This document shows positions 1 to 64,000 of a DNA stretch of 64,000 bases, in pieces. The translations under genes were made by a program, and so were the position numbers. The notes beneath the pieces are model-generated. The model made no database searches. It was not told the DNA's origin and saw nothing but the letters and a program-made list of their open reading frames with translations. Location: positions 15,922 to 79,921 of the forward strand of contig JANXTZ010000028.1 of NCBI GenBank assembly GCA_025352125.1. The letters are read 5' to 3'. This DNA is from Deinococcales bacterium. Its GTDB lineage: Bacteria > Deinococcota > Deinococci > Deinococcales > JAAFIG01. How positions within the stretch are numbered: the first letter of the stretch is position 1; each line of letters starts with the position of its first letter.

Positions 1-9512: not shown

Positions 9513-9549
9513 GAAGCCTCGAGTTTGAAAAGAGATTTCTGGAGCCGAT

Positions 9550-9951
9550 TCAAAACGTATCCTCGAGCGTGTACTCAAATTCGTAGGTATGCACGCCGCC
9601 CACAATATTGATCGTCATTGTGCCGCTCAATCCTGTTAGCCCATCCGTTCCAGAGTCTGGCACGACCACAATCTCGAGTGTGGGTTCTCCCCTGTTCATT
9701 GTGCCTTTGTGTTGCAGCACAAAACTGCCCGTGCGGTTTTCCAGTGTGCCGCCAACCCGTTCTATCGCCACATAGCCCGCCGAGCCTTTGACTGCCGTGC
9801 CAGCCGAAAGCATTTCGCCGCGACTGGTCGCTACCAGATCACCAAAAAATTGTTTGTCAAGGTCCAACCTGCCAAGGCTGGCATCTGCGGTGTCGTTGTT
9901 GAGCGTTAAAGGACTGAGTTTGACTTCAAAAGTTCCGCTGGCTCGAGGCAT
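9550..9951 (-). CDS. DUF3224 family protein
   Basis: ASGTFEVK, KQFFGDL, SAGYVAIER, GSFVLQH and VVPDSGTDGLTGLSG motifs; AGGAG RBS. Confidence 0.88.
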   Translation of the reverse strand: MPRASGTFEVKLSPLTLNNDTADASLGRLDLDKQFFGDLVATSRGEMLSAGTAVKGSAGYVAIERVGGTLENRTGSFVLQHKGTMNRGEPTLEIVVVPDSGTDGLTGLSGTMTINIVGGVHTYEFEYTLEDTF

Positions 9952-9961
9952 GGTGCTCCTT

Positions 9962-10480
9962 TTAATTTGAGAAATAACGTTCTTGCAAAATCTTGGAGTG
10001 ATGCCGCACATGCCCAACCATGATGTACGCCAGCGCCAGCACGGTAACACGGTTGTCGCTGGCAATTCCAGCTCGAGACCATGCGGCAGCACTTAAATGC
10101 TTGAACATCAACACGTTTGCGGTTCGCAGCGCCACGAATTCGGCGCACAAATCAGCCAGTGGAATCTGATTGAGTCCCGCCTCGGACACATACTGGTTTT
10201 CGTCAAAGCTGAAAAGCTTTACCGTGTCGGCTCGTGAAAACGTGAATGCCCGAAAAGCGAAAACCCGTTCGCCATCAATTAAATGCCCGATCACTTGGCG
10301 GATGCTCCACTTGTCAGCGGCGTAACGGTACAAGGATTTCTCTTCAGAAACACCAACCAGCAAAGTTCGGGTCTGATCTATTTGCGACTCGAGTTCTGGC
10401 AGAATTTCGGTTTCTGGCACGAGCGAAACGTAAGTTTCGTAAAAATAGTTGTACTCGTTTTTTTCGGGGCGTTTATTCAT
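9962..10480 (-). CDS. DinB/YfiT family protein
   Basis: YRYAADKWSIRQVIGHLIDGERVF...FDENQYV...GHVRHH motifs. Confidence 0.88.
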   Translation of the reverse strand: MNKRPEKNEYNYFYETYVSLVPETEILPELESQIDQTRTLLVGVSEEKSLYRYAADKWSIRQVIGHLIDGERVFAFRAFTFSRADTVKLFSFDENQYVSEAGLNQIPLADLCAEFVALRTANVLMFKHLSAAAWSRAGIASDNRVTVLALAYIMVGHVRHHSKILQERYFSN

Positions 10481-10490
10481 GGCTTCTCCC

Positions 10491-11429
10491 TTAAACATTG
10501 CTGGTGATTTGAACCTCATTGATGCGGCGCTTGGCAACGACTGCGGTTGGAAAGCTGGGCGAAAGCATCAACGCCCTTGCCAGGGCAACGGCGGTGCCGT
10601 AACGCAAACTTTCGGTCCAATCCATGTTCTGGGTGATGCCAACAATCGTGCCCGCCAGCAGCGCATCTCCGCAGCCAACAGTGTTTTTGACTTGAACCCT
10701 GGGCGGCGAGGCTTGAAAGCACGAGTATTTGGTCAGCATGATCGAGCCTTCGCCACCCAAGGACAGCAGCACGTTTTGCGCTCCCAAAGCTTGAATCTTT
10801 CTGGCGGCAGCCACCGCATCGCTGAGGTCTTGTATTTTGGTGCCCAGCAACATTTCGGACTCGGTGCGGTTGGGTTTGACCAGCCACGGTTCGGCTTTTA
10901 ATGCCAACTCGAGCGCAGAACCTTCGGCATCGACCACCACTTTTGCGCCGCGAAGTTGGATTTTACGGGTCAGATCGGCGTACACGGTGCTCTGAATGCC
11001 ACGCGGCAAGCTGCCCGCCAAGACCACCACACTGTTGGACTGAACCTGTTTCAACAACGTACTCTCGAGGGTTTGCCATTCGATCAAGTCAAGCGTAGGA
11101 CCGCTGGCATTAAATTCGGTGATTTGTGAACCGTCAACCAACTTGAAATTGCAACGGCTTGCGCCCGCTATCGGAATTTTCACCAGTTCAAAATTGCCCT
11201 CGGTCAACAAACTCGAGATCGCCTGTCCGACCACATCACCGAGCGGCGCGACGGCGATGCTCGGGATGCCCAGTTTGGCGGCGGCTTGGGCAACGTTGAT
11301 GCCTTTGCCGCTGGCTTCGATAAAGGCACTTTGGGCGCGGTTCATACCACCAAGCGTCACCCCAGAGTGAACTTGGGTGATGTCAAGGGCGGGATTGAGG
11401 GTCAGGGTGATGATTCTGGCTTGGGTCAT
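10491..11429 (-). CDS. 1-phosphofructokinase family hexose kinase (FruK/LacC-like, PfkB fold)
   Basis: TLTLNPALD, GKGINVA, LAGSLPRG, VKPNRTE and NTVGCGDA motifs. Confidence 0.88.
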   Translation of the reverse strand: MTQARIITLTLNPALDITQVHSGVTLGGMNRAQSAFIEASGKGINVAQAAAKLGIPSIAVAPLGDVVGQAISSLLTEGNFELVKIPIAGASRCNFKLVDGSQITEFNASGPTLDLIEWQTLESTLLKQVQSNSVVVLAGSLPRGIQSTVYADLTRKIQLRGAKVVVDAEGSALELALKAEPWLVKPNRTESEMLLGTKIQDLSDAVAAARKIQALGAQNVLLSLGGEGSIMLTKYSCFQASPPRVQVKNTVGCGDALLAGTIVGITQNMDWTESLRYGTAVALARALMLSPSFPTAVVAKRRINEVQITSNV

Positions 11430-12900
11430 TGGTTTTGGTATCCTCGTGAAGTATCGCGTTCAGTCTATCGTGTTCTGATAAAACCCGAGCGTACCTCAGC
11501 TTGGGTGCGTGATTGTCGCGTTCTGGCACAAATTTCCTGATCGGCGACGGTGTTTTGACCTTGTTGCCCTGGTGATGCCACGCCAGCAATGCCGCCCCGA
11601 GTGCACTGGCGTGGGGGCTGGAATAAACCTCGAGCGGCACGCCAAAAATATCTGTTTTGCACTGCATCCAAACATCGCTCCTCGTTGAGCCACCAACCGC
11701 CCGAATGTTGCCAGGTACGGCTTGTAAACGTCGCAAGGTTCGGTTTGACTCGAGACACAAGCCTTCCAGCACGGCTTTTACCAGGTGTCCAAGATTGTGG
11801 GTTTCTCGTAAACCTAAAAATATGCCGCCTACCAGCGCGGTGTCAAAAGGATCATCACTTGGGTAGCGCAGGTGCGGCACAAACAGCGGCGTGTCGCCAG
11901 TGCATTGTCCCGCCAGCTCGAGGATTCTGGCTCGGGTGACTTCAAAATCGCTTTGATCTGCCACGGTGCGCACAAACCAGTCAAAGGTCGATCCCGCCGC
12001 CCGAAAGGTTGTCATGGCGTACCACTGGTCGGCAAGCGCGTGGTGTCCAACCACGACCCCGCGTTGCTCGAGAAGGGGTTCAAGTTGGTCGCGCCGAAGG
12101 ATTTGCATGAAGGTTTCGACGGTTCCGCAGGCGTGCATGACCGCCCCAGGCTTATCAACACCCAGCGCGAACGCCGCACAGGTCTGGTCGTGAGCCGCCT
12201 CGAGCACGGGCGTTCCAACCTCTAAACCCGTCAATTCTGCCGCCTTGGGCGTGATTGTTCCGATGCTTTCCCCTGGCATCCTGAGCGGCGCGAGCAGGTC
12301 TTGAAGACCAAATTTTTTGGCAAGGTCAGTGTTCCAACTCGAGTTTTTCAAATCCAGCAACAAGGTTCTGGAAGCCTGTGTCAGACCCATTTGCACCGTG
12401 CCTGTCAATTGCAGCGCGATCCAATCCGCCGCCGACAGCCAGCGCGTCTCGGGCGTGAACAAGGCTGGATGCTCGAGCCTCAGCCACAAGATTTTGAAGA
12501 GCGAATACGTGTGATCCGCCATCAAACCCGAACTGACACGCAGCGCCTCGAGAGAAGCGGTTTGCTCGAGTTGTTCGAGTACGATTTTGGGACGGTCATC
12601 AAACCAAGCCAGCATCTTCGGCTCGAGCAGCACGTTTGACGTGTTCACCAGCACGCCAGATTCGCCAAAGCTGCTGATGCCAATGGCTTTGATCTGACCC
12701 GAGAAATCTTGGACGGCTTCTCGAATCAATGTGGCGGTCACCTCCCACAAATCTCGAGCGTCATGTTCGGCAGATTCTTGGGCAATGCGCTTGATTGGCG
12801 TCGGGGTTTCTAAAAGTCGAATGACCTCTGATTCGGGCGTGAACACCCCAACCTTGATGGCGCTCGTGCCAAGGTCGATGCCCAGCAACAAATCATTCAC
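11383..12900 (-). CDS. FGGY-family carbohydrate kinase
   Basis: LGIDLGTSAIK, SSFGESGV, AWFDDR, ASRTLLLD, AAHDQ and VGGSTRS motifs. Confidence 0.88.
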   Translation of the reverse strand: MNDLLLGIDLGTSAIKVGVFTPESEVIRLLETPTPIKRIAQESAEHDARDLWEVTATLIREAVQDFSGQIKAIGISSFGESGVLVNTSNVLLEPKMLAWFDDRPKIVLEQLEQTASLEALRVSSGLMADHTYSLFKILWLRLEHPALFTPETRWLSAADWIALQLTGTVQMGLTQASRTLLLDLKNSSWNTDLAKKFGLQDLLAPLRMPGESIGTITPKAAELTGLEVGTPVLEAAHDQTCAAFALGVDKPGAVMHACGTVETFMQILRRDQLEPLLEQRGVVVGHHALADQWYAMTTFRAAGSTFDWFVRTVADQSDFEVTRARILELAGQCTGDTPLFVPHLRYPSDDPFDTALVGGIFLGLRETHNLGHLVKAVLEGLCLESNRTLRRLQAVPGNIRAVGGSTRSDVWMQCKTDIFGVPLEVYSSPHASALGAALLAWHHQGNKVKTPSPIRKFVPERDNHAPKLRYARVLSEHDRLNAILHEDTKTNDPSQNHHPDPQSRP

Positions 12901-13799
12901 AACCTTTCCTCGAGAACCGCCAACGCCCCGTACAAACTGGCGCTCGAGCCAAGTTGTGCCCAGACGATTTTGACCGATTGTTTGGGATAAGGTCGGCGCA
13001 GATGATCAAAAATCAGGTGCTTGAATTTTTCTTTTGGGAAGTCTTGCATCAGCGGGATACCGCCGCCAATCACGCAGACTTCGGGGTCGATCAGGTTGAT
13101 GGTGGTGGCAATGGCAAAAGCTTGATCGCGGACAAAATCTTGCAATGCTGGAATCAGGTTTTTATTTCGAGCACTGAACAATTCGGAGACTGGAATATCA
13201 AATTGCTTGCCCAGTTCATTCAAGGTATGCCCGCAAGCATATGCCTCGAGGCAGTCCAGATTGCCACAAACACAAATCTTGCCGCGTCCATGAATGGGAA
13301 TATGCCCGAGTTCCATGCCCACCGAAAAACCGCGATACGGTTTACCCGCAATCAAAAATCCTGCGCCGACGCCCGTTCCCAAGAACACACCAACCGCCGA
13401 ACTTGCACCAAGCGCCGCACCGGAATGTTGTTCGCCCAACGTTAAAAGCACAATGTCACGCTCGAGGCGCACGGGTTTTGAAAGTTTTGCCTGAAGCAAT
13501 GTTGCCAGCTTCAAACCCTCGAGTTGAGGGATGTTTGGACCTGAAAGCACCAGGTCCATGTTACGGTCCAAACTGACGGGAACGCCCAAGACCACGGCGT
13601 CAAACTCGAGTTGATTCTGGTTTGCATATTCAAGAATGATTCGCTCGAGTGCGGCAATTGGATCGGCAACCCGCAATCGGTCTGTCAGTACACCCGCGCT
13701 GGCTGTTGTGGCATGGATATTTTGCAGATGTCCAAGTGCCATTTTTGTGCCACCAATATCGGCGACAATGATGTTTTGGGGCAGTTTTGTCATAAACAT
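12897..13799 (-). CDS. ROK-family sugar kinase, D-allose kinase (AlsK)-like
   Basis: DIGGTK, GTGVG and ELGHIP...CVCGNLDCLE motifs; C-terminus INLIDPEVCVIGGG...FP...LRRPYP resembles AlsK; no HTH. Confidence 0.8.
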   Translation of the reverse strand: MFMTKLPQNIIVADIGGTKMALGHLQNIHATTASAGVLTDRLRVADPIAALERIILEYANQNQLEFDAVVLGVPVSLDRNMDLVLSGPNIPQLEGLKLATLLQAKLSKPVRLERDIVLLTLGEQHSGAALGASSAVGVFLGTGVGAGFLIAGKPYRGFSVGMELGHIPIHGRGKICVCGNLDCLEAYACGHTLNELGKQFDIPVSELFSARNKNLIPALQDFVRDQAFAIATTINLIDPEVCVIGGGIPLMQDFPKEKFKHLIFDHLRRPYPKQSVKIVWAQLGSSASLYGALAVLEERL

Positions 13800-13902
13800 A
13801 AGGACAACCTCGAGTATGACGGGAAAAACTGAACAGGAAAAGGTTTTGCCGCCTCGTTCAAAATGCCATGTCCGCATTTCAAATCAAGTTTTTGGCTTGC
13901 TC

Positions 13903-13932
13903 TTGACTTCTTTTGTTAACTAAGTTTACTAT
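13903..13932 (+). promoter_or_regulatory. Sigma70-like promoter (TTGACT-N18-TACTAT), possibly overlapping a ROK operator
   Basis: In the divergent intergenic region; AGGAGG RBS downstream before GTG 13965; AT-rich imperfect dyad between -35 and -10. Confidence 0.45.
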
Positions 13933-13964
13933 AACCTTCCCAAGAAAGTCCAGGAGGTTATTCG

Positions 13965-15203
13965 GTGCTCGAACCAACGTCGGTTCACCATGTTCCTGAC
14001 GCGATCTCTCGTGGGCAACGCCCAGGTGACGTGCGCCGTGTCAACCGTGCCACCGCGCTCGAGTTGCTGCGTGAACGCCCGCAGGGTCGCGCCGAACTGG
14101 CACGTGCGATGGGACTTTCCAAAGCAGCACTTGGTGGACTGATCTCTGACTTGACCTTAGAGGGCTTGGTGCTCGAGCATCCACCGACCGCCATTGCGAG
14201 GGGAAGACACCCAGCGCCACTTCAAGTCAATGCCAGGCGCTTCAGTGTGCTTGGAATACACCTCGTACCTCACGGTCTCGAGGTGGGCTTGTACGATGCT
14301 TTGGGCACCCAGCAAGAGGTCTTGTACGCCCCAAGTCAAATCGGAGAGGGCTTTGAACGTGTGTTGTCACAAGTCATTGAAACCAGCCACGCGTTGATGA
14401 TCCGAGCCAAAAAGTTGAGAATTGGGCAGGTCATCGCGCTGACCATTGCCACTCCAGGACCCCTGGATTCCCAGCGTGGCGTGGTGCTCGGCGCACCCAA
14501 ATTTCCAGACCTCAACGGCATGAATCTTAAGCACAGGCTCGAGCAAGCCCTCAACCTACCCGTCAGGCTGGAACGGGATGTCAACGCCGCCGCGATGGGT
14601 CATCTGCGACAAACCAAAGCGAGCAGTTTTGTTTATATCCTGATCACCGGACCTGGCATTGGCGCGAGCGTGGTGATCAACCGTACCGTCTACCGTGGTA
14701 CGCACGGTTTTGCGGGTGAATTTGGGCATATTTCACTCGACCCCAAAGGCATTGCCTGCCCGTGCGGCAACCGTGGCTGCCTGGAGCGTTACGCCTCGAG
14801 CGAAGCCATCGAAAACCAATACAAAAAACGCAACCGCAAAACCCTCAGCATTGCTGAAATGACCCAACGCGCACGAGAAGGCAACCCGCAAGCCCAAGCC
14901 GTTTTTGACGAGGCTGGAACCGCCATCGGTTTGGCAGCCGTGACATTGGTCAATTTGTTTGATCCCTCTCAACTGGTGCTGGCAAGCTCTGGCACAAGCT
15001 TCACCGACCTGCTGATCCCAAGTTTGAAGCGCCAACTTGCCAAACATGCCTATCCGTACCTGAACTTGGGAGCACAACTCAACATCGAAAACGTGACACT
15101 CGAGCATCCCGTTGCCCCTGGAGCCGCCGAATGCGTGCTCGAGGCAATTTATCAGGGCGAAATTGCCATTCCAAAATCAAACACGGAGGTGGTCATGGGC
15201 TAA
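13965..15203 (+). CDS. ROK family transcriptional repressor (NagC/XylR type)
   Basis: N-terminal HTH (RAELARAMGLSKAAL) plus ROK motif GEFGH...CPCGNRGCLE. Confidence 0.9.
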   Translation: MLEPTSVHHVPDAISRGQRPGDVRRVNRATALELLRERPQGRAELARAMGLSKAALGGLISDLTLEGLVLEHPPTAIARGRHPAPLQVNARRFSVLGIHLVPHGLEVGLYDALGTQQEVLYAPSQIGEGFERVLSQVIETSHALMIRAKKLRIGQVIALTIATPGPLDSQRGVVLGAPKFPDLNGMNLKHRLEQALNLPVRLERDVNAAAMGHLRQTKASSFVYILITGPGIGASVVINRTVYRGTHGFAGEFGHISLDPKGIACPCGNRGCLERYASSEAIENQYKKRNRKTLSIAEMTQRAREGNPQAQAVFDEAGTAIGLAAVTLVNLFDPSQLVLASSGTSFTDLLIPSLKRQLAKHAYPYLNLGAQLNIENVTLEHPVAPGAAECVLEAIYQGEIAIPKSNTEVVMG

Positions 15204-15256
15204 AGAAAACGAAGACGGCAACAGGCAATCTCTTAAGGTTTTTTGTGGAGGATGAC

Positions 15257-16234
15257 ATGCGAAAATTGGCTTTAGCAGCGTTGGGTGTGGCTCTTTTAAC
15301 TGCAATTCCAGGTTCTGCACAGACCAAAAAGTACAACATCACCTTGGTTCCTGGTTTAACAACTGACGGGTTTTACATCACAATGCACCACGGTGCCGAA
15401 GAATCGGCTGCGAAGTTGGGCATCAACTTGGATTTCCAGGGTGCGCCTGAATGGAACTCGACCTTGCAAATTCCGGTCTTGGATGCCGTCATCGCCCGAC
15501 ATCCCGATGCGATCTTGATTGCACCAACTGACAAGCGTCAACTGATTCCGTCAATGAAGAAAGCCAATGACGCTGGCATCAAGGTCATCACGCTCGACAC
15601 GTTCATTGGTGACACTGGAAAATACCAAACTGGCGACGGCAATGACGCCGATTTTGTGCTTTCTTACGTGGCTTCTGACAATGTTGAAGGTGGACGCGTG
15701 GCGGCTCGAGCGCTGGCAGATGCCATTGGCAAACGCGGCAAGGTTTACGTTTCCAACGTCAAACCAGGCATCAGCACCACCGATCAGCGCGAGCAGGGTT
15801 TTAAAGAAGAGATGGCAAAATACAAGAATATCACGGTGCTCGAGACGCAATTCAACGACGATGATGCCAACAAAGCCGCCAGTCAATTCGCGGCGGTTCT
15901 GGCTCGCAACCCAGACATCAAGGGCTTGTTTGGCGCAAACTTGTTCAGCGCCATCGGTGCTGGCAACGGTGTCAAATCCGCAGGCAAACTGGGCAAGGTC
16001 AAGGTCATTGCCTTTGATGCCCCCGAAAGCATCGTCAACGATCTGAAAAGCGGGCTTGTCACTGCCGCCATTGCCCAACATCCAGGCGAGATGGGCGCTG
16101 TGGGCGTGCAATATGCGGTGGACGCTCTCGACGGCAAGAAAGTCCCAACCCGGTGGGGCACTGGCTACACCATCATGACCAAAAAGAACATCAGCGATCC
16201 AGCAGTCACAAAATTCCTGTACTCGTCCAAGTAG
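15257..16234 (+). CDS. Sugar ABC transporter substrate-binding protein (RbsB-like)
   Basis: GGAGG RBS, signal peptide; PDAILIAPTD, VASDNVEGG and VIAFDA motifs. Confidence 0.9.
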   Translation: MRKLALAALGVALLTAIPGSAQTKKYNITLVPGLTTDGFYITMHHGAEESAAKLGINLDFQGAPEWNSTLQIPVLDAVIARHPDAILIAPTDKRQLIPSMKKANDAGIKVITLDTFIGDTGKYQTGDGNDADFVLSYVASDNVEGGRVAARALADAIGKRGKVYVSNVKPGISTTDQREQGFKEEMAKYKNITVLETQFNDDDANKAASQFAAVLARNPDIKGLFGANLFSAIGAGNGVKSAGKLGKVKVIAFDAPESIVNDLKSGLVTAAIAQHPGEMGAVGVQYAVDALDGKKVPTRWGTGYTIMTKKNISDPAVTKFLYSSK

Positions 16235-16247
16235 CCATTTTTCAACT

Positions 16248-16411
16248 GGTGAGGATGTCATACCAAATTGCGGGGAACAGTCATGCTTTTCCGACTGTTC
16301 CCCCGACCAAAGGGAGTGGCAACCGAACGGAATACACGGGGTTAACGGAGTTATGGAACGCAGTGGAATAACGAAGTGTTCCCGTGTATTCCGTATCAAA
16401 ACGTCCTCACC
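16248..16411. repeat. Nested-hairpin small non-coding element (ATAC...GTAT termini) inside an 11-bp stem-loop
   Basis: GGTGAGGATGT/ACGTCCTCACC outer arms; GGGGAACAGTC/GACTGTTCCCC (16272-16303); ACGGAATACACGGG/CCCGTGTATTCCGT (16327-16394). Confidence 0.7.
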
Positions 16412-16475
16412 TCACAAATTTTGAAAGTGACGCCATGCAAAAAACAAAGAAACACGAATATGGCTCGAGGCTTCC

Positions 16476-17489
16476 ATGAATCAAACCGTCAAACCCGCCT
16501 CATCAGGCTCGAGCATCATTAAAACCGTCGGTGCAATCTGGTCCTGGTTGTTTTTGGCTTTTTTGATTGTGGTGTTTGAAATTTGGGCGAGACTTTCTTT
16601 TGGACAAACGTTTTTGTTCAATCTCAACAGTGTCCAAAGTATTTTGATGGCCACTGTTCAACCCCTGCTTTTGGCGCTGGGTCTGACCTTTGTGATCATT
16701 GCCGGAGGAATTGACCTCTCGGTGGGCTTTACCGTCGGCTTGGCTTCTGTGACCGCCGCACAAGTGATGCAATCCCTCAACTCGAGTTTGCCAAGTGGCA
16801 TTGGACTTGCTTTGGGGATCATCGCCGCCATTTTGATTGCCATGATCGCAGGTTTGGTCAATGGTTTGTTGATTGCGCGTTTGAATATTCCGCCATTCAT
16901 TGGCACACTCGGCATGTACGGCATTAACCGTGGTGTGGCTTTTATTCTGGCCAAAGGCACAACCGTACCTGTGGACAATCCTGTCAATTCGGCACTCGGA
17001 AACGGCTCGGTTTTGGGAATCATTCCAATTCCAGTGCTGATAACACTCATCATTGTGGTGATCATGCACTACGTGCTGTCTCAAACCAAATTTGGACAAT
17101 ACACTTATGCCATTGGTGGCAACAAACAAGCTGCCCAACGCGCAGGAATCAATGTCGAACGTCACACCATCGGTTTGTACGTCTTGACGGCGGCACTGGC
17201 TGCGGTGGCTGGCATTATTTACACTGGACGTTTTACCGCTGGCGCGGCGCAAGCCGGTGAACCAACGCTGTTGAACGCCATCGCTGCGGTGGTCATTGGT
17301 GGCGCGAGTTTGTTTGGTGGTGAGGGCAAAGTGGTAGGTACAGTCATTGGGGCTTTGATTATCGCGGTCATTGAATTTGGTTTGGTGTACATCAACGTCT
17401 CACCATTTTATCAATTTATTGCCGTTGGAGCGGTGATTATTCTCTCGGTGCTGGTCGATCAGTCGCGTCGCAGTGTGGTGGGGTCATGA
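16476..17489 (+). CDS. Sugar ABC transporter permease (RbsC-like)
   Basis: FVIIAGGIDLSVG, IPPFIGTLG, YAIGGNKQAA and IAAVVIGGASLFGG motifs. Confidence 0.93.
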   Translation: MNQTVKPASSGSSIIKTVGAIWSWLFLAFLIVVFEIWARLSFGQTFLFNLNSVQSILMATVQPLLLALGLTFVIIAGGIDLSVGFTVGLASVTAAQVMQSLNSSLPSGIGLALGIIAAILIAMIAGLVNGLLIARLNIPPFIGTLGMYGINRGVAFILAKGTTVPVDNPVNSALGNGSVLGIIPIPVLITLIIVVIMHYVLSQTKFGQYTYAIGGNKQAAQRAGINVERHTIGLYVLTAALAAVAGIIYTGRFTAGAAQAGEPTLLNAIAAVVIGGASLFGGEGKVVGTVIGALIIAVIEFGLVYINVSPFYQFIAVGAVIILSVLVDQSRRSVVGS

Positions 17490-18232
17490 GTGCAAACCAA
17501 CAACCGATTCTCGAGGGTCGAGGACTCTCAAAACGTTTTGGTGGTCATCAAGCATTAAACAAAGTTGATTTTCAGTTGTTTCCTGGCGAGGTGCTGGCAC
17601 TGGCGGGCGACAACGGCGCGGGCAAGAGCACACTGATCAAGTGCATCTCTGGGGCACATTTACCCAGTGAGGGCACGGTGTTTCTCGAGGGAAAACCGAT
17701 TCACATCACCAGTGCTCAAGAAGCCAGAACGCACGGTATCGAAACGATTTACCAAGATTTGGCACTGGCTGAAAATTTGGATGTTGGAGCGAACGTCTTT
17801 TTGGGTCGTGAACCCATGACCAAAATGTTTGGCTTTTTGCCAATGCTGGATCGCAAATTGATGCGCTCCGCCAGCGCCGAGGTGCTGGACACGCTCGAGA
17901 TTCACACCAGACTTGATAAACCCGTGCGTGAACTTTCGGGCGGTCAAAAACAGGCGGTGGCGATTGGACGCGCGATTTACTGGAAGGCTCGAGTCTTGAT
18001 CATGGACGAACCCACCGCCGCACTGGGCGTTCCCGAGCAACGCAAGGTCGTAGAGTTGATTCACCGCCTGAAATCTCAGGGTGTGTCGATTATTTTTATT
18101 TCGCACAATCTCATTGATATTTTCGCTGTGGCTGACCGCATCATGGTCTTGCGTCGCGGCGAACTTGCGGGCGAACGAAACGCGAAAGACACCAACGGCG
18201 ATGAGATCGTCAAACTGATGGTTGGGGGTTGA
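17486..18232 (+). CDS. Sugar ABC transporter ATP-binding protein (single domain)
   Basis: GDNGAGKST, LSGGQKQ, IMDEPTAAL and ISHN motifs. Confidence 0.93.
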   Translation: MSANQQPILEGRGLSKRFGGHQALNKVDFQLFPGEVLALAGDNGAGKSTLIKCISGAHLPSEGTVFLEGKPIHITSAQEARTHGIETIYQDLALAENLDVGANVFLGREPMTKMFGFLPMLDRKLMRSASAEVLDTLEIHTRLDKPVRELSGGQKQAVAIGRAIYWKARVLIMDEPTAALGVPEQRKVVELIHRLKSQGVSIIFISHNLIDIFAVADRIMVLRRGELAGERNAKDTNGDEIVKLMVGG

Positions 18233-18240
18233 GGCTCAAT

Positions 18241-19179
18241 ATGCCAACGCTCGCAATCCTGACTTCTGGCGGCGATTCGCCAGGCATGAACATGGCAATC
18301 TGGCAAGCCAATGCCGCCATGCAAGTCCTGGGCTGGCAAACGTTGGGCGTGAAAGAGGGTTTCACGGGCTTGTTGCGCGGCGATTTTCTCAAACTCGAGA
18401 CATCCGACACCATGCGTTACACCCGTTACGGCGGCACGTTTTTGGCTTCGTCTCGGGACCCTGATTTTGCCCTAAAAATTCCTGAAGCCATTGATCAACT
18501 CGAGCAAGCTGGCATCACGCACTTGCTGGTGCTCGGCGGCAACGGCTCGATCCGTGGCGCGGCGGCGCTGGCAAACACTGGCATCAAAGTCATTGGGATT
18601 CCTGCCACCATCGACAACGACGTGGCGGGCTCAAATGATTCAATCGGTTTTGACACCGCCTGCAATTTTGGCTTGCAGATGATCGACCAATTCCGTGACA
18701 CGCTCGAGGCACTGCCAAGGTTGTGCGTGCTCGAGACTCTGGGCGGCGACAGCGGATTTTTGGCGCTTGAGATTGCCCGTGCGGGAGGTGCGGATTGTGC
18801 GTTGTTGCCCGAGCATCCAATCTCGAGTTTGGAGCTTTTACAGATCACCCAAGCCGCCATCAAACACCATCACTATGCCCTGATTGTTGCCAGCGAAGGC
18901 TACGAGGACCTCGAGCAAACCGTGCTCAACCTCGAGCGGGAGACTGGCTTGCGCCTTCGGTTTTCCAGACCCTCACACGCCATGCGGGGTGGTCGTCCGA
19001 GCAGCCACGACCGGTCTTTGGCGGCAGCACTGGCACTGGCGGCTTGCAACGCACTGACAAAGGGCGAATCTGGCATGATGGGCTGGCAGGATGGCAAAGC
19101 GAAACGACTTGATTTTAAAGACATTCCCAATCAAAAAATATTAAAAATGGAAAATCAAAAGAAGAATCCCGAGACATAA
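18241..19179 (+). CDS. PfkA-family ATP-dependent phosphofructokinase-like kinase (divergent sugar-phosphate site)
   Basis: ILTSGGDSPGMN, GGNGS, PATIDND and SIGFDTA motifs; MGR motif replaced by LGG. Confidence 0.85.
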   Translation: MPTLAILTSGGDSPGMNMAIWQANAAMQVLGWQTLGVKEGFTGLLRGDFLKLETSDTMRYTRYGGTFLASSRDPDFALKIPEAIDQLEQAGITHLLVLGGNGSIRGAAALANTGIKVIGIPATIDNDVAGSNDSIGFDTACNFGLQMIDQFRDTLEALPRLCVLETLGGDSGFLALEIARAGGADCALLPEHPISSLELLQITQAAIKHHHYALIVASEGYEDLEQTVLNLERETGLRLRFSRPSHAMRGGRPSSHDRSLAAALALAACNALTKGESGMMGWQDGKAKRLDFKDIPNQKILKMENQKKNPET

Positions 19180-19234
19180 AATTCACGTAGGGATGGTCTC
19201 AGACTACACATCAAACCACCCAGGAGGAAATACC

Positions 19235-20089
19235 ATGCCATTGGTCACCGCAAACGACGTTCTGATTCCCGCTCGAGCCGGCGGTTATGCCGTCGGTGCT
19301 TTTAACTGCATCAACCTCGAGTTTGTTGGCGCGTGCATTGCCGCCGCCGAACTCGAGAACAGCCCCGTGATGATTGCCACGACCACGGGCGCGTTGAAGT
19401 ACGCGAGTTGGGTTGGTTTTCCCGCAGCGATTCGGGCAATGGCAGAGGCGAGCAGGGTGCCTGTGGTCTTGCACCTCGACCACGGTTTGAAACTCGAGGA
19501 GGTCGAACGGGCGCTGAAGGCGGGGTTTTCGAGCATCATGATTGACGCCTCGCATTGTTCGTTTGAGGAGAACGTGAAACTGACCAAGCAAGCCGCCGAT
19601 CTGGCACACGAGTACAACGTCAGCCTCGAGGCGGAAATTGGGCAGATTGGCGGCAAGGAGGATGACATTGTGGCGGATGAGGCACTGACCGACCCTGGCG
19701 TGGTGGCGGAATTTGTGCGTTTGACGGGCTTGGATATTCTCGCGCCCGCCTTCGGTTCGGCGCACCAAAAAACCCGTGGCGAGATCAGTCTGGACTTACC
19801 GCGACTCGAGAAAATTGCGGCGGCAACACCACTGCCTTTGGTGCTTCATGGTGGTTCTGGTGTGCCGTTTGAAGCCATGCGGCAAGTGATTGCCAGGGGT
19901 GTGGCGAAAGTGAATTTGGGAACGGAACTCCAAAAAACCTTCTCGGGCAAATTGCGTGAATCGCTCGAGATGAACCCAACTGAATGGGATGGGCGAAAAC
20001 TCTTCAAACCGAGCATTGAAACATTAACAGGCGTGGTGCGTGACCGCATGAAAACCATCGGCTCAAGCGGCAAGGGTGGTGTGGCATGA
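19235..20089 (+). CDS. Class II ketose-bisphosphate aldolase (FbaA/GatY-like)
   Basis: YAVGAFN, LHLDHG, SIMIDAS, LVLHGGSG and KVNLGTE motifs; AGGAGG RBS. Confidence 0.9.
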   Translation: MPLVTANDVLIPARAGGYAVGAFNCINLEFVGACIAAAELENSPVMIATTTGALKYASWVGFPAAIRAMAEASRVPVVLHLDHGLKLEEVERALKAGFSSIMIDASHCSFEENVKLTKQAADLAHEYNVSLEAEIGQIGGKEDDIVADEALTDPGVVAEFVRLTGLDILAPAFGSAHQKTRGEISLDLPRLEKIAAATPLPLVLHGGSGVPFEAMRQVIARGVAKVNLGTELQKTFSGKLRESLEMNPTEWDGRKLFKPSIETLTGVVRDRMKTIGSSGKGGVA

Positions 20090-20919
20090 ACGCCAGATTG
20101 AAGCGTTTGATGGGCGCGGACGGCAAGTGTTTTGATGTCGCCATCGATCACGGTTTTTTTGGCGAACTCGGTTTTTTGGCGGGCATTGAAAACATGGATG
20201 CTGCCGTGAAAGCTGTGGTGGCGGCAGCACCCGACGCGGTGCAACTTAGCGTTGGGCAAGCCAGACGATTGCAAGCCGTACCAGGCAAGCAAAAACCGTC
20301 CCTGGTGCTCAGAACCGATGTGGCAAATGTTTACGGCTCGAGTTTACCCGCAACACTTTTCAGTGAATTGATCGAACAGCCCCTCGAGCAAGCGCTGCGT
20401 CTGGATGCCGCGTGCGTGGTGGTGAATCTGTTCATGCTGCCAGGTCAACCCGAAGTTTTAAGAGCCTGCATTCAAAACATCAACAAACTCAAACCGCAAT
20501 GTGAACGTTACGGAATGCCCCTGATGATCGAACCGCTGGTGATGCAAGCCAACAACAAATCTGGCGGTTACTTGGTGGATGGCACGCTCGAGAAAATTCT
20601 GCCCCTGGTGCGTCAAGCCGTTGAATTGGGCGCAGACATCATCAAAGCCGACCCTTGCGACAACGCACTCGAGTATCACAAGGTCATTGAGATCGCGGGG
20701 GATGTTCCAGTCTTGGTGCGCGGTGGTGGGCGCGTCAGTGATCAGGAAATCCTCGAGCGAACGTTTGAACTGATGCAGCAGGGCGCGATGGGCATTGTTT
20801 ACGGGCGCAACGTGATTCAACACGCCAAGCCAACGTTGATGACTCGAGCGTTGATGGCAATTGTGCATGACAACGCCAAACCAGATCAGGCGCTTGCCAT
20901 TCTGGAGGGCAATATATGA
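20086..20919 (+). CDS. Class I aldolase, DhnA/LsrF family
   Basis: VAIDHG, AVELGADIIKAD (Schiff-base Lys), PVLVRGGG and GIVYGRNV motifs. Confidence 0.88.
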   Translation: MNARLKRLMGADGKCFDVAIDHGFFGELGFLAGIENMDAAVKAVVAAAPDAVQLSVGQARRLQAVPGKQKPSLVLRTDVANVYGSSLPATLFSELIEQPLEQALRLDAACVVVNLFMLPGQPEVLRACIQNINKLKPQCERYGMPLMIEPLVMQANNKSGGYLVDGTLEKILPLVRQAVELGADIIKADPCDNALEYHKVIEIAGDVPVLVRGGGRVSDQEILERTFELMQQGAMGIVYGRNVIQHAKPTLMTRALMAIVHDNAKPDQALAILEGNI

Positions 20920-22061
20920 GCAAGCAGGTGTTGAGATTTGGTGTGATCGGTTGCGGCTTGATGGGGCGCGAATTTGCCTCGGCGGCGGCACGTTGGGCGC
21001 ACTTATTGGACATGGAAATCAAACCCGAAATTGTGGCGGTTTGTGATACCAACCCAAAATTGATGGAATGGTTCTCGGGTAACTTTGCAAGCGTCAAACA
21101 ATGCACCGCCGACTTCAACGCGCTGCTCGAGAATCCTGAAATTGACGCGGTGTACTGCGCCGTGCCGCACAATTTGCACCAAGATTTGTACCTGGCAATC
21201 ATTCGGGCGGGGAAGCACCTGCTGGGCGAAAAACCGTTCGGCATGAATCTCGAGCAAAACACTGCGATTCTCCAGGAGTTAAAAAATCATCCCGAGTTGA
21301 TCGTGCGTTGCTCGAGCGAATTTCCGTTCTTTCCAGCCGCGCAAAAGATTATCAACATGGCGCTCGAGAAAAAGTTTGGACGGATCATTGAGGTCGAGGC
21401 GGGATTTCATCACTCGAGCGACCTTGACCCGAACAAGGCTATCAACTGGAAACGCATGATTGCTGTCAATGGCGAGTACGGCGTGATGGGCGACCTGGGA
21501 TTTCACACGGTGCACATTCCGTTTCGTTTGGGTTGGAAGCCGCAAAATGTTCGGGCAGTGCTGTCAAATATCATCACCGAACGACCTGACAGCACGGGCA
21601 AACTTGTGCCTTGCGAGACTTGGGACAACGCGCATCTGCTCTCGAGTGTTTTGCATGACGATTACGAATTCCCAATGGGTCTGAGCATGAAACGCATTGC
21701 GCCAGGCGAGCAGAACACGTGGTTTATCAAAATTGCTGGCACGGAACTCAGCGCCGAATTCAGCACCAAATACCCCAAGACGCTGCGCACCATGCCCTAT
21801 TCGAGCGGCGCGGCACAGGCTTGGCATGACCTTGATGTGGGTTATGACACGGCGTACCCGACCATCACGGGCAATATTTTTGAGTTTGGGCTTGGCGATG
21901 CAATCTTGCAAATGTGGGCGGCGTTCTGCGATGAGGTTGCGGGCAACACACCGCGCTTTCAGTGCGCCACCGCGCTCGAGGCGGCAAGCAGCCACAAGCT
22001 GTTCACCGCCGCCCTGGAGTCGCAACGCGCCAGTTCAGTGGTTGCGTTAGACTGGGAATAA
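20916..22061 (+). CDS. Gfo/Idh/MocA family oxidoreductase
   Basis: GVIGCGLMG, DAVYCAVPHNLH, GKHLLGEKP and GVMGDLGFH motifs. Confidence 0.9.
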   Translation: MSKQVLRFGVIGCGLMGREFASAAARWAHLLDMEIKPEIVAVCDTNPKLMEWFSGNFASVKQCTADFNALLENPEIDAVYCAVPHNLHQDLYLAIIRAGKHLLGEKPFGMNLEQNTAILQELKNHPELIVRCSSEFPFFPAAQKIINMALEKKFGRIIEVEAGFHHSSDLDPNKAINWKRMIAVNGEYGVMGDLGFHTVHIPFRLGWKPQNVRAVLSNIITERPDSTGKLVPCETWDNAHLLSSVLHDDYEFPMGLSMKRIAPGEQNTWFIKIAGTELSAEFSTKYPKTLRTMPYSSGAAQAWHDLDVGYDTAYPTITGNIFEFGLGDAILQMWAAFCDEVAGNTPRFQCATALEAASSHKLFTAALESQRASSVVALDWE

Positions 22062-22063
22062 TC

Positions 22064-23044
22064 ATGAATTCAGACCCGCTCGAGGTGGTATCCACAGGTA
22101 TTTTCGTTGCCGATTGCGTGGCGCGTCCAGTCGTTGGTACACCCGCCAAAGGCAAGCTCGAGCTTGTGGATTCGATAGGTTTGTACTCAGGTGGTTCTGC
22201 TGCCAGCACGGGTTACAGCTTGGCACGGTTTGGGATTCAAACGGCGGTGATCGGGCGCATTGGCAATGATGGCTTTGGCGATTTTATGCTGAACGAGACC
22301 AAACGTCACGGCGCTTTTTCCATGCTCGAGCGTGACGAAAATGCGGGAACTTCCTCGACGCTGGTCACCGTAGACGAGGACGGCGAGCGTTCGTTTTTGC
22401 ATTACATCGGCGCAAATGCAAACCTTCGACCCTCAAACATTTCACTGTTTGAATTAAAATCTCGAGGTACAAAAATTATTCATGTTGCGGGTTATTTTGC
22501 ACTTCCAGGCATGGAGGGCATTGACGGCAGCCCCACGCGTGACATGTTCAAGGACGCTCGAGGCTTGGGCATTCAAACGTCCTTGGACAGCGTCTGGGAT
22601 GCTCGGGGTCGCTGGATGCAACTGATCGGCACGGTGCTGCCCGAAACCGATTACTTCTGCCCGAACCTTCAAGAGGCTCAAGCCATCACCAACCTGCCCG
22701 AAAGCGCCGCGCCGCTCGAGGTTGCCACGGCGTTGTTCGCGGCTGGGGTGCGCGAAATCGTGGCGCTCAAGATGGGCGAACAGGGTTCATTCGTGATGGA
22801 CAAAAACGGGAAGCATCACACGGTTGGCATCGCCAATGTGCCAAGCATTGACGGCACAGGTTCGGGCGATGCATTTATCGCTGGCTTCCTGGCGGCGCGT
22901 TTGAAGGGTTTGGGTTTGCTCGAGGCTGCCAAATGCGGAAACGCCGCAGGCGCGATGTGCGTGCGAGCCGTTGGCGCGATGACCGGCATCACCGATTGGC
23001 AAGAATTAACACAGATTGCAGCCAGCATTCAGGAGGTTTTATGA
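22064..23044 (+). CDS. PfkB-family carbohydrate kinase
   Basis: GRIGNDGFG, PNLQEA, LKMGEQG and DGTGSGDAFIAGF motifs. Confidence 0.9.
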   Translation: MNSDPLEVVSTGIFVADCVARPVVGTPAKGKLELVDSIGLYSGGSAASTGYSLARFGIQTAVIGRIGNDGFGDFMLNETKRHGAFSMLERDENAGTSSTLVTVDEDGERSFLHYIGANANLRPSNISLFELKSRGTKIIHVAGYFALPGMEGIDGSPTRDMFKDARGLGIQTSLDSVWDARGRWMQLIGTVLPETDYFCPNLQEAQAITNLPESAAPLEVATALFAAGVREIVALKMGEQGSFVMDKNGKHHTVGIANVPSIDGTGSGDAFIAGFLAARLKGLGLLEAAKCGNAAGAMCVRAVGAMTGITDWQELTQIAASIQEVL

Positions 23045-23727
23045 ATCGCAGCCAGATCAATTCAATCATTCGTGACGGTGAAATGTTCGCGCTCGAGCAC
23101 GGGTTTAAACTGCCTCCGTTCGCGTTTTGGACCCCCGAAGACTGGGCGTCTAAGGGTTCTGAATGCCGCGAAATTGCCCAGAACGGCTTGGGCTGGGATG
23201 TCACCGATTTTGGATTGAGCGATTACGCCAACAAAGGCGTGCTGCTGTTCACGGTTCGCAATGGCAAACTCGAGAATCTGAAAACGGGCAAGGGCAAAAT
23301 TTACTGCGAAAAAATTTTGATCTGCAAACCCAACCAACTGGTGTTGCACCATTATCACAAATCAAAAACCGAAGACATCATCAACCGTGGCGGTGGCACG
23401 CTCGAGATTGTGCTGCACTGGGCGAATAAACAGAATCAATTTACCGACCAATCCATTACAGTTTCTTGTGATGGCACTCAGCGCACTGTTGAGGCTGGCG
23501 GTGTGGTGCTGCTGGCGCCTGGGGAAAGCATCACACTCGAGCCTTACATGTACCATCAGTTTCGGGCGCTTGGTAGCGCGGTGCTGGCTGGCGAGGTTTC
23601 AACGGTCAACGATGACGCGAACGATAATTTTTTTCTCGAGGCTGTTGGACGGTTTCCGACCATAGTTGAAGACGAAATGCCGTATCGGTTGTTGATGACC
23701 GAATACGGCACGTTTTACAAACCTTGA
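23041..23727 (+). CDS. D-lyxose/D-mannose family sugar isomerase (cupin)
   Basis: LPPFAFW, LGWDVTDFG, LFTVRNG, YCEK, HYHKSKTEDIINRGGG, PGESITL and GEVSTVNDD motifs. Confidence 0.92.
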   Translation: MNRSQINSIIRDGEMFALEHGFKLPPFAFWTPEDWASKGSECREIAQNGLGWDVTDFGLSDYANKGVLLFTVRNGKLENLKTGKGKIYCEKILICKPNQLVLHHYHKSKTEDIINRGGGTLEIVLHWANKQNQFTDQSITVSCDGTQRTVEAGGVVLLAPGESITLEPYMYHQFRALGSAVLAGEVSTVNDDANDNFFLEAVGRFPTIVEDEMPYRLLMTEYGTFYKP

Positions 23728-23739
23728 AGCTCGAGCGGC

Positions 23740-25407
23740 TTACTTGAATTCACTTGCCCAGACATGCGGACCAAATTGCAAATACACCGCCAAAGCATTT
23801 CCAGCCGAATCCATTGCCACTTGCGGGGGTGGCAGAACGGTGTTTTGTGGGTTTGACGGCTGAAGCCCTTTGGCGGTCAACCAACCCGAATCTGCCAGGT
23901 AACGGTTGAATTCCAGAGCACCATTCTCATGCGTCCAAACGGCGATGGCATTGCCCGCAGGATCAACCGCCACTTGAGGCGCGATGTCGTTGTTGAAAAG
24001 TCCCGGCTCGAGTGGCGTCGGTGTTTCCCAACCCACCCCAAACTTAAAGCGATTTGACCAGACATCGTAAAAACTTGGTTTTGTCGGGTTTTGCTGCAAC
24101 CAAACCGCAATCGCGTTTCCTTTGGCGTCTAAGCCAACCCGAGCCTGACCCGCATAACCCGTGTCGCTGTTCAAGGCTGGTATCCGACCTGCGGCACTCC
24201 AACCCGTCCCAGGCGTGTAGAGGCTGTGCCAGACATGCCAGTAACCCACGGTTTGGTTTGGTGGTACGAAGGTTTCTTCAATCTGATCCCAGACGACCAC
24301 CGCGTTGCCATTGGCGTTGATGCCAAGATGGGGATTGGCGGCGGCGGCGCTTTCAAGCTCGAGCGGAAAGGCAACGTCCCAACCGGTGATGGGGCTGTAG
24401 AGGTTGCCCCAGATGCTGGGTTTCACCGATCCCGCGTCCTGGGTCCAGACCACATGGGCAGTGCCACCCGAATCCATGGCAACCTCGGGATAGTTTGCAT
24501 TGCCCGTGTCATTGGTTTCGATCAACTTTGGTATACCCCAACCCGCTTCAGGGGCATAGACATTCGCCCAGACGTTGGCTCGAGTACCGTCGTTTTGCGC
24601 CCAGGCGGCGATGGCTTTGCCGCTCGCGTTCATGGCGATGACTGGGTTGACCGCCGTGCGAATCTCTTCGCTTTCGATGGCTTCGGGAGCGCTCCAGCCA
24701 CCGCTGGGCGTGTAACGGCTCGCCAAAATATCATGACGACCTGCCACGGCTTCAGACTGATCCCAAACCGCAATGGCATTGCCCGAATTGTCCACCGCGA
24801 CCCGAGGGCTGGAACGGTACTTTGGGGTCTGGGTTTCGATTTGTTGGGCTGTTCCCCAACCTGTCCCTGGCGTGTAATGATTTGCCCAGAGGTAAGCGCT
24901 CGTCGCACCTGGAAAAGACACCCAGACCGCCGTGGCGCTGCCACCTGGCGCCATTGCCAGTTGCGGTGTCGAATCGGTCAGTTCTGGATTGTCAATCTGT
25001 TGGTTGTCGTGCCAAACGCCGTCTCGGGTCGTAAAATTCCAGCTTGCGCCCGCAAAGGCATTTCCTGCCAAATCTTTCAAGCTGCCCAGCGAGGCTTGAT
25101 AGCTTGTTCTCAAATTTAAAGCGGGATGCCCGATGGTGATGGTGTCCCTGTTGAGGCTTGGATTGATTGCAATATTTTGACTGCCGCCAACCTGTTTCAG
25201 GTTGACATTCGTGCCAAGCGTGCTCGGGTCTAAATTTTCGCTGAAACCTGCCGTGATCGGACTTTGCAAATCCACATTGGTCGCATTTGTGACCGGCAAC
25301 GTGGAGATCAGCGTCGGAGGCGCTTTGTCTGGAGGATCAACGATTGAACCATTGCCATTGCAGGCGAACAATACACCAACCAAGATGCTGCACCCCCAAA
25401 TTTTCAT
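23740..25407 (-). CDS. Lipoprotein with Ig-like (Big_5) domain and tandem ~50-aa beta repeats
   Basis: Lipobox LFAC; PPTLISTLP...FSENLD...LKDLAGN Ig-like domain; repeated PxVA(M/V)DxxGNAIAVW units. Confidence 0.75.
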   Translation of the reverse strand: MKIWGCSILVGVLFACNGNGSIVDPPDKAPPTLISTLPVTNATNVDLQSPITAGFSENLDPSTLGTNVNLKQVGGSQNIAINPSLNRDTITIGHPALNLRTSYQASLGSLKDLAGNAFAGASWNFTTRDGVWHDNQQIDNPELTDSTPQLAMAPGGSATAVWVSFPGATSAYLWANHYTPGTGWGTAQQIETQTPKYRSSPRVAVDNSGNAIAVWDQSEAVAGRHDILASRYTPSGGWSAPEAIESEEIRTAVNPVIAMNASGKAIAAWAQNDGTRANVWANVYAPEAGWGIPKLIETNDTGNANYPEVAMDSGGTAHVVWTQDAGSVKPSIWGNLYSPITGWDVAFPLELESAAAANPHLGINANGNAVVVWDQIEETFVPPNQTVGYWHVWHSLYTPGTGWSAAGRIPALNSDTGYAGQARVGLDAKGNAIAVWLQQNPTKPSFYDVWSNRFKFGVGWETPTPLEPGLFNNDIAPQVAVDPAGNAIAVWTHENGALEFNRYLADSGWLTAKGLQPSNPQNTVLPPPQVAMDSAGNALAVYLQFGPHVWASEFK

Positions 25408-25569
25408 AAAAGCCTCCTAAACTCGAACGCTTTCAAGCTTAATTGGGGCTTGGTCATATCACGGTCACAAAAAAACGAACCTATTCAAAAACAGCGCAAG
25501 TACACGTGGGCATACCCAAGGCGGTTTCGCCGATAATCTGATTTTCGCAATTTTCAAAGATGAAACGAT

Positions 25570-26598
25570 TTAGTTCAATCCCAACCAGCCATCTTTGCCA
25601 AAGGTCAGCGTCTCCACCTGAAATTTGGTCGCCCCAAACGCATCGGCATCGTAATAGTGATAAACCATGCGAATCGTGCCGTTGTCGTCAAACACGGTTT
25701 GTCCGCCGGGTCCGTGAATGTTGTCATGACCCTCGAGCACCAGATCACCGTCACCCGCCATCATGATCCATCCATCGCGGCGCACATACGGTCCGGTAAT
25801 GTTTTTGGATCGTCCCATCTTAATTTTGTAATTGCTGTTCGCGCCCTGGCAGCACCTGTCAAACGAGACAAACAGATAGTAATAACCCTTTTGGTAGATC
25901 AAACTGGCGGCTTCAATCGCACCGCCACTGCGCGAGGCGAGCGGGTAGAGCTTGGTGTCCTGGCTCGAGAGCATGTTGGTTTTCGCGTCAAGTTTTCGCA
26001 TTTTGATGCCGTCCCAGTACGACCCGAACGCCAGCCACGGCTGACCCTTTGCATCGACCACGCGGTTGGCATCAATCGCGTTCCAGTTGTCGCCTTTATG
26101 TGACCGAATGACCATGCCTTCATCGACCCACTTGTATTTTGGGTCGCTCGGGTCGAGCGTGACGTTGCTTGCCAGACCAATCACAGAATCGTTCTTGCCA
26201 AAGTGCGATGCGGCGTAATAAACCAAGTATTTGCCGCCCACATAAGAAATATCGGGTGCCCAGAGGTTGGGGACTTTGCCAATTTCTTTGGCAATCCAGG
26301 TTGGCAGCGCGTTGAACATCGTGCCAACAAATTCCCAGTTCTGCATGTCGCTCGAGCGACGGATTTGCACGCTGCCCTCGCCCAGACCGTTTTCGTCACC
26401 GGTGGCAAAAACGTAATAAAAATTGCCCGCTTTGATCATGCTGGGGTCGTGGGCGCGAATGTCGCCGCTCAATTCGGGTTTCGTGGTTTTTTGCGTAACC
26501 CCATTCTCGAGCGTCAAGCCAAATCCGAGCACACCGATTGTCAACACCAGTGCTTTGAACCTCGAGATTGATCCTCTGGGGGTGGTTATGTTTGACAT
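25570..26598 (-). CDS. GH43 arabinan endo-1,5-alpha-L-arabinosidase
   Basis: AHDPS, LWAPDI, NAIDAN, FGSYWDGIK, IEAA and HGPGGQ motifs; N-terminal signal-like segment. Confidence 0.88.
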   Translation of the reverse strand: MSNITTPRGSISRFKALVLTIGVLGFGLTLENGVTQKTTKPELSGDIRAHDPSMIKAGNFYYVFATGDENGLGEGSVQIRRSSDMQNWEFVGTMFNALPTWIAKEIGKVPNLWAPDISYVGGKYLVYYAASHFGKNDSVIGLASNVTLDPSDPKYKWVDEGMVIRSHKGDNWNAIDANRVVDAKGQPWLAFGSYWDGIKMRKLDAKTNMLSSQDTKLYPLASRSGGAIEAASLIYQKGYYYLFVSFDRCCQGANSNYKIKMGRSKNITGPYVRRDGWIMMAGDGDLVLEGHDNIHGPGGQTVFDDNGTIRMVYHYYDADAFGATKFQVETLTFGKDGWLGLN

Positions 26599-26651
26599 GG
26601 TTGCCTCTGTTTCTGTTTGGAATGTTCAGGGCGAAAATACGGTGCTCGAGT

Positions 26652-28160
26652 TTAGTTTCTTAGCCCTTGCGCGAGAACGTAATACAAATCGTTTTGCCGC
26701 AATTCGGTTTTGAGTTCGCGCAGACGGGTGTCATCATCGATCACCACAAGCTCGATGCCCGCAATCTCGGCAAAATCTTCCATGATTTCCGCTGTCACGC
26801 CGTAACTGAAACCAGTATGGTGTGCCCCGCCAGCGTAAATCCAGGCGGCACAGGCGGTCTTGAAATCGGGTTTGCATTCCCAGACCGCTCGAGCCACGGG
26901 CAGTTTTGGAAGTTCTGGATGCGTGACGACCTCGACCTCATTGACGATCAACCGAAAGCGGTTGCCCATGTCCACCAGGCTGGCGTTGATGGCACTTCCA
27001 GGATGGGCGTTGAAGACCAAGCGCACTGGGTCGGCTTTGCCGCCAATGCCGAGCGGATGAATCTCGAGTTTGGGTTTGGCGTCTGAAATGCTTGGGCAGA
27101 CCTCGAGCATGTGAGAGCCAAGCACCTGATGACCGCTCGGGCTGAGGTGATAGGTGTAATCTTCCATGAAACTTGTGCCACCAGGCAAACCCGCGTCCAT
27201 GACCTTCATGGCGCGTAGCAGGATTGCGGTTTTCCAATCGCCCTCGCCGCCAAAGCCGTAACCGTCTGCCATCAAGCGTTGCACCGCCAGACCAGGCAAT
27301 TGTTTTAAACCGTGCAGGTCTTCAAAGCTGGTGGTGAAGCCTTTAAAACCGCCCTCCTCGAGAAACGCCCGCATTCCCAGTTCGATTCTCGCGCCGTCGC
27401 GCAGTTCCTCGTGACGAGCACCATCCGCTTGTAACTCTCGACCGACCTCATACAGACGCTCGTATTCGGCGCACAAGGCATCCACAGCCGCTTCGGATAC
27501 GAAATTGACCTTCTGTACCAGATCACCCACGCCGTAGCCGTTTACAGCCGCCCCAAAGCGCATTTCAAAGGCGACCTTATCGCCCTCGGTCACGGCAACG
27601 TTGCGCATGTTGTCACCGAACCGCGCAAATTTCGCACCCTGCAAATCGTGCCAACCACGCACTGCTCGAGTCCAGGCGGCAAGACGGTCTTGCACTTCGG
27701 GATCGCGCCAATGACCAACCACGACCTTGCGCCCGAGTCGCATCCGGCTGTGCAGGAATCCCGCCTCACGATCACCGTGGGCGGCTTGGTTCAAATTCAT
27801 GAAATCCATGTCAATCGTTTCCCAGGGCAGGTCACGGTTGAACTGGGTGTGCAAATGACAGAACGGTTTTTGCAAACTCGAGAGTCCCGCAATCCACATT
27901 TTGGACGGCGAGAAGGTGTGCATCCACAACATCAAACCCGCGCAATTTACGTTTCCATTCGCCTCGAGCATCAACGCCCGAATTTCATCTGGCGTGGTCA
28001 GCAGCGCTTTGAAAGTAATTTTGAGCGGGATTTTTTGGCTCTCGTAAAGCCCAACAGCGACGGCTCGAGCATTCTGAACGACTTCTTTTAGCGCCTCTTC
28101 GCCGTAAAGATGCTGCGAGCCGCAAACAAACCAAATTTCGGGGGTGGCAAGTTGAATCAT
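26652..28160 (-). CDS. araA: L-arabinose isomerase
   Basis: [54 protein letters not shown] and GGAHHT motifs. Confidence 0.97.
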
Positions 28161-28172
28161 GTTCTCCTCTTT

Positions 28173-29540
28173 TTAAGTGTGCTCGAGTGGCGATAAGTTC
28201 GCTGGCAACCAAGTTTGTTGGGCGGTCAACAATTCACTGACCATTGCCCGAATTCGCTCGAGCGTCAGGGTTGCCGCCGTCAACGGGTCGAGCATGATGG
28301 CGTGATACACGTGTTCGACATTGCCAGATAAAATGGCTTGAACGGCAAGTTCTTGAACGTTGATGTTGGTGCGGTTCACGGCAGCACATTGAGGCGGCAA
28401 GTTTCCGACTGCCGTGGGCTGCACGCCATTGCCATCGACCAGACACGGTACTTCGACGCAGCAACCCTCGGGTAAATTTGGAATCAAATTGCGGTTCTCG
28501 ACGTTGCCAGAAACCACAATCGGCGTGTTGGTCTGGATGCTGTGAATGATTCTCGCGCCGTACTCCAACGAGGGCTTTAGTTTGGTTTTGAGTTGCTCGA
28601 GTAAATCTTGAATGCCCGCGTCGTTGTGTTGGGTGCAAATCGCGTAATAATCCCAACGGTTGGGAATAAAGTCACTCACCATCTCGGCGCTCTTGCGAAA
28701 GTACGGCAGGTACTCGCTGGCATGGTGGCTGGATTCGGTGTGAAAGTATCCGAACGCATCCATGACCTGGGTGCGCACCCGCTCCTGACCGCCCTCGTAA
28801 TTGGAGTCCTGATAACCGTGACTGTGATCGCCAAAATCTTGCAACATTTTTGACGGTTTAGACGCGTCCAAATGCCGATCTCGCATGGTCTGACGAAGCC
28901 GTGGTTGCAGGTCAAGACCACCCTGCTTAAACTCGAGAAACCAAGCCTGATGGTTAATGCCAGCCGCCACAAAACGCACCTCGTCGTAAGGCACGCCCAT
29001 TTGCGCCGCCAGCATCTGCGAGGTGTTCTGAACGCTGTGACACAAGCCAATGGTGTCGATGCCCAAGCGTGCCAGCAACCAGCAATTCATTGCCATTGGG
29101 TTGGCGTAATTGAGCAATAGCGCATTCGGGCAGAGTTCGCGCATATCAGCCGCAATCTCGAGGTACGCCGACGCAGACCGTAAAAACCTGAACACACCCC
29201 CAGGTCCCAGGGTGTCGCCCACCGCTTGGTCAATGCCGTACTGGCGCGGAATCTCGACATCGAGTTTGTAGGCTTCCAAACCACCAACTTGAAATGTCAC
29301 GATCACGTAATCGGCATCTTGCAGCGCCTCTTTACGTTCAAGCGTGCTTTCAATTCGAGTTGCAAAACCGTGATGCGCCACAAGTTCCTGCACCGCTCTG
29401 GTGGTGCGCTCGAGGTTGCCAGCATGAATGTCCATCAATGCTATCGTCGAGTCGCGCAATTCTGGAAACGCCAAAATATCCCCGACCAGACGCAACGGAA
29501 AGATAAAACCACCAGCCCCAATGATTGCAATTTTTGCCAT
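28173..29540 (-). CDS. melA: GH4 alpha-galactosidase (MelA-like)
   Basis: IIGAGG, VGDTLGPGG, LLNYANPM, GLCHSV, AGINHQAW and TESSHHASEY motifs. Confidence 0.88.
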   Translation of the reverse strand: MAKIAIIGAGGFIFPLRLVGDILAFPELRDSTIALMDIHAGNLERTTRAVQELVAHHGFATRIESTLERKEALQDADYVIVTFQVGGLEAYKLDVEIPRQYGIDQAVGDTLGPGGVFRFLRSASAYLEIAADMRELCPNALLLNYANPMAMNCWLLARLGIDTIGLCHSVQNTSQMLAAQMGVPYDEVRFVAAGINHQAWFLEFKQGGLDLQPRLRQTMRDRHLDASKPSKMLQDFGDHSHGYQDSNYEGGQERVRTQVMDAFGYFHTESSHHASEYLPYFRKSAEMVSDFIPNRWDYYAICTQHNDAGIQDLLEQLKTKLKPSLEYGARIIHSIQTNTPIVVSGNVENRNLIPNLPEGCCVEVPCLVDGNGVQPTAVGNLPPQCAAVNRTNINVQELAVQAILSGNVEHVYHAIMLDPLTAATLTLERIRAMVSELLTAQQTWLPANLSPLEHT

Positions 29541-29567
29541 GTGTACTCCAAGAAAGAGGCTCGAGTT

Positions 29568-30215
29568 TTACTGTCCGTAAACGTTGGTATAGCGGTCATG
29601 GAGTTTGTCAATATCCGCCTGGGCAATCGGTTGGACGTTTCCAAGCTGCATTGCCAAGAACACGGTTCGTGCCACGTCCTCGCACATGACTGCCGCTTTG
29701 ACTGCACTTTTTGCAGTTTTGCCAAGTGCGAACACGCCGTGATTTTTTAAAATAATTGCTGGGCTGCGGTGACCAGTTAAGACCCGTACAACCTCATGCC
29801 CAATCTCTTCGCCGCCAATCAAGGCAAAACCGCCGCATGGAATCGGACCGCCAAATTCGTCCGCCATCGCGGTCAAGACGCACGGGATTTCTCGAGCATT
29901 CGCCGCCCACGCCGTGGCATACGGACTGTGCGTGTGAACAATTGCGCCGACCTCGGGCATGTGCCGGTAAATGTAGGCGTGGGTCGCGGTGTCTGATGAT
30001 GGTTTCAAATTTCCCTCAACAACATGCGCCTCGAGATCGGTGACGACCATGTTCTCAGGACTCAGTTCTTCAAATAACAAGCCGCTGGGTTTGATCACCA
30101 TCTGGCTCGAGTCAAAATCCCGCGCACTGAGATTCCCACCCGTCCAGGTCACCAAATTGTTCTTCGGCAACTCGAGATGCCATTTTGCGACTTCAATTCG
30201 CAGTTGCTCGAGCAT
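29568..30215 (-). CDS. araD: L-ribulose-5-phosphate 4-epimerase
   Basis: VTWTGGNLS, IKPSG, PSSDTATH, VHTHSPYATAWA, LKNHGVF and YTNVYGQ motifs. Confidence 0.93.
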   Translation of the reverse strand: MLEQLRIEVAKWHLELPKNNLVTWTGGNLSARDFDSSQMVIKPSGLLFEELSPENMVVTDLEAHVVEGNLKPSSDTATHAYIYRHMPEVGAIVHTHSPYATAWAANAREIPCVLTAMADEFGGPIPCGGFALIGGEEIGHEVVRVLTGHRSPAIILKNHGVFALGKTAKSAVKAAVMCEDVARTVFLAMQLGNVQPIAQADIDKLHDRYTNVYGQ

Positions 30216-30288
30216 CACGGGTTCTTTCGGGGGTTGGTTGGCATTCGGTTCTCCTTGAGAATTCAAATCGGACTCGAGGCAGGACAGG

Positions 30289-30388
30289 CAGGACGCAGCA
30301 AGCTTCTTGACTGTAAAACGCACCTTCTTGGTTTCAAAACGCACCCAACGGGCGAAACCGCTAACGGGCATGGTCGCAGCGTCCCTAC
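30289..30388 (-). mobile_element. GTAG-type REP hairpin interrupted by a 37-nt mini-element that carries a second 37-nt mini-element
   Basis: Inner copy 30324-30360; outer copy 30303-30323 plus 30361-30376. Removing both restores GTAG-GGACGCAGC-TT-GCTGCGTCC. Confidence 0.75.
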
Positions 30389-32046
30389 GATTTTTTAATT
30401 TGGTTGCGGATGGCTTTCAACCGTTTCATGGCATCGTTCGCGCCGCGACCAAAATAATCGTGCAGGGTCTTGTACTCGGCGTACAGGGAATCGTAAATGC
30501 GGGAATGCTCGAGGTTGGGCTTAAAGGCGCTTTTGATGGATTTGCCCATGACGCTGGCGGCAGCATAAATATCTGGGTAGACGCCTGCGGCAACGGCGGC
30601 ATGAATAGCGCTACCCAGCGCAGGACCTTGACTCGAGGCTGCCACGCTCAGTTCTCGTCCGGTCACGTCGGCGTAAATTTGCAAAAGCATTTTGTTTTTG
30701 ATCAAGCCGCCCGCGATCACCAGTTCTTTGACCGGAACGCCGGAGGCTTCAAAAGCTTCAATGATCGTGCGCGTGCCGTAAGCCGTGCTTTCGATCAAGG
30801 CGCGGTAAATATCGGGTGCTCGAGTCGCCAGGGTCATGCCGATCATCATGCCGCTCAGTTCGGTGTCCACGAGCACGCTGCGGTTGCCGTTCCACCAATC
30901 GAGCGCGATCAGACCGTGCTCGCCTGGGACTTGTGTTTGCGCAAGGCTGGTCAGGTGGGCGTGAATGTCCATGCCTGATTCTCGAGCCGCAACATGGTAT
31001 TCAGGCGGGACGCCGTGTTTGACAAACCAGCCAAAAATATCACCGACGCCGCTTTGCCCCGCCTCGTAACCGAACATGCCTGGACTGACGCCGCCGTCAA
31101 CCACGCCGCACATGCCTGGAACTTCGGCGAGGGTTGCGCCGTTCATGATGTGACAGGTGCTTGTGCCCATAATCAAAACCATCTGACCTGGTTGCACGGC
31201 GTTGGCTGCAGGCACGGCAACGTGCGCGTCCACGTTCGCCACCGCCACCGCAATGCCTGGTGTCAAACCAGTCCAAGCCGCAGCTTGAGCACTCAAACCA
31301 CCAACTCGAGCGCCCAGAGCGTCAAGCTTTTTTGAGAGTTTTTCTTGCGCGAAATCTGCAAAACCAGGATTGAGTGCGCCCAAAAATTCGCGGCTGGGAT
31401 ACTGACCATCCTGAAAATTGGCTTTGTAACCGGCGGTGCAGGTGTTGCAAGTCTCAACGTTTGAGAGCTGCCAGATCACCCAATCGGCAGCCTCGAGAAT
31501 TCGGTCTGCCGCCGCGTAAATCTCTGGGGCTTCCTCGAGAATTTGCAATGCTTTGGCGAGCATCCATTCGCTCGAGATTTTCCCGCCGTAACGCGGCATC
31601 CAAGCTTCATTTCTGGCTCTGGCAAGCGCGTTGATTCGGTCGGCGTGGGGCTGCGCGGCGTGGTGCTTCCAGAGTTTGACATACGCGTGAGGATTGTTGC
31701 GGTGTTTGGACAGAAAACACAGTGGCGTGCCATCGGCGTTGACGGGCATTACGGTACATGCCGTGAAATCAATCCCAATGCCGATCACATCTCGAGCATC
31801 AATCCCAGCGTTTTTGACGGCTTGGGGAATCGTGTGTTTGAACACCTCGAGATAATCCTGCGGGTCTTGCAGTGCCCATTCTGGAGGCAGTTTTGCGCCG
31901 CTCGAGAACAGGCTGTCGTCCATGACGCCGTGAGGATAATCAAAGACCGCGCTCCCCAATTCTGCGCCATCACTGACGCGCACGACCACGGCACGCCCCG
32001 AGAGCGTGCCGAAATCAACCCCAATTGTATGACGTTCATTTGACAT
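30385..32046 (-). CDS. araB: Ribulokinase
   Basis: GVDFGTLSGRA, IGIDFTACT, YVKLWKHHAAQ, YGGKISSEW, MGTSTCH, YEAGQSGVGD and LDWWNGNRS motifs. Confidence 0.96.
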   Translation of the reverse strand: MSNERHTIGVDFGTLSGRAVVVRVSDGAELGSAVFDYPHGVMDDSLFSSGAKLPPEWALQDPQDYLEVFKHTIPQAVKNAGIDARDVIGIGIDFTACTVMPVNADGTPLCFLSKHRNNPHAYVKLWKHHAAQPHADRINALARARNEAWMPRYGGKISSEWMLAKALQILEEAPEIYAAADRILEAADWVIWQLSNVETCNTCTAGYKANFQDGQYPSREFLGALNPGFADFAQEKLSKKLDALGARVGGLSAQAAAWTGLTPGIAVAVANVDAHVAVPAANAVQPGQMVLIMGTSTCHIMNGATLAEVPGMCGVVDGGVSPGMFGYEAGQSGVGDIFGWFVKHGVPPEYHVAARESGMDIHAHLTSLAQTQVPGEHGLIALDWWNGNRSVLVDTELSGMMIGMTLATRAPDIYRALIESTAYGTRTIIEAFEASGVPVKELVIAGGLIKNKMLLQIYADVTGRELSVAASSQGPALGSAIHAAVAAGVYPDIYAAASVMGKSIKSAFKPNLEHSRIYDSLYAEYKTLHDYFGRGANDAMKRLKAIRNQIKKS

Positions 32047-32075
32047 GGCTCTATCCTAACGGAAATGCTCGAGCA

Positions 32076-32273
32076 TCAATGCGCAACCGTAATGGTGGTG
32101 AATGACATTGGCGGCAGACTGATGGTCACTCGAGCGTCAACAATACTGACATTTGAGAGTGCCTGAGAGACAACATTGTTGGGGTTTTCAAAACTGTTGG
32201 CGGCTTTGGGATCGGTGCCAGTGACTTGCCACGCGCCAGTCACGGTGCTTGCTGGTGTACCCTGCCAAGAAAT
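32076..32273 (-). pseudogene. 3' remnant of GH51 alpha-L-arabinofuranosidase
   Basis: VTGTDPKAANSFENPNNV...VTISLPPMSFTTI matches the GH51 C-terminal beta-sandwich end; stop 30 nt before araB; catalytic domain absent. Confidence 0.7.
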
Positions 32274-32453
32274 ATATGGATCAGGTGGTGGCTCAGGCGT
32301 TAAAGGCATTTGAAAACATTCGAACAGAATCTGAACGGATGGGCATTGAAGCGGCTTGATGGGATTTTGCGTTGTTGAAAACACCGCAGCTTAAACGACT
32401 CAAATACTTCCCATCTGCCTTTAAAATTCCCGCTTCTTGCCCTTAAGGCAGGA

Positions 32454-32557
32454 TTTTTTTGTTTCAAGATGCACCTTGCGGGCAGCATCGCTTCTTGATG
32501 CCAAGATGCACCTTGCGGGCAGCATCGCTTCGGCGGCAGGGGCGTGCCGCACGCCCG
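32454..32557 (-). mobile_element. Two tandem copies of the 37-nt mini-element next to a REP-like palindrome
   Basis: 30-nt exact direct repeat 32465-32494/32502-32531 (period 37); adjacent hairpin GGGCGTGC-(C)-GCACGCCC at ~32540-32556. Confidence 0.7.
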
Positions 32558-32602
32558 TTGAAATCTTCAGCTCAATTTCATGGTCACCAGTATTTCAAAA
32601 AT

Positions 32603-34402
32603 ATGATTGAAAGTACCCATCCCACCCCTCAATTTGAACGCCAACACTGGCGTTCGCTGAGTGGACTGTGGCGTTTCGCCTTCGATGATGACGGACAGTG
32701 GCTCGATCCAGGTCATGTCAATTTTGACCGTCTGATCGAGGTTCCCTATCCCTGCGAGAGCCAACGTTCTGGCATCGGGGAAGCAGCTTTTCACAAGGTA
32801 GTCTGGTATGCCATCAAGGTACAACTCGAGGAAGCGGATCGCCCCCCGTTGCACGGCAGACTGCTCTTGCATTTTGGTGCCGTCGATTACAGCGCTCGGG
32901 TCTGGGCGAACGGTCAACTCGTGGCAGAACACCGTAGCGGACATACACCTTTTGTTGCAGACCTGACCAACGTGCTCGAGCGTGACGGTTGGAAAAGCTT
33001 TGAAATTGCCTTGCGGGCTGAAGATGACCCATACGATTTAGCCAAACCGCGCGGCAAACAAGATTGGTTGCCAGAACCCCACGCGATTTGGTATCCGCGC
33101 ACCACGGGCATCTGGCAGGATGTGTGGCTCGAACCCGTGCCTGAAACCCGTATCGCCGAACTGCGTTGGACGCCGCATCTCGAGCACTGGGAATTTGGGA
33201 TGGACATTCGTTTGATCGGTCCGTTGCGCGAGGGCTTGCAACTGCGCGTCCGGCTGCTCGATGACAACACAACCCTGGCAGACGACCGTTATGCGGTGTT
33301 ACGGGCGGACACGTCCAGACGAATTGCCATCCTCGATCCAGGAGTCGATGATTTTCGGGACCACACCTTGTGGAGTCCATCTCATCCACACCTGATTCGG
33401 GTCGAAATTGAACTGCTCGAGCGCCAGAATGATGCTGAGACACCGATTGATCGTGTGCTGTCCTACACCGCCATGCGCAGCGTCGGGATTTCGGGCAACG
33501 TGTTCTTGTTAAACAACCGTCCAGCGTATCTGCGAATGGTCCTCGATCAAGGTTACTGGTCAGACACCCTCATGGCTGCCGACGACGACATGCTGCGTTA
33601 CGATGTGGAATTGACCAAACGATTGGGTTTCAACGGCGTGCGCAAGCACCAAAAAATTGAAAACCCGCGTTGGTTGTATTGGTGCGACGTGCTGGGCTTG
33701 ATGGTTTGGGAGGAGATGCCAAGCCCGTACCGTTTCACGCCCGATGCGGTCGAAAGACTGGTGACCGAATGGACCGAGGCGATTCGGCGCGATGCCTCTC
33801 ACCCGTGTATTGTTGCCTGGGTTCCAATAAACGAATCCTGGGGCGTCCCAGATTTGCCCAACAACCCCGCGCACCGCGATTATGTGCGCAGCCTCTATCA
33901 CCTGACCCGAGCGCTGGACCAGACGCGACCCGTCATCGGCAACGACGGTTGGGAAAACCTGGCAACCGATATCGTCGGGATTCACGATTACAGCGACGAC
34001 CTGACACACCTCATCGACCGTTACGGCTCCAGCGACAGCGCCATTCGAGCCATCGAACGTCAACGCACGGGTGGACGTCCAATTGCACTCGACGGTTTCG
34101 AGGTTGGTCCACGCCCCATCATCCTTTCCGAATTTGGTGGCATCTCGCTCTCAAATACACCAGGTTGGGGTTACTCGAGTGCCCCGAACGCAAACGCCTT
34201 GCTCGAGCGCTATGAGCGTCTGATGGCAGCAATCTGGCGCTGTGACGGACTGGCGGGTTTTTGTTACACACAGTTGACCGACACTTTTCAAGAAGAAAAT
34301 GGCTTGTTGAATGCGGACCGCAGCCCAAAAATAGACATTGGTCGCGTTTTTCGTGCCACCGTCCGAGCGCCACTGTTGAGCCAACCCAGGCTTGAGGACT
34401 GA
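32603..34402 (+). CDS. GH2 glycoside hydrolase (beta-galactosidase/glucuronidase-like)
   Basis: [53 protein letters not shown] and YTQLTD motifs. Confidence 0.9.
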
Positions 34403-34405
34403 ACC

Positions 34406-34606
34406 ATGTTTGAAATTCAGATCATTCCAGGTTGTCTTCTCGAGCCGTCAATAAACCCGAGCGGTGAATTCTGGCTTCAATGTTCCGCCAAAATTTCATG
34501 GCTCGGCGTGGCACTCTGGCACAAGCAATCTCGAGCCAGACGTGATCAAACAGTTTGCCGGTCTTCAGAACCTGCGAACTTCATGAAACCAGGCTGCGCC
34601 GCGTGA
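34406..34606 (+). CDS. Small hypothetical protein
   Basis: Fills the gap exactly between the GH2 stop and the next GTG (GTGA overlap); no recognisable motif. Confidence 0.3.
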   Translation: MFEIQIIPGCLLEPSINPSGEFWLQCSAKISWLGVALWHKQSRARRDQTVCRSSEPANFMKPGCAA

Positions 34607-35748
34607 CGCTCGACTTGGCGTTAAAATCACCCTTTGCCTCTTTGATGATGGCTGGTTACGAATGTTCCACGCACATCAGCCCGCGACATGGACGCCACGA
34701 CATCTTGAGGGAAACCCTGCACGATCAGCAAACGCTTTCAGACTACCGCCTGCTCGAGCCGTTTGGGATTCGTACCGTCCGTGAGGGTTTGCGCTGGAAT
34801 GAGGTTGAACCAAGGGCGGGTCAGTACCAATTCTCGGGTGTGCGCCCAATGATTCAAGCGGCACGAACCGCGCGGACACAGGTGATTTGGGATTTGTTTC
34901 ATTTCGGTTATCCCGACAACCTCAGTCCCTTTTCTGGAGCCTTTGTGGAGCGTTTGGAAGGTCTGACGCGGGCGTTTGTCAAAATGCTCGCCGAAGAACT
35001 TCCAGACCCGCCCCTGATCGCACCCATCAACGAACTTTCATTTTTGGCATGGGCGGCGGGCGAGGTCGGCATTTTCGCGCCCTTTGCCCAGGGACGCGGC
35101 AACGAACTCAAACGCAACCTGGCGCGGGCTGGAATTGCCGCATCTGCCGCCACGCTCGAGGTTGCCCCGCACGCCAGGTTGATTCACCCAGACCCTGCCA
35201 TTCACGTCGTTGCCCCGAGCCACAGACCTGACCTCAAACCCCAAGCCGAATTCTACCGACAGGCGCAATTTGAGGGCTGGGACCTGATCTCTGGACGGCG
35301 CGAACCGGAACTGGGCGGTCGGGAAGCCTACCTCGACATCCTTGGCTTGAACTTTTACCCCTACAACCAGTGGGAATACGGCGAAGGTCACAAAATACGC
35401 CTCGACGACGTGCGCTTCAAACCATTCTCGAGCATCGCCAAAGAGGTTTTTGAGCGTTACCAGCGCCCGATGATCATTGCCGAAACCGGAGCCGAAAGCG
35501 CACTGCGTGCCCCGTGGTTGCGTTACATCGCCCAAGAAGCCATACGTGCGATTCAAGCTGGCTTGCCGCTCTGGGGGCTTTGTCTGTACCCGATCCTCAA
35601 CCATCCGGGCTGGGACGATGGGCGTTACGTTCCGTGCGGCTTGTGGGGATACCGTCGGCGCGGCGAAAGACGAATCGATGAAGATTATGCGCTCGAGGTG
35701 ATGCGATTTTCGCAAATCTTTGAGTCCTTACAGCACACCCAGACATAA
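34603..35748 (+). CDS. Clan GH-A (GH1-like) beta-glycosidase-like protein
   Basis: GYECSTH, RTVREGLRW, WDLFHFGYPD, PINE (acid/base), LNFYPYNQW and IAETG (nucleophile) motifs. Confidence 0.8.
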   Translation: MTLDLALKSPFASLMMAGYECSTHISPRHGRHDILRETLHDQQTLSDYRLLEPFGIRTVREGLRWNEVEPRAGQYQFSGVRPMIQAARTARTQVIWDLFHFGYPDNLSPFSGAFVERLEGLTRAFVKMLAEELPDPPLIAPINELSFLAWAAGEVGIFAPFAQGRGNELKRNLARAGIAASAATLEVAPHARLIHPDPAIHVVAPSHRPDLKPQAEFYRQAQFEGWDLISGRREPELGGREAYLDILGLNFYPYNQWEYGEGHKIRLDDVRFKPFSSIAKEVFERYQRPMIIAETGAESALRAPWLRYIAQEAIRAIQAGLPLWGLCLYPILNHPGWDDGRYVPCGLWGYRRRGERRIDEDYALEVMRFSQIFESLQHTQT

Positions 35749-35825
35749 ATATTGATCTCGAGATTGTCTTTGGAATGTGGACGAGATTTGAACCAGGCGT
35801 GCGCGTGAGGTGCTGGAAAAGTCTT

Positions 35826-36188
35826 TCAACCTGGCGCGTGATATTTCACTTCGGGTTCGAGTTTCTCGAGCGAATTGAGTTTCTCGAGACTGAGATACAC
35901 ATTTTTTCGCCACGGGCGGTACTCTCGCCTTCCATCAATCACGGCATAACCTCGAGCGCCAATTTCGATCCATTTGGCGCGGTCCTCAGTCAGGTGCGCA
36001 CGAAGATTCTCGAGTGCCAATGTTAAATCGGTGTCGCCCAGCAACCGAGCGGCACGAATCAAACTCGAGTTCTCGAGCGGAAACAATTCTAGGGTTGAAG
36101 CCTCGAACTCGAGCAATCTTTTGGCAAGCCCAACCTCGAGCGGTTCAAAAAAAACGATAAACGCATCCAGTTCCACGCCGCGACTCAT
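35826..36188 (-). CDS. Hypothetical protein
   Basis: 120-aa ORF preceded by leaderless-type TAAGCT-N6-ATG. Confidence 0.55.
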   Translation of the reverse strand: MSRGVELDAFIVFFEPLEVGLAKRLLEFEASTLELFPLENSSLIRAARLLGDTDLTLALENLRAHLTEDRAKWIEIGARGYAVIDGRREYRPWRKNVYLSLEKLNSLEKLEPEVKYHAPG

Positions 36189-36254
36189 GACAAGAGCTTA
36201 AAGATAAGCACCATTGCGGATGTCCCAACAATAATTTTGTGCCACAATTCTCGC

Positions 36255-36800
36255 ATGGCTCGGGTTTCAGAACTGGCAACAACCCTGCTCACCGCAGACC
36301 CCAAAACCATCGGTGAGCATTTCGCCTTGATGCCGCTACGCAAAATTCTCGAGCTTCGAGGCTACTTGCTCAAAACTGGACAACACGCGGTGCTGGTGAC
36401 TGGTTTGCTGGCAGGTTTAAACCACCCTGAGCCTCGAGTGCGTTACAACTGCGCCCTGGCAATGGATCATCTTGCAGATGACCGTTGTGGTGAGCCATTG
36501 CGGGCATTGCTCGAGGATGCCATACCCCGAGTCAGACGGGCGGCACTGCATTCCCTAAGCTGCGAGGCTTGCAAGGTCGCGCCCCTGCCCGTGCCAGGTG
36601 ACTTGATCGAAACGCTGATTGCCAAAGCCAACAGCGACCCCAGCATTCGCGTGCGTCGCGCCGCCGTGGGCAGCCTGATTGAAAGCTGTCCCAATACTCG
36701 AGTGTCAAAAGCCCTCGCCGAACTTGAAATCACACAAGCCGACGCCGACATTCGCCGCCAACTCAAACGCGCCTTGAAAACTCAACTGGCTGTCGTGTAA
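36255..36800 (+). CDS. HEAT repeat protein
   Basis: HPEPRVRYNCALAM, DAIPRVRRAALHSL and DPSIRVRRAAVGSL repeats. Confidence 0.82.
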   Translation: MARVSELATTLLTADPKTIGEHFALMPLRKILELRGYLLKTGQHAVLVTGLLAGLNHPEPRVRYNCALAMDHLADDRCGEPLRALLEDAIPRVRRAALHSLSCEACKVAPLPVPGDLIETLIAKANSDPSIRVRRAAVGSLIESCPNTRVSKALAELEITQADADIRRQLKRALKTQLAVV

Positions 36801-37246
36801 GACTGAGGATCGAGTTTGCCCATCAGTTCGCGCAACTCGGTCTTGTTGTGGCGTTCGGTTTCGACAATCCCCTCGAGCAACGCCACCATCTCGGGATTAT
36901 CTTGCAGCAGGGGGCGCAACTCATGATAGCTTTCGACATCGTGAGCCTCGGCTCTCAACGAGTTCGAGAGCGCCTCCCAAGTGTTCTCTCGAGGAACATC
37001 TGTGACCTCGAGCGGCGGGATTGTGCCATGAAAGTGAACGAGCAGCGTCTCGAGTTGTCCGAGGTGCCTATCTTTGCGCCCTGCGATGGTCAAGAGTTGC
37101 GCCTGGTCTTGCGGGTATTTCATGGCTGCCGCCAGTGTTTTGACCATCTGGGTTTCGCTGGCTTCCTCACGGTAACGTTGCTCGAGGGCGTTTTTTGCCT
37201 CAGCTTGATGATCGGGAATCAGTCCCTGCAACCAACCCAGGTTCAT
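36782..37246 (-). CDS. Ferritin-like four-helix-bundle protein
   Basis: Paired helices with E/H ligands (YREE...DRH...AEAHDVESY...ETERH); coupled to upstream gene by 4-nt overlap. Confidence 0.6.
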   Translation of the reverse strand: MNLGWLQGLIPDHQAEAKNALEQRYREEASETQMVKTLAAAMKYPQDQAQLLTIAGRKDRHLGQLETLLVHFHGTIPPLEVTDVPRENTWEALSNSLRAEAHDVESYHELRPLLQDNPEMVALLEGIVETERHNKTELRELMGKLDPQSYTTAS

Positions 37247-38343
37247 GCTTGGTCTGGATGACGTTGCAAGCCAGCCAAGCCTCCCATTTCAGCCTCGAGT
37301 TGCTGGGCAATTTCGCCCCGCAGGTACCGCACTTTTAAACCAAAATTCTCGCGCAGTCCACCAATCACGTCACGCAATTGCTTTCCCTCAACGCCGCCGC
37401 CCGTCAAGGTCGAAATGCCCTGGTCGGGGTAAACGCCAAAAACGTAACCCTGAGCGTCACGCCAGACGGGTGTGCCCGAGCCGTCACCCGAAACCAGCAG
37501 TTCATAGACACTGCCCTCCTGAACTGCGGTCAGCGTCAGCTCAGCCCCGCTCACACCCCGTGCACGGACGGATTCGAGCGCCGCCTCGTTGGCGTTGCTG
37601 ACTGCCGTCTCGAGTGCCGATTGCGCCGCCTCGAGCACTTGGGCGGCGCTGGCATCGCCAGGAACTTTAAATTCACCCACCAACAAACCTGTTAAATCCG
37701 AGGTCAGCTCTGCCTTCAAGCTTTCACGCAACTCGGGCGGTCCAGCAATCAGCAACTGCTCGAGCGCCCCAGATTGACGCAATTTTGTCAGATGCTCGAT
37801 GGTTTTATTCCAGAACACTTGATCCTGATGCTCGACATATTGATTGTTGTCAAAATTTCGGGCGGCTTCGCGCCGTCCGCCGTTTGGCGAGAGGGCATCA
37901 TGGATTTCACGAATTTCGCCCAGGCGCACGTTGAAAAGGCGTCCCCAGTCGTGATCGACCAGGACGATCAGGTTGCGCGGACTGGAAGCCAGAACGGCAT
38001 TTAATGGCTCCAAGTCTGGTGCGCCGTAACTGGCAGACTCTGGAAGCTCGAGTTGCACATCCACCACCCGCCTTTGCAGATGCCCGTGTTCGTCCCAGAG
38101 AAAATAGGCGCGTGTTCGGGTGGTGTGCCCAGCTTCGGTCAGATCAGTCATCACAAAGTCGCTCAAGGCTGTAGGAACCTCGAGTTCGGTCAGCAAGTTT
38201 TTAATTCTGATGCGCGTTGCACCGCCCTGATTGATCGCACTGGCTGGGTTGACCACGCAAATCAGGCTCAAGACCTGATCTGCTGGCAATTCGCTCGAGA
38301 GTGACTGGAGGCTGATTTCGTCAAAATTTTGAGGCAACAACAT
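37243..38343 (-). CDS. Bacterial aeRF1-like release-factor family protein (baeRF/VLRF1-like)
   Basis: LIVLVDHDWGRLF, LLIAGPPELRESL, AVQEGSVYELLV and terminal GGLAGLQRH pattern of eRF1 domains 2-3; AAGGAG RBS. Confidence 0.75.
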   Translation of the reverse strand: MLLPQNFDEISLQSLSSELPADQVLSLICVVNPASAINQGGATRIRIKNLLTELEVPTALSDFVMTDLTEAGHTTRTRAYFLWDEHGHLQRRVVDVQLELPESASYGAPDLEPLNAVLASSPRNLIVLVDHDWGRLFNVRLGEIREIHDALSPNGGRREAARNFDNNQYVEHQDQVFWNKTIEHLTKLRQSGALEQLLIAGPPELRESLKAELTSDLTGLLVGEFKVPGDASAAQVLEAAQSALETAVSNANEAALESVRARGVSGAELTLTAVQEGSVYELLVSGDGSGTPVWRDAQGYVFGVYPDQGISTLTGGGVEGKQLRDVIGGLRENFGLKVRYLRGEIAQQLEAEMGGLAGLQRHPDQA

Positions 38344-38597
38344 ACGTTCTCCTTTGTGGTGAAACAATTCTGGTGTGCTGAATGTTACGGAGTTTCTGAA
38401 GGTCAATAGAGCGATGTCTAAAAGTCAAAAAAGCGATATCTGTTGTTTCAAATCATTTTTGGTCAACCACTGTACCGACTGATTGCTGCCAGTTCTTTAG
38501 AAAGCCTGGTGTTCAGGTCGGTGATCAATTCTGCTTTGCCCATACGCTTACGCCTCCAACTGTGTTGATTGCTCGAGGTTGATACTCGAGCAAGACT

Positions 38598-39131
38598 TCA
38601 GACCAGATTTGAGATTTCGCCGTTTTCAGGCACGACTTCCAGATCGCTGGCTTCTTGATGTTCAAGCACCCCTTGAGCCAATTTGATCTGGTTTGCGTCG
38701 CCGTGCGCCATGACCAGAAAACCACCATTTTCGACGGCTGTCTGGTATTTTTGGGCTGTGTCTCGCGGTAAGCCGTAACCCATCAACGCGCCCATCAATC
38801 CCCCACTGGACGTTCCCAGGACCGCACCGTCGAGCACCCCAAAAAAATTGGCGGCGAGCGGTCCCGCCACCAGCAGCGGTCCAACGCCAGGCAACGTCAG
38901 GGCGGCGGCTCCGAGCAGCAAACCACCGATTGTGCTTAACAACAGGGTGGGTGGGTGGGCATCGCTGTGCGCAGCCAAAACCTGCACCTGTTCGCTGGCT
39001 TGCAAATTTTGCGCCACGATAGAAATGTTTGGGTGTGAAAAACCCGCATCCGTCAGCGCACGAACCGCAACTTCGGCACGTTCGTGATTGGTAAAATGTC
39101 CAGTGATCACCTGCTCCATCTTTGCCCCCAT
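38598..39131 (-). CDS. General stress protein 17M/YflT-like membrane protein
   Basis: GHFTNHERAEVAVRALTDAGF, LPGVGPLLVAGPL and GLMGALMGYGLP...YQTAVENGGFLV motifs. Confidence 0.8.
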   Translation of the reverse strand: MGAKMEQVITGHFTNHERAEVAVRALTDAGFSHPNISIVAQNLQASEQVQVLAAHSDAHPPTLLLSTIGGLLLGAAALTLPGVGPLLVAGPLAANFFGVLDGAVLGTSSGGLMGALMGYGLPRDTAQKYQTAVENGGFLVMAHGDANQIKLAQGVLEHQEASDLEVVPENGEISNLV

Positions 39132-39146
39132 ACGGATTTCATTGCA

Positions 39147-39539
39147 TCAGCTCAGAACACGCCGCTCGAGCATCGGCAGGGTAACGTAAAATTCGTGGGT
39201 GTCGGACGCTTCGAGCACCACTTGATCGAGTTGATAACGGCTGCGCGATTCGCCAATCGATTCACGCCAGCCCAGGACGCCGCGCAAACGGCAGATGGTC
39301 ACCCGAAAACGATTGTTGGTGGTTGCATTCGGTTGGCTGTTCCAGATGGCATCGATAATTTCTTCACGGCTTTTGCCGTTCGGAAACGCCAGGAAGTAAA
39401 AAAACAAGGCTCGAGCCGAATCAGAATGCCATTTGGCGGGTCGTTGGTCAATCAGCACTTGGGCTTGACCGAGGGTCAGAATTTTCAAGTCTCTACCGGT
39501 CATCATTGCTTGAGAAGTTTGCGGTGCTGATGGATTCAT
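39147..39539 (-). pseudogene. Truncated SARP/BTAD-type transcriptional activator (winged-helix part only)
   Basis: ILTLGQAQV...ARALFFYF...SREEIIDAIW...FRVTICRLRGVLG...D..EF then stop; BTAD domain missing; GAGGAG RBS. Confidence 0.6.
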
Positions 39540-39821
39540 GGATGACTCCTCAAGGAACACTGCTTGACAAACGGGGTGTATCCATTCGGGTTTTTCAAGT
39601 GATTGGTCTGGGTTGAGCTGACTCGCATATGGATTGACCTTAGCCTTGAGGCTTATTTTCAAGCTGAAGCAAAGCTGAGGATAGGCTGGGATACAGTCTG
39701 ACAGGGCACAACGGTCAGATTTTTTGCCATCTCGAGGAACAGATTTAGAAGTCATGTTTGGCGTATTTCATGATGTGCTTTTTGTGATTTTGTTTTCATG
39801 GCATTCAGTTGGTATTCAATT

Positions 39822-39837
39822 TGAGATCAGCTTCACA
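39822..39837. promoter_or_regulatory. Possible CRP/FNR-family binding site
   Basis: TGAGA-N6-TCACA (1 mismatch to TGTGA-N6-TCACA) in the AT-rich divergent promoter region. Confidence 0.3.
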
Positions 39838-39995
39838 TCAAGGCAATTGATTAGTTTTGGACGATAGGACTGTTAAAAATTTTCGATCAAAATCAGGTTC
39901 CAACCGAAAATTCTTAATTCAAGCGAACAACCCATTACGGTAATGAATTCGTAACGGCTCTGCTCGAGACTCGAAAACAGCAATGGAGGTTCATC

Positions 39996-40979
39996 ATGTT
40001 CGATAAGATATTGATTCCAGTGGACGATTCTGCGGGCAGCCAATACGCCGCCCACATCGGTCTGGAATTCGCCAAACGCCTGAACGCTCGGGTGGTGCTG
40101 ACCACTGCACTGACTGATTACGCAACCGAAGAGGACGGAAATAATGCCATCGCACCGGCGCGTCGCAATGCCGAAACACTCGAGATTGGCTTTGAAACCC
40201 GCTTCGCCGAAGGTCGTCAGATGGGTGTCGGCGACGGCATCGTTCAGATTTGCCTGGAAGAAAATTGCGATTTGATTGTCATGGGAACGCACGGACGCGA
40301 GGGCATCCAGCACTTACTTTTGGGCAGCGTCGCAGAACGGGTCACCCGACAAGCCCACGTGCCAGTCATGCTGATACGCAACCCTCGGGATTCCAAAACC
40401 GCCACCGAAGACAGCTTTCGACTCGAGCATATTCTGGTTGCCGTGGATGGCAGCCTGCAAAGTCAACAGGCATTGACCACCGCCAACGATCTTGCGGCAA
40501 AACTTGGAGCCAGTCTCGATGTTTTGCACGTGATTCCTGATGTGCCGCCGATGACTGGCTATACCGGTATGGAGTTTGCACCGATGATCGATTACGACCG
40601 CTATGAAAAAGACCTTGCGGCACAAAGCCAAGCGATTGTCGCGGGCGCACTCGAGCAACTGAAAACGGCTTCGGCAAAAGTGACGAATGTCAGCAGCTCG
40701 AGCGTCCCAGCCAGAGGTTCAATGCTCGGTGAGCGGATTTTGCAAACCGCGCTCGAGCATCATGCAGACCTGATCGTGCTGGGCACCCACGGACGCAGCG
40801 TCATGGATCGTTTGTTGCTGGGCAGTGTTGCCCAAACCGTCTCCCACCATTCTCAAATTCCAGTCTTGCTGGTTCGCGCCCTTCCAGCCAAGGTTGCCGA
40901 GGTGCTGGTCAATAGGAGCGCCGAATCAAGTCAGCCTTTGATCGACAACGCCCTCAGTCCAAACCCACTGCCCACGTGA
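39996..40979 (+). CDS. Universal stress protein (tandem UspA domains)
   Basis: KILIPVDDS...DLIVMGTHGR...LLGSVAERV, and a second HILVAVDGS...DLIVLGTHGR...LLGSVA. Confidence 0.95.
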   Translation: MFDKILIPVDDSAGSQYAAHIGLEFAKRLNARVVLTTALTDYATEEDGNNAIAPARRNAETLEIGFETRFAEGRQMGVGDGIVQICLEENCDLIVMGTHGREGIQHLLLGSVAERVTRQAHVPVMLIRNPRDSKTATEDSFRLEHILVAVDGSLQSQQALTTANDLAAKLGASLDVLHVIPDVPPMTGYTGMEFAPMIDYDRYEKDLAAQSQAIVAGALEQLKTASAKVTNVSSSSVPARGSMLGERILQTALEHHADLIVLGTHGRSVMDRLLLGSVAQTVSHHSQIPVLLVRALPAKVAEVLVNRSAESSQPLIDNALSPNPLPT

Positions 40980-41022
40980 GCAAGACAACAATTCTCGAGC
41001 AACGACATCAGGAGGCAAGACT

Positions 41023-41259
41023 ATGGCATTTGTGATCACCCAGCCCTGCATCGGCACCAAAGATTCCGCCTGCGTTGACGTGTGTCCAGTCGAATGTATT
41101 TACGAGGGTGACGACCAGTTTTTTATTCATCCCGACGAGTGCATCGATTGCGGCGCTTGCGTGCCCGCCTGTCCAGTCAGCGCGATCTTTCCAGAAGAGG
41201 ACGTACCCGCCGATCAACAAGCCTTTATTGCCAAGAACCGAACGTACTTTGGTCTTTGA
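41023..41259 (+). CDS. 7Fe ([3Fe-4S][4Fe-4S]) ferredoxin
   Basis: CIGTKDSACVDVCPVECI...ECIDCGACVPACP; AGGAGG RBS. Confidence 0.95.
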   Translation: MAFVITQPCIGTKDSACVDVCPVECIYEGDDQFFIHPDECIDCGACVPACPVSAIFPEEDVPADQQAFIAKNRTYFGL

Positions 41260-41365
41260 TTGCCACCTCGAGTCTGATTTGGTTCGGGTTGTAATGGGTT
41301 CGGGCTGTAATGGGTTCGTAACGTCTGCGAATCATCCTGAACTGGCAAGACAAAGGAGATTCAAC

Positions 41366-41956
41366 ATGATCCGCACAACCCCCGCGCCCGTTCGCAAATC
41401 GCACCTCGAGATTCCAGAACCCAACATCTCTAAATTTCTGTTCGCTGACACGCGTCTCGCCCCACTCTGGACGCTGGTTCGCTTGTACGTCGGTTATGAA
41501 TGGCTCATGGCTGGATGGGGAAAACTGACCAATCCTGCTGGAGTCTGGGTCGGAGGGAAAGCCGGAACTGCCGTGACCGGCTTTCTCAACGGCGCACTTG
41601 CCAAAACCGACGGCACGCACCCCGATGTTCAAGGGTACTCTGCCTGGTTTCTTCAAAACATTGCCCTGCCAAATGCCACCCTTTTCAGTTACCTCGTGAC
41701 CTTTGGCGAAATCGCCGTCGGCATCGCCCTGATTCTGGGTTTGTTCACGGGCATTGCCGCATTTTTTGGCGGTTTCATGAACGCCAGTTATCTGCTGGCG
41801 GGCACGGTTTCGACCAATCCACTGTTGTTTATCCTTGCCATGCTGCTGGTACTGGCATGGCGCACCGCAGGCTACTGGGGTCTGGATCGTTGGGTGCTCC
41901 CACGCATTGGGGTCCCAGGCTATCCAGGACCGCTTCAGCCCACCACCAACCTTTGA
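41366..41956 (+). CDS. DoxX/DoxD (TQO small subunit-like) membrane protein
   Basis: RLYVGYEWLMAGWGK, GEIAVGIALILG, YLLAGTVSTNP and AGYWGLDRW motifs. Confidence 0.88.
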   Translation: MIRTTPAPVRKSHLEIPEPNISKFLFADTRLAPLWTLVRLYVGYEWLMAGWGKLTNPAGVWVGGKAGTAVTGFLNGALAKTDGTHPDVQGYSAWFLQNIALPNATLFSYLVTFGEIAVGIALILGLFTGIAAFFGGFMNASYLLAGTVSTNPLLFILAMLLVLAWRTAGYWGLDRWVLPRIGVPGYPGPLQPTTNL

Positions 41957-42039
41957 GTTTGAGGGTTCTCGAGCGACCCATGTTTTCTTGACACTTCTGC
42001 ACTAAAGTCAGCAAAACTTTCTGCGGAGGTCAGACCATC

Positions 42040-44454
42040 ATGATGAACGACACCCAAATCCAAATCGCGCCACTCGAGTCAGCGCTGTTTCAAGAAACAG
42101 TGCCGCTTCAAGAATCCGAACTTCAACTTTTGGACGCCTACTGGCGAGCCGCAAACTATCTTTCGGTCGGACAGATTTACCTGCTGGACAATCCATTGCT
42201 GCTCGAGCCACTGAGTCTGGCGCACGTCAAACCCAGGTTGCTTGGGCACTGGGGGACGACGCCTGGACTGAATTTTATTTACGCGCACCTGAATAGACTG
42301 ATTCGCAACCATGATGTCAATGCCATGTTCATTGCGGGTCCTGGTCATGGCGGTCCTGGCGTGGTGGCAAACACGTATCTCGAGGGAACCTACAGCGAGG
42401 TTTACCCGAATATTTCGCGGGACGCGGCGGGGTTGAAGCGTTTGTTCAAACAGTTCTCGTTTCCTGGTGGCATTCCCAGCCATGTCGCGCCAGAAACGCC
42501 AGGGTCAATCCATGAGGGCGGCGAACTGGGTTATGCGCTGGTTCACGCTTACGGCGCGGCGTTCGACAATCCAGATTTGCTGGTCGCCTGCGTGATCGGT
42601 GACGGCGAAGCCGAAACCGGACCGCTCGCCGCGAGTTGGCACTCCAACAAGTTTCTCAACCCTGCCCGTGACGGCGCGGTGCTGCCAATTTTGCACCTCA
42701 ACGGTTACAAGATTGCCAACCCAACCGTACTCTCGAGACTCGCGCCAGAAGAGCTGACGAAATTGCTCGAGGGTTACGGTTACAAACCGTTTTTTGTCGA
42801 GGGCGACGACCCAATGACCATGCACCAGTTGATGGCGCAAACCCTCGAGACAGTCTGGCTCGAGATTGTTGCGATTCAACGTGAGGCTCGAGAATTGGGC
42901 ATGACAACCCGACCGCATTTTCCGGTGATCGTGTTGCGCTCGCCCAAAGGTTGGACTGGACCCAAATTTGTCGATGGCAAACCCGTCGAGAACACCTGGC
43001 GGGCGCATCAAGTGCCGCTCGATAACCTGTTCAAAAACCCAGAACATTTGACGCAACTCGAGGCTTGGCTGAGAAGTTACCGCCCCGAAGAATTATTTGA
43101 TGCGAATGGAAAACTGCTACCAGAATTGGCGGCACTCGCACCAACTGGCGAACGGCGCATGGGTGCGAATCCGCACACCAATGGCGGCTTGCTGCTGCGA
43201 GACCTGATGCTGCCCGACTTCCGCGATTACGCGCTTCAAGTTGAAAAGCCTGGCACAACATCGGGCGAAGCCACCAGGGTTCTGGGCAAATTCTTGCGCG
43301 ATGTCATGAACGCCAACCTCGAGTCGAAGAACTTTCGGGTGTTTGGTCCAGACGAAACCGAATCGAACCGTCTTGGCGCGCTCTATGAGGCGACCAACAA
43401 AGTCTGGGAGCTTCCAATCCTTCCCACCGACGAACACCTGGCGCTCGAGGGTCGGGTCATGGAAGTCCTATCAGAGCATTTGTGCCAGGGCTGGCTCGAG
43501 GGGTACCTGCTGACCGGACGGCACGGTTTGTTCTCGTGTTACGAGGCGTTCATTCACATCATCGACAGCATGGTCAACCAGCACGCAAAATGGTTGAAAA
43601 CCACCCGTGAGATTCCGTGGCGACGACCCATCGCGGCACTCAATTACCTGCTGACCTCGCACGTCTGGCGGCAAGACCACAACGGCTTTTCACATCAAGA
43701 CCCAGGTTTTATTGACCACATCATGAACAAAAAACCCGAGGTGGTTCGCATTTACCTGCCGCCAGACGCGAACACCCTGCTGTCCGTGACCGATCATTGC
43801 CTGCGCAGCCGCAACCGCATCAACGTGATCGTGGCGGGAAAACAACCCGCCCCGCAGTGGCTTTCGATGGACGCCGCGATCAAGCACTGCAACGCCGGTA
43901 TCGGCATCTGGACTTGGGCGAGCAACGACGCCAACCTAGAGCCTGATGTCGTGATGGCGTGTGCGGGCGATGTGCCGACGCTCGAGACGCTGGCGGCGGT
44001 GGACTTGCTGCGCCAGCATTTTCCAGACCTGAAAATCCGTGTGGTCAACGTAGTGGACTTGATGACACTTCAATCTGAAAGTGAGCATCCGAGCGGGCTT
44101 TCCGATCACGAGTTTGACAGTCTGTTCACCACCGACAAACCCATTATTTTCGCCTATCACGGCTATCCTTGGCTGATTCACAGACTGACCTACCGCCGCA
44201 CCAACCACGACAACTTGCACGTGCGCGGTTACAAGGAGGAGGGCACGACCACCACCCCGTTTGACATGACGGTCTTGAACGACCTTGACCGTTTCCATCT
44301 GGCGGGCGACGTGATCAACCGAGTGCCGCGACTGCAAGCCATCGGTGGGCATTTCAAACAATTCTTGCGCGACAAACTGGTCGAGCACGGCGAGTACATT
44401 CGCCAACACGGCGACGACCTGCCAGAGGTGCGCGATTGGGTCTGGCGCGATTGA
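42040..44454 (+). CDS. xfp: Xylulose-5-P/fructose-6-P phosphoketolase
   Basis: [58 protein letters not shown] and [14 protein letters not shown] motifs. Confidence 0.96.
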
Positions 44455-44572
44455 ATGAGCCGAAACCCGAGCGATTTGGCAATGCAGCCCCAACAGCGAT
44501 ACAAAATATACCCGTCACGCCACCCGCCCGATCAAACTGCGCCTCTCGAGCCATTGTTAAAAGGAGAAAAGC

Positions 44573-44860
44573 ATGACACCCAAAACCCAAGAATTCAAAC
44601 TGCACGGTGATGGTGTGGTCAGCAAACTCAAAGAAATCCTTCACGAGGGCGACATTCGGCGCATCACCATCAAAAACGATGAGGGTCACACGCTGATCGA
44701 GATTCCGCTGACGCTCGGGGTGGTCGGTGCGTTGTTGATGCCCGTCTGGGCTGCGGTCGGTGCGATGGCGGCGTTGGCGGCAAGTCTGACCATTGTCGTT
44801 GAACGCACCGATGCCGTACCACCAGAATCGCCAATCACAAACCCTCAAGATTCGGTCTGA
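44573..44860 (+). CDS. DUF4342 domain protein
   Basis: KLKEILHEGDIRRITIK...LIEIPLTLGVVG motif; AAGGAG RBS. Confidence 0.85.
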   Translation: MTPKTQEFKLHGDGVVSKLKEILHEGDIRRITIKNDEGHTLIEIPLTLGVVGALLMPVWAAVGAMAALAASLTIVVERTDAVPPESPITNPQDSV

Positions 44861-44879
44861 GCATCTTCAAGAAGGTTTT

Positions 44880-45617
44880 ATGAATTTAGCAATCAAAATG
44901 GTATTGATTGTACTCTCGAGCCTGCTAGCCTTGGTGATGCTTGTCTTTGTGGGTTTGCAAGTTCAACCCACGTCTTTCCCAGCCATCACGTCATCACAAG
45001 ACAAGCTCGAGACAATCCCGTTGCCTGTTGGTTTGCCCGCACCTGTCGCTCGGTTTTACCAAAAAATCTATGGCAATAACATTCCCACTCATGTGGCAGG
45101 GCGGGATTACCGTCATTACATTGAGGCGACCATTTTCGGGTTGCCAATTTTAAAGATCAACGGGTCATACATCGCAGGCTCGAGCCGTATGGCAATGCCG
45201 TGGGGTACAACCGAAAACGACCCTCGAGCGAATCAGGGTGCGAACCTTGCGGTCTGGGCGGAGGCGCTCTGGTTTCCCAGTATTTTCTTGACCGACCCTC
45301 GGGTGCATTGGAATGCCGTGGATGACGTGACGGCAACCCTGAGGGTACCGTTTGAAGCCAGCACCGAGACATTTATCGCACGGTTTGACCCAGTCACAAA
45401 CCTACTCTCGTACCTCGAGTCAATGCGCTTCAAAACCGATCAGAAAGTCTTGTGGCTCAATCAGGCTCGAGTTTGGGGCGATGTTGGTGGGACTGTGGCG
45501 TTAAAAGAATCCGCCGTGATCTGGATGGATGATGGCAAACCTTGGGCGACGTTCGAGGTCGAAGAAATCGAATTCAATGTTGATGTCAGCAAAACCATTG
45601 GCGGAACGGGCTTGTAA
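44880..45617 (+). CDS. DUF6544-like membrane-anchored protein
   Basis: N-terminal TM; LPAPVARFY, YRHYIEAT, WAEALWFP and W.AVDD motifs. Confidence 0.65.
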   Translation: MNLAIKMVLIVLSSLLALVMLVFVGLQVQPTSFPAITSSQDKLETIPLPVGLPAPVARFYQKIYGNNIPTHVAGRDYRHYIEATIFGLPILKINGSYIAGSSRMAMPWGTTENDPRANQGANLAVWAEALWFPSIFLTDPRVHWNAVDDVTATLRVPFEASTETFIARFDPVTNLLSYLESMRFKTDQKVLWLNQARVWGDVGGTVALKESAVIWMDDGKPWATFEVEEIEFNVDVSKTIGGTGL

Positions 45618-45633
45618 ACCCGAGGTGAAACGG

Positions 45634-46014
45634 ATGTCCAAATGGATGCTGTACCTGGCTGGGTTTGTGTTGATCTCTCACGGACTGATTCACCTGATGG
45701 ACGCGACGGTGTACATGCGCCTGGGTGATGTTACAGGTTTTGCTTACAAGACCACCTTGCTCGGTGGGCGCTGGGATGTCGGAGCGGCTGGCATCAGTCT
45801 TTTTGGCGCATTGTGGGCTGTCGCCGCCATTGGTTTTATCGCCTCGAGCGTTGGGATGCTGACTGGCTCGAGTTGGTGGCAACCTGTGCTGATTGCGGTC
45901 AGTGTTTTTTCGTTGGTGTTAACGGGTTTGGACTCGAGCCTTGCCTTTGCAGGCATCATCGTGAACCTCGTCATTTTGGTACTTTTGTTCTGGTCGCGCC
46001 GCTCGAGTCTTTGA
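45634..46014 (+). CDS. Small multi-pass membrane protein
   Basis: HGLIHL motif and 4 hydrophobic segments; GAGGTG RBS. Confidence 0.7.
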   Translation: MSKWMLYLAGFVLISHGLIHLMDATVYMRLGDVTGFAYKTTLLGGRWDVGAAGISLFGALWAVAAIGFIASSVGMLTGSSWWQPVLIAVSVFSLVLTGLDSSLAFAGIIVNLVILVLLFWSRRSSL

Positions 46015-46225
46015 ATCAATCACCCTCGAGAATCCTGAAATTCGTTTTAAGAATGGTCACAACCTCGAGGAGCAAGATGTTAAATGATACCGTTTCACAA
46101 ATTCCTAAAAGCTCGAGCAGTGACTTTCGACGGTTGGGCGCATGAGTTCCGAGCGGGTAAAGTTAACATCGACGCTGCATGATGAGTACGCCCGCATCAA
46201 AACCGACGTGACCCGTTTGCAAGAC

Positions 46226-46458
46226 GAGGCGGCGCACGTTCCCGTGATCTGGGCGACGCAGGTGCTCGAGTCGCTCGCCAATCAGGGTCTGCCGAGGTGA
46301 CGGATGCCGCGATGTCGGCTCGAGCCGAGTGCGTGATGCTCAACAAGGGACCGTACATTGTGGAGGCGGTTTCATTCTTGGACAACGTCCTGCGGCGCAT
46401 GAAGTCGCATCAGAACAAAAAAACCTCAATGCTGTGCCGATTGAAGGTCACCAGTTGA
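46226..46458 (+). pseudogene. pyk: Frameshifted 3' remnant of pyruvate kinase
   Basis: [23 protein letters not shown] / [26 protein letters not shown]...[10 protein letters not shown]; frameshift at ~46291-46296. Confidence 0.8.
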
Positions 46459-46521
46459 ATCAAATCTCGAGTATCCTGAAATCCATCGCAATCTCTGGAC
46501 ACAACTCGAGGAGCAAAAAAT

Positions 46522-49089
46522 ATGTCAAGCGATGCCGTCTCAGAACCCTCCAAAAGCCCGAGCGATCCCATTTTGGGACTGGGAAGTCAGGCGGCACGTA
46601 CCAAGCTGTCTGAAGTCGGTCTGAATGAACTCTCGAGCGTCAAAGCCCGTCCGTTGTTGCTGCAATGGCTGGCGTATTTCGTGCAGCCATTGACGGCAAT
46701 TTTACTGATTGCCGCAATCATTTCTGGGATTTCGGGCGATTGGTTGAACGCGGTCATTATTGTGGTGATCGTGGTCGGCAGCGTCGCGCTGGATTTTGTG
46801 CAGACCCAGCGCTCGCACGTGGCTGCCGAACGCCTTCGCAGCGTGGTTTCACCCACCGCCAACGTCAAACGTGACGGCGCATGGCTCGAGATTGCCCGCA
46901 AAGAACTTGTGCCAGGCGATTTGATTCGACTGAGCGCCGGTGATCTTGTGCCAGCCGATGCGCGACTGGTTTCGGCGCGTGATCTTCACGTTCAACAAGC
47001 TGCACTGACGGGCGAATCCATGCCCGTCGAAAAAAATGTTAACAACAATACGCAAACCCCTAATCTCGAGAATCCAGCCGATGCCAACAACCTTGTCTTT
47101 GTCGGCTCGAGCGTCGTCAGTGGCAATGCCGAGGCGCTTGTCACCGCCACGGGTTCGCGCACCGCCTTTGGCGGCATCGTCACCAGCCTCGCGCGTCGCG
47201 CCCCAGAGACCGAATTCGAGCGAGGCACGCGGTCTTTCAGTTTGTTCATCGTGCAGATTGTGCTGTTTTTGGTGTTGTTCGTCTTTGCGGTCAGCGCCTT
47301 TCACAAACGCGATCCGCTCGAGTCACTGCTTTTTGCCGTGGCATTGGCGGTCGGTTTGACCCCAGAATTCTTGCCGATGATTACCACCATCACGCTTTCC
47401 AACGGCGCGGTTCGGATGTCCAAGCAAAACGTGATCGTCAAAAATCTTTCGAGCATTCAAAACCTGGGTCAGATTGACACGCTTTGCAGTGACAAAACCG
47501 GTACGCTCACCAGTGGCATCATGACGCTCGAGGGGCGGCTCGATCCGTTTGGCGCTTCGAGTGACAAGGTTTTCTTGCTGGCATATTTGAACAGCTTGTT
47601 TGAAACCGGAATCACCAACCCACTGAACACTGCGATTCTCGAGACCAAAGATGCCAATCCACTGGATTTGGCAATCTTAAAATCCGATCATCCAGATGTG
47701 AAGCCGTACAAGAAACTCGACGAGATTCCATTTGATTTCGAGCGGCGCTGCGTGTCGGTGGTCATCTCTCGAGAAACTGGTGATGGCGAGGATCATCTGA
47801 TGCTGACCAAGGGTGCGCCTGAAAGCATTCTGAATCTTTGCACGAATTTTGAGTCTGAAACTGTGCAAACTCTCGATGCCGGCGCTCGAACCAAAATTGA
47901 AACCGTGGTGAATAACCTCTCCGCACAGGGCTACCGCGTGATTGCCGTGGCATACCGCAACATGCCGCAGGGGGTTCAACAAAACGCCTACCACGCCAGC
48001 GACGAACACGATCTGGTTCTGGCAGGATTTCTGACCTTCGTTGACCCGCCGCTGCCCGACGCCAAAGAGGTTTTGAATGCACTGGCAGCAAAAGGTGTGA
48101 CCGTCAAAATCCTCACGGGCGACAACGAACTCGTGGCGCGGCACGTCTGCGAAACCGTCGGATTGAACGTCGGAAGAATTGTCTTGGGCAGCGAACTCGA
48201 GGGCATGACCGACACCGCACTGCTTCAGGTCGCGGATGCGAACACCGTGTTTGCCAGGGTTGCGCCCGCCCAAAAAAACCGGATCATCCTGGCGTTAAAA
48301 GCCAGAAAGCACGTGGTCGGTTACATGGGCGACGGCATCAACGACGCGCCCAGCTTGCACACCGCCGACGTGGGCATCAGCGTGGCAAATGCCACCGACG
48401 TTGCCAAAGATGCCGCCGACATCATCTTGCTCGAGCCTGGTTTGCGGGTGCTCTTGACTGGGATTCTCGAGGGACGACGGGCGTTTGGCAACGTCATGAA
48501 ATACCTGCTTATGGGCACGAGTTCCAACTTTGGGAACATGTTCTCAATGGCGGGCGCATCGTTGTTTTTGCCGTTCTTGCCGATGCTGCCAACCCAAATT
48601 CTGGTCAACAATTTCTTGTACGACCTGGCGCAAATCACCATTCCAAGCGACAACGTGGACGAAACGTTCCTCGAGAAACCGCACCACTGGGACATCAGTC
48701 TGATTCGGCGTTTCATGTTCTGGATTGGTCCGATCAGTTCGGTCTACGATTTTCTGACTTTTTTTGTGCTTTTAAAAATCTTTGCCGCCAAAGAAGCCGA
48801 ATTTCACACGGGCTGGTTCGTCGAATCGCTCGCCACCCAAACCCTGGTCATTTTTGTGATTCGCACCTTCGGCAATCCATTTCGATCAAAGGCAAGTTTG
48901 CCTTTGACTTTGACGGCGTTGGGTGTTGTGCTTGTCGGCGTTGTCTTGCCGTTCACACCACTCGCCAGCATACTTGGTTTCGTGCCCTTGCCAGCGCTTT
49001 ATTTTGCATTTCTGGGCGTGGCGACACTGACCTATTTGGCGCTGGTGGAATTGGTCAAACAGCGTTTGTTCGGCTCGGTCATGACTTGA
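46522..49089 (+). CDS. mgtA: Magnesium-translocating P-type ATPase
   Basis: LTGES, AVGLTPEFLPMI, CSDKTGTLT, EIPFDFERR, LTGDN, GDGINDAP, SSNFGNMFS and FHTGWFVES motifs. Confidence 0.92.
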   Translation: MSSDAVSEPSKSPSDPILGLGSQAARTKLSEVGLNELSSVKARPLLLQWLAYFVQPLTAILLIAAIISGISGDWLNAVIIVVIVVGSVALDFVQTQRSHVAAERLRSVVSPTANVKRDGAWLEIARKELVPGDLIRLSAGDLVPADARLVSARDLHVQQAALTGESMPVEKNVNNNTQTPNLENPADANNLVFVGSSVVSGNAEALVTATGSRTAFGGIVTSLARRAPETEFERGTRSFSLFIVQIVLFLVLFVFAVSAFHKRDPLESLLFAVALAVGLTPEFLPMITTITLSNGAVRMSKQNVIVKNLSSIQNLGQIDTLCSDKTGTLTSGIMTLEGRLDPFGASSDKVFLLAYLNSLFETGITNPLNTAILETKDANPLDLAILKSDHPDVKPYKKLDEIPFDFERRCVSVVISRETGDGEDHLMLTKGAPESILNLCTNFESETVQTLDAGARTKIETVVNNLSAQGYRVIAVAYRNMPQGVQQNAYHASDEHDLVLAGFLTFVDPPLPDAKEVLNALAAKGVTVKILTGDNELVARHVCETVGLNVGRIVLGSELEGMTDTALLQVADANTVFARVAPAQKNRIILALKARKHVVGYMGDGINDAPSLHTADVGISVANATDVAKDAADIILLEPGLRVLLTGILEGRRAFGNVMKYLLMGTSSNFGNMFSMAGASLFLPFLPMLPTQILVNNFLYDLAQITIPSDNVDETFLEKPHHWDISLIRRFMFWIGPISSVYDFLTFFVLLKIFAAKEAEFHTGWFVESLATQTLVIFVIRTFGNPFRSKASLPLTLTALGVVLVGVVLPFTPLASILGFVPLPALYFAFLGVATLTYLALVELVKQRLFGSVMT

Positions 49090-49241
49090 GTTTGAACTCG
49101 AGGTTGCGCCATTTTGAACACGGTATCTCGAGCCTTGGATTTGATCTTGTATTTGCTTTGGTCAAACCGTGAGTTCTGTCTCATTGCAAAACTGATAGGC
49201 TAAACCTCGAGCGTTCGCATTTGGGCGTCTCTCGAGGATTC

Positions 49242-50861
49242 ATGACTGAAAACACCAGCAAAACCACCAGCCCCGCCCCGCCCATCAGGCGCTCGAGCAC
49301 CCGCAACATTCTGACCGTGATGGGCGGCACGCTTGCCAGCCGCGTGCTCGGTTTGCTGCGCCAGGCTTTGTTCAACCGATTGTTCAGTTCCGAAATCACT
49401 GACGCCTTCAACCTCGCATACCGCATCCCAAACCTCTTCCGAGAACTGCTCGCCGAGGGGGCGCTAACCAACAGCATCATTCCAGTGTACAAATCTTTGC
49501 CACTCGAGGAACGCCCAAAATTTGCTGCCAGTTTGACGGGCGCACTGGCGGGACTGAATTTGTTGGTGGTGGGCTTTGGAATTCTGCTCGCGCCATTCGT
49601 GGTCGGATTGCGCATGGCGGATCACTCGAGCGTCAATTTTGCCCTTGCGCTCCAACTGACCCGCATTGTCTGGCCCTTTTTGGCGGGCATCTCGTTCAGC
49701 GCCCTGGCGATGGCGCTCTTGAACGCCTCTGAGCATTTTGGCAGTTCCTCATTCAGTCCGCTGGCGTTCAGCGTGGTGTCGATCATCGGGTTTTTGCTAT
49801 TTCCGAACAACGCCGTCATGCTTGCCGTCATGACCGTGATTGGTGGCTTCGCTCAGTTTTTCGTGCAGATTCCAAGCCTGCAAAAATTTGGTTTGATGCC
49901 CAAACTCGAATTTTCCTGGCATCCCGCCCTGGGCAAAGCCCTCGGTTTGATGGTTCCGTTTACTTTCACCACCGGCACTCGAGAGTTGCTGTCCGTGGTG
50001 CTGACCGGCATTCTGACCTCATTTCCGATTGGGGCGATGACGGGCTTCACCAACGCCGACACCGTGTTCTTGCTGGCGTTGGGTTTGTTCGCGGTTTCAC
50101 CGGCACTCGCGTTTTACCCGCGCCTTGCCGAGTACAGTGCCGCCAACGACTGGACCAGTTTCCGCGACACGCTTCTTTCCGCCTCAAAACTCGTGGTGTT
50201 CTTGACCGCGCCCGTGACCGCTGTGATTTTTGTGCTCGCACCGAGCGTCACCAGCGCCATGTTTGAACTGACCGGACGCATCAGCAACGATAAATTTGTT
50301 TTTACGGTCGCCGCGCTGCCACCGCTGGCACTCGCCATGATTCCCTGGGGTTTGAATCAATTTTTGGTTCGCGCCTTTTACGTGCGTCAAAAAACCCGTG
50401 AAGCCATCGTGATTAACGTCGCAGGATTTTTGCTCAACACCGCCATGTATTACGCGCTCTCGAGGGGCGCACCGACGGCGTTGGCGTTCAAGGGTGTCAG
50501 TCCCACGCAAGCTCAAATCTTGTTGAATGATGCCCTCTTGCATTACCAACGCATGAATTACGGCACGACGCTGACCGGTTGTTTGATCGTGATTGTTTAC
50601 CTGGTAACATTGTCTTCACAAGTTCAACTCAATTGGAAAAAGCTGGTCGGTCACATCATCAAAGTCTCGCTGTCGGCATTGGCGGCGGCATTGGTCGCCC
50701 ATTTCATCTCGAGCCTGATTCCGTTGCATCGCGGTTTTGTCAACGGCGCACTACATTTAGGGCTTGCTGGTGGTGCGGCGCTGGCGGTTTATATTGGGCT
50801 TTGCACGGTGTTGCAAGTGCAAGAGGTTGCAGGGTTGCGGCGCAGATTCTTGAAGCGTTAA
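49242..50861 (+). CDS. murJ: Lipid II flippase MurJ (MviN)
   Basis: TLASRVLGLLRQ...DAFNLAYRIPNLFRELLAEGAL motif; many TM segments. Confidence 0.92.
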   Translation: MTENTSKTTSPAPPIRRSSTRNILTVMGGTLASRVLGLLRQALFNRLFSSEITDAFNLAYRIPNLFRELLAEGALTNSIIPVYKSLPLEERPKFAASLTGALAGLNLLVVGFGILLAPFVVGLRMADHSSVNFALALQLTRIVWPFLAGISFSALAMALLNASEHFGSSSFSPLAFSVVSIIGFLLFPNNAVMLAVMTVIGGFAQFFVQIPSLQKFGLMPKLEFSWHPALGKALGLMVPFTFTTGTRELLSVVLTGILTSFPIGAMTGFTNADTVFLLALGLFAVSPALAFYPRLAEYSAANDWTSFRDTLLSASKLVVFLTAPVTAVIFVLAPSVTSAMFELTGRISNDKFVFTVAALPPLALAMIPWGLNQFLVRAFYVRQKTREAIVINVAGFLLNTAMYYALSRGAPTALAFKGVSPTQAQILLNDALLHYQRMNYGTTLTGCLIVIVYLVTLSSQVQLNWKKLVGHIIKVSLSALAAALVAHFISSLIPLHRGFVNGALHLGLAGGAALAVYIGLCTVLQVQEVAGLRRRFLKR

Positions 50862-51985
50862 GGCTCCAGCTTCAAATTTTGTGATTGCAGGTGTCCTTCA
50901 AGCCGCTCGAGCGCTTCGGGCATGTTCAAACGCCCATAACCCATGCGAACGTGCTGTGGTTGATCGTAAACGCCACCAGGCAGCAAAAGCACACCCGTTT
51001 CGCGGACAATCTGCTCGCAAAAATCCGTGACATCACCAGCAATGGTCACTCGAGGGAAACCAATCGGGCTGGCATTCGGTTTGACCCAAGAAAACAAACT
51101 TTCATGACGCGCCACAAATGCCTCGAGAATCGGTAAATTGCGCCGCACAATCTCGAGGTTGCGAGTCAAAAGTATTTTGCGTTGCCGCAACGCCAGCGCC
51201 GTCAAAAATTCGGATGGGGCGCTCGAACAGATGGTCGTGTAATACTTGAAATGCAGGCATTTCTCGAGCAGGTCGCGGTTGCGCGACGCAGACCAGCCCA
51301 AACGCAGTCCAGGCAAACCATACGATTTGCTCATCGACCCCAGTGAAATGGCGTTCTCGTAAACCTCGCAAGCCGCAGGCAAGCGCGTGCTCGGATCATG
51401 CTCGAGTTCGCGGTAGACCTCATCGCAAAACACAATGATACCGCGTTCTTTCGCCAGGTCCATGACCGCCGCAAAGACTTCGGGTTTCATGTTGATGCCC
51501 GTCGGATTTGAGGGCGTGTTGATGTAAATCATTTTTGTATTTGGACGAATCAGTGCCTCGAGTGCCGCCAGGTCATGCGCCCAACCGTCCTCAAAATAAC
51601 GCTGCCACGGACTGACTTCCGCCCCCGTCGAACGCGCCAACTCCAGACCGCTCTCGTAACACGGCGTTTCGACGATCACATGATCACCCACGCCAAGTAG
51701 CGCGTGGTAGACCAGGAAAATACCCTCCTCCGCGCTCGAGATCACCAAGACATCATCGCTCGAGATGCCTGAATACATTCCTGCGATGGCTTCCCGCAGG
51801 TACGGGGCACCCGAAGATTCTGTATAGCCGAGCCAGAGCGCATCAAAGCGTTCTCGAGCGTCAGGTTCGAGCGCCAGCAATTCGGCAACGGAGCGCGACT
51901 GCATGTCAGAACTCGAGAGCATGAACTGGGCTGTGAATTCGTACTTGGCGTAATAATGCTCGATGCGAAAAGGTTTGAGCTTCAT
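50858..51985 (-). CDS. Class I/II PLP-dependent aminotransferase-fold enzyme
   Basis: LGYTESSG, INTPSNPTG, FCDEVYR and SMSKSYGLPGLRLGW motifs; start at 51985 with AAGGAG RBS. Confidence 0.9.
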   Translation of the reverse strand: MKLKPFRIEHYYAKYEFTAQFMLSSSDMQSRSVAELLALEPDARERFDALWLGYTESSGAPYLREAIAGMYSGISSDDVLVISSAEEGIFLVYHALLGVGDHVIVETPCYESGLELARSTGAEVSPWQRYFEDGWAHDLAALEALIRPNTKMIYINTPSNPTGINMKPEVFAAVMDLAKERGIIVFCDEVYRELEHDPSTRLPAACEVYENAISLGSMSKSYGLPGLRLGWSASRNRDLLEKCLHFKYYTTICSSAPSEFLTALALRQRKILLTRNLEIVRRNLPILEAFVARHESLFSWVKPNASPIGFPRVTIAGDVTDFCEQIVRETGVLLLPGGVYDQPQHVRMGYGRLNMPEALERLEGHLQSQNLKLEP

Positions 51986-52011
51986 ACCACTCCTTCTAAA
52001 AACCCGAGACT

Positions 52012-52857
52012 TTAAAAACCGACAATCAACGGAATCGACACCAGCGCCAGCAATGCCCCGAAACCTTGCAGGCGGGTGAATCGTTCTTTGAGCACCAGCA
52101 TTGCCAGGAGTACCGTCGTCACAGGATACAAACTCGAGAGTGCCGAACCAACATCGAGCCGACCAAGTGAGGTGGACAGGGCAAACAATAGATTGCCCAG
52201 ACTGTCCAACCCACCCGCCGCGAACACCAACGGCAAACCCGAAGGCTCGAGTTTGAATTGATGGCGCGTGAACAATGCCGCCAAAACCGTGACCGCAATC
52301 GTGCCAACTCGAGCCGCCACCAGCGCCCAACTGAGATCGGGGCTGGAAAATTGTGCGGTCAAAATAAAAAATCCGCCAAACGCCAGACCAGCAAACAACG
52401 CGGGCAAAAAATCTTGAATGCTCGCTCGAGCGCCAGATTCGGGTTTGGAAATCACCCAAATACCAACAATCGCCAGCCCAAAACCCACAAATTGTAAGGC
52501 TCGAGGCATCCCCTCGCTGAACGCCCCAAACAAGACCGAAACCACGTTCGCCACGACCGCCGTCACGGGTGCGACCACACCCATTTTGCCGCTCGAGAGG
52601 GCGCGGTAAAAGACCAGCAAACCGGCAGCGCCGCACGCGCCAGCGGCAAAACCAACCATAACGTCATGCGTGTTGGGCAAGGCAGAATGTTTTAAAAGCG
52701 CCAAGACCAGCAGGCAAATCAAGCCAAACGGATTTGAGATCAGCGTGACCGAAATCGGACTGACGCGTTTGCTCGCCAGACCGCCGCTAAAATCGCCCGC
52801 ACCCCAGGCGGCGGCGCTGCCAAGGGCAAGCAATGCGGCAGTGAAAGCTTGACTCAT
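52012..52857 (-). CDS. EamA/DMT family transporter
   Basis: WGAGDFSGG, FYRALSSGKMGVVAP and LSSLYPVTTVLLA...LKER motifs; ~10 TM segments. Confidence 0.9.
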   Translation of the reverse strand: MSQAFTAALLALGSAAAWGAGDFSGGLASKRVSPISVTLISNPFGLICLLVLALLKHSALPNTHDVMVGFAAGACGAAGLLVFYRALSSGKMGVVAPVTAVVANVVSVLFGAFSEGMPRALQFVGFGLAIVGIWVISKPESGARASIQDFLPALFAGLAFGGFFILTAQFSSPDLSWALVAARVGTIAVTVLAALFTRHQFKLEPSGLPLVFAAGGLDSLGNLLFALSTSLGRLDVGSALSSLYPVTTVLLAMLVLKERFTRLQGFGALLALVSIPLIVGF

Positions 52858-53015
52858 GTTTGGCTCGAGGCTTGTTGAAGTGATCTCACATTCAAAACTT
52901 TAACCCGTTGGCTCCTGGTTCAAATTTGGAATGTTAAGCTCGAGATTTTCATGCCTCGATTCTCTCAAGATTCTTCTTGACCTCCTGAACCAACCAGACG
53001 ATAGACAGCGGCGGA

Positions 53016-54455
53016 TTAAATCACCATTGAAACGTATTTCACGTACAGGTATTCCTCGAGTCCAAAATGTCCACCCTCACGACCAAAACCGCTTTGTTTG
53101 ATGCCGCCAAAGGGCGCTTGGGCGGTGCTTGGAATCGGGTCATTTAAGCCAACAATCCCGTACTCGAGTTTTTCTGAAACCCGCACGGCTCGAGACAAAT
53201 CTTTGGTCCAGACGTAGGCGGCAAGTCCGAACGGTGTGTTGTTGGCGGCGTGCAGAACCTCGGCTTCGGTGTCGAAGGCAATCACGGGTGCGACGGGTCC
53301 AAACGTTTCCTCGCGCATCACCAGCATGTCTTCGGTCACGCCCGCAAGCACGGTGGGCTGGAAGTACAGTCCCTCGAGTGCCGAGCCGCCCGTCACAGCA
53401 GTTGCGCCGTGCAAGAGTGCATCCGCAACATGGGTTTTGACCTTTGCAAGTCCCTGGGCATCCACCAGTGGTCCAATTTGGGTGCTGGGATCGAGTGAAT
53501 CGCCCACTTTCAAGCCCGAGACGGCGCTGGCAAATTTGGCGGTGAACACCTCGAGAATGCCGCGTTGGACGTAGACGCGGTTGGTGCAAACGCAAGTCTG
53601 ACCGGCGTTGCGAAATTTACAGGCGACCACATCTTTGACGGCTTGTTCAATGTCAGCATCGTCGAAGACAATGAACGGCGCGTGACCACCAAGTTCCATC
53701 GAAACGCGTTTTAAGGTGTCGGCGCTTTGTTTGGTCAGGATGCGACCCACCTCAGTCGAACCCGTGAAGGTGATCTTGCGGATTCTCGAGTCCTCCATGA
53801 AGACTTTGGACAGCGCGATTGGGTCGGCGCAAGGCAGCACCTGAAAGACTCCCGCAGCACCGCCAGCCTCGAGCCAGAGTTCCGCGAGTTTGAGGGCGGT
53901 CAACGGGCTTTGCTCGGCGGGTTTGAGCACGAAGGTGCAGCCCGCCGCGAGCGCAGGACCGACTTTGCGGGTCAGCATTGCCGCCGGAAAATTCCAGGGC
54001 GTCACCGCGTACACCGGACCGACAGGATGCTTGCTGGCGAACAAGCGCTTGTGCCCAAACTGGCTGGGAATGATCTCGCCGTACACGCGCTTGGCTTCCT
54101 CGGCGTACCACTCGATAAAACTGGCGGCGTAACGCACCTCGCCCAGCGCCTCGGAGACAGGTTTTCCCATCTCGAGCGCAATCATTCGCGCAATTTCTTG
54201 CTCGTCACGAACCATCAGCGCGAACCATTTTTTCATTAACGCAGATCGCTCATACGCCGTGGTGTTGCGCCAAGTTTCAAAGGCAGTCACGGTTGCCTCG
54301 AGCGCCAAGTTTGCCTCGGTCACGCCGCAATCTGCGACCTGCGCGATGACCTGCCCTGTGGACGGACTGGTGAGCGGATACGAACTGGCTGGACTGACCC
54401 AACCTGTAGCGATGAGTGCCTTGGTCTGTCCTTGAAACTCGAGTGTCGCTGTCAT
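53016..54455 (-). CDS. gabD: NAD(P)-dependent succinate-semialdehyde dehydrogenase-like ALDH
   Basis: TPWNFP, FTGSTEVG, MELGGHAP, FRNAGQTCVC and EETFGPV motifs. Confidence 0.88.
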   Translation of the reverse strand: MTATLEFQGQTKALIATGWVSPASSYPLTSPSTGQVIAQVADCGVTEANLALEATVTAFETWRNTTAYERSALMKKWFALMVRDEQEIARMIALEMGKPVSEALGEVRYAASFIEWYAEEAKRVYGEIIPSQFGHKRLFASKHPVGPVYAVTPWNFPAAMLTRKVGPALAAGCTFVLKPAEQSPLTALKLAELWLEAGGAAGVFQVLPCADPIALSKVFMEDSRIRKITFTGSTEVGRILTKQSADTLKRVSMELGGHAPFIVFDDADIEQAVKDVVACKFRNAGQTCVCTNRVYVQRGILEVFTAKFASAVSGLKVGDSLDPSTQIGPLVDAQGLAKVKTHVADALLHGATAVTGGSALEGLYFQPTVLAGVTEDMLVMREETFGPVAPVIAFDTEAEVLHAANNTPFGLAAYVWTKDLSRAVRVSEKLEYGIVGLNDPIPSTAQAPFGGIKQSGFGREGGHFGLEEYLYVKYVSMVI

Positions 54456-54473
54456 GGAATCCTCCGTGAAATT

Positions 54474-55466
54474 TTACCTGGCGCTGCGCGGAATGCGGTT
54501 GATGTGATGATCGTTGATGACATCACAGGGTGTGTACTGACGGTCTATCTCGAGCAGTTCAGACTCAGTCAATTTCAACTCGAGTGCCGCGATTTGCTCA
54601 TCCATCTGCGCGACATTATCTACCGCAAACAGGCTGCTTGTCACGCCAGGGCGGTTGATGACCCATGAAAGTGCGACCTGGGAACTGCTCACCCCTCGAG
54701 CCTCAGCCACGCCCGCCACAGCTTTGGCAATGTGATGCGACGTTTGATCGCCGAACTGATCTTGCGTGAAATTGTCGGTTTTGTTGCGTAGACTCTCGAG
54801 GTTTCCAGACAGCAAACCTCGAGCAAGCGGTGAGAACGGCGTGACCGCAATCCCCTGATCCTGGCAGAACGGAATCATCTCGCGCTCCTCCTCGCGGTAG
54901 GCGGCATTCAACTGGCACTGCATCGAAACGAATTCCGACCAGCCGCGCAAGCGTGAGGTGTAAATCATTTTCGCAAACTGCCAGGCGTACATGGTGCTCG
55001 CGCCGATGTAGCGCACCCGACCCGAACGCACGATATCGTTGAGCGCCTCGAGCGTCTCCTCAATGGGCGTGAACAGGTCAAAACCGTGAATGATGTACAA
55101 ATCCAGATAATCCGTGCCAATGCGTTTAAGTGAGCCGTCAATCGCAGTGAGCAAATGCTTTCTCGAGAGTCCGCCATCGTTCGGACCAGTCCCCATCGCG
55201 TAATAGGCTTTTGACGCCAGCACCAACTGATCTCGAGGGACGCTGCCCAACAACGTCCGCCCGACAACCTCCTCGCCCACGCCGCCAGAGTAAAAATCTG
55301 CCATGTCAAAAAAATTGATGCCACGCTCGAGCGCGTGCTTTAAAATTGGGGTGCTTGCAGCTTCATCCAGCACCCAGGGACGCCATGCGGGCGTGCCGAA
55401 ACCCATCGTGCCCAGGCACAATTTTGAGACTTTCAGACCAGTCTTGCCAAGATTCACATACTCCAT
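54474..55466 (-). CDS. Aldo/keto reductase (YajO-like)
   Basis: LGKTGLKVSKLCLGTM, FFDMADFY, GLSRKH and VRYIGAS motifs. Confidence 0.92.
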   Translation of the reverse strand: MEYVNLGKTGLKVSKLCLGTMGFGTPAWRPWVLDEAASTPILKHALERGINFFDMADFYSGGVGEEVVGRTLLGSVPRDQLVLASKAYYAMGTGPNDGGLSRKHLLTAIDGSLKRIGTDYLDLYIIHGFDLFTPIEETLEALNDIVRSGRVRYIGASTMYAWQFAKMIYTSRLRGWSEFVSMQCQLNAAYREEEREMIPFCQDQGIAVTPFSPLARGLLSGNLESLRNKTDNFTQDQFGDQTSHHIAKAVAGVAEARGVSSSQVALSWVINRPGVTSSLFAVDNVAQMDEQIAALELKLTESELLEIDRQYTPCDVINDHHINRIPRSAR

Positions 55467-55473
55467 AAATTCC

Positions 55474-55974
55474 TCAACTCACCTTCGGCGTGAAATACGG
55501 ATTGAACACGTTCTTTGCTGCCTCACGCACGACCTCGAGTTTCGGCTCGAGGTTGATGGCATTTATAACCGCAGCTTTCGCGGCGGCATAATTGTTGGCA
55601 AAAACTTCATCGGCATCGTCCGCCGTCCAATTCACCCAGACCGCGCAGATCACGCACCAATCGTTCTCCGCCTCCCGAGGCAAAATATGCTCGAGCAAAC
55701 ACTCTTGCACGCCCCTGGCGACCCCCGCCTGCGCCGCCCCCCAAGTCATGCCCTCGTGCGTGTCACCACGCAAATCGGCTTTGTTGATGAACGCCGTCAT
55801 GGGCTTGACCGGCACGCCAGGTTGCAAGACCACCATGAACGGCAGATGCCCTTTGGTCGGACTCGAGAGTGCGCCCGCGAAGGCATGTCCCGCCGCGCCC
55901 GTTTTTAAACCCAGCATGACGTTGATGTGCGCGGCGTTTGGTCCGCTGCCGATAAAAGATTCACCGATAAACAT
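55474..55974 (-). CDS. Formaldehyde-activating enzyme (Fae) homolog
   Basis: IGESFIGSGPNAAHINVMLG, VKPMT..INK, TWGAAQAGVARGV and NNYAAAK..V motifs. Confidence 0.85.
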   Translation of the reverse strand: MFIGESFIGSGPNAAHINVMLGLKTGAAGHAFAGALSSPTKGHLPFMVVLQPGVPVKPMTAFINKADLRGDTHEGMTWGAAQAGVARGVQECLLEHILPREAENDWCVICAVWVNWTADDADEVFANNYAAAKAAVINAINLEPKLEVVREAAKNVFNPYFTPKVS

Positions 55975-55991
55975 TTTTTCTCCTTTAAATT

Positions 55992-56525
55992 TTATGTAGC
56001 TTGAGCATGAACAATTTGATGTAAGACTTGCATGGCATCAATTGCGTGTTGACCCCAATGAGCTTGAAACAAGAACTTCCAATTCCAAACAATTTCGGGA
56101 ACTTGAATCCTTAACTGACTTTCCCAAATACTCAGTCCAGATTTCAGATCACGATAAATATCGGCAAGATCGTCTGCAAGATCACCCACAACTGCTTCTT
56201 GATTAGAATCAGATTTTAAAATAGGATCAAAATACATCCAATAATGTCTTCGCGGAATTGCTCGAGATACACGTTCAAAAATCTGTTTCCAATCATGTTC
56301 ACCAATACGGAACTCTTCTGGAGTATCCATTGAAACTCCGAGCAAACTCAGATCAGGTAACTTTTGACCAATTGAGTAAACTTCAGCTAGAACATCAAGA
56401 ATCTGACGTGTCCACACAACTGAACTATTAATGTCATTTTCAAGTAAGGAACAAAACCTAATTGCAGCCTTTTGAAAGGCGATTATTTCTGGAAAGTTAC
56501 CAATCTCAAATGGACTGTTCATCAT
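55992..56525 (-). CDS. DUF5063-like protein (AT-rich gene)
   Basis: YWMYFDP...[15 protein letters not shown]...W...HWGQHA...LH motif. Confidence 0.75.
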
Positions 56526-57649
56526 GAAAATGTCGCCTGCCCACTCAAGGTTTTCTCGAGCATCACCTCATCCAACTCGAGTCCCAACCCTGGCGCGTCA
56601 GACAGGGTGATCCAACCTTCACTATCAATGTCGATTGGGGTTTTGAGCATAAAGTCACGTCGCGCCAGACTCCATTCGGGCGGGTCAAACGGAAATTCGA
56701 TAAACGGTGCGCCAACCGTGCCTGCGGTCAAGTGCAGGTTTGCCATCACGCCAATGCCGTTGCCCCAGGTGTGCGGCGTGAAGATTTTGCCGTGTCTCTC
56801 AACCTCGAGCGCCAGTTTTCGCAAGCCCGTGATGCCCAGGCTGCACACGCAATCGGGTTGAAAAACGTCCAGGCAATCGCGCTCGAGCAACTCGCGGAAT
56901 TCGTAAGGTTCACGGGTCATTTCGCCGCCAGCCACAAGAATATTCACACTTTTTTTGAGGGCGGTATAGCCTTTATAATCGCCGCGATGAAGCGGTTCTT
57001 CAACCCAGTACACGTGTTGCTTCTCAATTTCTTGGGCAACGCTAATAGCTTTCTCGAGATTCCAGGGTTGCAAAGTGTCCCACGGCATCCGCCAGCCCTG
57101 ATTGCAGTCCACCATCAACTCGAGTTGCATTCCGATGGCGTCACGAATCGCGGCGACCACCGCCAGATCATCGCCAATGTTGGTGCGACCAAAACGAACT
57201 TTTAATGCGGGATAACCCAGCGCCATGGCTCGCTTGGCAACCTCAACCATCTCGGGAATGCTGCGATGCACTCCGCTCGAGGCATACGCCCGAATGCGGT
57301 TCGACTTGCCGCCGACCAGCTTCCAGACTGGTTGATCCCGAATTTTGCCCGCCAAATCCCAGAGCGCCACGTCAAGCGGATAGCAACGCCCCGCATGAAA
57401 TTCGATGTTGCTCAAGACCGCATTGTGACGCTCGAGATCGAGCGCGTCCTGCCCAATAAAATAATGCTGATAATCACCAAAACCGTACATCGCATCGCCA
57501 GAACCCACACCCACACGCCCCGCATCGTCGAACACCCGCACGATGGTCGCCGGAAATTTGGTGCGCGGTTTCGGGTCCCAACTGGCGGGAAATGGCGGCT
57601 CGAGCGGCAATTGATGGTGGGTGATCTCGATTTTGGTGATGGTGCTCAT
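56522..57649 (-). CDS. Mandelate racemase/muconate lactonizing enzyme (enolase superfamily)
   Basis: [31 protein letters not shown] and PHTW motifs. Confidence 0.92.
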
Positions 57650-57701
57650 GTCTGCCTCGAGATGGCGTGAAATGTTGGCGTGAAGAGATTGCTTCTTGCG
57701 C

Positions 57702-57783
57702 TACCCTCTCTTGACCATAAACGTGCACCTGGCGGGCATGGTCGCTCATCCCCAACCCTTCTCCCAACATCAGGAGAATGGAG
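57702..57783 (-). mobile_element. REP-like palindrome carrying a 39-nt mini-element (57706-57744)
   Basis: Minus strand: CTCCATTCTCCTGATGTTGGGAGAAGGGTTGGGGATGAG[CGACCATGCCCGCCAGGTGCACGTTTATGGTCAAGAGAG]GGTAG. Confidence 0.8.
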
Positions 57784-57825
57784 TTTAGGTTGCTTCTTTG
57801 AGAAACGAAAATTTATTGCCCCATA

Positions 57826-57895
57826 CCCTCTTTCGCGTAGCGAGAGAGGGTGACGAGCCTCGGCGAGTCGGGTGAGAGCTTCAGGCGAGGTGAGG
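57826..57895 (+). repeat. Second REP-like palindrome (CCCTCT...AGAGGG...GGGTGAG)
   Basis: ACCCTCTTTCGC-gta-GCGAGAGAGGGT hairpin followed by GGGTGAG, in the same intergenic gap. Confidence 0.5.
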
Positions 57896-57935
57896 TTCGT
57901 TATTCTTGCGTAGGAAGTAAGTTTTTGAGGGTTTT

Positions 57936-59075
57936 TCACTTCATGTACCCTTCCCAAACCCGCACGGTCAATTCAGCCAACTCGAGCCTCTGAGATTCAT
58001 TCACAACTCGAGCGTTGTTGTTCAGCATGGGTTGGTTTTCGGGCGCGTTCATCAATTCGGCGATGACCTGAGGCTCGAGGATGGCGGTTGTTTTGATGGC
58101 GGTTGCGAATTGGGTTTGCTCGAGAAATGTTTTGAAAGCGTTGCTGAGTTCTTGTGGCGTCACACCAAAAACTTCGGCGGCGCTCGAGTATTCTTCAGTT
58201 GCACCTTCGATGTTCCAAGCCAGCGTTGCCTCGAGTGCGATGGTCACGGCGACCCCATGTGGAATGTGGTACAACGTACCGAGCGCGTGACCGATGCAGT
58301 GCGCGATGCCCGTGCCGCTGTTGTCTATCGCCAAGCCTGCGAGCATGGCAGCTTCCTGCATTCCCGCTCGAGTTTCCAGATTTTCGGGCTGCCGAACAGC
58401 CGTTGGCAAGTGCTGGCGAATCAATTTCATGGCGTGCAAAGCGTTGCCGCTCGAGATGGCGTTTTTGCGTTTTCCAGTGTTCGCCTCGAGTGCGTGAGAG
58501 AAAGCATCCAAACCTGTTGAAGTGGTAACAAATGCGGGCATGGTCACTGTTACATTCGGGTCAAGAATCACCAAGTCGGGCAGCATCTCGTCGCCCCAAG
58601 TCCAGAGTTTGCGCCCAAAGGTGTCGCTTACGATGCAAGTCCGCGTGACTTCCGCACCCGTGCCACTGGTGGTTGGAATGGCAATGATCGGGCGGCGACC
58701 TGTGAACGGGTTGGCGCACAGCAGATAATGCTCAATCCCCTCATGGGATGCAACGATTGCGGCGACCTGTTTGGCAATGTCGAGCGCACTTCCGCCACCC
58801 ACGCCAACAATCACGGCTCGAGGAAAACTGCGGGCGTAAATTGCGGCGGCATTCACGCCCTCAACGGTGGGTTCACCGGCGGGAATGATGTACTGGGCAA
58901 TGGTCACGCCTGCCAGGGCGTGTTTGAGGGTTTTAATATACTCACCCTCGGCAATCACGGCGTCCACAATCAATACCGCGCTGGCGCGTTCCCAACTTTT
59001 CAAGATTCCAGCCAAACCCGAGAGGTGGTCACTGCCGACCAAAATCCGTGGCGTGCGTCCGATGTCGTAATTCAT
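57936..59075 (-). CDS. Iron-containing alcohol dehydrogenase
   Basis: GVGGGSALDIAK, IPTTSGTGAEVT, DAFSHALE and AHCIGH...HIPHG motifs. Confidence 0.93.
   Translation of the reverse strand: MNYDIGRTPRILVGSDHLSGLAGILKSWERASAVLIVDAVIAEGEYIKTLKHALAGVTIAQYIIPAGEPTVEGVNAAAIYARSFPRAVIVGVGGGSALDIAKQVAAIVASHEGIEHYLLCANPFTGRRPIIAIPTTSGTGAEVTRTCIVSDTFGRKLWTWGDEMLPDLVILDPNVTVTMPAFVTTSTGLDAFSHALEANTGKRKNAISSGNALHAMKLIRQHLPTAVRQPENLETRAGMQEAAMLAGLAIDNSGTGIAHCIGHALGTLYHIPHGVAVTIALEATLAWNIEGATEEYSSAAEVFGVTPQELSNAFKTFLEQTQFATAIKTTAILEPQVIAELMNAPENQPMLNNNARVVNESQRLELAELTVRVWEGYMK

Positions 59076-64000: not shown

Follow-up and report, generated by a model that had tools for sequence, protein, structure and literature searches.

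Nested 37-nt Repeats Inside a GTAG REP in the araB-araD Spacer of an Uncultured Deinococcales Bacterium

Introduction

IS608 and ISDra2 insert 3' of a fixed short target and leave no target duplication. The SDR repeats of heterocyst-forming cyanobacteria, which Elhai and co-workers reportedly described in 2008, are said to be non-coding, 21-27 nt long, often nested and placed in hairpin contexts; they have been argued to be mobile, the enzyme not being known. REPs, BIMEs and REPINs, the RAYT (TnpA-REP) proteins and the GTAG-tagged REP superfamily have been treated by Bertels and Rainey (2011, PMC3116915) and Di Nocera et al. (2013, PMC3733652). The latter paper, in the part drawn on here, describes REPs inserted within palindromic targets, with stems that differ between families, and lists GTAG REPs in Proteobacteria, Cyanobacteria, Chloroflexi and the PVC group, Deinococcota being absent from that list; according to the same part, MITEs measure 70-300 bp, have inverted repeats at their ends and duplicate their target (Di Nocera et al. 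2013). The TnpA of the IS200/IS605 family is described, in the part of PMC6006769 used here, as recognizing subterminal secondary structures and as acting through single-stranded circular intermediates.

We analyzed a 64,000-nt stretch (the window) of a Deinococcales metagenome-assembled genome (MAG), hereafter G000, in which the spacer between araB and araD contains a GTAG REP that is interrupted by a 37-nt repeat, which is itself interrupted by another. An initial annotation had taken this arrangement for two sequential insertions and hence for evidence of mobility and of hairpin targeting, and had proposed that the spacer be compared in related genomes for zero, one or two inserts. All of the genomes used are incomplete MAGs, G000 being 92.5% complete in 84 contigs. 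We found no published description of this 37-mer family in Deinococcota in the literature searched, which is no proof of absence.

Results

Layout of the araB-araD spacer

The genes araB (ribulokinase, 30385..32046, minus strand; present in the ORF list, NCBIfam TIGR01234 at 780 bits against a cut-off of 583) and araD (L-ribulose-5-phosphate 4-epimerase, 29568..30215, minus strand; NCBIfam NF005123 at 349 bits against a cut-off of 251) are separated by a minus-strand spacer of 168 nt that has GTAG at its start. This GTAG is the tag of the host REP (30385..30388, minus strand), which also heads the uninterrupted REP of three relatives (G001, G004 and G005), and the araB stop codon TAG (30387-30385) lies inside it. 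The remaining parts of the repeat follow on the same minus strand. The REP 5' arm with the first loop bases (GGACGCTG, 30377..30384) was recognized from an inverted repeat with 8/9 pairs and from the empty orthologous REPs, and the outer unit entered after the last G of this segment. The left half of the outer 37-mer (30361..30376, 16 nt) belongs to the GACCAT-arm subfamily and ends in TTAG, as read from the sequence and from repeat comparison. The inner 37-mer (30324..30360) is intact, with 6/6 stem pairs, and is assigned to the GGTTTC/GAAACC-arm subfamily by identity to other copies, by its best nhmmer class and by its predicted fold. The right half of the outer unit (30303..30323, 21 nt) was delimited by sequence, repeat search and nest parsing; its 3' arm has decayed to ACAGTC, so that 4/6 stem pairs remain. 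The remainder of the REP loop and the REP 3' arm (CTTGCTGCGTCC, 30291..30302) complete the structure, as shown by the sequence, the inverted repeat and the relatives. The outer unit thus stands at the edge of the REP loop, and the inner unit, of another subfamily, in the apical hairpin of the outer one.

An independent repeat search returned two adjacent direct repeats of 21 nt (30303-30323 and 30324-30344, 81% identity) and a pair of inverted 9-nt arms (30291-30299 and 30376-30384, 8/9 or 89% complementary) that stand 76 nt apart, which is 2 x 37 + 2. Together with a match of the inner unit at 36/36 bases to a copy on another contig, the layout and this search bear out the two nested 37-mer insertions in a GTAG REP that the initial annotation had described. 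Its details needed correction in three places. The 5' arm had been written GGACGCAGC, the actual sequence being GGACGCTGC, so that deleting both units does restore a hairpin, but one with a central T.T mismatch (a perfect stem of 6 bp, or 8/9 pairs) rather than a perfect one. The AG repeated at the inner junction makes the insertion point ambiguous by 2 nt and is no proven duplication. The stretch at 60755..60782 (minus strand), which had been offered as an uninterrupted relative of the hairpin, is indeed an uninterrupted REP, with 24/28 bases equal to the genus REP by eye, but it is degenerate, only 3/6 pairs being left by its 5' arm.

Judged by its sequence, the host hairpin is an ordinary GTAG REP. 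It consists in G000 of GTAG and a 6-bp stem (8/9 with the T.T mismatch) and has a perfect 9-bp stem in G004. Across both strands of G000, 47 heads match GTAGGG[GA][CT]GC; by eye they make up about 32 distinct REP loci, about 12 of which carry 37-mers. No REPtron (a RAYT gene flanked by REPs) was found in G000, and at 92.5% completeness a missed gene is possible.

The ORF list takes araD back to ATG 30371 by reading through the repeat. The NF005123 profile matched from araD residue 2, and the true start is ATG 30215 (or GTG 30218), not ATG 30371. A nine-codon upstream ORF, MPTNPRKNP (30215..30244, minus strand), is preceded by AAGGAG, and its TGA overlaps the araD ATG; it bounds the spacer and is no part of the repeat. 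Mini-ORFs resembling it were read by eye in five genus-mates.

The window holds further members of the family. A 36-nt variant with GACCAT arms (60643..60678, plus strand; identified by nhmmer, its flanks and its fold, z -2.2) has entered a host hairpin repeat of another kind (CCCTTCTCC...GGGAGAAG), within its 3' arm. A head-to-tail pair of GATGCT/GGCATC-arm units, the second truncated, lies upstream of araB (32462..32527, minus strand; nhmmer C34:48448-48412 and 48411-48382), a site whose neighboring gene is not conserved at the loci taken from relatives.

A family of 37-nt repeats with covarying stems

The inner unit matches C10:55402 at 36/36 bases (E 2.5e-14) and six further copies at 89-97%, which is far above chance; it also has a rare G at position 15, as does C10:55401. 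An nhmmer profile gave 183 hits in G000 at E up to 10, of which 85 were full length, measuring 37 nt (50 hits), 36 nt (22) or 38 nt (13). Each unit starts with C at base 1, forms a 6-bp stem (positions 2-7 with 26-31), and has a T-rich bulge and an AAGAAG tail; the inner hairpin core GCCCGnnAGGTGC, the rTyTT that follows it and the tail are near-invariant. The arms define subfamilies (GACCAT/ATGGTC, GGTTTC/GAAACC, GATCCC/GGGATC, GATTCC/GGAATC, GGTCTC/GAGACC and GATGCC/GGCATC) whose sequences vary while pairing is kept. In 47 distinct 37-nt copies pairing is kept in 97.5% of the stem cells, where shuffling yields a mean of 74% (maximum 79%) and sliding the partner 16-49%, and changes on both sides occur in 5/6 stem pairs, which indicates covariation between subfamilies. 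Single 37-mers fold as predicted with modest z values (-0.9 to -2.2), and the fold of the whole nested stretch of 108 nt is not better than that of shuffles (z +0.3 as DNA, +0.2 as RNA). Rfam covariance models gave no match at E up to 1 within 30150-30450.

The 37-mer is a short, non-coding, palindromic, high-copy and extragenic repeat (85 full-length copies with a covarying stem). A crude ORF scan placed 76 of 82 copies between ORFs, 50 of them between co-directional, 20 between convergent and 6 between divergent ORFs, and there was no preference of orientation relative to transcription (27 sense, 23 antisense). Neither a GTAG nor a CGTC tag is present in the 37-mer, the column profile of which begins with CG and ends with AAGAAG. 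Neighboring pairs within 100 nt were co-oriented in 27/27 cases, so that inverted doublets of the REPIN kind were not seen (0 opposed among these 27). Two other classes of repeat were considered and rejected: a CRISPR repeat, as units are nested or abutting (17 gaps of 5 nt or less) and form period-37 runs in G009 with no spacers; and a MITE, as the CG... and ...AAGAAG ends are not inverted repeats and no duplication of 2 nt or more was found at empty/filled REP pairs.

We counted 63 core motifs in G000, 91-199 in its five genus-mates and 7-38 per genome in ten genomes from three other genera of the same family; among the 19 genomes of the family the motif is absent from G007 and G011 (a fourth genus) and from G015. 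A reversed control motif had zero occurrences in the genomes counted for the core motif. The repeat part of the query had no match in 22 genomes from other families of the order, and among the matches listed all records with several core motifs were Deinococcales MAGs, single matches elsewhere looking like chance, which sets no firm outer limit to the spread of the repeat. In the genomes searched, the 37-mer family turned up in a single uncultured family of Deinococcales and in no other.

The spacer in relatives and other nested loci

The comparison of the spacer that had been set beforehand found zero inserts in G001, G004 and G005 and two in G002. In the first three, the same GTAG REP (e.g., GTAGGGGCGCTGCTTGCTGCGCCC) stands uninterrupted at the same position between araB and araD. 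In G002, two 37-mers are nested at the very junctions used in G000. The left half of its outer unit has one difference from that of G000, its outer 3' arm retains ATGGTC, and over the whole outer unit 4/37 positions differ between the two genomes, which resembles the divergence of the flanks, about 13%. A compensatory REP stem change (GGACGC/GCGTCC) is also common to G000 and G002. The inner unit of G002, however, has GACCAT arms, not GGTTTC, and so is of the same arm type as its own host, a combination found in 0/20 parsed nests of G000. G003 has an unrelated 274-nt spacer that lacks this REP and carries a different 37-mer in a different host repeat. None of the five genus-mates has exactly one insert at araB-araD.

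G000 and G002 are sisters in the araB tree (support 88/91). In the araD tree G002 groups with G001 and G003 (83/94), not with G000, and an indel adjoining the REP is common to G002 and G001; recombination near the spacer is therefore possible.

The comparison also covered three other nested loci of G000. At the C82 locus, the REPs of G003, G004 and G005 are of various types and all empty; a single unit is present in G001 and in G002, that of G002 being of a different subfamily, and G000 has two. At C10:76177, three relatives lack a REP altogether, a fourth has an empty one, the fifth has a single unit in the opposite orientation, and G000 has two units. At C76:114309, three relatives have an empty REP, one has no REP, the contig of one ends, and G000 has two units. 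The orthologous gains are 37 nt or multiples of it (74), with no target duplication beyond one or two ambiguous bases, and they are lineage-specific and independently recurrent at the same REP loops. Zero or one insert at these three nested loci, together with the relatives at araB-araD, supports stepwise 37-nt gain and rejects local duplication, the observation that had been named in advance as telling against insertion and that was seen in no relative examined. Mobility, as first read from the insertion events, thus agrees with relatives that lack the inserts at araB-araD and with the 0/1/2 or 0/2 series elsewhere. The claim of two sequential events holds as far as stepwise gain is concerned; no relative has a single insert at araB-araD itself, and the two steps may not both have been local.

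Host and guest can also be found together at unrelated targets: a 73-nt host-plus-guest composite is identical at C82, in a REP loop, and at C5, in the anticodon loop of a tRNA-Leu gene, and all five genus-mates contain many 74-nt matches to the composite at 88-97% identity.

Insertion sites

The base before the element is G in 82/83 copies, and the base before that is A in 66/83. At least 20 of the 83 copies have another 37-mer as their host and without exception follow the AG closing the host apical tetraloop, and the arms of host and guest differ in 20/20 parsed nests of G000. Within REP loops the 37-mer occurs in both orientations; the dinucleotide at the junction there is GC, which is self-complementary. 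Orientation had no link with local GC skew (Fisher P 0.8-1.0), the skew being weak (median absolute 0.012), the genome being in 84 contigs and the test having little power.

A perfect hairpin of at least 6 bp spans the reconstructed empty site in 22/62 non-nested copies, compared with 216/3000 random AG sites, a count in which several hosts are themselves repeats and the copies are not all independent events. This excess supports hairpin targeting as it had been proposed from the araB-araD locus, and such hairpins were seen at only 35% of non-nested sites. The junction is in the loop in 12 of the 22 hairpins, in the 3' arm in 9 and in the 5' arm in 1, as classed by an explicit search for perfect stems, classes based on minimum free energy being too noisy. 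One host repeat has its insert far into the 3' arm and not in the loop.

Two tRNA genes are also targets. In a redundant array of 19 tRNA genes on C5, the anticodon loop holds the 73-nt nested insert in tRNA-Leu(UAG) and a single unit in tRNA-Arg(UCU). Both tRNAs have normal copies elsewhere.

At the end of the left flank, the final two to three bases agree with the element tail slightly more often than they do after permutation (52 against 44.9, and 32 against 24.6). A target-duplication model was not adopted for this, as the slight excess is due to a few copies whose host repeats are related, and no duplication is seen in the empty/filled pairs.

Search for a mobilizing enzyme

IS200-type TnpA genes occur in the genus. 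PF01797 (Y1_Tnp) had three matches in G000, all IS200-type and not RAYT, one of them interrupted by TGA, one weak and one cut by a contig end; no REP or 37-mer stands beside any of the three. In relatives, no repeat was found within 1.5 kb of ten Y1 genes, and one lay about 1.2 kb from an eleventh. Y1 genes and the repeat do not track each other across the 19 family genomes: G007 and G011 have Y1 genes and no core motifs, and G008 and G006 have core motifs and no Y1 hit. Neither the core motif nor the tail adjoins a Y1 gene in G000 or at ten loci of relatives, so that no element ends shared with a resident TnpA gene were found. An IS-like parent between neighboring units was not found, 19 intervals being single-copy except one with two hits. 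No matching transposase for the 37-mer was found in the genomes searched.

Discussion

Comparison with described repeats

Like REPs, the 37-mer is a short, extragenic hairpin present in high copy number, mostly at the ends of genes. It differs from REPs in having no GTAG or CGTC tag, in forming no inverted doublets (0/27) and in nesting in its own kind at one fixed point; here the REP is the target, not the guest, and no RAYT was found. The likeness to the cyanobacterial SDR is limited by sequence, length (37 nt) and phylum, all of which differ. Like MITEs such as Correia/NEMIS, RUP and Nezha, the 37-mer would be non-autonomous, intergenic, structured and transcribed with its neighbors, but the gain is one of 37 nt without duplication in empty/filled pairs, and no IS-like parent was found.

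In its working, the 37-mer would, by analogy, be most like a minimal IS200/IS605 derivative, with which it shares hairpin ends, strand-specific insertion beside a fixed short sequence and the lack of target duplication. The features that mark IS200/IS605 elements (no duplication, a fixed flanking base and specific orientation) have their counterparts in exact gains of 37 or 74 nt, G in 82/83 copies and co-orientation in 27/27 pairs. Unlike those elements, it is ten times smaller than known derivatives, is a single compound hairpin with no distinct left and right ends, has no TnpA with matching ends, and has as its target only (A)G in a structural context. The bias of IS200/IS605 towards the lagging-strand template has no detected counterpart in a replication-strand bias of the 37-mers, a comparison of low power.

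How the nested structure arose

That the nesting reflects real insertion of mobile elements into one another is a conclusion we hold with high confidence. The nesting itself means that a guest entered a host at some time, not necessarily at araB-araD. At this locus, the order of events would be the REP first, then the outer unit in the ancestor that G000 and G002 share, and later the inner unit, separately in each lineage. Two steps in place are favored because the outer unit and the REP variant are shared with G002, the inner units are different, and the outer stem is decayed while the inner one is intact; we regard this order as the most likely one, by a modest preponderance. The chief competitor, which deserves serious consideration even though we judge it the less probable, is that a composite of 73-74 nt formed elsewhere and was inserted whole, G002 having gained a different composite at the same hot spot. 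The composites that are identical over 73 nt in the C82 REP loop and the C5 tRNA-Leu anticodon loop mean that the two steps need not both be local, and nested units probably move as whole units too. In the same direction point the many 74-nt composite matches (88-97%) in all five genus-mates, the independent insertions documented at one REP at the C82 locus, and the finding that 8/9 intact GGTTTC-arm units are guests in another 37-mer (by eye; 7 parsed plus C76:197189). A single arrival fits less well with the outer type, insertion point, orientation and compensatory REP change that G000 and G002, sisters in the araB tree, have in common, with the decay of the outer stem beside an intact inner one in G000, which suggests different ages, and with the arm type that the G002 inner unit shares with its host, unseen in 20 parsed nests of G000. 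A whole loaded REP of about 100 nt might also have been swapped for an empty one by turnover or gene conversion. Three REP nests of G000 do have the same forward architecture (C34, C82:32803-32903 and C10:76177-76275), the G000 REPs at C82 and C10 differ from those of relatives in orientation or loop type, and the double stem change GGACGC/GCGTCC coincides with the load. Such a replacement is nonetheless improbable: REP arms of 6-9 bp are too short for ordinary homologous conversion; the araB-araD REP agrees with that of the empty relatives in position, orientation, GTAG tag and loop remainder; no other G000 REP among the 47 heads listed has both arms changed; and no RAYT was found in G000.

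Other explanations dispense with mobile elements. If the repeats were intercistronic mRNA hairpin modules (stabilizers or attenuators) selected by the host and spread mainly by recombination, nesting would be the result of structural selection, and the predominance of co-directional (50) and convergent (20) over divergent (6) sites among 82 copies, the position of the inserts inside a likely araB-araD transcript and the covarying stems would be in keeping with it. We consider this quite unlikely, as the copies show no bias of orientation to transcription (27 sense, 23 antisense), have no Rfam match and form composites that fold no better than shuffles; sister species differ in presence at the same site and have different units at the same point; copies lie within tRNA genes; and recombination leaves exact 37-nt gains at non-homologous targets unexplained. 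Local tandem duplication or replication slippage, as a source of the repeated pieces of 21 nt and 16 nt, could account for the two adjacent direct repeats with their 81% identity; but the units differ in their mutually complementary arm pairs (GGTTTC/GAAACC inside GACCAT/ACAGTC), their halves follow one another as left-left-right-right and not in tandem, the inner unit is identical to a C10 copy, and the relatives have an empty REP or another inner unit, so that we give this origin hardly any weight. An equally negligible probability attaches to misassembly of a repeat-rich metagenome bin. Logan contigs do break inside the repeat, where depth rises 24-26 fold, but in four sequencing runs, possibly of the source sample, exact contigs (29900-30332, 30330-30376 and 30348-30800) link up over the whole nested stretch, and the same architecture was assembled independently in G002, at other loci and in other genera. 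Among the contigs of these four DNA runs, which come from one study, no joint that skips either unit was found, a result that does not bear on polymorphism. Taken as a whole, sequential insertion of mobile 37-mers is in our view the best explanation, with the balance tilted somewhat in its favor.

A possible mechanism

We propose that the elements are non-autonomous mobile DNA that would move as a single strand. An enzyme acting in trans would recognize the folded hairpin with its conserved core and would cut 3' of G, usually of AG, both at the AAG end of the element and at the target G. Targets would lie at or near hairpin loops, namely REP loops, the tetraloop edge of other 37-mers, GC-rich hairpin repeats and tRNA anticodon loops, and the element would then be joined in one orientation relative to the target strand, following the "peel and paste" logic of IS200/IS605 (HUH Y1). 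Exact gain without duplication, a fixed flanking base, fixed orientation, a hairpin core with a variable stem and structured targets together form the signature of single-strand HUH (Y1) transposition, of which IS608 and ISDra2 are known cases. A single-strand mechanism of the HUH type is thereby suggested by analogy, and we advance it tentatively, at something less than even confidence. Insertion at the apex would leave the stem and ends of the host intact, and the host-plus-guest composite would probably stay mobile, which would explain the accretion and the spread of nested forms.

More speculatively still, the 37-mers may be undescribed, ultra-small single-strand mobile elements that do without a RAYT, insert strand-specifically 3' of G at the edges of hairpin loops, remain mobile after being invaded and so accrete into intergenic mosaics, with an enzyme that would be either an IS200-type TnpA working in trans or a protein new to transposition.

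Implications

For annotation, the repeat gives a false 5' extension of araD, the GTAG tag supplies the araB stop codon, and 37-mers make ARAGORN call "introns" in tRNA genes. The spread of REP-like repeats is still largely inferred, and it is rare for sister species to show one locus in nature as empty, with one unit and with two, which is a direct record of insertion. The rules seen here are clean (an exact gain of 37 nt, G before the junction, fixed orientation in its own kind, and hairpin or tRNA anticodon targets, without a RAYT found), and the family is a good system in which to find the enzyme that moves such elements and to test whether BIME-like mosaics grow by nested accretion.

Results

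A second host of the 37-mers, the 37-nt hairpin repeats that are nested at araB-araD within a GTAG-tagged hairpin (REP), lies at 60610-60700 in the window, where a hairpin CCCTTCTCC-loop-GGGAGAAGG is followed by GGTyGGGGATGAGGG. The same host was found at many loci of the source genome, G000 (e.g., contig positions C28:45223, C34:85679, and C36:9279), and the 37-mers enter it at one of three set positions, namely after GATGTTG, GGAGAAG, or GGATGAG. The CCCTTCTCC/GGGAGAAGG hairpin is a repeat family of its own. Nearly all of the flanks inspected in G000 contain CTCGAG. This genome carries ~28,200 CTCGAG sites in 4.53 Mb, roughly 1 per 160 bases (a count of 56,430 if both strands of the palindrome are included).

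Copies of the 37-mer are also present in a tRNA array on another contig of G000 (C5:746-4497, outside the window), in which 19 tRNA genes are packed into <4 kb. In the tRNA-Leu(UAG) gene (C5 c[2551,2700]), a nested pair of 37-mers, 73 nt in total, is inserted at position 32/33, and the tRNA-Arg(UCU) gene (C5 c[4173,4286]) contains one 37-mer at position 37/38; both inserts were called introns by ARAGORN. Intact copies of tRNA-Leu(UAG) and tRNA-Arg(UCU) are found in the same genome, on C35 and C29.

At araB-araD, the araD frame on the minus strand remains open upstream across the entire nested repeat, from 30218 back to an ATG at 30371, so that an automatic caller could append ~50 false residues; the araD profile match begins at ATG 30215. 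Within 30215-30260, on the same strand, a nine-codon ORF (MPTNPRKNP) is preceded by a strong AAGGAG site, and its TGA overlaps the araD ATG. Inspection by eye revealed similar peptides, ending in TNTRKNP or near variants, in the spacers of five genus-mates, and this mini-ORF appears to be a conserved coupling ORF.

A 183-aa IS200-type Y1 transposase gene occupies the same genomic context in two genus-mates (L155 in G001:C69 and L156 in G003:C545). Because this context is shared and the flanks are 86-89% identical between the two species, the gene seems to have been inherited vertically, a pattern expected if it were domesticated and not part of an active IS. In G000, no ortholog of this gene was seen.

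In another genus of the same family, four or three units run head-to-tail with a period of 37 or 39 and no spacers (G009:C56:44164-44292 and G014:C51:61199-61294), and the 37-mer family therefore forms tandem arrays too. At the C82 locus, another nested 37-mer site of G000, orthologs from the five genus-mates (L165-L169) show that REP type or orientation at one intergenic point varies among sister species: G003 and G004 share GGGGCGAGG arms, G001, G002, and G005 have GGGGCGC arms, and G000 has a flipped REP. Thus, REPs themselves turn over at fixed sites.
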